NCBI GenBank assembly: GCA_965202585.1
Contig: OZ241826.1
Location: forward strand, 34,844,001 to 34,908,000
Reading direction: 5' to 3'
Source: Thalia democratica
Taxonomy: Eukaryota
Length of the DNA: 64,000 nt
This document shows, piece by piece, positions 1-64,000 of the stretch. Numbering within the stretch: position 1 is the first letter of the stretch; each line of letters opens with the position of its first letter. The position numbers and the translations under genes are program-made. The notes under the pieces were generated by a model that was given only the letters and a program-made list of their open reading frames with translations, was not told where the DNA came from and searched no databases.

Positions 1-2085
1 TTAAAAATATTAATTGTAAAATATAAGACGAGCTACAAGAATAAAAAAACGTTAGTTAGGAGTTATTGCGAGAAACAATAAAAAAAAATTACCAAAGTCA
101 TTTCCGACAAAGCACATTATTATCTTCAGTAACTACAGAATAATCACAAAAAGTTGTTAAGGCAAGTAATAAAGTAGCAAAATTTATTACCTAAAATAAT
201 CGTTCATAATTGAAAACTTTTATAAAAAATTGATGTTGGCGGTAATGAAAAACTTTTGTTTATTTCATTAATGACAACATGAAGTCGTGTTTAGGAAATG
301 AATTAAAGTTATAAAGTCGCATAAATCAAATTAGGACTTTAATCAAACTGTTAACATGAGAGCACTGATAAAGAAACTATTGCTCATCTGAGAATTTTTA
401 TTAGAGATGTTTTTACTAGCTTTGACATTTTAGTAGAATTTCTTGGTTTAGTTCCAACGCGAAGCACAACAATCGGTGAAATTTTTCAAGTAAAGGTGCA
501 ATGTACCAATACGGAGTTTTTGGAAGTACAATTCCTTCTTTTATTTTTATTATAAAAATTAAAAAAATGTCTTAAAACATTTATCAATATTAAAAATACT
601 GTTAAGCTACTATAATATGTTTTTTGATAAAAAAAATTTATTTGGTATTTTTTTTGAGTCAAATCGAAATTTCATTACTTAAAATGTAGAAATTGTTTGA
701 AATTCAAGGTTTTTTCAAGAATTCTCAAACTCAAGTTTTTTTCTAGAATTTTTAACCGTAAATTCACAAATTTTTCCGGGGTTCAATTTTTTTGGCAACA
801 CTGATTGTTCATTCTTTAATGTACACAATAATAAATATAATATTTTGAATAATATCAGCTGCAAGACTTAAAGTTTAACATATATTAAAACTCAAACTAA
901 CACTGTGGATTGAGTAAAACATACATCATAAGTTTAGTTTGCCACTCTTTTAAGCAAAAAAGCCAGCCTGAGTCAAGAAAAACATTCCTGATATTTTTGT
1001 ATACAAAAAGCAATTCTAGCCAAAAACTTCAAAAATGGCTTAGTTGGCCTGAGATTATAAGTCTTCAAATAGTGATAGTCTGAGTGTGTGGCAATGTTTA
1101 GTTGTTTATTTGCTTGAATTTGAACTATTTTGATTAACATTATACAAACTTTGTAAATTTACCATGCCTATATCTAGTTTATATTAAATAGGTAGCTCAA
1201 AAAACAGCAATTGTGTGTATTGGTATGCGAGGCATAAAAATTAACTTAGCTTGAAAAAAACAATGTTTGAAAAATGGGATGTATACCTAACAAAAACTAT
1301 ATTAACTTATGTCATATATATTGTTTTAAATATGTCTGTACAAATTTAGACATGACATGTATAAATATCAATATTAGAAAAGTATGCATAAACTAAACTT
1401 AAACTAACTAAAGTATTAAATAAAAAGTGGTTTAAAATATGAGCATTTTTTTAAGTTGGTGTGCATAGAAAACTTATAAAAAATTAAAATCAAATGAACC
1501 TTATTTCTTATTACTATGTTATTTTAAATGTATTCACATTAAAATATAACATTTACAAATAAAAAACTTTTAAAAGAAACTGAGGTATAAAAATATTGAA
1601 AAAGAATATCTAAGCTATAAAGAAATTACACTTTAGTTAATTACTGTGCATTACTTTTGTACAAAATGGAAAATATTTGCATTTAGTTTATTTAATAAAT
1701 AGGTATTATATAACCACTTATTAAATCCAAACACTCTTGACACAATTTTTTCAGATAATTACTTGCTGTTGTAAAAAAGAAGTAATTATGAAACTGAGAA
1801 ACATATCTTGTTAGAACGTTAATCTGTCTTTTTTACATTTTTAAACTAAAGCAGTAATTACTTGAAATTATTTTAAAATATTATAGAGAGACTTAAAATT
1901 AAACTAATCAAAATAAGTCGAATTACCGAAAAAATTTAACTAGAAATATAATTTTGCTCAGCGGGCCACATTTACATGCTCGCGGGCCACAAAATTTTCT
2001 TTTGCGGGCCGCATTCCATTCAAAAAAATAACATGCTCGCGGGCCGCAGATTTACCCTTCGCAGGCAGCAGTTTGCCGACCCCTG
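1..2085 (-). mobile_element. Non-autonomous hAT (Buster/Charlie-like) element, inverted copy, truncated by the window edge
   Basis: Ends GTTTGCCGACCCCTG (2071-2085), followed by ATCTAGAG, the reverse complement of the TSD of the 5614 copy. GGCCCG subterminal repeats are present. About 18 nt are deleted next to the TIR relative to the 5614 copy. Confidence 0.92.
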
Positions 2086-5000
2086 ATCTAGAGTCTACAA
2101 AAGTAAAATATTTTTGTTGTCAAGCAACCACTTTTTTTGAATTTATATATATAATTTATGAACAACCGTCCCGGGTTACTTCTTAACAATTAGCTTGTCA
2201 AAATTTCTAGTCGCTTCTCTGTTCTTTATTCCGCTTAGTGAATCCTCGTTTATCCAGTCATAATATATTTTCATTATAATTAATTATTGCATGATTAGTC
2301 TTTTTCTGAATAGATTTTTTTTTTGTTTACCTATTTTATATTTTGCAATACGAGTGATAATACGCACACTAACATTTTTGTTAATGTAAATTACTTTAAT
2401 GTTTTTCAGCGAGCCAAGCAACTAATTCAGACAAAAAACAAGAAAAACTAACTTAAACAAATTCTAAAAACAATTTTTATGACAACAAACCACAACGTAA
2501 ACAATTTAATTCATATCGGTTTTACGTTAAGAAGTAAAAAAAAGTTAGTTGAATTAATCAAGTCTATGTCCTGACTGAAACCGGTCAAAGTAACGAAGGA
2601 TCGCATTAGTTAGAACCAGATAAGTGAGTATGTTTTTTTTTTTTTCTAAGTTATGCTTGAGTAGTAAGTATTATTATTTTTATATTTAAGGTTGAAGGCT
2701 TGTTATTCTGATAATAAAGTAGTTGACAAGGATACTAAGTGTTTTATTGATAGTTTAAAAAAATAAGTTAATAACAAATAAGAAAAAAAATAAATTGTAA
2801 GGGTTGTAAGCTACTTGTAAGTGAGGTACTTATATCAGTTTTAAGTTCAGAACTGCAGAAAAAATGTTCTTATAAAACAAAATTTAGCCCACTAGAGCTC
2901 TACAACCATAATTAGTTAATAAAAATAAAAACAAACCTTTATCAAAAAAAAAATCATTTTATAGTAAGTAATTTTCACAGCTCTTATACAATTTATAAGA
3001 AATTTTTGCTTTACTTAAGTTAACTTCAAAGTTACACTAGTCTTTAATAGTCTTTATTTGTGAATTGAAGTTTAGCCTTAGTATTTAAGACTCAGCTTAA
3101 ATATAAAAAAACTAATATAGAAAATTAAAAACTTTGAAGCTACTTTGAATAAGACAATAAAATATATAAGCTAATAACTTAAATAAAACATTAAAATTAT
3201 GCTTTGGGTATTAAAACAAAATACTTTAAGGTTGTTTAAAGATAAAGCATAAATAATCAGGGGGCCTGAGTAAACATGAGAAACCGATTTTTTAACAAAA
3301 AAATTAAGTACATTTATAAGATAACTTTAGTATAAGCTATTTTTAGGCACATTACTGTGCCTTTTAAAATTTATTTACAGTGAACAAGAGTTTAGAGAGA
3401 ACACGTGTGAAATATTTTAAATGTAGTTAGTATATAATTCAAAAGATGTTATTTTTTTCCGATGTGTAAAAATCTAATGACGTCACTAAAAGAAAACAAT
3501 GGCTTTTTGACGTCAATAACTTTTTTATGGTCTACTTGCTTGAGGCCATAATAGCAAGTAAAGATTTTTCATGTTTGTTTTTGTTTATGTTATTTCTTTG
3601 AAATGCAGGTATTTACTTTGTTTTCAACTAAAGACCTAAAATAAATGTTTTGAAAAAACTACAATGTACAGTTTTTAAATTAAAAAATAAAAAACTTTTA
3701 TGAACAATTAAAACAACTATTGACGTCAAAAAGCCATTGTTTTTTGCTGGAAACCAAATCTGACGAAAAGAAAACTTTTTGACATATTTTTAATCAAATT
3801 TCTACAAACTTAGAATAATTTTTGAAATTTTCACCCAATTAAAGTATGGTACGTGAAAAGTTTACTTTACTTATTCGAATGAAAAGGTATCAAAAGCTTT
3901 TCATCACACCAAGCAAAAGTATAATATTTAATAAACTTAGTTTAGTTATTTAAAAAAAATTTAGTTTGTAAATATGATAGTAAAATTGTTTAAGTTTTTA
4001 CTTGACGCAGTTAACAGTGTCAATTTGTTTTTATATTCTTCAAAAAAGGTTTTGATTGAATAATGTATTTTTCAGTCCAAATAAAAATCAACTTTAAAAA
4101 CTATACTATTTAATTCTAGTAACAATAATAAAAAATATTTTTGTAAACAATTTTATAAGTGTTCTACTAAACTGTTAGTTATATGACAAAAGCATTATGC
4201 ACTCTCGCACTTTTAGTGACGTCATTAGATTTTTACACATCGGAAAAAAATAACATCTTTTGAATTATATACTAACTACATTTAAAATATTTCACACGTG
4301 TTCTCTCTAAACTCTTGTTCACTGTAAATAAATTTTAAAAGGCACAGTAATGTGCCTAAAAATAGCTTATACTAAAGTTATCTTATAAAAGTACTTAATT
4401 TTTTTGTTAAAAAATCGGTTTCTCATGTTTACTCAGGCCCCCTGATTATTTATGCTTTATCTTTCAACAACCTTAAAGTATTTTGTTTTAATACCCAAAG
4501 CATAATTTTAATGTTTTATTTAAGTTATTAGCATATAAATTTTATTGTCTTATTCAAAGTAGCTTCAAAGTTTTTAATTTTCTATATTAGTTTTTTTTAT
4601 ATTTAAGCTGAGTCTTAAATACTAAGGCTAAACTTCAATACACAAATAAAGACTATTAAAGACTAGTGTAACTTTGAAGTTAACTTAAGTACAGCAAAAA
4701 ATTCTTATAAATTGTATAAGAGCTGTGAATATTACTTACTATAAAATGATTTTTTTTTTGATAAAGGTTTGTTTTTATTTTTATTAACTAATTATGGTTG
4801 TAGAGCTCTAGTGGGCTAAATTTTGTTTTATAAGAACATTTTTTCTGCAGTTCTGAACTTAAAACTGATATAAGTACCTTACTTACAAGTAGCTTACAAC
4901 CCTTACAATTTATTTTTTTTCTTATTTGTTATTTACTTATTTTTTTAAACTATCAATAAAACACTTAGTATCCTTGTCAACTACTTTATTATCAGAATAA

Positions 5001-7724
5001 CAAGCCTTCAACCTTAAATAAAAAAATAATAATACTTACTACTCAAGCATAACTTAGAAAAAAATAAAAACATACTCACTTATCTGGTTCTAACTAATGC
5101 GATCCTTCGTTACTTTGACCGGTTTCAGTCAGGACATAGACTTGATTAATTCAACTAACTTTTTTTACTTCTTAACGTAAAACCGGTATGAATTAAATTG
5201 TTTACGTTGTGGTTTGTTGTCATAAAAATTGTTTTTAGAATTTGTTTAAGTTAGTTTTTCTTGTTTTTTGTCTGAATTAGTTGCTTGGCTCGCTGAAAAA
5301 CATTAAAGTAATTTACATTAAAAAAAATGTTAGTGTGCGTATTATCACTCGTATTGCAAAATATAAAATAGGTAAAAAAAAAAATCTATTCAGAAAAAGA
5401 CTAATCAGGCAATAATTAATTATAATGAAAATAAATTATGACTGGATAAACGAGGATTCACTAAGCGGAATAAAGAACAGAGAAGCGACTAGAAATTTTG
5501 ACAAGCTAATTGTTAAGAAGTAACCCGGGACGGTTGTTCATAAATTATATATATGAATTCAAAAAAAGTGGTTGCTTGACAACTAAAATATTTTACTTAA
5601 GTAGACTCTAGATCAGAGGTCGGCAAACTGCGGCCCGCGGGCCAATTGCTGCCCGCGAAAGGTAAATCTGCGGCCCGGGAGCATGTTATTTTTTTGAATT
5701 GAATGCGGCCCACGAAAGAAAATTTTGTGGCCCGCGAGCATGTAAATGTGGCCCGCTGAGCAAAATTATATTTCTAGTTAAATTTTTTCGGTAATTCGAC
5801 TTATTTTGATTAGTTTAATTATAAGTCTCTCTATAATATTTTAAAATCATTTCAAGTAATTAGTAATTACTGCTTTAGTTTAAAAATGTGAAAAAGACAG
5901 ATTAACGTTCTAACAAAGATATGTTTCTCAGTTTCATAATTACTTCTTTTTTACAACAGCAAGTAATTATTTGAAAAAATTGTGTCAAGAGTGCTTGGAT
6001 TTAATAAGTGGTTATAAAATACCTATTTATTAAATAAACTAAATGCAAATATTTTCCATCTTGTACAAAAGTAATGCACAGTAATTAATTAAAGTGTAAT
6101 TTCTTTATAGCTTAGATATTCTTTTTCAATATTTTTATACCTCAGTTTCTTTTGAAAGTTTTTTATTTGTAAATGTTATATTTTAATGTGAATACATTTA
6201 AAATAACATAGTAATAAGAAATAAGGTTCATTTGATTTTAATTTTTTATAAGTTTTCTATGCACACCAACTTAAAAAAATGCTCATATTTTAAACCACTT
6301 TTTATTTAATACTTTAGTTAGTTTAAGTTTAGTTTATGCATACTTTTCTAATATTGATATTTATACATGTCATGTCTAAATTTGTACAGACATATTTAAA
6401 ACAATATATATGACATAAGTTAATATAGTTTTTGTTAGGTATACATCCCATTTTTCAAACATTGTTTTTTTCAAGCTAAGTTAATTTTTATGCCTCGCAT
6501 ACCAATACACACAATTGCTGTTTTTTTGAGCTACCTATTTAATATAAACTAGATATAGGCATGGTAAATTTACAAAGTTTGTATAATGTTAATCAAAATA
6601 GTTCAAATTCAAGCAAATAAACAACTAAACATTGCCACACACTCAGACTATCACTATTTGAAGACTTATAATCTCAGGCCAACTAAGCCATTTTTGAAGT
6701 TTTTGGCTAGAATTGCTTTTTGTATACAAAAATATCAGGAATGTTTTTCTTGACTCAGGCTGGCTTTTTTGCTTGAAAGAGTGGCAAACTAAACTTATGA
6801 TGTATGTTTTACTCAATCCACAGTGTTAGTTTGAGTTTTAATATATGTTAAACTTTAAGTCTTGCAGCTGATATTATTCAAAATATTATATTTATTATTG
6901 TGTACATTAAAGAATGAACAATCAGTGTTGCCAAAAAAGTTGAACCCCGGAAAAATTTGTGAATTTACGGTTAAAAATTCTAGAAAAAATTTGAATTTGA
7001 GAATTTTTGATAAAACCTTGAATTTCAAACAATTTCTACATTTTAAGTAATGAAATTTCGATTTGACTCAAAAAAAATACCAAATAAATTTTTTTTATCA
7101 AAAAACATATTATAGTAGCTTAACAGTATTTTTAATATTGATAAATGTTTTAAGACATTTTTTTAATTTTTATAATAAAAATAAAAGAAGGAATTGTACT
7201 TCCAAAAACTCCGTATTGGTACATTGCACCTTTACTTGAAAAATTTCACCGATTGTTGTGCTTCGCGTTGGAACTAAACCAAGAAATTCTACTAAAATGT
7301 CAAAGCTAGTAAAAACATCTCTAATAAAAATTCTCAGATGAGCAATAGTTTCTTTATCAGTGCTCTCATGTTAACAGTTTGATTAAAGTCCTAATTTGAT
7401 TTATGCGACTTTATAACCTTAATTCATTTCCTAAACACAACTTCATGTTGTCATTAATGAAATAAACAAAAGTTTTTCATTACCGCCAACATCAATTTTT
7501 TATAAAAGTTTTCAATTATGAACGATTATTTTAGGTAATAAATTTTGCTACTTTATTACTTGCCTTAACAACTTTTTGTGATTATTCTGTAGTTACTAAA
7601 GATAATAATGTGCTTTGTCGGAAATGACTTTGGTATTTTTTTTTTATTGTTTCTCGCAATAACTCCTAACTAACGTTTTTTTATTCTTGTAGCTCGTCTT
7701 ATATTTTACAATTAATATTTTTAA
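1..7724. repeat. Large inverted duplication: left arm 1-3492 (runs off the window), spacer 3493-4209, right arm 4210-7724 and probably beyond
   Basis: Bases 1-60 are the reverse complement of ~7665-7724. TCTAATGACGTCACTAAAAG (3473-3492) pairs with 4210-4229. The arms match throughout with scattered substitutions and small indels. Confidence 0.97.
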
Positions 7725-8834
7725 ATGCAATATTCTTATTGCAAATAAATAATTACTATCATGCTTAATAAAATAAATTTCTACTTCGCTAATGGCTCAA
7801 TAAAATTTTATACTTTTGTTAAACTTGTCTAAGAAACTCAATTGTCCATTCCAGCTGACTTATATATTTTTTGCATATAATTTATTTACTGTTAATAACC
7901 TTTATTATTTCTTTATGTAGTGAACTTTATATTAACTGAATTGCTACACAAACAGGCTATTTTAAAAGCTTGAAAACTCAGGTGTGTGTGAAGCTTTTAT
8001 TTCAAACACTTTAAAGAAGTCTTCCAATTCTCAGAATAGTTTTTATGACTGTTGTGTAGTTTACTAATTGCATTTTTTTCTTGTTTTCTTACACTTTGTT
8101 TACTTTTTGATAGTGGTGATATTTTAACTAGGTATTTAAGCTTGATTAACAACTATTTATAAGCTTTTTCAAATTTTAATAATTTTAAGCTGGTTTGATA
8201 CATCTCAGACATTTTTGCTTTTTAGTGGCGACAATGTAAAAGCCTAATTACTAATAAAACATTTTATTAAAGTATTTGAGAATTTATTATGTTAAATCAT
8301 TTGTTTTAGCTTTCTGGAATACAAACAGGTATTAATTTTATTATGTTAAATAATTACTAAATTTTTTAATGAGTGTAAATTATTTAACTCGCAAAAACTT
8401 TTTGAAGTAAATATTCTTGGAAATATAAAAAAGTGTTGATGAAATAACAAATGTATAAAAGTAACCCGTAAATTGTCTTTCAAGTTAGGTTTTTATAGAG
8501 AGTTAGGTTGTAAGTAAAATTAAAAAAGTATTAGCTTCAACTTATTAAGTGCTTTTGAAAGTACATATTTTATTAACAATATAAGTACATATTTATTAAA
8601 GTATATTAGTCAATGTAAATCATAATCTAATGAATATTAATTTGAATAGGCATTCTATGTATAGCTAAAAGTCATTTTAAATAATAAGGTGAATAAAAGT
8701 AAAACTTTTCTCTAGTGTGACTAAAACTAAAACCATAAGATTATTCAAATGTGACTAAAACTAAAACTGCGGCCAGCGAAGACTTTTGAAACTTGAAATT
8801 TGGCCCGCGACCACCAACTGCCTGCCGACCCCTG
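5614..8834 (+). mobile_element. Non-autonomous hAT (Buster/Charlie-like) element, 3.2 kb, no transposase ORF
   Basis: TIRs CAGAGGTCGGCAAAC ... CTGCCGACCCCTG, a perfect 8-bp TSD CTCTAGAT (5606-5613 and 8835-8842), and multiple GGCCCGCG subterminal motifs. Confidence 0.95.
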
Positions 8835-10090
8835 CTCTAGATATTCTGCTAGTTTTGTCAACTAATCTGCGTTTTAAAGATAAAAGACATTATATAAACG
8901 CTTAAAATGATTTCAACTCTTTACTTTATTTTTCAAATCGGCAACTCGTCGTAGAGAGCTTCAGAAAATATTTGTTTACATCTCTACTTTTAGTTTTAAA
9001 GTAAATTATTTCTTTAAACTCTAAAAAACAGCATTTCATCGGCACGTTAATAATAAAATATTTCACTAATTCGACATAAGTAAAAATAAAACCTTTTATA
9101 AGTTATCTATATAAATTATTCTTAAGCTGTTTTTAACTATTTACAAACTATTTATTGAAGATGTTTAGTAACAACCACTAAATAAAAGTCTATGTATGTG
9201 ATTTTGTTTAAAATAGGTTACGTTTATTTTATAACTAGTTTTCAAATCATATTTTTTTTTATTTCAGTAAGTTATAACTATTTTTTGTTGCACGTATTAT
9301 TTATTTAAGAAAATTAGAATTGTTTTTATAATACAAGTTTTTTATTTAAGTAAATACAAGTTTTTTATTTAAGTGAACAACAACCGATTTTTATATCACG
9401 TAAATTTTATTACGGAAATCGTAACTGATTTTTATATAACATAGATTTTGTTTAAAGAAATTAGAATTAATTTAATCTTATATCAGAAATTTTTGTTTTA
9501 AAAAGGTGTAACTAATTTTTTCATTACGTTCGTTTTATTTAACGAAATTGTTATTGGTTTTTATGTCTTGTATTTTTATTTATGCAATAAATAACTGATT
9601 TTTAAAACAGGTTATTTAAAAAAATAGTCTTTATATCACGTTCTTTTTGTAACTAGTAATTATAACTAGTTATTTCAACAAGTATTTTATAACTGATTTT
9701 ATATCTCAATTTATTTTGTTACTGTTTTACTTGAAGATTTAACACGTAATAACTAATAATTGTTAACATTCTAAAATATATATCTTAAACAACCTAAAAA
9801 GTTTTTTGTGTAGTTAAAATAAGTGTAAATAATGGTTCTATTTTATTTAAAAATTTCAATAGACTAATTTTCTTTTGTAATATATGATCGAAAATAATTG
9901 TAACTGGACTATTATGAGTTAAATATTTTTTAAGACAACAAACAAATTCTAAAGCTGAGCTAGTTTTCTTTAACTTGATATAGAATGAAATTTCTTAAAA
10001 GAAAACATTGAAAATAGCTGTCTCAAATCATATTTTTATGAGATTTTTAATTACTTATTCAAACTTATTGTGTTATATACCGTAATTAGA

Positions 10091-10364
10091 GTAGACAGCC
10101 GGGTGCCTGTATTGCCCAGCTTTTTAGTTCTCTGTCTACCGGTCCTGCGCTCCGAGTACGAGTCAAGATGGCTGCTCCTTATGGGGACGACTACGCAAGC
10201 ATTAAAGAATGCGATCCGCACTCTTGTTAGCCAGATGTGCATTAGAATATAAACCTTGTAAGGGTTAGTCTTCTTTTCATATGGATATGTTTTTCCATCC
10301 GGACGTGAGCGTAGTACGCAGGACCGGCAGCCAAAATCAAATCTGCTGGCTGTTCAGTGCCAAC
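10091..10364 (-). ncRNA. Structured non-coding RNA candidate; possible telomerase RNA
   Basis: GC-rich island in an AT-rich background. Helices: 10139-10149/10317-10327 (11 bp), 10190-10196/10309-10315, 10091-10098/10132-10139 and 10098-10103/10115-10120. Two mismatches are G-U only on the minus strand. The minus strand carries CUAACCCU (10268-10261). The confidence is for a structured RNA; TR identity is less certain. Confidence 0.55.
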
Positions 10365-13139
10365 TTTTTTTGTATTTTGAATAGTTTTTTCCCAATTATG
10401 TCTTCAATTTTTTTTAAACAGTAAATGTATTTAAAAATTAAGCAAGATTTCATAAAACTTTTATTTTTCAATTAACCTTTGTGGTTTTTAGCAAAGAGCT
10501 TTAATGCTAAAATATTTATATACAAAGAACCAAATACGTTAAAAAAAATAATTAAAAAACCATTTACAGTTTTTAATTTTTTCTTGGCCGCATTAAATTA
10601 GATTTCTATGATTTATGATTATTTGAAAAGTAATCTTTTTTTTTTGTTAAGTTAACATATATTTACCAAATAAAACGTAATTATCATTATGCACATTAAA
10701 AAATTTAGTTTTTATAGAAAATATATAAGTGTAACATTTAGAAAATAGAATCTGTTAATTAAATCGCCTTTGCTTGTAAATAAAAAAAAATAAAGTAAAC
10801 AGTCGTACCGATTTAAAGTAAAACATCTCTCAGGCTGAAATTTTCTTAATAGATCGTCATTTGCTGACCCCTATTAAGATTAAGAGAGTTTAAGCTTCAT
10901 TTTACTTTTTTACAAAACTATGCATAATAAAACACTCAAAAACAGATTCTTTGGAGATGTATAAAAGTTTGGAAAAAATTAAAACCCGAGAATAGCATTT
11001 AATAATCATGCAAAATAAAAAAAAAACGAAATTTCTGTAAATTTATAAACTTTTTTGAACTGTTAAGTGTACATTTTAAAAATACTTTGCGGCTTAATCA
11101 AAAACAAAAAAGCTTTCAATAAAAAACTAACAGGCTAGAAATATTTTGTTAATTTATTTTATGTAAGCCTACACTCTGGAAAACTCTGATTTTGTACAAC
11201 ATTAAGTTATACTAAAATACTTAAAAGTAGTTATTTATTTTGCCAAAGTTTTCATTATGATAACTATGCTATTCCTTAAGCAGTTAGTTTTTTTATAATT
11301 AGGTCATAAAATGGTAAAATTTTTGTGTATTTATTTTTACAGATATAACGTTGTAACGTATATTTCTCATTTAAAAATTAATGTAATTATATTATCAACA
11401 GATGCAACAATGTACATCAAAGGTATCGAGGAAGGATAAGGTGAAGCTTGAGAAAAAGATATCCTCTATCAGTAGGTATCACATGATAAGTAGTTGTGTA
11501 TTCTGTTGTGACAACTGTTTATTTCAATTTAGCTTTGTTTGACATAAGTTTGAACATAACACCAAAAACTATTAAACTTTAGTAAGTGTTATGTGTTGAT
11601 TATGTATCTCCTCATTAATAAATAAAACAATCCTTTTCAATTTATTTTAAATAAACTTTTTACCTAATTAAATAACAAGTAATAATAAAGTAAAGATTTT
11701 TATCAATATTACTAAAAGCCATGTTCAGTTTTAGTATCTAAATCAAAGTCTAATTATATAGTTTTATTTCTTAATTTGCTCTAAATCAGTTACAAATTAG
11801 GATGTTGTGTAATTTATCGGTGTATGTAGAACTAGCGTAACCATTAGCATAGTTTGTTAATAATGTTGGTAAAATAAAAGTTGCACACATTCCTAAATAC
11901 AGTAAATACTTATCAGTAGATGTCAGCCTTTTATAAAAAATGTGCACCTTAATAAACAGTGTTTGCTCAAAAATGAATTTAATTTTTTTTATAAAAACCT
12001 GCAACAATGTCCTCTACATTGAAGGTATTGAGAAAGGAGAAGCCGAATCTTAGGAAAAAGATTTATTCTATTAGTGGACACCACATGCTAAAACTGTGTA
12101 TAACTGAAAGTTCAAATGTTTTGCATGTTATTGGTCAAATTTTGATTTATTTGCTGCATGATTCCTTTAAAAAAGATCTTGTTTTTTTTTTTCAAAATTC
12201 GATATACAGTTTGTGAAAAAAGCATTCCTAAAATGCCTGTATGTTTAATGTTTTTAAAAGTTAAAATATATGGACATTTCTGTTTACTTTTTGGTTTTTT
12301 TTAACTGATTGTCACTAATAAAATATTCGTGATGTACATTAAAAATTTTCAGTATATATGTAAATCAAAAAGTTAAATTATCATTTAGTTATTTTAAATA
12401 TACCACTATATTTTTAACAAGATCCTTATGTTAATTTTTACATATTAACTTAACAAAAATTTCTAAACAACGTGATCTATTAGTTTATAAAATTAACAAA
12501 AAAGCAAAAACATGTATGTAGTCAAAGAAATAAGCTTTTTAAAAGCATAAATTTTGAAGAAGCAGTACTTAAATTATTATAAGTTTAGAATCAGCAGTAA
12601 TTTTTTGGAAAATGCAATAAAAAAATATCCAAAAATGTATTGCTTGATAATTAACCTATGCATTTTATTAATGTAAACACAAAAAAGGTCTTGTTTTTTT
12701 TCAAAATACTCTTTGAAGTTTGTACCTAAGGATACATGATTAGTATAAGAAAATGCCTAATTGACTCCAAAGTTATTAAAGTTCAAATAAGATAATTTAT
12801 ACTAAAATATAACATATGTTTTTTGAATGATTTATAATAGCTGGATTCAGATAACTTGACAGGGTGTAAGCTGTGTTTGGTAGGTATTTCATGTATATTA
12901 TTGGAGTTTTTTCTATTTTGTTCTCACTTTAAAAGCGTGAAACTCTGATTTTTGTGAGAATAGGTTGTTTATTACCCTTTTAGCGAGTAACCATTTAAAA
13001 TGTCTCTGCAAATAGTCAGTGGGCAAGATTTTTAGTCAGGGACACAAATTTACTAAAAAAAAACTTTTATGGCCCGGAATTTTAAAAAGACCTAGCGGCC
13101 GCTGTGTTGTTTTACCAAGTAGTTATGAAATAAACATTC

Positions 13140-13321
13140 AATAAGCACTAGTGTGTAAAGTCAAAATTGAAAAAAAAACACTTAATCTTTTATTTCTTCT
13201 TCATTATCAAATCCAAAATATCTAATGTAAATATCAAACTATGACCTATTGGCCTCCCTGTGGCCCCTTTACTGCTCATGGCACCCAAATGGGCCACTTG
13301 ACCTCTTTTTGGGAAATCCTA
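13140..13321 (-). mobile_element. Partial ~280-bp hAT-like MITE (family of 14450 and 24742)
   Basis: The reverse complement begins TAGGATTTCCCAAA and contains GCCATGAGCAGTAAAGGGGCCACAGG, as in the other copies. Confidence 0.7.
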
Positions 13322-14449
13322 ATTTAAACTAAAAGAACTTTTATAATAAGTTTAACAAAAAAGTTACTTCTAGTTGTTTTGCATATGATGTTTGCAAGCT
13401 AAAGAAACTACACTGGCTAAATAATTTTGTTTGGCATTCGGTATGTTGCCCACCCCTGCTTTAAAATTTTGCACAATTAGTAAGTTTAACATATTTTAAA
13501 TGTTAAAAGCGTTCATTGTTGAACTAAAGTTTTTAATATCAAGTTTGCTAGTAATCAATAGTAGCCCTTAAGGATTTCAATATTTGATAAAACTATGGTA
13601 CAACTAGAAAAGTTAAATGTTTTTTTTCTTAACTTTTTAAAGCAATTGCATCAATTATCTTTCAAATTCCTTTAAAGTTTTTAGTTTAAAAGGTTGGTTT
13701 TCCTCAAAAATTTTATCTTGTAATTGTATTTAGACTTCTTAAAAACTTACTTTTATATCATTAACTTTCATTTTTTAAGATTTCTCACTCACTTCTGGCT
13801 TAATAAAAAAAAAGTTGATACAACAAGTGCTGATGAGAAAATAAAACTTTTCACAACTAGACTTTTTGCAACAGTTCTAGTCAAACTTTAATGTTTTATA
13901 GAATTGAATTGATTTCATAGTTTATTGCAATATCCTTTGGTTTTATATTATAGTATGTTAGTACCTTCAAACATTAAAAAATTAAGAATTGCATATATCA
14001 GTGTTCAACACTACTGCAACTATTTATTTATTTTAAAATACTTGAAATGAAGAACAAACTATAACTTACTTAAGATAGATAATTTTATTTATGAATATAA
14101 AAGTTTATCTAATGTCTACCTTTTAAAGATCTGCTAAAGGTAAGTTACATTTTTATTTTATGAAACTAATATACTTTTGTAATTCAACTTTCTTTCTTAT
14201 ACTTAACAACAAAATTTTAACAGTTAGCTTACAATGCTTTTTAACGAACTTATTTTTGCTTCAAAAACACAGGTATGTTTAAAAACAAATTATGAAAACT
14301 GTTAGCTAAGTATAATTTTAAAACTTTTACCTAGATTAAATTGAAACATGCTATTAAGCTTGTTACAATGTTGTAAAGTTTTGAATTTAAAATTATAGTT
14401 TTGATCGAAATTTCTTAAGCTCTGCACCTGTGCATTATAGTGTGAACAG

Positions 14450-14712
14450 CAGGGTCTCCCAAAGTGCGCCAAAATAGAAATTTAGGGGGTAATGAGCAGC
14501 AAAGGGGTAAAAGAGGGGCCATGAGCAGTAAAGGGGCCACAGGGGGCATTGGTCCTTGAAACTTACACTAGATATTCTGGAGTTGATGATTAATAGCAAA
14601 AAAAGGTTGTAGGTGTTTCTATTAGTAGTTTTGTAAGTAATCTTGTTTTTGAGAGGTTCATAGTTTCCTTATTTCTTTAATGAAGCTATTTGAAAAAAAT
14701 TGGAAAACTCTG
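14450..14712 (+). mobile_element. ~260-bp hAT-like MITE
   Basis: Imperfect TIRs CAGGGTCTCCCA / TGGAAAACTCTG, with an internal ATGAGCAG(C/T)AAAGGGG duplication shared with 24742. No TSD is preserved. Confidence 0.75.
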
Positions 14713-15235
14713 CTAAATACACTCTTACACAAATAAAATATAACATCATTATATTTAAGACGTTTAGTTAATTTTTAATTTAATTAAAAATGTTAAAAAT
14801 TCACTATATAGTTTTCATGGTAGAGTGATTTAAATGTATTTTAAAGTTTTTAAAATCAATTATCAAAAGTTAAAAATTAAACATTATATATTGCAAATCC
14901 TGTGCTAAAATAAGATTCGTAAATCTGATGTGTTATAATTCAATTTTTAATTACTATATATATAAAATAAAATTAAAAGTACATAAAATAAAATAAACCA
15001 AATAATTTTTATAGACAATAAGTGCGTTTCAAGTTTAATCATAGTAAACTATTAATTACGTATTTTTAATTAATAAAATTTTCTTTGTGTTTTCAATATA
15101 GTCTAAACCAAATTTAAATTTAATAATTTTAACATTTAGTAGTAGTTTATCAAGATATTTCATATACTTATAAATTATAAAAAATTACAAAAACTTGTAG
15201 TATTACTGTATATAAAGTAAGTTTTAGCATTATCA

Positions 15236-15350
15236 CCGTGTGGCAGGATGGTTCGATGCATTACTATGCTAACTGCCACTCATGTAAATACGAGCACTCG
15301 CAGGTTCAAACCCGAGATACAGCGAATTATTAGTTCAGAGCGAGTGCTCA
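15236..15350 (+). mobile_element. tRNA-derived SINE-like head or tRNA pseudogene
   Basis: Pol III A box TGGCAGGATGG (15241-15251) and B box GGTTCAAACCC (15303-15313). No clean cloverleaf seen. Confidence 0.5.
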
Positions 15351-16426
15351 TAAAGAACAGCATTTTTTTTCTCAAATGAAAAAGTGCACGTTTGAACTGA
15401 GGTTTTTCAATTTCTTTTTTTAATATGATTATATTTATACTAGTTTGCAATTTTTTTTTGCATTCTTTTAGTAGGTTTTTAACACTAAATATATTACTTT
15501 ATAAGAATATTTGTTCACTTTAAAGTTATTTAGCATACAGAAAAACTGATTTATAAATGTTTTAAATATTTGTTAAACTAATGTTGTCTGTTTAGTTTTA
15601 TTTAAAAGCCACAGTTTTTCAATTCCTAGTTTATAATGACAAATAATTTTTATAAAATACAAACAAAATATTTTAAACAGGTCGAACTTATATTTTAGTT
15701 CATACAAGTCAATTGATAGTTCAATTATTGATGTCATAATAACATAAGTGTTTGTCATTGTATTATTTACATGTAGAAAATAAAGCTTATAAAATCTGTT
15801 TTATTCAAGCAAAAACTTTTTGAAATTAATTTATGGTTTACAAGATTTGTTAAGGTTATTGAAAGTTTTTAACAGGTATAAGATTACTCTCTACAATCTA
15901 GGGCAGGGCAACGTAAATAGTTGACGGGCCGGATCCAAAAAAAATAGTTATTAGTTGGCCGGAGCATTTGGAGTTATATATTAACAGGATTCAGATGGAT
16001 CCTTTTTTATATCCGGATCTTAATTTGTAAATATTATCATGATCCGGCTAAATAATAATTTTAGACAAGATCCAGATCTGAATGGAAGCTAATTTGAAAA
16101 AGATTTGGATCCGGCTGGATGCTAATTGATTGAGTTTTTCATAATTTGAATCAATGTATTAATGACTAAGGTTCTTAAGTTTGAAATTTTGTGTTATTTT
16201 TTTAAAGTATTTATAACTCTATTTTTATTCTAACTCTGGACCGAAGGAGTAATAGTTATAAAAATTAATTTACTTACTAAAAGTTACTCGAGGCTAATAT
16301 TGTAAGCTAAAACATCAAAAAATTGTTAATTATTCGAAATTATCTAATTTTGGCAATTCTTGGCTGGAGTTTTATTTAATACTATTATTCAGAAGTTAAC
16401 TAGCCTTACAATATTAAATTACTACC

Positions 16427-16585
16427 TTTTAATTTAATTAAACTTATAATTAATATTAATATTATTTATTATTAATTAATATTAATATTTAAGTTAATTA
16501 AAATTATTAAATTAATTAATTAAAATTAATAATTAATATTATTTATTAATATTATTTAATATTTAATTTAATTAATTTTATTTTT
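16427..16585. repeat. Almost pure A/T low-complexity tract (TTAAT/ATTA motifs)
   Basis: Direct inspection of the sequence. Confidence 0.85.
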
Positions 16586-17340
16586 GCAAAAAAAAAAAAA
16601 CAACAAATAATTCTGATATAATAAACAATTTTATCATAAAAGGCAAAAATATGAAGTTAAAAAGATCTCCATGAAACACTTAAGGTTAATCATATAATAA
16701 AGATGTCTAAGTCTAGTTACATGACGGTTTTGGAAAATTTGCAAGTGCACTGAAATACCGATTAGGTTTGAAATTAGCCTATCTTTGTTAATTTTTATGA
16801 TTGGAATTGTTTGTTTTCAAATGTATGAAGTCTCGAACAAAAGTTTCATGGTCATATATTGAAGTTGACAAAATTTGGCTCGTTCAAAAATACATAAATT
16901 CTATCTAAAAATCTACTATAAGTAATCAAAATTAAATTTTTTATTTAAATTTTCATATCAAAACATTTGAAAAACAGTTAACCCTAGATAAAAATTACTT
17001 TTGCTTAAAACTTTGATACTTTTACTTTCAAAATATCAAACAGTAATGATCAACTTCTGAAAATTTACCAAGTTCTGTACTTTAAAAATAATGTTATCAA
17101 ACAATTTATCTAAAATACTTTTTATAAAGTACTGACATAAAATGACGTAATACTAGAATAAAAAAGATATTAATTTATTTTGAAACATGATAACCATATT
17201 AATTTTATAAAATTTGAAATTAAGATCAATTTCACTAATGAAAATAGTATTAAAAGAAAAGTTAACATATAAAACTGTCATATTATATTTTAAATGTAAA
17301 GTTCAAAGAGTTTAGCGAGAACAATTACACTAAAAAGAAG

Positions 17341-17760
17341 TCAATGAGATATTTTTTGATCATCAAAGTTTTTAACAAGTTGTTTAAAATCTGGAAGTAT
17401 TTTCATAGTAGATATTCTCAGTAATGACTGCAGATTGGTATCAGTAAGATTTGAATGCAGCTTAGTTCTGTTTATATACATGGTTGAGAATGCTTGTTCG
17501 CACGTAGACCCAAACAGAACAAGTAACTTCATTGCTGTCTTTTTTAAGTTAACAAACTTTGACTTGTTAAAAAGGGCAAAATTCTGTCAAAGTTTTAATT
17601 TTGGAACTTTTCTTTTAGTGTACTGTCACACTGAAGTTTAACATTTCTAACTGTATATTACTAAGTGCAATTTCGATGTTAAAATTAATACCAAACTCTA
17701 TATTAGTTGTTGAAAGTCTGCAAACCGACGACCAAGCTCATTATCAAGAAACTATCGTTA
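17341..17760 (-). pseudogene. hAT transposase C-terminal/dimerization-domain relic (Buster/SPIN/GTF2IRD2-like)
   Basis: LLVLFGSTCEQAFSTMYINRTKLHSNLTDTNLQSLLRISTMKILPDFKQLVK matches the family motif LFGSTYLCEQxFSxMxxxKxxxRSxLTDxxLxxxLRIST. The upstream frameshifted pieces read LGRRFADFQ and IQLEML. Confidence 0.88.
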
Positions 17761-19189
17761 TCAACTTGTCATCACTAAACTTAACCATATAATTAATCAA
17801 AAAGTCGTTAATAAAAAAAATCAATAGCATAAAAGAGTGCAAATTGTAGTCTCAAATTAAAATATATTAGTAAAATTTAATGTTGAGCAGTTTGGCTTAA
17901 AATAATTGTCAATGTTTAAAATATTTTATTTACATTTCTTAACAAGTATAAAAACAACTCACTACACATCTGGGAAAGACAGCAACTTTTAACACGTCTA
18001 TTTTTATGAAATTCTTTATGTTAGGTAAAATCATTAAATTAACTAAAGAAAATTATTGTTTTTTGATAATTTGAGAAAGGATCACTTCAACTGACTCAAA
18101 CAGAGTAAGATACTTTAACAAATAGTGTTTTTATCACCTCAAAAATAAAAAGCCAATTTTACAAACATTTTTGTATTATAATAATTAAAAAGATTTTGTG
18201 CAAATTTTGTAATATTTACATTGGCTGGCCGGATTTCAGATAAATTTTGAAAATGCTTAGCGGGCTAGATCATCTACTCGCGGGCCGGATCAATTTTGTC
18301 TGCGGGCCGGATTCCATTTAAATTTATAAATTGGGCGCCGGTCATTTTCACTCCACGGCCCTGATCCGGCCCGTGGGCCATACATTGCTCACCCCTACTA
18401 TAATTAGTAGTATCTCGTTTGACGATATGTGTGGCTGGCGTTCATTCGTGCCCGCAAGAGACAACTTGCATTTAAAAGAATAAATGAGAATTAGGAATGC
18501 GGCACATAGTTGTTAAAACTAAAACTCTTGTCATTCATACTTGCATCTATACGTTCCACACATATTCACTACATGTCACGTGATTATGAAATGAAATTAT
18601 TAAAAATGTAACGCGTCAAAGTTGAGCCGTTATAATACTGTCTATGAGTATAGGACACGATTGAAATCAACATGCGATCTAATTTACCTGTGTTCAAAGT
18701 CTATGTAAGTATGCATCTGATGTTAGGATAGTATGTATAGGCTTATTTTGGACAAGAACCAGTTATTGTACAATAAGAGTTAGAGTTACAACTTTCATGT
18801 AACTTTTTTAAACTCTACAGTTTTGGTTAAAAGTTCAGTTATTCACTTTAACTGTTGTATATAAAAGGTTTTTTACACAATTTAAACCTTTTGTTAACCC
18901 TTTGACTTATAATTTTATGTTTTCTTTAACTTGTAGAACTTTTCAATGAAAAAATGTTTAAGCTTTTTCAAGTAAGTTTTGAATTTTCATTAATAAATTG
19001 TATTTGATGAGTGTAAATTTATTTATTTTTGTTAGTTGATTTCGTTAATTGAGAAAAAAAAAACATAAATCTGTACCTAATAGGGTAATTATAAATAAGG
19101 CGATCTTTAAGCTTTCAGCTATTTTGTTTTACATTTGGAAAATATCACAAAAACACTCTGTTCAAATTTTAATACGTTTTGAAGAAACT

Positions 19190-20995
19190 TCACCTTAGCA
19201 TCATCCAATTATTTTGAAAACCTACTCAATACCAACTGTATAGGAGCCTAAAAACACAGACTAAGTCTTATGTTGGTTTATTAGATAGGAGGAACAGAAG
19301 TACAGCTTGTTTAAGTTCGATGTGGTCGATTATTACCCTTCTATTAGTGAAGAGTTTATGATTAAGTCACTGAACTTTGCTAATAATTACATTAGCGTAC
19401 CTGCTGAGGACTTAAGCCTGATAAGAAATGCCTGCGAACAAGGAGCTCTGTAGAGTAAAAATGGATTAAATACCACCAACTCACTTTTTGACGTAGCACA
19501 GGGATCTTACATGGGCGCAGAATTATGCAAACTTGTTGGACTTTTCTTTTAGATTGGCTAAAAGATATCTTTGGTTTAAATAGAGTTGGGTTATACAGAG
19601 ACGGTGGTCTAGCTGTATTGCCCAACTCATCTGGCTTTAAAGTTGAGAAGCTAAAAAAACAAACACATGCCTTCTTCAGATCTATGGGGTTAAGAGTCAC
19701 TGTGGGATCGCCACTAGTGATAACTGACTTCCTAGATGTGAAGCTCAATTTGAATGATATCTCTTTCAAGCCTTATATAAAACAAAACGCTAAATTTATG
19801 TATGTTAACAAACAATCAAGCCACCTTAAAAATATTATAAAACAAATTCCTATATTAATAAATAAACGCCTAAACAAACGATCTAGTAAAGAAGACAATT
19901 TTTTAAAGACAAAAGATGAATATGAAAAAATAATGAAAAAATGCGTATACGATAATAAACTTAAATTTGAAAAACCTGAGCAACAACCTAAAAATAATCA
20001 AAAACATAAAAGAAAAAGAAATGTAATCTGGTACAACCCTCCTTTTAGCAATTCAGTAAAAACTAATATTGGAAGAAAGTTTATAAATCTAGTCATAAAA
20101 CACTTCAATAAACAAAATCCGCTAACAAAAATTTACAACAAACATAATATGTGAATAAGTTATTCGTGTACGGCAAATTTAGAGATCATCATTAAGGCAC
20201 ACAACCAAAAAATTTTAAATCAAAACTCAGGAATTCGATGTCAATGTGGCTGCGCTGGTAGCTGTAAATATAATTTGAAAGGAGTCAATTGCCGTTCAGA
20301 GAACATCGTTTACAATGCACAGTTAACTCTGGCGTTGAGACAAGGTTCTATGTTGGCTTGTGCTCGACTCAGTTTAGATTCAGGTATGCCAATCATAGAA
20401 AATCTTTTAAAGGCGGCATATATGAAAATGACACTAAACTTTCGAAGTATGTTTGTGGCTCAAAGCTTAGCGGCATTGACTTTGAAATATCCTGGGAAGT
20501 TATAAAAAGAGCACACCCATAGCTGACGCCAATAGCCCAATATGTAAGCTATGTCTTAAAGAAGCAACAGCCGTTGTATATGCATTGAAAGACAAGAGAT
20601 GGCTAAATAAAAGGAACAAGTTTGTAACGTCTTATAGACATAAAAAAATTAGTTTTAAAGTTTAATAAGTTTTAATTTCATCTTAAAATAATCTAAACTA
20701 CAATTTTTATCTTAATTTTATCTTTATCTCTTTCAATTATCTGTCCTAATATATAGTTATTCACTGAAGTTTTTTGAATTTTGCCAGTTTATTGTCGATT
20801 AGTAAATTAATTTTTACACAAGCCGTTTTGCATGATTTTTGATAGTTGCAAAATTACGTCATAATCTATTTGTGCTAAATTTTTTAACTTTCATTTGTGT
20901 ATTTTGTTTTGTGCTCTTTTCAAACTTGTTTTGAAGCTGATGAGTGCATAAGCACGAAACCCGAGTCCTTTGAATTTAACATCTTGAAATAAACC
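19190..20995 (+). mobile_element. 5'-truncated, decayed Penelope-like retroelement (RT + GIY-YIG endonuclease)
   Basis: Frameshifted RT motifs CWF..FKFDVVDYYPSIS, QGSYMGAELCKLVGLFLL and GLYRDGGL (YRDD mutated), the linker WYNPPFSNSVKTNIGRKF, the GIY-YIG region IVY.CTV...TRFYVGLCST.FR.RYANHRKSF, and a 3' hammerhead. Confidence 0.92.
20930..20974 (+). ncRNA. Minimal type I hammerhead ribozyme of the Penelope-like element
   Basis: CTGATGA (20937-20943), stem II GTGC-ATAA-GCAC, GAAA (20956-20959), short stem III AC-CCGA-GT, cleavage triplet GTC (C at 20967), and a 7-bp stem I with G-U pairs. Confidence 0.88.
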
Positions 20996-23783
20996 TTTTT
21001 ATTAATAAAGCCCTTAAGGTCGGCTCAGTGTGAAACATTTGATCTTTCAAGTTAAATAACTTAATTCTATATAAATATACATATAAACTAAGGTGATGAC
21101 TTAAACTTAATTACTTTGTACAGAGCCCACTTGAAGGGCTTTCAAATAATTTTTTATATTGTTATAATTATTATAATTTATTATTAAATAAGTTTTGAGA
21201 AACCTTTATTTATTATTTTTTTTTATGTAGGCATTTAACTGCTATATAAATAAAAAAGGTTTTTGTTTTGTTCTTAAATAAGTGTTAAAGATAAATGCTT
21301 TTCTTTATGCTGTCACCCTTGTATAATTTCAAAATTATAACAGTGCAGACAAATCGTTTGTGTTATTATTTTTTTAAACGAGTTAAGCTTTAGTTAAATA
21401 GCAATCTTTTAATGAACATGTTCTTGTAATATTTAGTGGTCAATTAAAAAAAAAAAAAGTAAAATACTAAGTATTAAATTACAAGTATATAATTACATTT
21501 TACACTTAAACTTACTTAGAACATATTTGTAACAAATGACTAGAAAACATATAATATATAAAGTTAACATACATAGTTAATATACAAAGATAATAACACG
21601 TACAGTTTTTATAACACTTGGGTTTTAGAAAAGGTAACTAACAACTGAATTTAATTTACAGATAAGCTCTCTCAGAGTCAACAACTGTCTGCTAGGTGAA
21701 TTCGCATCTGATGGATTTAAAGTTATTTATTATTTAAAGTACAAATAATAGTTTTATTTAATCTCATTTATTTAATTTTTTAAGTTTTTATTAAAATTGA
21801 TTATTTTTATTTTAACAGAACATAACAAGCCAATAGGAACAAAAAATGTTTCAATTAAATCTTATGCTAAAAAAATATGTTTACTTATGTTTCTAAAATT
21901 TTTTTATTCTCATTAGGGGAAGAACAAACTCAGAAATTTAGTCTAAAATTACCACTATTCTATTTAAATAACAAAATTTTACTATTTAAAACTATATTTT
22001 TTAACCTTAATAGAATAATTAAAGATCTATATTAATTCACACAAAGTTCTTAGAATAAATAAGTCGGAAAAACTTTATATAAGTTTATATATTATTACAC
22101 AATATTCATATATCAAGACACTCTAAATACACTCTTTAAACTGCAAGAAAAATGTTAAGCGGTTTTTAAAAAGGTTTTTTAAAAGCAACATTATTATCTT
22201 GTATTAGTTATAAAGTTTTTGTAAGACTGGGACTCATTTAAAATGTTAAACGTTGTGGATTTTATAACAAAATCGATTTTTTTGTTTAATATCAATAAGT
22301 ATATTGAATAACGATAAAAATCCTAAAAGATGATTTTATTATTAAACAGCATTACACGGCTGAATGACCCAAAAACTTATTAAAAAATCAACAATTAAAG
22401 ATTAGTTTACATTTAGTATTTCTAACTTTGTTTTAAATAACCTTTTATATTTATTATGTTTTGTTTTTTTCAATTTATTTTTTCTGATTTTTGCAATTGT
22501 TAGTTCAATAAAAACAGCTTTTTAAATGTATAAGCTTTTTTTAGTTGTTTTAAATTTACATAAACCTAAAGATGAAGCTCATATAAAATTTTTTTTTTTT
22601 CTTATAAAGTGAAAATAATTTATTAATTGTAAATTAATTATGAAGTTTCTCAAGCCTAAATACCAAAATTTTGATGAAAATCAGATAAATCAAAAAATGT
22701 TCACATATTTTTATTTATTAAAATAGTTTTATTTTTTGAATTATTAAAAGTTTTTGCTAGCTTAAATTTTTTTTTCTGATTTTGATAAAACAAACATCTT
22801 TTTAGTATTTCAAAAAATCCCACTCAGAGCTGATTTAAAAGTAGAGTAATTATGATCTTTCAAATAGAGCAATGTTTTGTAACAGGCTTAATTTTAAACT
22901 TTAAGTTTGTTTAAAACTAATAAAACGTATAATAAAAAAATCTATCGTTTAAACAGAATCAGAAAAATCTAAAGTTGGGTCTAATGAATCTTCGACGCAT
23001 TAAAAATAAGGACACAATTAGATATCAAATCATGTTTTATTTATATTGTTTTTCTTTTTTCCTTAAAAAACTTCTGTAAACTTATAAACTATTACATTAT
23101 GGTACGCTCTTTGCTAACATTTTAGATACCTGACTTTGACACCAAGACTCTAAACATGGTTAACAAAGTAAACGCGTTCAGTTTACAAAAATAGTTTTAA
23201 GCGTATAAAATTTTACGCACGTTGCTTAGTTTTAAAAGTTCTGATCGCTTAGTTAAATAAAACTGTAAACCATGCCAGCATAATTATATATGTTTAAAGA
23301 TAATTTTATGCCATATACTACATATCAATTGTAAAATTAAGAAATTAAAAACTAATCCGAAAAATCGTAGTTATGCAAATTTAGATAATTTTCACGGGTA
23401 GCATTCATATCTATGTTCGTGTTCCACATAACATAGTTTCATTTGATTAAGATTGTTTAAACATTTACAATAAATAGAAAAAGCTATGTTTTATTGTAAT
23501 AAAAAACTTAAAACAACTGTTGTTTTTAGTTTGCCAACACTATAACGTTTTTAATTAATTGTTGCTTTGTTTGTAGCCCTATAAGTAAAAAAAATATCTT
23601 CATAAGTATTTAACAGATTTTTTAAAATATTAAATTGAGCAGGAGAATCGTAATAACGATGGTGAAAATGCATAAAATTCTGTTCAAAGAATACACTTAA
23701 TAAACCCACGAAATAGAATAAACCAACAGAGAGATCTACGACGAAAAAGACAACAACTACAACAAAGACAACAGTAACCAAAT

Positions 23784-24053
23784 GTGACTCTTAGTATAGC
23801 ACAGAGAATGGTAGAACGTCTACAACAACAACAAATAGGTCTGACAGCTCAAAGAATTAGAAAGTTTGAACACTTCACTGCAGACGAATCAATAGTTGGC
23901 GAACAATGCATCGTTTGTCTTAAAGATTTGCAAATTGATATGGACATGGTCCGTCTGGACTGTCATTACAACCATTATTTGTGCAAAATTTGTACAGATG
24001 CTTGGTTTCAAAACTACAACAAATGTCCTTTGTGCAATCATGTTTTCAAGTAA
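23784..24053 (+). pseudogene. Intronless C3HC4 RING-finger ORF, probably the 3' remnant of a longer decayed ORF
   Basis: CIVC...CHYNHYLCKIC...W...CPLC. The same frame continues upstream with Q/R-rich sequence but has in-frame TAA at 23775 and 23673. An in-frame ATG at 23808 would give 81 aa. Confidence 0.75.
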
Positions 24054-24741
24054 ATAGTCGTTGATATTGTTATAGTGCACTAATAATTTCAGTAATTCGT
24101 ACTACGTGTAATAAAAACAACACATAATTAATTTTAAATGTTTTTTTCTGTAAAAAATTTTACCTAGTAGTTCTAAAACATACAAACTATGCAACAGTAG
24201 TTAATACTTTCTGAAGAAATAATCTCAACTTTAGTAAGTGATTTATTCTAATCCTTAAATTTTATTTAAAATTACATTGTGTATTTCAAAAATAAAAATC
24301 ATCAGCTGATAAATATTTGTACAAAAAATTACTGCGAGCTTGTTTAGAACTTTAATTTTTTCTTTAACCTATGCAAACAATATTAAATCTAAGTCGACAT
24401 TGTTTTGAAATTAAGTTTATTAGTTGAAGAAAAGAACCTAAAAATATATTTTCAAACTAAGTACATGGAATTCATGGATAGAATAATAAAACGATGCACT
24501 TTCATAAGTTGGTATTAAATCCCTATTTCATAAGTAAATAATTTTAGACATAAAAGACTAAATATCTACAATTTTAATAAAAATAATAGATAACATCACC
24601 GTAAAGCTGTTCAAGTACTAGTATTTTGCTAACTGTAAAGTTTGAAAACATAATTTAAAAAAAAAAAGTTTACTTGCAACCTCTTATTTGACAGTTTCTG
24701 ATAAAAGCACCTTGTCGCCTTTAAGCTTGATTTATTAATGG

Positions 24742-25024
24742 TAGGGTTTCCCAAAGTGGGACAAGTGGTCCCATAGAGGGCCATGAGCAGCAAAGGGGTG
24801 AAAGGAGAAGAGGGAGCGTGAGCATTAAAGGGGCCAAATTGGGGCCATTACGTCATAATTTGAAATTTTCACTAGATATTCCGGAGTTGCAGATGAAGAG
24901 CAAAAAAAGATTTTAGGTGTTTTTAATGGTAGATTTTTGAGTAATATTGTTTTAAAGGGGGTCATAGCTTTTTTAATTTCTATAAAAAAAATTCAATAAC
25001 TTAAAAATATTTTGGGAAACCCTG
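24742..25024 (+). mobile_element. ~280-bp hAT-like MITE
   Basis: TIRs TAGGGTTTCCCAAA / TTTGGGAAACCCTG, and homologous to 14450 and 13140. A further 3' remnant ends at 38050. Confidence 0.8.
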
Positions 25025-27551
25025 GTGTACAGTATTTATTTTGAATAAAAAACTTATAAAACTTTTAAAAGTATTTCAACAAAAACGTTATCGATTATTC
25101 TAGTTCTAAAAGTTTACTGTTGATATTTTATAACAATTTCGGGCATAGTTTTTAAAATAAAATAACTTAATCATAAAAAACTCAGTTTAGGTAGTAAAAG
25201 AATATATTAAGTTGTAATTTGTACTTCAATAATCTACTGTGTTGTAACTGTGTTAGTTTTGGAAAGTTTTATTTGATTAAGATTGCAGTTTATCGTTAAA
25301 TGAGATTTTATTATAAAATTTACTATATCATATAATCTTTAGTAAACAAAAGTGCTGATGTTATCTGTTTTAAGATAGGTCATTATGATAAGAAAATAGT
25401 TAAAAGCCTGCTGTAGTCTGCTATACTAACATTTAGCTAAAACTCACATGAAGAGTGTAAAATTAACTCACATTTAAATATATTAAATGTTTCTTATATA
25501 AATTAAGAAAGCTAAAACTTTAAATTTTTAATTAGTTTCAGTAAGTAAAATGAGTAAATTTCTTAAACTTATTACTTTTTATTTATTTATCGACCTGTTT
25601 TTATTATAACAATCGATATATAACAAACTTTATTAACTGATCTGTAAGTTATTACCAGTTTTTATGTTAAATATTTTTTTTTAATTTCCTAGAAAATACG
25701 TTAAAATGTATCCAAGTGGTGTGCGGTTCTTTGTTTTTTGTTCTTCAGGTCCTAGGAGAAAATATTATAAGTGCTTTTTTGTCCTTCCATAATCTATATT
25801 ATAAACATAGAAATATACGTCAACTATAAAAATAAGCACAAAAAGCGATTTATATTATAATAATCAATATTTTCTCCGATTTATGACATTTCATGCATCA
25901 CGTATAAAACAATTAATCTTTTACATTTGTTAATTTGAAGTTTTTTATAGCCTACATAAATATGAAGACTTAAATTAAAAGGTAGTATATCATTATTATC
26001 TTATTATAAGTATTTGAAAAGTCCCTCAAATAAAAACAAGCATTTATTAGTATAAAGAATCCGTTAAATTATTCACAGATCGAACTTTTTCTGACAGATC
26101 ATTGTTTGATCAACTCTTTTATAGATCAACAAATTGAATTAAATTGGAAATATTGAAACCTTTAATAAAGAAAATGCTAATTAAATATTGGTAGAAAAAT
26201 ATCTTTTGCAGATTGCGATTTTATTTAGAATTTGTAAAAGTATATAAAATTAAATAAAACGTCTTATAATCATACAAAAAATAATCATTCAAAAATTCAA
26301 CTTTCTTTAAATTCAATATGACGTTTTGCAAATCATATTTTCTAAATGAAAATAAGTAAATTTTACAAAATCATCTTTACATTTTGGATTAGGACTTCTT
26401 ACTTATCTTCAAAAAAGTTCATCTTACTTAATCTGTGAGTTTGTTTGTGCATTAGTTATTACAATAATAACTAATGATGATGTTGATGTTGTAGTAGTTG
26501 ATGTGTTATACTTTATGATAATTCATTTAGTTTTCAAATTAAAGAAATTTATCTATAAACTCAAATGTTTTAATTTCAGCAATGATAAACAAAATTTAAG
26601 AAATTTTTTTCTAAATACTTACGTTTAGCAAAACTGTGAAGAAAAACTTTTGTATAGTTTAACTTTATTATATACGGAGAGCACAAACAGTAATTTAAGT
26701 GATTTACCATTAACTTTTATTCAAAATGACTTATTTTGTTATAGTTTAAATAGAATAAAAGTACAGTCAAAAATATTTTTTTTTGAAAACTGTACATAGT
26801 TTATATAAGTTTTTTATATTTAACATGTTTACTAGAAGTTTATTTTATAACTTAATATGTTTTGCTTAGATAACATAAACATTTTTTTTTACATAACTAG
26901 CTTTAGTATTTTTTTTTTAAACTGTAGGTAATAAATTATCATTTAAAGTTTTATTAAAATGGTTATTATAAAAAAAGTAAAAGTTATATTAAATATTTAT
27001 TTCTAAAACTTGCAACATTACTTAACTAATTACTGCTTGAAAATTTATAAACCTATTAATAACTTAAACTGAGGCTTGTTAGTCATTTTTAAGAAATAAT
27101 ATCAAAATTCTCTAAAAATTGTGTTAAGAATGATCCTTGAAGGTATGTAACAAATCGGAAGTACAAGAACTTTATTTGATTAAAAAAAGACTTATAGTCT
27201 ATTTAAAGTACTTTTTTGCTTATTTACTAGTTGTTACAACCTATGATTTTGAAACAAAAACTAAATATTCTTAGGAACAAACTATAGTATTCATAAAAAC
27301 TACAACTAACTAAAACTATGACTTCAACTGGCCAGACCACATTGTTCTTAGAATTTATTTTTACATCAGATTTTTTTGTTTCCTCTAAAATTGTGTCCAG
27401 GTTTGATTTTATTTTGGCAGTTATAGCTTTAATATTAAAAAAAAGCATATACATTGCGTGAATAAATATTCAAAACAATACCTTTATTAAATGTTTTGGT
27501 TTTAAGAAACAAATAAAGAGATCTCAACTACTGAAAGAGAAATAATGAACT

Positions 27552-27715
27552 TACTCTTTCAAGAACTTATTTTACAAATTAATTTTCGGTCAAAGACCTC
27601 GTCAGTGCTTAAATAAATCTTATTCAAATAGAATTCTATTTGAACAAGACTTATTTAACCACTGACGAGGTCTTTGACTGAAGCTTAGTTTGTAAAATAA
27701 ATTCTTGAAAGAATA
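27552..27715. repeat. ~165-bp spacerless palindrome, probably a TA-flanked foldback MITE
   Basis: The arms pair in register around GAATTC (27631-27636) without indels, with a 19-bp perfect core GTCAAAGACCTCGTCAGTG / CACTGACGAGGTCTTTGAC and TA at both ends. Confidence 0.9.
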
Positions 27716-29082
27716 AATACAATACTTTTATATCATTTTATGTTAAATGTTGTAAAAGCACTCTTTTTTTTTGTATTTTTAGTATTGAATCGTAATTATA
27801 AGTATAGATTTAAATCCAACTGTATTAATTGTTTCTTTAAATGTTTTTTTTAAAGATATTGTTTTTGAATAAATTATTTAAAATACATTGATAGAAGTAT
27901 GTTTTGAGTTTAGTTTCTTAACATTGTAGATACAAGCCATGAAGTAAACTTTTTTTTAACTATTTACAACTTTAAAGCACATGATGCTTAAGGTATAAAT
28001 ACTTTCAACGCTGATTTATACTAGTATATACATCGTAGTTTGTTTTATCATACTTAAAAACCTCATTTAATACTATTCATCGGTCATCATTTTATTTATA
28101 TCTGAATTGTTTTAGTAATAAAAAGTTTTATCTTTAAAACTTATTAGTTTTAAAAATGCTAAAAGTTAGTAAAAACTTGCTATTGTACAATTATGAAATG
28201 AATGAAAGTTTTAAGTAATTTCAATTTTAAAAGTTTAAAAAAGTTGGCAAATAAAGAAGTTACTAATAAAATACTTTTTGGCACATATAAACAAGAAATA
28301 CAAAACCTAATGAAAAATGTCTCATAATCCTACAAAAAACTTTGAGACAAAATACGTCAATTTAATCTTGCTAGCCAAATTAAATATGACGTTTGGAACT
28401 TTTTATTTTCTGGATAAATAATTAAAACAATTTTATATAAACAACTTAATTTTGGAGTAGCACTATCTATCTTATCTACCCAAAAGTGAATTTTACTTCA
28501 TTCGTGAGTTTGTTTGTACATCAGTTTATACAAAATTTGTATTTGTTAGTAACTAGTTCATGGTAGAACTAAGGTATATTGTTAATACAATTAAATGTTT
28601 CAATCAGGAGACCAAACTAATCAATGAAAGTTAATTCTTATATATATATTGTTTTTTTTTGTCTAAAATTTTGTTGTAAGACTAAACCAATTGTCTGTTT
28701 TTGTTGTGCATCGACTTTAAGAAGATACCTTAAGTTAAAAAAATTGTTTTCATGATATTGATAAGTGCTTCAATGTTAAATTTTTGATGTTTTTGTTGAA
28801 CAAATTTTGAAATAAAACTATTTAATAAATATGTTAAAACAGGGTCATTTGATATTTATCAAAAACAATAGTTCTATGTCTAATAATGTACTGACTGAAT
28901 ACTTGAATAATAATCTCCTTTACTTTATACTATTTGTTATCTTTAACCATTTAAAACAAACTGAACTAGTTTGATACAATTTTTGAAATACCTTAAAAAA
29001 ACATTGCTACATATACTTATGATATATATATTAAATAGTATATTAAAGCAGTTACAAGAACTAAATATCTATCAGAGTGAAA

Positions 29083-32000
29083 ATGCCAGTTGCGAAAGTA
29101 ATCAAGCAGAAAACAAAGCAATGGTCAGATGTTTCTGATCAGGCAACTGAAGATCAGAAATTTCAAATAAATCTTCACAAGGGCCAACTTGGATTGAAAA
29201 GTCAGTAGTAGTTTTTTATAAAAAATATCATAAGTAATATTTAACTTCTTTAAAAGTGCACTAAAATGCTTAAAATTAAGTTTGTATAAGAACTTGTATT
29301 TATTTATTTGGTCTTTGAGCAGATCTTTAAATAAATTCACTTTAAATAATTACCCAAAGCAGTTTGCATAAAAATATAAAAATTTTCACAATCTTGGAAT
29401 GAGTATTAAGTACAGCATTAAGAAAAATTATGATAACTCAAATTAAAAACCTCTTCGGCATTAGTAAACATTACTTTTTAGAACCATCTAAAGTTTTAAT
29501 AAACTAAAAGTATTTTAAATTTTAGTTATAGGTCAGTTTTAAACTTTAAAATCAAGAATAAATTTAACCAAACAGACTTGTACAGTGTACACAAGTTTGC
29601 AAAAATAAAAATTTTCACCTCGTAACTTTTGAAACAGTGAAGCAACTGAAACTGGACGTGCAAGCTCTCAAGTACGAGTTGAAGGTGCAGAAAGACATGG
29701 TGCGCAGAAGACGCAAGGAGGTCACCGTGACAAGGACTCAAGCTAGAGCCAAGAGCAAACCGTGCGGAAACATCAAGGAAGAAATGGCAAAGTTGACAAT
29801 GTCCAAGGAGGACCGCAACACGTACAACTACTTTGGAGTTCTCGTCAGTTTTTATTTTATTAAAAATATAAATCTTAAATATATTAATCGCGCAAATGTA
29901 TTTAAAGTTTAAGGTTTTAAAAAACTTTTCCATCGATTTAGAAAACTTTTATTTTTAATGGATAACAGTTTTAAGGGCTGCTTAATGAAAATTTTCATAT
30001 TATTATTTCTTCTGTTAAAAAACTAAAGCATTTTTTCAAACAGTGGTCGTTGAAGAACATAGAAAAAGGGAACAAGACAATTAGTTTGGTGGTGAACCAA
30101 TATGTGAACAAGCAGCTTAGAAGAAGAGAAAAAGTTAAGCAAATGAGGAAAAAGTGCTTAGACAATGAAAAGATGTTCACAAAACAAACTGAAATCGACA
30201 ACAAGCTCACTAAAGTAAAATCTTAAAAAGTTTTAAATTTTAAACTTTGGATTTAAATACTTTGCTTAGTTCTCTGATTATGTATAAGACAAGTAGAAAT
30301 TGTTTTGTGTCTTTTTTATTGTTTTTATATATTTTTATTGAAAAACGTAACTTTGACACTTTAAGTTTTGGATATAAGCTTGAGAAAAAAACTTAATGTT
30401 TAGTAATAATATTTTTTGACAAGGTTGAGTTATTAAGACTTAGTCTTTGTAATAGTTTTATATGTTCTACGAATTAGATTTATCCTAATTGACCACTTGT
30501 ATAATAGTACAATAAATGATGTTTTTACTACCAAGTCTTTATCACATAAGATACCTAAAAGAGATCGTATACAGATAAATAAAAAGTTTTTGTGTCAACT
30601 AACTGTGGGCTAAACAAAGTTAAAATGCTTTTTGCTGTAGGACTTTGTGTGTCAAAAAAAACTATATTTTTTAATTTTAATATCTTACTAAAATTATACT
30701 GTTATAATAGCTAACAGTATCTTTAAAAAAAGGTGTGTGACCATTTAGCTGTGAAGATCAGTAGAACAAAGACTAAATATTACACAGCTCAAAGGATAAA
30801 TCGTTGGTACAAGCTTGTGATAGACCAACTGAAAGTTAGTTATTTTTGTTAAGCTAAGGTACATAACATAACATAAAAAATAAAGGGATTCTTTAATTTT
30901 ACCACATAAAACTTACAATTACGATTATCAAAGTCTTGTTTTGCTGTTGACTTTGTTTACAAGATGGTTTTTTGAGTGATAAAACTCACATAAGCTTCTT
31001 AACAAATATTTGACTGATACAACAAGAAACAAGCATTCTATTAGTACATGAGTTATCAATTATAAAAATAACTTTCAAACACCCTTGACAGACTCAGTGT
31101 CGTAATCTACCTAGTATGATCGAAAAGACAGAACAAGAACTGAAAGTTTATGAAAAATCAGTGAAAACCAGTCTTAAAGAACAGAAAAAAATTATGAAGA
31201 AATGCAACTTGTCTGTTGTTAGTTTTTATTTTAGTTTTTTAATGGATTTTACTTTTGAAAAGTAGTTGTTTAATTTTAAAATTTACTTAAAAAAAGGAAT
31301 GTAATTTTTATATGCTTGACATTTATTAAAAAAACTTTTTTTCATATAAACTTTTGGATAAAAAAATTTAAGCTCTCTTTTCATAAAGTATGTTTTACTA
31401 TTATTCTTTAAATTTTTTCCTCTTTATTTTGAAATTTTGTAGTTTGAATAATCAAATTTTAGATTACACTTTTTTATTCAAAATATATTTTTTTTTGGAA
31501 TTTCGTACGTTGAAGTGAAACTTCGATCTTCAAACTGTTTTCTTTCAGTTTTATACACTGTGTGCTAACTTGTACTACATTTAATATATGTTAAATGAAA
31601 AGTTTTTCGTTGTTAAAACTTGTGCCTTTAAACTATAATCTGCAGGAGGAGAAGCAAAGATTCTCATTGAGTTCGCAGCAGGATCGCGAGGAGAGATGGA
31701 GCGAGATCGAACAGCTGCAGCAGATCGTGTACGAGATCAAGCACTGCGATCGGGTGTTCATCTCGGAGAAGATCCGGAAGAAGTTGAACGCCAACGCGTC
31801 GGCGGTCTTCAACACTTTCGCCAACAACATGGTCAAGAGAGCTCAGCAGAAAGCCGTGGAAAGAGCCAGTCAGTATTTGTAAATTTATAAAGTTTTGAAC
31901 ATGAAAAAAAATATGTTTGATTTTTTTCTAACTTTGTTGTATTCAATTCTTTTTAAAAAGTTAATAATAATGTTTCTAACTTTTTAGTTTAACTTCAATT

Positions 32001-34738
32001 AAATTTTTAACTTTTTCGCACATAATAAATTATTTGGAAATTTAGTGTTTTGATTTCTTTTAAATTATCTATAAGCTTAGTTCGATCATTCGTACAGTAT
32101 TTAAAAATTAGAAGTAAGCTCTAATTTATGAAGATAAATACTAACCGGTATTTTTTTGGTAGACAACTTTTAAAAACAAATTATTCTTTTAGTGACTCAA
32201 CGTTCGGTGTACAATGAATTGTACAAAAAGCCAAAAGATGAAAGAAAATCAGAAAAGATAAGAATTTTATTTTAATATATTTTGTTTTTAAAAAGTTGTT
32301 GCAATGCATTTAGACAATAGTTGTTTAAAAAAGTATGTTAACTTATTAAAAAAAAAACCTAAAACCTATTGCCATAAGTCAAGTTTCTTTTACGTTATAT
32401 CATTAACAACACTAACTATTATGACGTAACAGCAAATCAGAGGGCAAATTTTGAGGTTTTTGAAACGTCATGAGGAGATGTATTCCAAACACAAGGGCAC
32501 ACAAAACCATTTGCACAAAATTAAACAAAAAATGGTCAGTATTAACCACAAACGCGACTGCATGATATTCGAAAGTAGAATGAGGTAGAATTTTTGTCAT
32601 GATAAGCATATGAACAATTTTAATACTTTGGTTGATTAAAACTATTTTATTCTAAGGCACTGTACCAACTGTCTAAACAGTTTAACTATCGTAAAAATAA
32701 AAAATCATATCTTTAAAACTATTTATACTTGCCTGAAATTTAATAAACTTGAAAAAATATTAAATTTTGTATAAGTAAAGTGTGATAATTTTTATAGAAA
32801 AGTGTTAAGGACAACAAAAAAGTTAATTAGTGATTAAGTTATTTTTTCTAAATATTTCAGTAAAGTAAATCTTTTTATATAAAGGACAAAGTTGTATATT
32901 TTTTGTATTTTTACATGCTTTATATGTCCATGACTCTTTAAGCAATACTTCAGCTTTCTGAAGATTGTCTACATACGATAGCTATATTAACATATTAGTT
33001 ATAAACACAATGGTTCAAAAAATTTTAATCTGTATAAGTCTTATTTTGACGAAGAATGTTTAAGTTTGCATTTATAAGCTATTCAACTACAACTTATTTT
33101 TAACAGAGTTAAGAACCTTATTTGCCATCTAAACAATGAAATCGAAAGAACATTGCAATCAAACAAAGCCAAGAAAGACAAACTGGCTCAATTCAACAAT
33201 TTCAAAGCACACGTGCAAATATTTTCTCACTGGAAACTGACAAAATTGGAACAAGTGTTCAAAATAGATAACACAAAAATCAGGACTAGTTCTAACTTCA
33301 ATCCTGCCAACCTGACTAATGCATTTGCTTCACAATGTTTGTTTATTTTTTAAGTTTACTTATTTTATAAGTTATTTAAATATACTAAAAAGTTTTAATT
33401 TTTTTTATTTTAAACTTTAAAAAAATATTAGATTTTTAAAGCAAATAATGTATAATTTATAGACATCCAGGAATTATCTACTTTCCTTTACTGCATGCAC
33501 CTGATCAAAACGCTCCACCGAAATCTTTTGAAAAAGTCCCGTGACGGCGCCTTCCTGCCGCCTGATTGGACAACAAAGCACAAAAGAACCAATCAGAAGG
33601 TAGGAAAAATTATTAAAAAGTTGAACATTGATCCGCTGATGATGATGCAGCTGAAAGTTCAGCAGTACAATTTTGAGGTTTGTTTTGTAGTTCACTTGTT
33701 ATTAATTGATTATCAAGTTAATAATTTTTTTATAGCAATATTGTTATGACATAACTTTGTTTGTCATTTAAAATATATAATTAGTATTTTAACTTAACAT
33801 TCACAAGCAAAACTATCAGCCTGGGGTGACACAATATGGCGTCATAGAGTAATTTTTTTATGTTTTTATATTCAGTTTGTGTTAAGTATCAAAAATGAGA
33901 TTCTTGTTAAATAAACAAAAAGTATTTTATATTTAAGTTCTGTAAACAACCATAAATCAGACAAAGTTGTTCTGCATCCCTCATTTGACGTCATCACACA
34001 TCTCCCCTTGCTGGTTTCAAACTTTTAAATTTATAATTTTTTATTTATGTATTATTACGTGGTTATCACAGTTAATATTATAAAAATACAAAACATTTGC
34101 TTTTACTTGAAACATTTTTTACACAGAAAGCGGGATTGAGACCGGGTAGGACAAACCATCGAGTCAGCTTTTTTATTCGTGATAATAATGGTTTGTTTGG
34201 TATAATATACTTTTTCTTTAAAACTATTTTGTAATTATTTGTAGGTAATTATTTGCGTGTGTTTTAAACATTTTAGCTTACAAATAGTGAGACTTTTTTA
34301 TTTAATAGGTAATAAATAAATTGTAGCTTACAAGTATTGTATTTCATTCAAATTATGCTAGGAATACTTTATAAAGTAAAATATTATGAAGTTGTTCACC
34401 GGCCAGTTTGTTACAACATAATTATTTCTTACATTGATATAAAACTATCTGCTTAGGTTTAAATAAGTCGATTGGTTTAAAATATTACAAACTGTGAAAC
34501 TTTACTTTTATTATTTCGTATTTCTATAAAACACCTTACAAAACTTTTTAAAGTAACTGTAAAACTCTTATTTTTTACTAGAAATAAATATTTAAGTATA
34601 TAAATGTTTTTAGCTGATACTACAGAAGATGAATTTGTTGATCCTCAATGTAGAAAAGTTTTAATGACTTTTATGAAGCCTCTAAACCAGGAACAACTTT
34701 CAAGACAGTATCAGAAACATTTCTCAAGGTTTCTTTAA
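29083..34738 (+). CDS. Multi-exon gene for an uncharacterised ~598-aa K/Q/E-rich, probably coiled-coil protein
   Basis: Exons 29083-29200, 29638-29843, 30044-30214, 30733-30834, 31092-31217, 31646-31868, (32193-32257), 32433-32584, 33107-33336, 33463-33677, 34127-34190 and 34614-34738. All junctions are phase-compatible GT-AG without stops, except one with an AT donor at 32258. The start and last exon are provisional. Confidence 0.75.
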
Positions 34739-37644
34739 ACAGCAAAGTGTTTCTATGATACCAGGAAAAAAAAAACAAAACATTTACATAATTTTTAAAC
34801 ATTTTTTTAATAAACAATTTTAATGAACATACTAGTTGTTTTAATAACTTTTAAGTTTGATTTTAATTTGATTATTAATCACTTACGTTTAACAAAATGC
34901 TAAGCTGTAAGATGTAGATAGCAGGGGCGTCTTGTAGGTTTGAGCGTTGTAATAGATACTCAACCTAAAAAAGAAAACTGTAAATATTTTTAATAAAACT
35001 AACTAAAATAATCAGTCACTTAAATTAGCTATTTTTATTTATATCATAATACAATTTAAAAAAAAAACAAAAAATAAGTGTGTTTTAAATCTAGACTCTA
35101 GACCAATACATTTTCATTGGATTTTTCTTTCTTTAGTTCGACTCCGAAATTAACTGTAAGAAAAAATAAATACAAAACTACTAAAAAGAATTAAGTATCA
35201 AGAACAATGATAAACTTAACTTATAGGTTAAATGATTGAAAATGCAATTTTAGTTGAAGACCTTATACTAAAACTATATCACAACATTTCAAATTTTAAG
35301 TTTTATAAGAACTAACTATCTTAAAAAGACTAACATGAAAAATTTTTAAAGAAAAAGTTATGTAAAGTTAACGGTGTATAAAACCAATCTACAAAACTAT
35401 TTCAAGTAAATAAAGTTTTCAATTGTTTTGTGTCATAAGTACTGTGTTACGATATTTACATAAAAAATATCAAAGTTAAATGGTTGTAAAAGTACCAAAT
35501 TTGAAAAAGGTTAGAGAAAAACATAATATTACAAATACACTTCGTACACGAAGACTTTTTAATCTGACACTGTTCAAACATAGTTTTTATCGAACAAAAT
35601 TGAAAAATTGATCAAAATTTTTGGTTCAAGGACCTGGATGCGCAAAAAGACCTCTCGGTCATTGATTTGCATACCCAACTAAATCAAAATTATAATGAGC
35701 TACAAATGAAAAAAAATAAAGTCAAAATTTAAACTCCAAAACGAAAAAGTACTTCATATGAACCATAAGACAGATACATTATATAAAAAGAACTCAAGTA
35801 CTAATTAGAATTGCCATGACCGCTCGCAGGGCCTGGCAGCCACGACGGAACAGATACTGCCTCTGAGTAACTTGAGATCATCTTAAAATACTGTTATTTA
35901 CAATATTAGGCAATATTAGAATATCAGAATATCAAATATGCGTATAAATATATGGAATCATTAACAAATACTAATAATAGTATCAACATTTAACAAGATC
36001 TAATAATTCTAAATTATTATATATGAATATAGATAACTTAAACTACCACTAATATACTAAATAAATCACTAGTATATTATAAACAACTAAATTTTATTAT
36101 TAAACAAATTAGAAATGTAAACTTTCAATTAAAGATAAAAAAGAGAGATAAACAGTATTTACAAGATAGCAGTTCTCTGAAGCCTTAACATGTTACTTTC
36201 AATACATATAACGTCAACTCAAGCCGTATCATTCAACTCTGCCATATAAAAAAGTGTCTTCAAAAAACAACCAAACTTATCTATTGTTACATAATATCTT
36301 TTGATTTTAGCGTTCTTAGAAATAAATAACTTTTTTGTACTTTTTCGAATAAGCCTAACATTACAGCCACACACACACAAAGCTGTACAACTTCAGAAGT
36401 AGTAAAATAAAACTTATACATAAGGAGTTTGCGTCACGAGGTTTATAAAGCAAAACTTTCAAAAAATCATATTTCTGTTGTACCTTCAATACGTAGTAGC
36501 TTCTAATGAATACACACAGTAAACAATTATACAACAATCCATATTCAACATAAAATGGAAAAAGGTGACTGTACCTATCAACAATGTTTTTGTTTATCTG
36601 ACATTTTATTTGTGGTTAATTAAGCTGGGATATTAAGTTTAATAAATTTATTGAAAATAATAATTGTTTTACGAATTGAATGAAAACTAGTTTTGTCGAT
36701 CAAAGTTGCTAGTAGTTTAATTTTATTTTAACTTAACAAGAAAAAACTGATGTTCGCTTTAAAACTTCTTAACTTCTTATTTACTGTAAGTATTTTTTCT
36801 GTGCCTATAATGTTAACTTTTTCTGCTTCAAATAATCAAGATTTTTTCAACGTTTATCCAAATTTAAAAAATAATTCTGGATCCCAACTTTGTGGATCTA
36901 GTAGATCACTAGTAAAATGTGCTTTTATATAATTACTTTTGAACATTCATATAAGCTTACAAAACACTTTACAACTGACACTGTTTTATTAAAATAAACT
37001 ACCTATAATACTGTAAGAAGTAAATTTTAGCTGTTTTATTTTTTGTCACCATTAGTAGATTAAAATCTTTTATCTAAAAAAATTGATATCTTTTTACGAA
37101 GTTAACTTAATATGTTCGAAAAAAAAAAAGCTACACCAAGTTCGTTAATAAAGACTTTTTTGTTTTGATGAAGTTATGTACTGATAACTGATGAGAATTT
37201 ATTTATAAACAAAATATTTTAAGATTTTTTTCCCTTATTTTTTATTTATGACCGATTAAATTTTCTAGTACAACGAAGACACCACATGCTAATTCAAAAA
37301 GTTTTTCTGATGAAGAAAATTGATATTTTTTACGTATATGTGCAAACAGTTTTAGAAATTTTTTCTTCTTATAACCATTAATTTTGAAAACTAATTCAAT
37401 TTAGAACCAGAAGTATAAAACTGAAACATTGCTAATATTTAACTGATTTTCAGAAAAAAAAAGCAAAACAAGCCTCTAAAAAATGAAGAACAAAAATATG
37501 AATGATATGGATGTCTTTTATACGGTTAGCAGTTACTAAGTTTAAATAAAATCAATTAAAAATAAAACAGGAATCGAAGCCAGGATATATTCTCGTTAGC
37601 TACTGAACTCTATGTCAAAGAAAATGATGATTGACAAAAACTAT

Positions 37645-37801
37645 CTCAAGCTTAACAAAAGGGTTGACCATACCAATTCGATCATCTGATCAGAAACCTT
37701 CGGTACACTGAGAACGGTCATCAGCCAGTCACAACCGAAAAAATTGCAGTCACTAACCCACAAACGGTTTATCATGTGTTAAGTCTTTTGTTAAACTTGA
37801 G
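37645..37801 (-). repeat. Foldback element homologous to 47815-47950 with the hammerhead core deleted
   Basis: Shares GGGTTGA..CCAATTCGATCATC..TTCGGTA.ACTGAGAACGGT..CATCAG.CAGTCACAACC..CAAACGGTTTATCATG with the 47.8-kb copy, and is closed by a 16/17 inverted repeat (37645-37661/37785-37801). Confidence 0.8.
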
Positions 37802-39439
37802 CGTGTCTCACGGCATACAAAAGTTCAGGCTTCTGCTCTGCAGACTTTCGCCGATGTTTTGCTGATCAAAAACTATGTCTAATTTACTATGTGCTAGTGT
37901 TAATTTAAAACCTTTAAAAAGTTTATATCATGGTTCAGATCTTAAAAAGATAATTTTAAAACAGGTTTTTTAAATGTAGACAATATCACCCTTTTAGAGT
38001 TTTTTTTGGCAGTCGAAGGATATTAATAAAAATTAATTTTGGAAACCCTGGTTTAACAAGACTTTCTTTTTAGCAATGCAAAGTAGATTTATAGCATTCA
38101 GATTAAGACAACTTTGATTAAGTTGTTTTGAGCATTACTTGAAAATATTTTTAAATTTAAGTATTTTATCTAATTGAGTTTTACTAAACTGTGCGATATT
38201 GTTTATTGAGGTGATTTCGGCTATCAAGTAGCAATCAGTAGCAGCGAAAAAAGAAAAGGTTTAAGGGTGTTTTTTAATTGCGCGTTTAGAAGAAAGTTAA
38301 ACTTTTCACCGTAATTTGTTCTCATAACTACGTCATAGTTTTTTGTGTAATTTTTGCATTAAGGTGAAGCACAGTGCAATTTAACTATACCTTAAACAGC
38401 TGAGAATTAAAGCATTTACTTTTATCGAAAATATATAATATTTTTTTGAATTCAACAATTTGCATGTTATTTAAAAGCCCTTAAAATGGGCTTAGTGGAA
38501 GGTGATTTAGATTATATATCTCATTATTTTCTATATATGTTTATATACTGTACATTATTTAATAATTAAGTCGTAGTGTGTTTTGTATAACTTTTGTATC
38601 ATTGTTTAACAAAGTGCTGTTTATTTTAAACCGTACTAGCTGGTATTAAAAACAACCTTTTTTGTCTTTACAAAGCATATGTTTTGTTTTTATATAAACC
38701 TACTTCTCTTAATATATTAATTAATGTATACAAATGTATTTTTACAATGAAACATTGTAACCTTACAATTAGTACCCGTTATAAAACAATCGTAATACAA
38801 AATCAGTTATAAATAACTAACAGAAGGTAAATTCAATTACGAAAAGAGTCGTGATAGAAAAAAAAACGTAATATAAAAACAATTTATTACAAAAAAATAT
38901 TCCAAAATATCTACTAAAATGTATCGCGATATTAAATTTGTATAGACTGTAAGACATTTTGCACTATCAAATGTTAAAAAAAGAGTACTTAATTAAAAAA
39001 TCAATATTAGAACAAAAAAACATTTTACTAAGGCATGACTTGAAGTTTTAAAGCAAATTTTATCGATATTATGCAAACCAATTAAGAGTTCTAAATTGTT
39101 AGATTATATAAAAGATGCGGAAACAAGAAAGAGTAAAAGTATTGAGGTAGCAACAAAAAAACTCATAATTGAGCAACAGAAAACAATTTCCGGTTTAAAA
39201 TATTAGTTTCCCCCTAACTTGCTAAAAGTTATGAAATAGACTATCTATCTCAAACAATAACAGATTGATTCACAAGTCAAAAGCATTTTACTTGCAAAAT
39301 TCGGCAAGCTCCTTTGTTACAACGTAGCTCGGCTGTAATGCTTCATTAGCAACCAGCTGTAGCAGACTTTAGTCAACAGGTAATTTGCTTACATGTCAGC
39401 CTAATATTTGCCGTCAATATTCTTTCACAACATCTAGCT

Positions 39440-40703
39440 CAGGGGTCGGCAAACTGCGGCCCGCGGGCCAAATGCGGCCCGAGAAGAGTAAATCTGCGGC
39501 CCGCGAGCACGTTATTTTTTTGAATGGAGTGCGGCCCGCGAGCATGTAAATGTGGCCCGCTGAGCAAAAGTATATTTTAAGTCAAATTTGTTTGATAAAT
39601 TTAGTTTTATGTTCCTGTATAACATTTTAAAACAATTAAAAAACTTTAATGATTTAGCTTAAAAATATTAAAAAGACAGGTTAGCATTCTACCAGGTTTT
39701 TTTTTCTTAGTTTTATAATAAATTTCTTCTTACAACAGCAAATCATTTTCTGAAAAAGTAAAAAAAAAAGTTCAAATAAAAGTGCTTTGAATTAGTAAGA
39801 TAGTTATAAAATACCTATTTGGTATAAACTACATTCAAATGTTTTCCGTTTTGTACAAAAGTAATGCATAGTAATAAATAAAATGTCATTTTTTTACATT
39901 TTAGTTTTTTTTACACGTTTTTTATACCTAAGTTTCTATTACAGATGTTTTATTTCTAAATGTTTTATTCTAGTTTATACAAAAAAAAATTAAGTACCAT
40001 AATAACAATAACAATGTTAATAATGATAATAATAATAAAAATAAGAAGAAGAAATAAGATTAATTTGTTTTGGTTGTGTCACCTTTGATTTTTTAGAAGT
40101 TTTTTTTGCATTTCCAATTAATTCCTATGCACACCAATGAACAAAGATGCTCATATTTTAAACCACTTTTTATTTAATACTTAACGAGATAAAATTTAGT
40201 TTATGCATGATTTTCTAACACTATCGTTTCTAAATGTAATATCTAAGTGTGTACAGACACATTTAAAACAATATATATGACATAAATTAAATTTTTGTTA
40301 GGTATACTTTTTGATTTTTCAAACCATGTTTTTTGGCAAAGTATGTTAATTTTTATGCGTTGCATACTAATATAAACAGTTGCTATTTTTTGGAACTACC
40401 TATTTAATACAAACTAGATTGAGAAATAGTTTTTTATTAAGTTAGTACATTTTTAATCATAATAGTTCAAATTCGATCAAATAAACAAATAAAAATTGCC
40501 ACACACTCAGGCTATGACTATTTTAAGACTTGAAATCTCAGACTAGTTTTGGTCACTCGGATTGACTTTTTTGCTTTAAAGAGTGATAAATTAAATTTAT
40601 GATGTATGTTTTGATTATAAACACTGTTGGTTTGAGATGAAATATATTTTAAATTTTAAGTCTTTCAGCTGACATAATTTCAATTATTATTTATACTAAT
40701 TGC

Positions 40704-40734
<31 letters not shown>

Positions 40735-42626
40735 AGTGTGAACAATTAGTGTTGACAAAAAACCACAGAAAAGCTTGGAATTTGACAATTTATACTTAAA
40801 AATCTGAAGACAATGAATTCGTGAATTATCGAAAAAACCTGAAGTTTAAACAATTTTTACATGTAAAGTAATGAAAATTTGATTTGACACAAAAAATCTA
40901 CCATATAATATTTTTTATTAAAAGATACATTTAAAGTATCTTAACAGTATCTTTTAAATTATACTATTCAAGACAGTTTTTGCACCTTTAACTTAATTTT
41001 ATACTAAAAATAGAAGTAAAAAGTTGTACCTTTAAAATTTTTATATTGGTGCATTGTACCTTTGCTTTAAATACTAAAATGTCTTTACCTATTGTTGTGC
41101 TTTGTGTTGGAACTAAACCTAGAAATTTTTCTAAAATGTCAAAATCAGTAAAAACACCTGTATTAAAAACTCTAAAATTAGCAATATCTGTTGTATCAGT
41201 TCTTGCATCTTAACGGATTGATATTGAAGAAATAATCAAAAATATTTTACTAATGCAAAAACAAATTAACTTAATAAGTTTTCAACTCTCAACGGTATCT
41301 CTTTTTAGTAATTACTTTTGCTACTTTATAACTTGCCTAAACAGTTTTTTCTGATCAGTCTGTAGTTACTGTAAATAATTATGTGCGTTGTTGAATTTGA
41401 CTTAAACGATTTGTTTTTTTTTAATTTTCGTTTCTTCCAACAAATCAAAACTAACGTATTATAGTTCTTATAGCTCGTCTTATAAATCACATTTGCTCAT
41501 TTTAAATGCAATAGTTTTTTGCTTATAAAGAAAGGCTATAATGTTCAATAAAAAATAGTTTTTTCTAGTTCATTAATAGCTTAATAAGTTTTCATACATT
41601 TGTTAAAAAGGTTTAAAAACTTAATTGTCCATTCAAGCTGAATTAATTTTTTTTTTATTTATATAATTAGTTCCCTGTTAATAAACATCGGTATTTCTTT
41701 ATTTTGTGAACTTTATTTTAAACAGGGTTGCCAAACAATCAGGCTAGTTTAAAAAAATTTAACATTCAGATTAAGTTGAAGCTGTTTAATTAATTTTTAT
41801 AAAACTCAGGTGTATGTGAAACTTTTATTTTAAACACTTTCAATAAATCTTCGAGTTCTCAGAGTAGTTTTTATGACTGTAGTGTAGTTTACTAATTGTA
41901 TTTTTTTGTCTAGTTACTTATTGTGCTTTTTTATAATAATGATATTTTAGTTATGTATTTAAGCTTGATTAACAGAAAGTTTTTAGCTATTTCAACTTTT
42001 AGTAAACTTTTAATATAATTCAGAAATGTTTGCTTTTATATTGGCAACCGTTTAAAAGACTTATTAATTACTTATAAGGTATTTTTTAACGAATTCCATC
42101 ATTAATTATGGTAAAAATTTTGATTTAGCTTATTTACAGTATAATTAGGTACTAATTTTATTTAATTAACTAATTACTGAATTTTCTAAAGAGTGCAAAC
42201 TGTTTAAGACGAAAAAACTAATTTATGAAGTTAACATTTTTTGATACGAAAAGGTATTTCATAACATAAAAAATGTATAAAAGTGACCAATAAATGTTTT
42301 TCAAACTCGGTTTTTGTAGAGAGTTAGGTTGTAAGTAAAAAAATAAAAGTATTTTATTAAGTTTAATTGATTAAATACTTGAGAAAGTACATATTTTATT
42401 AAGACTAAGTATATTAAACAATGTAAATTCTACTACAATAGATATTTATGTATTAAATAGCCATTCTATGTGTAGCTAAAAGTCATTTAAAGAAATTAAG
42501 TGAATAAAAGTAAAACTATCTCTGGTTTGACCAAAACAAAAGTCCAAAGATTGTTCAAATATCACTAAAACTAAAACTGTGGCCTGCGAATTCGGCCCGC
42601 GAGCACCAGCTGCCTGCCGACCCCTG
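39440..42626 (+). mobile_element. Non-autonomous hAT element, diverged copy of the 5614-8834 family
   Basis: TIRs CAGGGGTCGGCAAAC / CTGCCGACCCCTG, a perfect TSD ATCTAGCT (39432-39439 and 42627-42634), colinear with 5614-8834, and an internal (TA)n at ~40705-40730. Confidence 0.95.
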
Positions 42627-42648
42627 ATCTAGCTAAAAACTTAGTAAA

Positions 42649-43029
42649 GCTGTAAGATGCTAGCATATGTTTTGTAAACCATCAACCAGTAAGATGCTAG
42701 CACGGGTTTTTTAAATCATCAAGCTGTATTATGCTAGCACAAGTCTTGTGAATCGTCGAGCTGTAAGATTCTAGCACAAGTTTTGTGAAGCATCAACCAG
42801 TAAGATTCTAGCACGAGTTTTGTGAAGCATCAACCAGTGAGATGCTAGCACAAATTTTGTAAACCATCAACCAGTAATTTGCTAGCACATGTTTTGTGAA
42901 GCATCAACCAGTAAGATGCTAGCACAAGTTTTGTGAAGCATCAAGCTGTAAGATGCTAGCACAAGTTTTGTGAACCATCATGCCGTAATAGACGTGTTCA
43001 GCATTATGAATGTGCAAGTATATTACAGC
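42649..43029 (+). repeat. Nine tandem 37-bp imperfect palindromic repeats followed by a 48-bp hairpin
   Basis: Unit (G/C)C(T/A)GTAAGATGCTAGCACAAGTTTTGTGAAGCATCAA over 42649-42981, then a hairpin at 42982-43029. Confidence 0.93.
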
Positions 43030-44936
43030 GGCTTATCAAACTTTAGGGGAAGTCTCTTCACCTTTCAAATAATATCCTTGCTTCAAACCACCAATGCATT
43101 TATTGTGTTTTGCTTTCATTTTGATTCAAGCATGTGTTTCTCAATAAGTGTGTAGGCAATAGTTACGTCAGCAAGCAAGAGAAGAATAAGAGGGTAATTG
43201 TTTTGTCTCGTATTTAAAACAATATTTTGGTTTATGGAGATAAATGATATTATTAGTGAGAAAATTAAATAAATTTCATTTGTATATGTTTTAGGTGCTT
43301 GTAAATTTCCAAAAACGCATACTTATAAACTTCAATTTGTTCTAATTTTATTTATATTCTTAGTATTTAAAAAATGTAAAAGACTGAAATAAAACAAAAA
43401 GTATGATTGAAAGTATTTAGCAGTAGCTTAATTAATTTGCAAGATCATTAGAGTTTTAAAAAAATATAAAATAAATTTACTAATGTTTTTTTAACAAAAA
43501 CTTTTGTGATGTTAACAATAAATTTTTATTGACTAGTTTTACTGTTTAAATAAATTATTACAGTAGCTTAAAGTATTAAATATTTTTATAGAAAAATATA
43601 AATTAAATGTATTGTAAGCTTGAACATAAGTGTTGTATAGCTAAGATTTTGTAACTAAATCTGATATTCTTAAAGAAAATTGTTTCTAATAAAGTTTGTC
43701 TAAATCTAACGGTTCTAGAAATTGTATTTTTTGCAAATGTTTTGTCGAAACTGGACAGATTTAAGTTAAAATGTTTACTTGTTCAAAATTAATTTTTCAA
43801 ACTAGTTGCTAGCAGTAGTAATTGAAAAGAGTTAACCGAAATATATCTTACATGTTTTGTTTAATAAAACGTTTTTGAATGAGAAAGGTCTTAAACTTTT
43901 GTATTTAGGCTTTGATTTAAAATTAACTTACGTACTTTTTTATCATTGTAGTTAAAACTTTTAAGCTTTGTTGTACTAAAGTTATTATTTAACTTATAAT
44001 TTAAAACTTAAAATCAAGGTTTTTTACATTGTCTTTGTACTTAGAAAGTCAGATTTTTAAACTAGAACAGCTTATGTCTGTAAAACTGAACTATGAAGTT
44101 TGTCAAATTATGTTTAATTTTCTCATACCATTTTAGATTGAAGTAACTTATTAAGCAGCTACTTTAATTTAGTTCATACAGTTTAGGCCTAGGAAATATT
44201 TAAGACTAATGAGCTACTTGCTTTATTAAAATCTTATTTTTAAAATACTAAATTAAAAACTATTGATTAATATTATGCAATATATATTTAATATATTAAT
44301 TATTTATGTATTAGTTGCGTACCATAAACTAATTAACATCTAAACTAAAATATTGTATAATAATTACTGAAATATAAAACTTAGTGTTTAATTTTACTGT
44401 TTTCTAGAATACCAGTGATGAAAACTATTTTTCAACCATATTAAGCAGCTACTTTAATTTACTTCAAACAGTTCAGGGAGAGTTTTGAAACTAATCAGCT
44501 TCTTAAATTATCTAAATCTTTATTTTAAAACTTTAAATTGTGATGTAATGACTAAATTCTATTTACTTTTATCAGACTAAATATTTGTGTTTTACACATT
44601 ACTTTAATAATAAGTAAAATTACAGTAAACATATAACATGTATAATTATTGGAATAAAACACTATATACTTTATTTAAATGATTTCTAAAACTTTATTAG
44701 ATAGTTTTTATAGATTCTATGTAAAACTCAGTCAACTTCAATTACATAAATTAGTTCTATTTCATACATTTTTCATTAAAAAAAGTTTAACTTTAATTCA
44801 GATTTTCAGTAATAATATATTAATTCTTGTTTCGCTAAAAACTAATTAAGAATTCATTACCTATAATTTTAAGTAATAGAAAATGTATCCTAAAAATTTT
44901 AAAATTAACACAGTTGTTGTAGTATTAATATTGAAA

Positions 44937-47499
44937 ATGCATATCAAAAAAGCTTGGATAGATGAAGTGTACCAGAGATTTTTTGTAAAATATGAACGCG
45001 AATCACATGCTGATTTTTACTTATTTGACAACAAAGCTAAAAGAGCTCACAGGGTAATTATAAGAAGGTTGGAAGGTCAGTGCTCCATAAATGAGAAAGG
45101 TAAATTGCAGCGTAGTAGGAATGAAGAGGGTAAATTCCAGCAGTTTCTGGTGAAACTTGACAAAATGTATCCGAAACTTATGAAGAAAAAATTCAAGCTT
45201 CTTGATGGGACTGAAAGGAAACTTTCTTGCAAGAACTTTGCTAGACTGTTTGTTGTTTTAATGTTTTACTTATCCATAATTTATAGCCTAGTAATTCAGA
45301 TATAAAACGGATTCAAGTATAAAGTTGATACGTGTTTGTGTCAAACTAACTTAAATGTTTGTTAATTCTAAAACGTTTTATTACTATTTAATCTGTATTT
45401 AGTTCATAAGTTTTCTCAATAAGTCGTAGTTATGACTTTTTAGACAGTTTAAAATTATGTAAAAATTCTAGTTCATTGAAACTTTAACTTAATTATTGAG
45501 TGTATGCAAAATTTATTCTATTAATGAAATTTAAATTTTAGTGCACGAACAGTATGTCTTAAGACAGGTATCATCTTAGTGTACAAAATTATGTTAAAAA
45601 TTTTAACAGTTTTCGTTTTGTCAGGTATAATCTAAAGCCACTTAAATGTCCCCACTGGCAACGTAATATTCTTTCAATTACAGATAAAATAATGAATAAT
45701 CATTACTTACTTTTGATCCGGACAGATCTCAACAGCGTCTTTACGATCAAATGTTACCAAGAGTTTACAGGCGACACCTGAGAAGATTTGAAGATTGTGA
45801 TGCGATTGAATACAGCGAGTTTACTAGAGCTGCAAGAAGTGCTTATAATCAGTTGTTGGACACATTAGATGCTCAAACCAGAAGAAAAGAAGTTAATAAG
45901 TATAACGAGTTTTTAAACAAAATCAAAGACAGGAATCCTAACATTTTGGCAGGTGTTATGGAAATGAATGACTTTAGTAGAATGTATGTTGTTTCAATTG
46001 ACTTGGTTTAAAAACTGCAGTTAAAATTCAAAGAAAATAAATGCAAAATAAATAAAGAACTTGAACTTAATTAGTAAATAGATTAATTTTATAACCTTTA
46101 GATATGCACTTCTAAATATGTTTTAAGAATATTTTATTTGAAATAAAAATAATAAGATTAAACTATAAGAAATTTAGTACCAAATACAAATTTAAATTTT
46201 CTAAAGTCTAAAACTAAGATTAATATTCTGAATCTATCATTTAACCACTTAAATGGAATTAAAAATATTAAAACAAGCTTATAAACAACAAATTTTTAGT
46301 TATAATTTTTATATATTTAATCAACTATGCATCACAGAAATGAAGAAGTTCACAAAAAGCAACGAAAGGTGGGAGGGATTTTGCTCGATCCGACTTGCAC
46401 CAAGATGCTCCTGGTCATAGACAAGTACACGGGCCATCTCCGGTTCCCGAAAACAAAAGCGGTAGACGAAAATCGATCGTTGCAGGAGGCTGAAGCTAGA
46501 ATTAAGCAGGAGTTCGGTTGGAAGGAAATGTTTGGTGAAATGAGGCCAACAAGACCAATTGTACTTGATCCGGTGAGACACAGCGTTACGGCTATCCACA
46601 CCTTGTATTACGTGGTCAACGTTCCCACAGAAGCACCGAAATTAGCCAGACTGTCGAAAGAGTTCAAAGTCAAGTACGTCGACATTGACAGGATCAAAAA
46701 AACCGGATGGTATGGCAACACTCGGTTGAAGGTGACAAAAGTCGTTATGGATTGTTTGAGTCAAGTCAAGGAGTTTTGTCTTAAACGTGCTCATAATGAA
46801 AGGTTTGATTCGTCTCTGACTGATAACTTATTCAAAAAAAGTATTGATTCTGGCTAGTTACAACCTAAATAAGTTATTATAAAATAAAGGTTTTGATTAG
46901 CATTTAACACTAGTATAACTTATGTATCAAATATGTTATTCAAATAGATTATTTTAATTAAAGCAATATTTTTTTTTATCTTTAATTAAATTTAGATAAA
47001 TAAACTTTTATACCAGTAACCAGTTATTTTTTCCAGCAATAAACCTCACATAGTTGGCGGTATTCTACTTGATGCTGATTCCAAGACAATTTATCTTCAA
47101 AAAATTCACTCTGGCAAGTACGATTTTCCAAAGCGCAAACTTGCCAAAGGTGAAAACACGTTCGCAGGTGCCAAGAGGGTGGTTGAAGAGAAAATTGGAT
47201 TAAAAGTTCCTTACAACGCTATAGATCGTGACAGACCCATTACAGTTTATCCGAAGGGAACGGTTCCTCACACTTTTTATTTTATACGCAACCTGCCGCT
47301 TGACCAACCGCATTTCCGCGAAAACACCGAAGCCTTCAAGCTGGACAAAATAAACGAAGACAGCGGTTACTATAAGTGGACTGGCAAAAGAGTGACAATG
47401 GCAGTATATGAAAGTTGGGAGAAAATCAACAAGCGTTGTAATGGAGATGACGAGGAAGAAGAAGAAGTTCCTGATAATGATAGAAACTTTTGGTTGTGA
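44937..47499 (+). CDS. Four-exon DCP2-derived protein (~498 aa), two Box A-like plus two Nudix-like domains, catalytically degenerate
   Basis: Exons 44937-45247, 45726-45983, 46338-46802 and 47037-47499, joined by three phase-2 GT-AG introns, 1497 nt with no internal stop. VGGILLD...LLV...FPK.K occurs twice, and a Box A-like DEVYQRF...RAH...F...YP.L pattern occurs twice. Confidence 0.8.
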
Positions 47500-47860
47500 T
47501 TGTTGAAGGTTAGAACATGCGTTGGTTGATAGTGATGAGCAAACTGGAACGAATTTTAATTTTGTTTAAACTTTATTCGTTTTCATGAATAATTTTGTTC
47601 GTTTTTGTGTTGCTATGTTCGTTCATATGTTTTGATATTTTGTTAATAAACCCGCCTTAGTTACTCTGCAAGTCTGATTATTTTTAGTTTAGTAACAGTA
47701 AAAAATTTAATTAATAAATTTTTTTGAACTGCAGAATCCTGTTGAAACCTTGTAGCTTAATGAGTTTCTATTTTTGGGGATATATTGAGACTTTTGTGTT
47801 AGTAACTTAGATGATAGGGTTGATCACGCCAATTCGATCATCAGACCACAAGTTTCGGTA

Positions 47861-47903
47861 GACTGAGAACGGTTTCGTCCTTATCAGGACTCATCAGTCA
47901 GTC
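47861..47903 (-). ncRNA. Type I hammerhead ribozyme within a rod-like element (47815-47950)
   Basis: The minus strand reads GACTGA-CTGATGA-GTCC-TGATAA-GGAC-GAAA-CCG-TTC-TCAGTC: perfect stems I and II and a full core, but a weak stem III with a UUC site (C at 47867). Confidence 0.8.
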
Positions 47904-50252
47904 ACAACCAAAAAACTTGTAGTCATCAATCTACAAACGGTTTATCATGCTTTCACATGAATTAACGATTTGCTAGCAATGATCAGTGACGTTAGCATTG
48001 TCATTTGCCGTGAAACGTTTAAAACATTGTCCACTAAGCAAGACATCTGGCACGCTCGTTTTAGTACGACCAACAAAAAAAATATTTATCTTAACTTAGA
48101 TGATGTGAGTAACCTGTGTAGGTTAACCTTAGTATTTTGCTTTTAAGGTTTTGGGACTTAATAATTTAATTTCATTTAATCAAGTTTCAGAACATGGTTT
48201 ATAAAAGAGCCGTATTCGGTCTCACAAGCTTATTCTGTTAAAATAAGCTATTATTCACTTTTACTGTTATTATAAATTAATATTTATTTATTCGGTAATG
48301 TGTGTTAAATAAGTTAACATTTATAATTAGAACAACATGTCTAAAATTTAATTTATACACTTGATTTATAGCTTACCGGTAAAGTTTAAAACTCTAAAAG
48401 AAGTTATTAGTTATACTTTAGCTGAATTAGAGTTAGTAAAATTAAAATTTTGAAAAGAAAAGTTTGTGTTTTGAAAATGTTTACGGAAAACCTGGATAAA
48501 GTCTTTTAAAGTGAGTTTTACAAGATTAGCTTGAAAAATCATACAAGTCAGTATTAAAAGACACAAGCTCTAAGTACTTTTCAGCCTTCTTCAACTTACA
48601 ATTTCATTACAAATCAGTATACCTTAAGCAAACACATTTAAGACTCCATTTAGCATAAACCCGCAAGTGAGGGTTTACACAAAACAAACTTATACATTAC
48701 AATATCCGTTAATAGTAATACAATTATGGTTTCTTCAAAAAAAACTTAAAAACTTCTAATGTCGTTAAAATGGAGAATGTTTTAATTTTTTGTCCAACAA
48801 TAAAAAAAGCGCAAAAAAAGTGTGGACTTAAGACCTGGTGTACAAAGAAACTTTCGGTTATTAGACCCAAAATAATTTTGCATAAAGTTAAAACTGTTAA
48901 AAGCTTTGAAAGTAACAAATTATTTTATTTTTCAAGCTTAATTAAAATAAGAAAAAAATATTAACAAAATTGAACTTTAATTAGTTTGTTTTTACGATAG
49001 TCTGAAGGAGAAAGTAAACAAAAACAATAAAAGTTTGTAAGATTGAAAGTATTAATAGTAAAAGACTCATTAAATTGGTCATTGGCAGACATTATTAAAT
49101 TAATTAAATTCAAGCTTAATTTAAATAATTTTTAATTAAAATTTGTTAGATTAAATCACAGATTAATCGTTTTAGAATTTGCAGAATTTGTTCAAAATTA
49201 AAACTGCTTTACAAACAAGTTTAGCGTAGCTGATTAAAATAAAATTAGCTCAAAATGTTCGTATTGAAATCTAAGTGTCTTTTACATTGTGACCGACGCA
49301 TTTTACTAATTTATTGTATGATATGTTATAGTATATAGAAAAGTTGAATAATAATTTGTATTATTATTTATTTTTTTTGAAAAGCAGAAAAAACGTATGT
49401 TTTGAAAATAGTGAGCGTCAAATATTAGCTGTTATAAAAAATTCTAAGTATAAGATATTTAGCTATTTATTTATACTTAATTAAACTTAAAACCAACACT
49501 TTAAATCACTTTAATTTTGAAAATGATAATATATTAATTTTTCAATTCATTTAAACGTTTAAAATATAGCAATTTCTAGATAATCATTTAGATTTAATAA
49601 TTTAAACAGTTTTTATTTTTTGATTGAAAATTTTCTTAAAATGAAAATTAACTGTAAAGTTCTTTTAAACGTGTTTCAAAGTTCAATTTATCTTGTTACT
49701 TTTTTTGTTACATATTTTTTAGTAAGTTTAATATTACTACAACACTACTTTAAATTTAGTTTTTTTATTATATACTTCACTAAATTTTAAACTGACTTTT
49801 ACATTAATCATAAATAAAATCAGTTTTTTTTTTGTTACAATACATAAACTAAAGTAATAAACATTTCTAAAAATTGTTCATAAATTTTTAAACATGTAGC
49901 CACATAGTGTTTTTCATACTTTCTTACAATGTTAATATATTGATATTCAGCGGAAAATATTGTTAGATCAGTTTGATGTTTAACATAATAAATTTTGCTT
50001 TGTGGTGTAATTAATTTGTTCTTTTAAAACTAAGTACTATCTATCTTTGAACAACAGCATTGAAAGCAAAGTTAAACAAACGAGACTTTTTAAATACAAA
50101 CATTTGTACAAACGTTCAAGCTTTCTATCAAGCAGCCTAAACTTTTCTTAAAGGCTGCACAAAACACTAAACTGTTTTAAAGCCATTTGACAAAATACAA
50201 ATATGCCAAACAGTTTTGTATGCTGTAGTAGATTTAAAGTCGACCGCAAGAA

Positions 50253-50374
50253 GTTGTAAGATGCTAGCACAAGTTTTGTGAAGCATCAAGCTGTAAGATG
50301 CTAGCACAAGTTTTGTGAAGCATCAAGCTGTAATAGACTTATTCAGCATGCTGAATGTGCAAGTCTAATACAGC
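50253..50374 (+). repeat. Two 37-bp repeats plus the 48-bp hairpin (orphan module)
   Basis: Same unit as 42649. The hairpin reads GCTGTA-A-TAGACTT-ATTCAGC-AT-GCTGAAT-GTGC-AAGTCTA-A-TACAGC (50327-50374). Confidence 0.9.
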
Positions 50375-51389
50375 GGCATTGAAAATTTAGGCGATGTTAC
50401 ATCACCTTTAAAAATTTGGAATCAAAAGAAATAAATTTCAAGATTGAGAACAAATTTATACTATTTGTTTATAACTAACACGAGTATTCAAAAACTTGTG
50501 ATGAAATCATTGGTACGTCGGCAATTGAGACTTTCTAATTAGTGACATAGTAGTGACCCTTTTTATGAGCTGACTATTCCACACAGGTGCCGGTGATTGG
50601 CTGATCTATTTTCATAAGTTAAAACTATCCAACCGTGAATTTTGATGCTAACTATCACATTTTGGCACCACAAGTTGTTTCAAGTTAGCTAAACACTTGG
50701 TTAAAAATTCAAAAGTCTGTTCTCAAATATTAAACCTTACTAAATTCAGAAATTTTAATACAATTTAACTGTAATACATCTGTTGGATAAAAATTATTGA
50801 ATAATAATTTAGCTTAGGATTTTTTTTTACTGCTAACATAAGGTTATGAGTGGTGGAGTCCATTATTTTTGTATAAAAATTCACAGTATTAATTAAGATG
50901 AAGTTGCACCAATGTCAAGCTAAAACTATAATGAATTTAATGTCTTTCTAACCAATGTTTTAGACTAAAAATCAATGTCTTATGCCATCTATGTTTAACC
51001 TAAAATTATACTTTGTTTTAAACAAGCTTTTAATTCATAGAGAGAACAAAAATTATTTATGACAAACTAAAGTAATCGATTCATTTCGTTTTACAATATG
51101 ATGACCAATATAAACAATTGAAATGATATTATTGCTTTATATTGTTTAATAAAAGCTATTAAATATTTAAGTTTTATTATTTTATGATATATAACTCAAT
51201 ATATGTACTTAAAAAATATAATTTTTTAGCCAAAACTTATAGTTAAGAATACATCAAATACAATATAATTTCAGTTAGATACAAAAATAAGATTTTTTAT
51301 TTATTTGTAAACCTGTTAAAAAAAAAATATTTTGTTCTTTTATTTGTAAATTTTAAAATATGTCCATAAATTTTTAAATTGAAATGGTT

Positions 51390-51820
51390 GAGTTAATCAT
51401 TGGTTAGTTAAAGGTCAGTTATTCATTAAGGTAATTTTTTTCATATTAGAGTTAGTTTATTAAAATTTTTTAAATACTTTTTGTGAAACACACTTAGTTT
51501 TTGATTAGAAAAATTTGAGTTAGTTTTTGGTTAGTTAAAGGTCAATTATTCATTTAAGTAATTTTTTTTATATTAGAGTTAGTTTATTACAATTCTTTAA
51601 ATAATTTTTGTGAAACACACTTAGTTTTTGACTTGAAAAATTTGAGTTAGTTTTTGGTTAGTTAAAGGTCAGTTATTTATTCAGATAAAGTTTTTCATGT
51701 AAGAGTTAGTTTATAAAAAGTTTTTAAATACTTTTTGTGAAACACATTTAGTTTTTGATTTGAAAGAACTGACTTAATGTTTTTGGTTAGTTAAAGGTCG
51801 GTTATTCATTAAGATAAAAT
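51390..51820. repeat. ~127-bp tandem repeat, about 3.3 copies
   Basis: TGGTTAGTTAAAGGTC recurs at 51401, 51528, 51655 and 51784. Confidence 0.9.
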
Positions 51821-53052
51821 TTTATTTTTTGAAGTTTTAGCTTATAATATTTACGGTTATAGTTAGTTTTAATTAAGTTCAGGTTAAATGTATAAAACTA
51901 AGTTCACAAGATAACTCAGGTCTCTGATTGTTTATATAATTTTGTTTTGGATCTAAAACATTGTTTGAACAACAGATTTCTGATTTGCCACAAGATCTTT
52001 TTTACAGGTGTAGGTGGTTAGAAGCCAATCACTTCCATTTATTTATTTTTATAACCATGATACTTCCATTAAGTAAACAAAAGGGAAATACTTCCAAAAA
52101 TATACTTCCAAAAGACAAAAGGAAATTACAGTTGAAGCCAGGGGGTTACATCCATGTAAGGTATGAACTAAAATCTTAAAACTTATGTTCTATATTTAAA
52201 GGGTATCTTCAAGAAGTACGCATCCGTGTTAGGTACGAACAAATAAAAAAAAGTGTTTATCCATTACATTCAAAGAGTATCTTTAAGAAGTACGAATCCG
52301 TGTAAGGTAAGGATAAGTTTAAGGGCATAGGGGGGTAAAACACTTTTTTCACAATGGTATCTTGTTTTGTTTAGTTTTAAATAAGCTAAAAGATGCAATT
52401 TACAGATTTTAAAAATTCAAAATAGCTTTTGAGATATAGCCGATAAAAGTCGGAGGCAACAATAGGTTCCTTATGGGAGGCACTACTATAACAGCAAATA
52501 AATAGAAATCACTAAAATTATATCTCCTAGCATTTTTGAGAATACTACCACAAATTTCTAGAATTATCTTGCGCCCGTATGCTTTCATTATCTCAAATTT
52601 TTAACTGTCACATTTGCCTACGAAATAAGTTTTTCTCTAAACAACATTAAACTTAGTAAATTTATAAACAAATCAAATACAATGAAGTAGAAATTAGTAG
52701 GATTAGTTTTACAATTTAAAAGATGTTGTGACACACCTAACATACAAATACTCAACTGGTCATGCAAAATTGCTTCAAAAGGCATAATCAGCACTTAAAA
52801 CTTATGCGAAGCTTTTAAAATATATCTAAAGGCAAAACTTAAAAGAATTTTTAAAGCAGCATTAAAAAGCAAAAAGAGCATTCAAATACAGATATTATTA
52901 AGATTATACTTTGTAGAAACGTATACCCTTTTAAAAGCAGCTTTAACTAAAAACGCAAAAATTATCGAGCTGCTTCAAAGCACTTTTACATAGAATTAAT
53001 TACGCCAGCATGCTTTCCATGCTCTACCAGAATTGAAAACAGCCGCGACAAC

Positions 53053-53211
53053 AATTTGTAATACGTTAGCTTTTTTTGTGAAGCATCAAGTTGTAAAATG
53101 CTAGCACAGATTTTGTGTAGTATTATGCTGTAAGCTGCTGGCACAAGTTTTGTGAAACATCAAGCTGTACTAGACTTGTTCAGCATTATGTATGTACAAG
53201 TATACTACAGC
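53053..53211 (+). repeat. Three degenerate 37-bp repeats plus hairpin (duplicated at 59016-59174)
   Basis: Units start at 53053, 53090 and 53127, followed by the hairpin at 53164-53211. Confidence 0.85.
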
Positions 53212-54862
53212 GACTTATTTTACTTTTAGGTGAAATTTCATCACCTTTTAAACTATTTCGCCAACATGGACTTTCCAACGCAGTTAATGTGATTTGCTTT
53301 TTACATTTTTATCGTCTATGTACTTATCAATGTGTGTGTATGCAATTGTTACGTTAGCAATCGAGAGAAGATTAAGTAGGTAATTCTTCTCTTATATTTG
53401 TAGCATTAGTTGAGTTTGTGAAGGGTAAATAATGCTATTTGTGATAATATTTAACAAAATTCATTTGTATATGTTTTAGGTGCTTTTTAATTTCCTAAAA
53501 TACATGCTTATAAATTTCAATTTGTTTTACTTTTAACAATTTTTAAGTATTTAGAATTAGAAAGAGATTAAAGTATTCAATAAAGTATCGTTTAACAATT
53601 TTACTAATAGCTTAATTAATTTTAGTATATTATCATTAGAGTTTAAAATAAATTAAGATAAATTTAGGACTGTTTCTAAAACTAGAGATTTAATACTGGT
53701 AACAGTATTTTTTTAATGAATAGTTTTACTGCATAATTGAATTGTTAAATTAGTTTAAAATGTTAAGTATTTCTTTAAAGAAAAATAAATTAAATTCTTT
53801 AAAACTGTAACATAAGTATAATAAAGCTAATATATTTTTACTAACTTCAGTATTTAAATGATTTTTTTTTATAAAATATTCTAAATAAAGCAATTTTAAA
53901 ATTTTTATTTTTTCAAATGTCATGCAAAAACTGGACGCATTTAAGACTTGGCTATTGCACTGATTTAAGTCGATATTATTTGCTTAAATTTTTTTATTTA
54001 AACTAGTTGCTAACAATAGTTATTTAAAATTGTTACCTTGAATATAACTTACATGTTTTTGCTCATTAAAACCATTTTAAATGAGACGATTTTCAATTTT
54101 TTTAAAACTTTTAATTAAAACAAACTTACATACTTGTTTTTTTGTTTACTTTGTTTTCACGTTAAATTTTTAAAGGTTTTTGTACTTATATTATTATTTA
54201 GCTAAATAATTTAGAATTGAAAAGTAAAGTTTAATTTTTTACCTTGTATATCAGCTTAGACACGTTTAAACCTGAACAGCTAATATGTAAACTGAACAGT
54301 GAAATTAGTCGAAAACATGCTTAATTTTTCTCAAAATTTTATAGATATAAGAAATTGAATTAAACGACTTTTTAAGTTTCCTTCAAACAGTTTAAGGAGA
54401 GTTTTGAAACTATTGAGATGCTTGCTTCATTAAAATGTTGGATTCATGAATTAAATATTAAACTGTTACATATTTAAAGGTTAATTAGTTAAGTCGTATT
54501 TTCTTAGCATTCACTATTTTGAGATTTAAAATATCTACAGTAGACATATTATGAAACAAGTACTAGAACATAAAACTAAGTGTTTACTTCAAATTTTAAT
54601 CTTATCTAAAAAGTTAATGTTGAATTTATGATTTTGTAGGTTGCATGTAAAACTTAATCAAGTATATGTACATAGAGTAAATGATATTGTTTACATTTTA
54701 AGTTGATAAACTTTAGCTTAACTTTAGATTTTCAGTGTAATTTTACTATTTCTTAACTATCTAAAAATTAAGAAAAAAATTACTATCTAGCATATTAGGT
54801 TGTCTAAATGAAGTTTATCCTAAAATCTTTAAATTGATACAGTTGTTGTACCAAAATTGAAA

Positions 54863-55060
54863 ATGCATATTAAAAAAGCTTGGGTAGATGAAGTATACCA
54901 GAGATTTGTTTTGTAAATTATGAAGGCGAAACAGGTGTTGATTTTCAACGAATTAACAACAGAGTAAAAAGAGCTCACAGTGTAATTAAAAGAAGGTTGG
55001 AAGGACAGTGTCCCATAAATGATGAAGGTAAATTGCAGTGTAGGAGGAATGAAGAGGGTA
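54863..55060 (+). pseudogene. Frameshifted paralog of the first coding exon of the DCP2-like gene
   Basis: MHIKKAWVDEVYQRF, then a 1-nt insertion, then FVNYEGETGVDFQRINNRVKRAHSVIKRRLEGQCPINDEGKLQ running into the array. The ~1.9 kb upstream is colinear with 42982-44937. Confidence 0.85.
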
Positions 55061-58000
55061 AATTGCAGTGTAGAAGGAATGAGGAGGGTAAATTGCAGTG
55101 TAGTAGGAATGTGGAGGGTAAATTGCAGTGTAGTATGAAGGAAGAGGGTAAATTGCAGTGTAGTAGGAATGAGGAAGGTAAATTGCAGTGAAGTAGGAAT
55201 GAAGAGGGTAAATTGCAGTGTAGTAGGAATGAAGAGGGTAATTTGCAGTATAGTCAGAATGAGGAGGGTAAATTGCAGTGTAGTAGGAATGAGGAGGGTA
55301 AGTTGCAGTGTAGTCGGAATGAGGAGGGTAAATTGCAGTATAGTCGGAATGTGGAGGGTAAATTGCAGTGTAGTAGGAATGAAGAGGCGAAATTGCAGTG
55401 TAGAAGGAATGAGGATGGTAAATTGCAGTGTAGTATAATTGAATAGGGTAATTTGCAGTTAAGTAGGAATTAGGAAGATAAATTGCGGTGAAGTAGGAAT
55501 GAGAAAGGTAAATTGCAGTGAAGTAGGAATGAGGAGGGTAAACTGCAGTGTAGTAGGAATAAGGAGGGTAAATTGCAGTGTAGTAGAAATGAGGAGGGTA
55601 AATTGCAGTGTAGTAGGAATGAGGAGGGTAAATTGCAGTGTAGAAGGAATGAGGAGGGTAAATTGCAGTGTAGTAGGAATGAAGAGGGTAAATTGCAGTG
55701 AAGTAGGTATGAAGAGGGTAAATTGCAGTGTAGTAGGAATAAGGAGGGTAATTGCAGTGTTGTAGGAATGAAGAGGCGAAATTGCAGTGTATAAGGAATG
55801 AGGAAGGTAAATGCAGTGTAGTAGGAATGAGGAGGGTAAATTGCAGTGAAGTAGGAATAAGGAGGGTAAATTGCATTGTAGTAGGAATTAGGAGGGTAAA
55901 TTAAAGTGTAGTAGGAAAGAAGAGGGTAAATTGCAGTGTAGAAGGAATGAGGAGGGTAAATTGCATTGTAGTCTGAATGTGGAGGGTAAATTGCAGTGTA
56001 GTAGGCATGAGGAGGGTAAATTGCAGTGAAGAAGAAATGAGGAAGATAAATTGCAGTGAAGTAGGAATAAGGATGGTAAATTGCAGTGTAGTAGGCATAA
56101 GGAGGGTAAATTGCAGTGTAGAAGAAATGAGGAAGGTAAATGCAGTGTAGTAGGAATGAGGAGGGTAAGTTGCAGTGTAGAAGGAATGAGGAGGGTAAAT
56201 TGCAGTATAGTCGGAATGTGGTGGGTAAATTGCAGTGTAGTAGGCATGAGGAGGGTAAATTGCAACGAAGAAGAAATGAGGAAGGTAAATTGAAGTGAAG
56301 TAGGAATGAGGAGGGTAAACTGCAGTGTAGTAGGCATAAGGAGGGTAAATTGCAGTGTAGAAGAAATGAGGAGGGTTAATTGCAGTGTAGTAGGAATGAG
56401 GAGGGTAAATTGCAGTATAGTCGGAATGAGGAGGGTAAGTTGCAGTATAGTAGGAATGAAGAGGCGAAATTGCAGTGTAGAAGGAATGAGGATGGTAAAT
56501 TGCAGTGTAGTATAAATGAATAGGGTAATTTGCAGTTAAGTAGGAATTAGGAAGATAAATTGCAGTGAAGTAGGAATGAGGAAGGTAAATTGCAGTGAAG
56601 TAGGAATGAGGAAGGTAAACTGCAGTGTAGTAGGAATAAGGAGGGTAAATTGCAGTGTAGAAGAAATGAGGAGGGTAAATTGCAGTGTAGTAGGAATGAG
56701 GAGAGTAAATTGCAGTGTAGAAGGAATGAGGAGAGTAAATTGCAGTGTAATAGGAATGAAGAGGGTAAATTGCAGTGTTGTAGGAATGAAGAGGCGAAAT
56801 TGCAGTGTAGAAGGAATGAGGAGGGTAAATTGCAGTGTAGTAGGAAAGAAAAGGGTAATTTGCAGATAGGTAGGAATTAGGAAGATAAATTACAGTGAAG
56901 TAGGAATAAGGAAGGTAAATTGCAGTGAAGTAGGAATAAGGAGGGTAAACTACATTGTAGTAGGAATAAGGAGGGTAAATTAAAGTGTAGTAGGAATGAA
57001 GAGGGTAAATTGCAGTGTAGAAGGAATGAGGAGGGTAAATTGCATTGTAGTCGGAATGTGGAGGGTAAATTGCAGTGTAGTAGGCATGAGGAGGGTAAAT
57101 TGCAGTGAAGAAGAAATGAGGAAGGTAAATTGCAGTGAAGTAGGAATAAGGATGGTAAATTGCAGTGTAGTAGGCATAAGGAGGGTAAATTGCAGTGTAG
57201 AAGAAATGAGGAAGGTAAATTGCAGTGTAGTAGGAATGAGGAGGGTAAGTTGCAGTGTAGAAGCAATGAGGAGGGTAAATTGCAGTATAGTCGGAATGGG
57301 AAGGGTAAATTGCAGTGTAGTAGGCATGAGGAGGGTAAATTGCAGTGAAGAAGAAATATGGAAGGTAAATTGCAGTGAAGTAGGAATGAGGAGGGTAAAT
57401 TGCAGTGTAGTAGGAATGAGAAGGGTAAATTGCAGTAGTAGGCATGAGGAGGGTAAAATGCAGTGAAGAAGAAATGAGGAAGGTAAATTGCAGTGAAGTA
57501 GTAATGAGGAGGGTAAACTGCAGTGTAGTAGGCATAAGGAGGGTAAATTGCAGTGTAGTAGGAATGAGGAGGGTAAATTGCAGTGAAGTAGGAATGAACA
57601 GGCGAAATTGCAGTGTAGTAGGAATGAGGAGGGTAAATTGCAGTGTAGAAGGAATGAGGAGGGTAAATTGCAGTGTAGTAGGAATGAGGAGGGTAAATTG
57701 CAGTGTAGTAGGCATGAGGAGGTTAAATTGCAGTGTAGTAGGAATGAGAAAGGTAAATTGCAGTGTAGTAGGAATGAGGAGGGTAAATTGCAGTGTAGTA
57801 GGAATGAGGAGGGTAAATTGCAGTGTAGTAGGCATGAGGAGGGTAAATTGCAGTGTAGTAGGAATGAGGAGGGTAAATTGCAGTGTAGTAGGAATGAGGA
57901 GGGTAAATTGTAGTGTAGTAGGCATGAGGAGGGTAAATTACAGTGTAGTAGGCATGAGGAGGGTAAATTATAGTGTAGTAGGAATGAGGAGGGTAAATTG

Positions 58001-58139
58001 CAGTGTAGTAGGAATGAGGAAGATAAATTGCAGTGTAGTAGGCATGAGGAGGGTAAATTACAGTGTAGTAGGAATGAGGAGGGTAAATTGCAGTGTAGTA
58101 GGAATGAGGAGGGTAAATTGTAGTGAAGTAGGAATGAGG
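55017..58139. repeat. 30-bp minisatellite, ~100 copies (AATGAGGAGGGTAAATTGCAGTGTAGTAGG)
   Basis: Direct inspection. It translates as NEEGKLQCSR but is interrupted by stops and frameshifts. Confidence 0.98.
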
Positions 58140-60825
58140 AAAACTTATGTTCTATATTTAAAGGGTATCTTCAAGAAGTACGCATCCGTGTTAGGTACGA
58201 ACAAATAAAAAAAAGTGTTTATCCATTACATTCAAAGAGTATCTTTAAGAAGTACGAATCCGTGTAAGGTAAGGATAAGTTTAAGGGCATAGGGGGGTAA
58301 AACACTTTTTTCACAATGGTATCTTGTTTTGTTTAGTTTTAAATAAGCTAAAAGATGCAATTTACAGATTTTAAAAATTCAAAATAGCTTTTGAGATATA
58401 GCCGATAAAAGTCGGAGGCAACAATAGGTTCCTTATGGGAGGCACTACTATAACAGCAAATAAATAGAAATCACTAAAATTATATCTCCTAGCATTTTTG
58501 AGAATACTACCACAAATTTCTAGAATTATCTTGCGCCCGTATGCTTTCATTATCTCAAATTTTTAACTGTCACATTTGCCTACGAAATAAGTTTTTCTCT
58601 AAACAACATTAAACTTAGTAAATTTATAAACAAATCAAATACAATGGAAGTAGAAATTAGTAGGATTAGTTTTACAATTTAAAAGATGTTGTGACACACC
58701 TAACATACAAATACTCAACTGGTCATGCAAAATTGCTTCAAAAGGCATAATCAGCACTTAAAACTTATGCGAAGCTTTTAAAATATATCTAAAGGCAAAA
58801 CTTAAAAGAATTTTTAAAGCAGCATTAAAAAGCAAAAAGAGCATTCAAATACAGATATTATTAAGATTATACTTTGTAGAAACGTATACCCTTTTAAAAG
58901 CAGCTTTAACTAAAAACGCAAAAATTTTCGAGCTGCTTCAAAGCACTTTTACATAGAATTAATTACGCCAGCATGCTTTCCATGCTCTACCAGAATTGAA
59001 AACAGCCGCGACAACAATTTGTAATACGTTAGCTTTTTTTGTGAAGCATCAAGTTGTAAAATGCTAGCACAGATTTTGTGTAGTATTATGCTGTAAGCTG
59101 CTGGCACAAGTTTTGTGAAACATCAAGCTGTACTAGACTTGTTCAGCATTATGTATGTACAAGTATACTACAGCGACTTATTTTACTTTTAGGTGAAATT
59201 TCATCACCTTTTAAACTATTTCGCCAACATGGACTTTCCAACGCAGTTAATGTGATTTGCTTTTTACATTTTTATCGTCTATGTACTTATCAATGTGTGT
59301 GTATGCAATTGTTACGTTAGCAATCGAGAGAAGATTAAGTAGGTAATTCTTCTCTTATATTTGTAGCATTAGTTGAGTTTGTGAAGGGTAAATAATGCTA
59401 TTTGTGATAATATTTAACAAAATTCATTTGTATATGTTTTAGGTGCTTTTTAATTTCCTAAAATACATGCTTATAAATTTCAATTTGTTTTACTTTTAAC
59501 AATTTTTAAGTATTTAGAATTAGAAAGAGATTAAAGTATTCAATAAAGTATCGTTTAACAATTTTACTAATAGCTTAATTAATTTTAGTATATTATCATT
59601 AGAGTTTAAAATAAATTAAGATAAATTTAGGACTGTTTCTAAAACTAGAGATTTAATACTGGTAACAGTATTTTTTTAATGAATAGTTTTACTGCATAAT
59701 TGAATTGTTAAATTAGTTTAAAATGTTAAGTATTTCTTTAAAGAAAAATAAATTAAATTCTTTAAAACTGTAACATAAGTATAATAAAGCTAATATATTT
59801 TTACTAACTTCAGTATTTAAATGATTTTTTTTTATAAAATATTCTAAATAAAGCAATTTTAAAATTTTTATTTTTTCAAATGTCATGCAAAAACTGGACG
59901 CATTTAAGACTTGGCTATTGCACTGATTTAAGTCGATATTATTTGCTTAAATTTTTTTATTTAAACTAGTTGCTAACAATAGTTATTTAAAATTGTTACC
60001 TTGAATATAACTTACATGTTTTTGCTCATTAAAACCATTTTAAATGAGACGATTTTCAATTTTTTTAAAACTTTTAATTAAAACAAACTTACATACTTGT
60101 TTTTTTGTTTACTTTGTTTTCACGTTAAATTTTTAAAGGTTTTTGTACTTATATTATTATTTAGCTAAATAATTTAGAATTGAAAAGTAAAGTTTAATTT
60201 TTTACCTTGTATATCAGCTTAGACACGTTTAAACCTGAACAGCTAATATGTAAACTGAACAGTGAAATTAGTCGAAAACATGCTTAATTTTTCTCAAAAT
60301 TTTATAGATATAAGAAATTGAATTAAACGACTTTTTAAGTTTCCTTCAAACAGTTTAAGGAGAGTTTTGAAACTATTGAGATGCTTGCTTCATTAAAATG
60401 TTGGATTCATGAATTAAATATTAAACTGTTACATATTTAAAGGTTAATTAGTTAAGTCGTATTTTCTTAGCATTCACTATTTTGAGATTTAAAATATCTA
60501 CAGTAGACATATTATGAAACAAGTACTAGAACATAAAACTAAGTGTTTACTTCAAATTTTAATCTTATCTAAAAAGTTAATGTTGAATTTATGATTTTGT
60601 AGGTTGCATGTAAAACTTAATCAAGTATATGTACATAGAGTAAATGATATTGTTTACATTTTAAGTTGATAAACTTTAGCTTAACTTTAGATTTTCAGTG
60701 TAATTTTACTATTTCTTAACTATCTAAAAATTAAGAAAAAAATTACTATCTAGCATATTAGGTTGTCTAAATGAAGTTTATCCTAAAATCTTTAAATTGA
60801 TACAGTTGTTGTACCAAAATTGAAA

Positions 60826-61023
60826 ATGCATATTAAAAAAGCTTGGGTAGATGAAGTATACCAGAGATTTGTTTTGTAAATTATGAAGGCGAAACAGGTG
60901 TTGATTTTCAACGAATTAACAACAGAGTAAAAAGAGCTCACAGTGTAATTAAAAGAAGGTTGGAAGGACAGTGTCCCATAAATGATGAAGGTAAATTGCA
61001 GTGTAGGAGGAATGAAGAGGGTA
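60826..61023 (+). pseudogene. Second copy of the frameshifted DCP2-like paralog
   Basis: Matches 54863-55060, including the frameshift. Confidence 0.85.
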
Positions 61024-64000
61024 AATTGCAGTGTAGAAGGAATGAGGAGGGTAAATTGCAGTGTAGTAGGAATGTGGAGGGTAAATTGCAGTGTAGTATG
61101 AAGGAAGAGGGTAAATTGCAGTGTAGTAGGAATGAGGAAGGTAAATTGCAGTGAAGTAGGAATGAAGAGGGTAAATTGCAGTGTAGTAGGAATGAAGAGG
61201 GTAATTTGCAGTATAGTCAGAATGAGGAGGGTAAATTGCAGTGTAGTAGGAATGAGGAGGGTAAGTTGCAGTGTAGTCGGAATGAGGAGGGTAAATTGCA
61301 GTATAGTCGGAATGTGGAGGGTAAATTGCAGTGTAGTAGGAATGAAGAGGCGAAATTGCAGTGTAGAAGGAATGAGGATGGTAAATTGCAGTGTAGTATA
61401 ATTGAATAGGGTAATTTGCAGTTAAGTAGGAATTAGGAAGATAAATTGCGGTGAAGTAGGAATGAGAAAGGTAAATTGCAGTGAAGTAGGAATGAGGAGG
61501 GTAAACTGCAGTGTAGTAGGAATAAGGAGGGTAAATTGCAGTGTAGTAGAAATGAGGAGGGTAAATTGCAGTGTAGTAGGAATGAGGAGGGTAAATTGCA
61601 GTGTAGAAGGAATGAGGAGGGTAAATTGCAGTGTAGTAGGAATGAAGAGGGTAAATTGCAGTGAAGTAGGTATGAAGAGGGTAAATTGCAGTGTAGTAGG
61701 AATAAGGAGGGTAATTGCAGTGTTGTAGGAATGAAGAGGCGAAATTGCAGTGTATAAGGAATGAGGAAGGTAAATGCAGTGTAGTAGGAATGAGGAGGGT
61801 AAATTGCAGTGAAGTAGGAATAAGGAGGGTAAATTGCATTGTAGTAGGAATTAGGAGGGTAAATTAAAGTGTAGTAGGAAAGAAGAGGGTAAATTGCAGT
61901 GTAGAAGGAATGAGGAGGGTAAATTGCATTGTAGTCTGAATGTGGAGGGTAAATTGCAGTGTAGTAGGCATGAGGAGGGTAAATTGCAGTGAAGAAGAAA
62001 TGAGGAAGGTAAATTGCAGTGAAGTAGGAATAAGGATGGTAAATTGCAGTGTAGTAGGCATAAGGAGGGTAAATTGCAGTGTAGAAGAAATGAGGAAGGT
62101 AAATGCAGTGTAGTAGGAATGAGGAGGGTAAGTTGCAGTGTAGAAGGAATGAGGAGGGTAAATTGCAGTATAGTCGGAATGTGGTGGGTAAATTGCAGTG
62201 TAGTAGGCATGAGGAGGGTAAATTGCAACGAAGAAGAAATGAGGAAGGTAAATTGAAGTGAAGTAGGAATGAGGAGGGTAAACTGCAGTGTAGTAGGCAT
62301 AAGGAGGGTAAATTGCAGTGTAGAAGAAATGAGGAGGGTTAATTGCAGTGTAGTAGGAATGAGGAGGGTAAATTGCAGTATAGTCGGAATGAGGAGGGTA
62401 AGTTGCAGTATAGTAGGAATGAAGAGGCGAAATTGCAGTGTAGAAGGAATGAGGATGGTAAATTGCAGTGTAGTATAAATGAATAGGGTAATTTGCAGTT
62501 AAGTAGGAATTAGGAAGATAAATTGCAGTGAAGTAGGAATGAGGAAGGTAAATTGCAGTGAAGTAGGAATGAGGAAGGTAAACTGCAGTGTAGTAGGAAT
62601 AAGGAGGGTAAATTGCAGTGTAGAAGAAATGAGGAGGGTAAATTGCAGTGTAGTAGGAATGAGGAGAGTAAATTGCAGTGTAGAAGGAATGAGGAGAGTA
62701 AATTGCAGTGTAATAGGAATGAAGAGGGTAAATTGCAGTGTTGTAGGAATGAAGAGGCGAAATTGCAGTGTAGAAGGAATGAGGAGGGTAAATTGCAGTG
62801 TAGTAGGAAAGAAAAGGGTAATTTGCAGATAGGTAGGAATTAGGAAGATAAATTGCAGTGAAGTAGGAATAAGGAAGGTAAATTGCAGTGAAGTAGGAAT
62901 AAGGAGGGTAAACTACATTGTAGTAGGAATAAGGAGGGTAAATTAAAGTGTAGTAGGAATGAAGAGGGTAAATTGCAGTGTAGAAGGAATGAGGAGGGTA
63001 AATTGCATTGTAGTCGGAATGTGGAGGGTAAATTGCAGTGTAGTAGGCATGAGGAGGGTAAATTGCAGTGAAGAAGAAATGAGGAAGGTAAATTGCAGTG
63101 AAGTAGGAATAAGGATGGTAAATTGCAGTGTAGTAGGCATAAGGAGGGTAAATTGCAGTGTAGAAGAAATGAGGAAGGTAAATTGCAGTGTAGTAGGAAT
63201 GAGGAGGGTAAGTTGCAGTGTAGAAGCAATGAGGAGGGTAAATTGCAGTATAGTCGGAATGTGAAGGGTAAATTGCAGTGTAGTAGGCATGAGGAGGGTA
63301 AATTGCAGTGAAGAAGAAATATGGAAGGTAAATTGCAGTGAAGTAGGAATGAGGAGGGTAAATTGCAGTGTAGTAGGAATGAGAAGGGTAAATTGCAGTA
63401 GTAGGCATGAGGAGGGTAAAATGCAGTGAAGAAGAAATGAGGAAGGTAAATTGCAGTGAAGTAGTAATGAGGAGGGTAAACTGCAGTGTAGTAGGCATAA
63501 GGAGGGTAAATTGCAGTGTAGTAGGAATGAGGAGGGTAAATTGCAGTGAAGTAGGAATGAACAGGCGAAATTGCAGTGTAGTAGGAATGAGGAGGGTAAA
63601 TTGCAGTGTAGAAGGAATGAGGAGGGTAAATTGCAGTGTAGTAGGAATGAGGAGGGTAAGTTGCAGTTTAGAAGGAATGTGGAGGGTAAATTGCAGTGTA
63701 GAAGGAATGAGGAGGGTAAACTACAGTGTAATAAGAATGAAGAGGGTAAATTGCAGTGTTGTAGGAATGAAGAGGCGAAATTGCAGTGTAGAAGGAATGA
63801 GGAGGGTAAATTGCAGTGTAGTAGGAAAGAAAAGGGTAATTTGCAGATAGGTAGGAATTAGGAAGATAAATTGCAGTGAAGTAGGAATAAGGAAGGTAAA
63901 TTGCAGTGAAGTAGGAATAAGGAGGGTAAATTACATTGTAGTAGGAAAAAGGAGGGTAAATTAAAGTGTAGTAGGAATGAAGAGGGTAAATTGCAGTGTA
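60980..64000. repeat. 30-bp minisatellite, second array (runs off the window)
   Basis: Matches the first array up to about 63620, then differs in variant order. Confidence 0.98.

Follow-up and report, generated by a model that had tools for sequence, protein, structure and literature searches.

A four-exon descendant of the decapping enzyme Dcp2 with both domains duplicated and degenerate Nudix boxes in Thalia democratica

Dcp2 is the central mRNA-decapping enzyme, and it is regulated through movements between its N-terminal and Nudix domains and by the Dcp1 and Edc cofactors. In a 64,000-nucleotide window of the Thalia democratica genome (contig OZ241826.1, positions 34,844,001 to 34,908,000), an earlier note made from the sequence alone had joined four separate open reading frame fragments into a hidden gene for a doubly duplicated, catalytically dead Dcp2 derivative. 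So is this a genuine gene, does its product descend from Dcp2 over its entire length, and what could such a protein do if it no longer hydrolyzes caps? The answer that we consider the probable one is a real, spliced, four-exon gene encoding a 498-aa descendant of Dcp2 that may act as a non-catalytic binder. Within this answer, the gene structure, the duplications, the Dcp2 ancestry, the loss of the catalytic residues and purifying selection are established by the comparisons described here.

The four exons, all on the + strand, join into a 1497-nt open reading frame that encodes 498 aa followed by a stop, and the three introns are all GT-AG and all in phase 2, just as had been predicted from the letters; the peptide strings quoted in that prediction are likewise all found as written. 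The gene is laid out as follows.

44937 to 45247, + strand: exon 1, with the start codon and the first domain resembling the Dcp2 N-terminal regulatory domain (NRD, Box A)
45248 to 45725, + strand: intron 1, GT-AG, phase 2, predicted from conservation
45726 to 45983, + strand: exon 2, duplicate of exon 1, with the second domain of NRD (Box A) type
45984 to 46337, + strand: intron 2, GT-AG, phase 2, missing in transcript contig L015
46338 to 46802, + strand: exon 3, the first Dcp2-type Nudix domain
46803 to 47036, + strand: intron 3, GT-AG, phase 2, missing in L015 and in protein P0020
47037 to 47499, + strand: exon 4, the second Dcp2-type Nudix domain, an acidic tail and a TGA stop

The ATG at 44937 is kept in all paralogs and relatives; an upstream in-frame ATG at 44883 was dismissed as the start because it is not conserved. 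The best evidence of splicing comes from L015, a 1052-nt contig from the metatranscriptome of a related marine organism, in which nucleotides 2-69 correspond to 45916-45983 and nucleotides 70-518 to 46338-46786, giving the exact exon 2/3 junction 45983|46338, and nucleotides 536-1048 align to 47035-47550, so that intron 3 is missing as well. Thus, exons 2, 3 and 4 are joined in a single transcript molecule of a relative, and in protein P0020 exon 3 similarly runs directly into exon 4. For the junction between exons 1 and 2, the prediction draws on conservation: the GT and AG of intron 1 are kept in the paralogs L012, L014 and L013 and in the Tara Oceans contig L020. Of the three splice junctions originally proposed, then, the second and the third are borne out by the relative's transcript, whereas the first is put forward from conservation.

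Several searches were aimed at the first junction. Among metagenome contigs, tblastn with exon 2 returned no transcript spanning exon 1 and exon 2, an exact 22-mer common to L015 found no match, and a word-index search around exon 1 retrieved only unspliced genomic open reading frames of relatives. Three sequencing runs retrieved with the whole region as query have introns and exons covered alike and no splice joints, and so they behave like DNA; a further search confined to RNA-Seq libraries listed no run. These results have to be considered together with the possibility that the duplicated exons are used alternatively, either with exon 2 serving as an alternative first exon or with exon 2 or exon 3 skipped in frame, such that the main products would be NRD-Nudix or NRD-Nudix-Nudix rather than the 498-aa four-domain protein. 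Because all introns are in phase 2, skipping exon 2 (258 nt) or exon 3 (465 nt), both multiples of three, preserves the frame; there is an in-frame ATG at 45751 in exon 2, and no RNA linking exon 1 to exon 2 was found in the metagenome contigs or in the three runs. Nevertheless, we regard alternative use as rather unlikely, given that the relative's transcript carries exons 2, 3 and 4 together, that the exon 1 donor GT and the exon 2 acceptor AG are kept in three paralogs and one relative, and that exons 1 and 2 are both constrained (see below).

The case for the four-domain protein is strengthened by the pattern of conservation. Compared with L014, identity is 97-99% in exons 1-3 and 85-86% in the introns; compared with L013, exons 1-3 are 89-96% identical and introns 1-2 about 70%; and compared with the Tara contig L020, exons 1 and 2 are 92% and 90% identical and intron 1 is 68% identical. 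The dN/dS ratio is 0.14-0.36 for the full-length gene, well under the neutral value of 1 as the earlier note's reading requires, and it is 0.11-0.26 for exons 1 and 2, 0.10-0.18 for exon 3 and 0.44-0.60 for exon 4, the least constrained part. Judged from these substitution ratios, the gene is under purifying selection. The locus might instead belong to a decaying, non-functional duplicate family, and some members are indeed damaged: of the four gene copies on the C1 contig, one lacks the ATG and has its exon 1 interrupted by 304 inserted nt, one C5 copy has three stop codons, and exon 1 of a relative contains an in-frame stop. However, the other three C1 copies retain intact open reading frames of 498-510 aa and all splice sites, the exons are far better conserved than the introns at the dN/dS values given above, and relatives express spliced transcripts of orthologues, which makes decay of the locus as a whole extremely unlikely.

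How did the four-exon layout arise? The duplication of the Nudix half is readily detectable, exon 3 matching exon 4 by BLASTP with E 2e-15 (27% identity over 137 aa) and with E 1.9e-7 when the entire 800-Mb genome was searched, in agreement with the original proposal. The likeness of exons 1 and 2, also proposed at the outset, is weak in direct comparison (E 0.003) and becomes clear from their shared match to the single N-terminal exon of a C5 paralog (tblastn E 9e-10 and 8e-11, respectively); contig L020 of a relative has the same order, with exon 2 downstream of exon 1. The C5 paralog (C5:34227494-34229337) is an unduplicated form within the same genome, with one NRD and one Nudix domain where the four-exon gene has two of each. 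It shows 36-42% identity to exons 3 and 4, both of which align with the single form over the full length (alignment A1), its intron has the same position and phase as those of the four-exon gene, and its Nudix box is likewise degenerate (RQIIEN), although it retains G1, E7, R15 and E19, has a Tyr, an aromatic residue, at the Trp position of Box A, and sits on much shorter tree branches than the duplicated form. Transcripts of the unduplicated form are represented by P0003, P0012 and P0015 (241 aa), and the intron of the single form L010 (4749-5869, GT..AG, phase 2) is spliced out in the metatranscriptome contig L022. In the probable scenario, the ancestor was a paralog of two exons in which the N-terminal regulatory (Box A) domain and the Nudix domain each occurred once, a form that persists on another contig and is expressed in relatives; two tandem exon duplications would then have yielded the NRD-NRD-Nudix-Nudix arrangement, and a subsequent segmental duplication would have produced the four copies on the contig of the four-exon gene, three of them intact.

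The derivation of this family from Dcp2, which had been suggested from motifs, holds up in profile, profile-profile and fold comparisons, all of which rank Dcp2 best. When the family profile was searched against the PDB, the top 14 hits were Dcp2 chains (E 1.5e-13 to 2e-10), the best Nudix protein other than Dcp2 reaching E 3.8e-5. An hhalign comparison of the family with four Dcp2 proteins gave a probability of 99% and E 2e-18, the match running collinearly for 222 columns across both Box A and Nudix, and the comparison with the Dcp2 of the same genome gave E 4e-11; even in BLASTP, exon 3 matches the Nudix exon of that canonical Dcp2 (E 1e-5), and exon 4 matches the same protein (E 2e-8). The AF2 model of the single-form protein P0003 (pLDDT 86) retrieves Dcp2 as all of its top 26 Foldseek hits (6am0_A, TM 0.72 over 253 columns), scores Z 15-20 with Dcp2 in VIA versus 14.8 at most with other Nudix proteins, of which hundreds of structures exceed Z 8, as fits the alpha/beta/alpha Nudix fold, and superimposes on 5n2v_B with rmsd 3.2 over 205 residues (model residues 1-234); residues 1-241 of the single-form model fit K. 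lactis Dcp2 11-246 over 225 residues with rmsd 4.6. The language-model features of P0003 fall in 'Dcp2, box A/NUDIX' clusters (0.98, Atlas), and the domain tree sets the family apart from canonical Dcp2 as a monophyletic group (100/99). A viral origin was dismissed because the decapping Nudix enzymes of poxviruses and ASFV rank far below Dcp2 (g5R, E 0.41), and because introns and the NRD are present.

The N-terminal repeats are the most difficult part of the assignment. Their core motifs were placed as follows.

45036 to 45071, + strand: Box A core of repeat 1 (AKRAHRVIIRRL), from the hhalign register and alignment A2
45829 to 45867, + strand: Box A core of repeat 2 (AARSAYNQLLDTL), from alignment A2 and the hhalign register

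Box A contains a conserved Trp and a conserved Asp, W43 and D47 in S. pombe, the Trp being a residue that contacts the cap. In the hhalign/MAFFT register, repeat 1 has Arg at both of these positions, and repeat 2 has Asn at the Trp position and retains the Asp, so the proposed loss of the cap-contacting Trp from both repeats is upheld (Arg in exon 1, Asn in exon 2). In the distant family members P0013 and P0014, the W is retained, accompanied by E or D, within a motif A-x-W-x-Y-[LF]-[DE] that stands in register with the A-Y-W-F-Y-L-D of Dcp2.

Does this register reflect homology, or might the N-terminal repeats be an unrelated helical domain that resembles the Dcp2 NRD, the Nudix half alone coming from Dcp2? 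Stand-alone sequence comparison is compatible with the latter. The Pfam Box A model of DCP2 (PF05026), which scores 75.8 bits on the canonical gene, finds no match at E<=10 in exon 1, in exon 2 or in 10 family N-domains; the N-domain profile retrieves nothing from the PDB sequences; hhalign with the N-domain alone (E 0.047, probability 1%) and BLASTP against the Box A exon of the same genome (E 0.05-0.11) are not significant; and ESM Atlas features of exon 2 alone yield no usable match. The structural comparisons speak differently. With the AF2 model of exon 1 (pLDDT 83.5), a wide VIA search found just two of 48,161 chains at Z>=5, both of them the Dcp2 N-terminal domain (6y3z_A residues 15-94, Z 6.6; 2qkl_B residues 6-91, Z 6.5) and both 2 Z units clear of all others, although for so small a helical domain chance arrangements can also reach scores around Z 6.5. 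In Foldseek, the Dcp2 NRD ranks first, albeit with E 1.9. Adding the location of the repeats N-terminal to Nudix, the collinear alignment with Dcp2, the fit of the whole single-form model to Dcp2 (rmsd 3.2-4.6 over 205-225 residues) and the motif kept in P0013 and P0014, we view an unrelated origin of the N-terminal domain as highly unlikely. The Box A identity is supported by the predicted structure and by collinearity with Dcp2; the Box A match expected by the earlier note thus appears at the level of the exon-1 model but not with the Pfam model or stand-alone sequence profiles.

The features of the Nudix half are these.

46453 to 46521, + strand: Nudix box 1, degenerate (TKAVDENRSLQEAEARIKQEFGW), read from the sequence
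46705 to 46737, + strand: family motif G[WY]YGxTxKxVT of Nudix copy 1, from alignment A1
47134 to 47202, + strand: Nudix box 2, degenerate (RKLAKGENTFAGAKRVVEEKIGL), from the sequence and alignment A1
47365 to 47397, + strand: family motif of Nudix copy 2 (GYYKWTGKRVT), from alignment A1

The Nudix box of Dcp2 is Gx5Ex7REUxEExGU, with three catalytic glutamates. Aligned with the canonical box GKINQKEEHIDCAIREVKEECGI, Nudix box 1 shows G1T, E7N, R15A, E16R and E19Q and retains E20 and G22, and Nudix box 2 shows G1R, E16V and E20K and retains E7, R15, E19 and G22, with an adjacent EE pair offset by one position (VVEEK); both sets of substitutions match those first read from the letters exactly. 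At positions E16/E19/E20, exon 3 has R/Q/E, exon 4 V/E/K, the single form Q/E/N, and the distant forms N/N/R and S/C/R, so the claimed loss of catalytic residues extends family-wide, with at most one of the three glutamates retained in any Nudix copy. The general base of K. lactis Dcp2 is E152, at position 20, while Mg is bound by E148, at position 16 (PMC5861098). The Pfam NUDIX model (PF00293) matches exon 4 with E 0.0017 and 18.8 bits, under the 21.1-bit cut-off, and finds no match in exon 3, while precomputed NUDIX matches exist for the single form and for a relative's exon 3-4 protein. The motif G[WY]YGxTxKxVT is kept in all family members (alignment A1) at the site of Box B, where the canonical Dcp2 sequence differs; the C-terminal helix here is predicted and aligned to Dcp2 by hhalign, its sequence being the family motif and not the Box B consensus.

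With no more than one of three catalytic glutamates in every Nudix copy, cap hydrolysis has most likely been lost, and the protein would, with considerable probability, lack cap-hydrolyzing activity altogether. It might alternatively still be a hydrolase with a non-canonical active site, in which what is left of Nudix copy 2 would, for example, process a different nucleotide or cap-like substrate. Exon 4 does keep E7, R15, E19, G22 and the adjacent glutamates, E19 is also retained in the single form, and purifying selection implies that the fold is in use. Against this, exon 4 has K and the single form N in place of the general base E20, no member retains the Mg ligand E16 (roles from PMC5861098), and exon 4 is the part under the weakest constraint, so that we deem a surviving hydrolase decidedly unlikely.

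With the catalytic residues gone, a protein that binds mRNA caps would be a more probable outcome than one that cuts them. Its targets could be RNA 5' ends or, alternatively, Dcp1 and the enhancers of decapping, which usually associate with the regulatory domain of Dcp2; by binding them it could modulate, or compete with, the intact canonical Dcp2. We propose this role as binder or competitor tentatively. A more specific and more speculative version would be an endogenous non-hydrolyzing mimic of Dcp2 that binds mRNA 5' ends or titrates Dcp1 and the enhancers, serving as a decapping inhibitor or specificity switch, with the duplication creating a covalent pseudo-dimer for two partners. The canonical enzyme that such a mimic would act upon, whose presence had been named as a check, is encoded separately on another contig of the same genome, with an intact Nudix box (E, E, E).

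NUDT16L1 (Syndesmos/TIRR), a paralog of the RNA-decapping Nudix protein NUDT16, is described as inactive and as binding protein and RNA (PMC6294507). As a decapping-derived Nudix protein whose catalytic residues are lost and whose function is binding, it offers a functional analogy to the role proposed here, but it belongs to another Nudix subfamily (Nudt16-like, PF22327; Atlas score 0.91 versus 0.98 for Dcp2) and has a single domain, with neither a Box A domain nor an internal duplication. The product of the four-exon gene shares with Dcp2 (PF05026 plus PF00293) the order of a helical regulatory part at the N terminus and a Nudix part of the Dcp2 type behind it, and it retains both a GGILLD strand, which resembles YGAI[IL]LD, and the FPKGK stretch that leads into the Nudix box. 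Unlike Dcp2, it has both domains doubled, catalytic glutamates lost from the Nudix helix with at most one kept per copy, the cap-contacting Trp substituted in both repeats, the family motif at the site of Box B, no long C-terminal disordered tail, and an N-domain that escapes the Pfam Box A model. A paralog that is under selection, with both domains kept and doubled and the catalytic glutamates lost, would be a natural separation-of-function variant of Dcp2; it could reveal the Dcp2 surfaces that are needed for binding without catalysis, and it could be the first endogenous Dcp2-type pseudoenzyme regulator.

The doubled-domain derivative appears to be new: in the literature that was searched, no such duplicated Dcp2-derived protein is described, in line with the initial impression that the architecture was not known from any described protein. 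A search of 1.84 billion representative proteins returned just 10 matches at E<=0.001, about six of which are family members, all from assemblies of marine metagenomes, transcriptomes or sequencing runs, and relatives were also found in Tara Oceans marine metagenomes. As for the canonical decapping machinery of this genome, the best named relative of its Dcp2 is an insect protein (32% identity), and its own Dcp1 is split into exons and gives a weak match to PF06058 (30 bits).

The four open segments of this AT-rich eukaryotic DNA (G+C 27.6%) join, through three introns that are all GT-AG and of phase 2, into an ORF of 1497 nt that encodes 498 amino acids and contains all the peptide strings cited in the earlier note.

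Exons of the window gene, each an open segment joined at GT-AG sites
44937-45247, plus strand: exon 1
45726-45983, plus strand: exon 2
46338-46802, plus strand: exon 3
47037-47499, plus strand: exon 4

The ATG at 44937 is kept in the paralogs and in relatives (the disabled copy L013 lacks it); a further in-frame ATG, 54 nt upstream, lacks such conservation and is therefore ruled out as the start. The sequencing runs that contain the window DNA show intron coverage equal to exon coverage and no splice joints; they are DNA-like and uninformative on splicing, and a search confined to RNA-Seq libraries gave no run. A related species is represented by L015, a 1052-nt JGI metatranscriptome contig (sample 3300018893), whose 315-aa ORF, P0020, begins in the last part of exon 2 and continues uninterrupted over exon 3 and into exon 4. 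In the DNA alignment (78-85% identity over the aligned segments), L015 2-69 corresponds to window 45916-45983 and 70-518 to 46338-46786, which places the exon 2/3 join exactly at the predicted junction, and 536-1048 corresponds to 47035-47550. Thus, introns 2 and 3 of the splicing predicted earlier are removed in the related species, and the support for intron 1 is comparative: three paralogs and L020, a Tara Oceans contig of a relative, retain its GT and AG, and L020 has an identity to the window of 92% in exon 1, 90% in exon 2 and 68%, heavily gapped, in intron 1. The unduplicated single form on contig C5 has its sole intron at the homologous position and in the same phase (L010 4749-5869, GT..AG), and the metatranscriptome contig L022 lacks this intron. 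Exon-skipped isoforms of the window gene are possible, and would keep the frame because all introns are of phase 2 and the lengths of exons 2 and 3 are divisible by three.

The Nudix half of the four-exon protein is clearly derived from Dcp2. When the family profile is compared with all PDB sequences, the first 14 chains are Dcp2 (E 1.5e-13 to 2e-10) and the best non-Dcp2 Nudix appears at E 3.8e-5; the Dcp2 Nudix exon of the same genome is matched by exon 3 at E 1e-5, by exon 4 at 2e-8 and by the family profile at 4e-11. Furthermore, when the family is aligned by hhalign with four Dcp2 proteins (probability 99%, E 2e-18), 222 columns are collinear; they begin in the first Box A helix and cover the Nudix domain to its end. 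For the AlphaFold2 model of the single form (pLDDT 86.3), the top 26 Foldseek matches are without exception Dcp2 (6am0_A, the activated K. lactis complex, aligns at TM 0.72 over 253 columns), and VIA-align gives Z 15-20 for Dcp2 as against at most 14.8 for every other Nudix. Superposed on Dcp2 over the whole protein, the model gives rmsd 3.2 (205 residues) and 4.6 (225 residues), and language-model features fall in Dcp2 box A/NUDIX clusters at 0.98.

By sequence alone, the N-terminal half is not recognisable as Box A: the N-terminal domain has no PF05026 match and no match among PDB sequences, and hhalign of this domain alone gives E 0.047. Does the predicted structure help? A search with the exon-1 model (pLDDT 83.5) that did not use Foldseek and covered 48,161 representative chains gave only two at Z>=5, both of them the Dcp2 regulatory domain (S. 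cerevisiae residues 15-94, Z 6.6, rmsd 2.7; S. pombe residues 6-91, Z 6.5), the third-best chain being at Z 4.6; Foldseek ranks the same S. pombe domain first, albeit at E 1.9. The distant family members P0013 and P0014 have A-K-W-[ED]-Y-[FL]-[ED] at the position of A-Y-W-F-Y-L-D in Dcp2. Box A ancestry, as proposed in the earlier note, is thus well supported by modelled structure and not by the Pfam profile.

The double duplication proposed at the outset is borne out. Exons 3 and 4 are clear duplicates by sequence (BLASTP E 2e-15; E 1.9e-7 in the whole-genome search). The direct similarity of exons 1 and 2 is weak (E 0.003); each matches the lone N-terminal exon of the C5 paralog at E about 1e-10, and both Nudix exons match its lone Nudix exon with 38-40% identity, so that the four-domain gene comes from a two-domain, two-exon ancestor by two tandem exon duplications. 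Both Nudix copies are already present in P0020 and both N-terminal copies in L020, and the duplications are therefore older than those splits. In the domain tree, exon 3 and exon 4 each form a clade with full support and a long branch (1.6 and 1.03), and the branch of the single form is very short. An unrelated case of Dcp2-type Nudix duplication is found in the ladybird Cryptolaemus montrouzieri, where, within a cluster of short Dcp2-like Nudix proteins (P0009, P0022 and P0023; KAL3289288, KAL3289291 and KAL3289301), P0009 has the Nudix box, together with the stretch directly in front of it, twice in tandem.

In the Nudix box, Gx5Ex7REUxEExGU, glutamates 16, 19 and 20 provide the metal ligands and the general base. 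For Dcp2 of K. lactis, the Mg ligand is E148 and the general base E152 (PMC5861098).

Residues at Nudix-box positions 16, 19 and 20, with other changes
Exon 3: R, Q, E; G1T, E7N, R15A
Exon 4: V, E, K; G1R
Single form: Q, E, N; none
Distant form P0013: N, N, R; none
Distant form P0014: S, C, R; none

The substitutions read earlier (G1T, E7N, R15A, E16R and E19Q in copy 1; G1R, E16V and E20K in copy 2) are thus all present. Every family member keeps at most one of the three catalytic glutamates, and the loss is therefore as old as the family itself; E7, R15 and G22, which are structural positions, are mostly retained. The conserved Box A Trp is, as the earlier note held, replaced in both repeats (Arg in repeat 1, Asn in repeat 2), and the whole family carries the motif G[YW]YGxTxKxVT where Box B would stand.

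A separate canonical Dcp2, which the earlier note wanted confirmed, lies on contig C2 (L017 and L001, G000:C2:36366000-36376940), its Box A exon scoring 75.8 bits with PF05026 and its Nudix exon having an intact box (GKINQKEEHIDCAIREVKEECGI). This Dcp2 is short (349 aa in the orthologue P0032) and very divergent (30-32% identity to the best-matching named animal Dcp2, from Clunio marinus), which suggests a fast-evolving lineage.

Across the genome (about 800 Mb searched), the duplicated form has four copies, all on the window's contig, spread over about 750 kb and embedded in segmental duplications of at least 8 kb. Three are intact (498, 510 and 510 aa, with all splice sites kept); the fourth, L013 (G000:C1:34948500-34956500), has an insertion of about 304 nt in exon 1 (about 2960-3273) and no start ATG, and is probably a recently disabled copy, exons 2-4 being still open. 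On C5, one single-form gene is intact and another copy has three stop codons. Exons are more conserved than introns: 97-99% (exons 1-3) against 85-86% compared with the paralog L014, and 89-96% against about 70% (introns 1-2) compared with L013. The dN/dS ratios (Nei-Gojobori) are not neutral, which answers the check named earlier: 0.14-0.36 over the full length, 0.11-0.26 for exons 1 and 2, 0.10-0.18 for exon 3, and 0.44-0.60 for exon 4, where the relative's transcript is among the comparisons and selection is relaxed, not neutral.

The copies on this contig are mosaic. Window exons 1-3 are nearest to L012 (98-99%), exon 4 and intron 3 to L013 (94.6% and 89.2%), and L012 and L014 group together for exon 4 and intron 3, with a common 36-nt insertion, which suggests recombination or gene conversion. 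In a more distant relative (L018 and L019, Tara Oceans and ENA contigs), exon 1 has an orthologue at 62% identity in which the 10-residue loop inserted in the window exon is missing and an in-frame stop is present.

The initial observation is thus confirmed, with its structural and evolutionary interpretation supported, and the findings fit a Dcp2 pseudoenzyme that is lineage-restricted and preserved by selection. When 1.84 billion representatives were searched exhaustively with HMMER, 10 matches reached E<=0.001; about six of these are family members, all from assemblies of marine metagenomes, transcriptomes or sequencing runs. The protein would most likely act without catalysis, by binding either RNA at its 5' end or the partners of the Dcp2 regulatory domain, which would make it a plausible modulator or competitor of canonical Dcp2. 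The closest functional precedent for such a role is NUDT16L1/Syndesmos, a protein- and RNA-binding paralog of the decapping enzyme NUDT16 that is itself inactive (PMC6294507); neither a Dcp2-type pseudoenzyme nor a BoxA-BoxA-Nudix-Nudix architecture turned up in the literature searched.

A short distance downstream of the gene, at 47815-48092, lies an inserted segment of about 280 nt that the three paralogous copies lack. It reaches a word depth of up to about 7e5, compared with about 150 in the flanks, contains a sub-threshold Hammerhead_HH9 match (47848-47911, minus strand; 25.4 bits, E 4e-4, gathering score 52), and has the look of a mobile element of very high copy number that carries a hammerhead. 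The long repetitive ORFs on both strands at 54986-63850, with YYTAIYPPHS-type and MRRVNCSVVG-type repeats, occur twice, about 6 kb apart, and correspond to a minisatellite.
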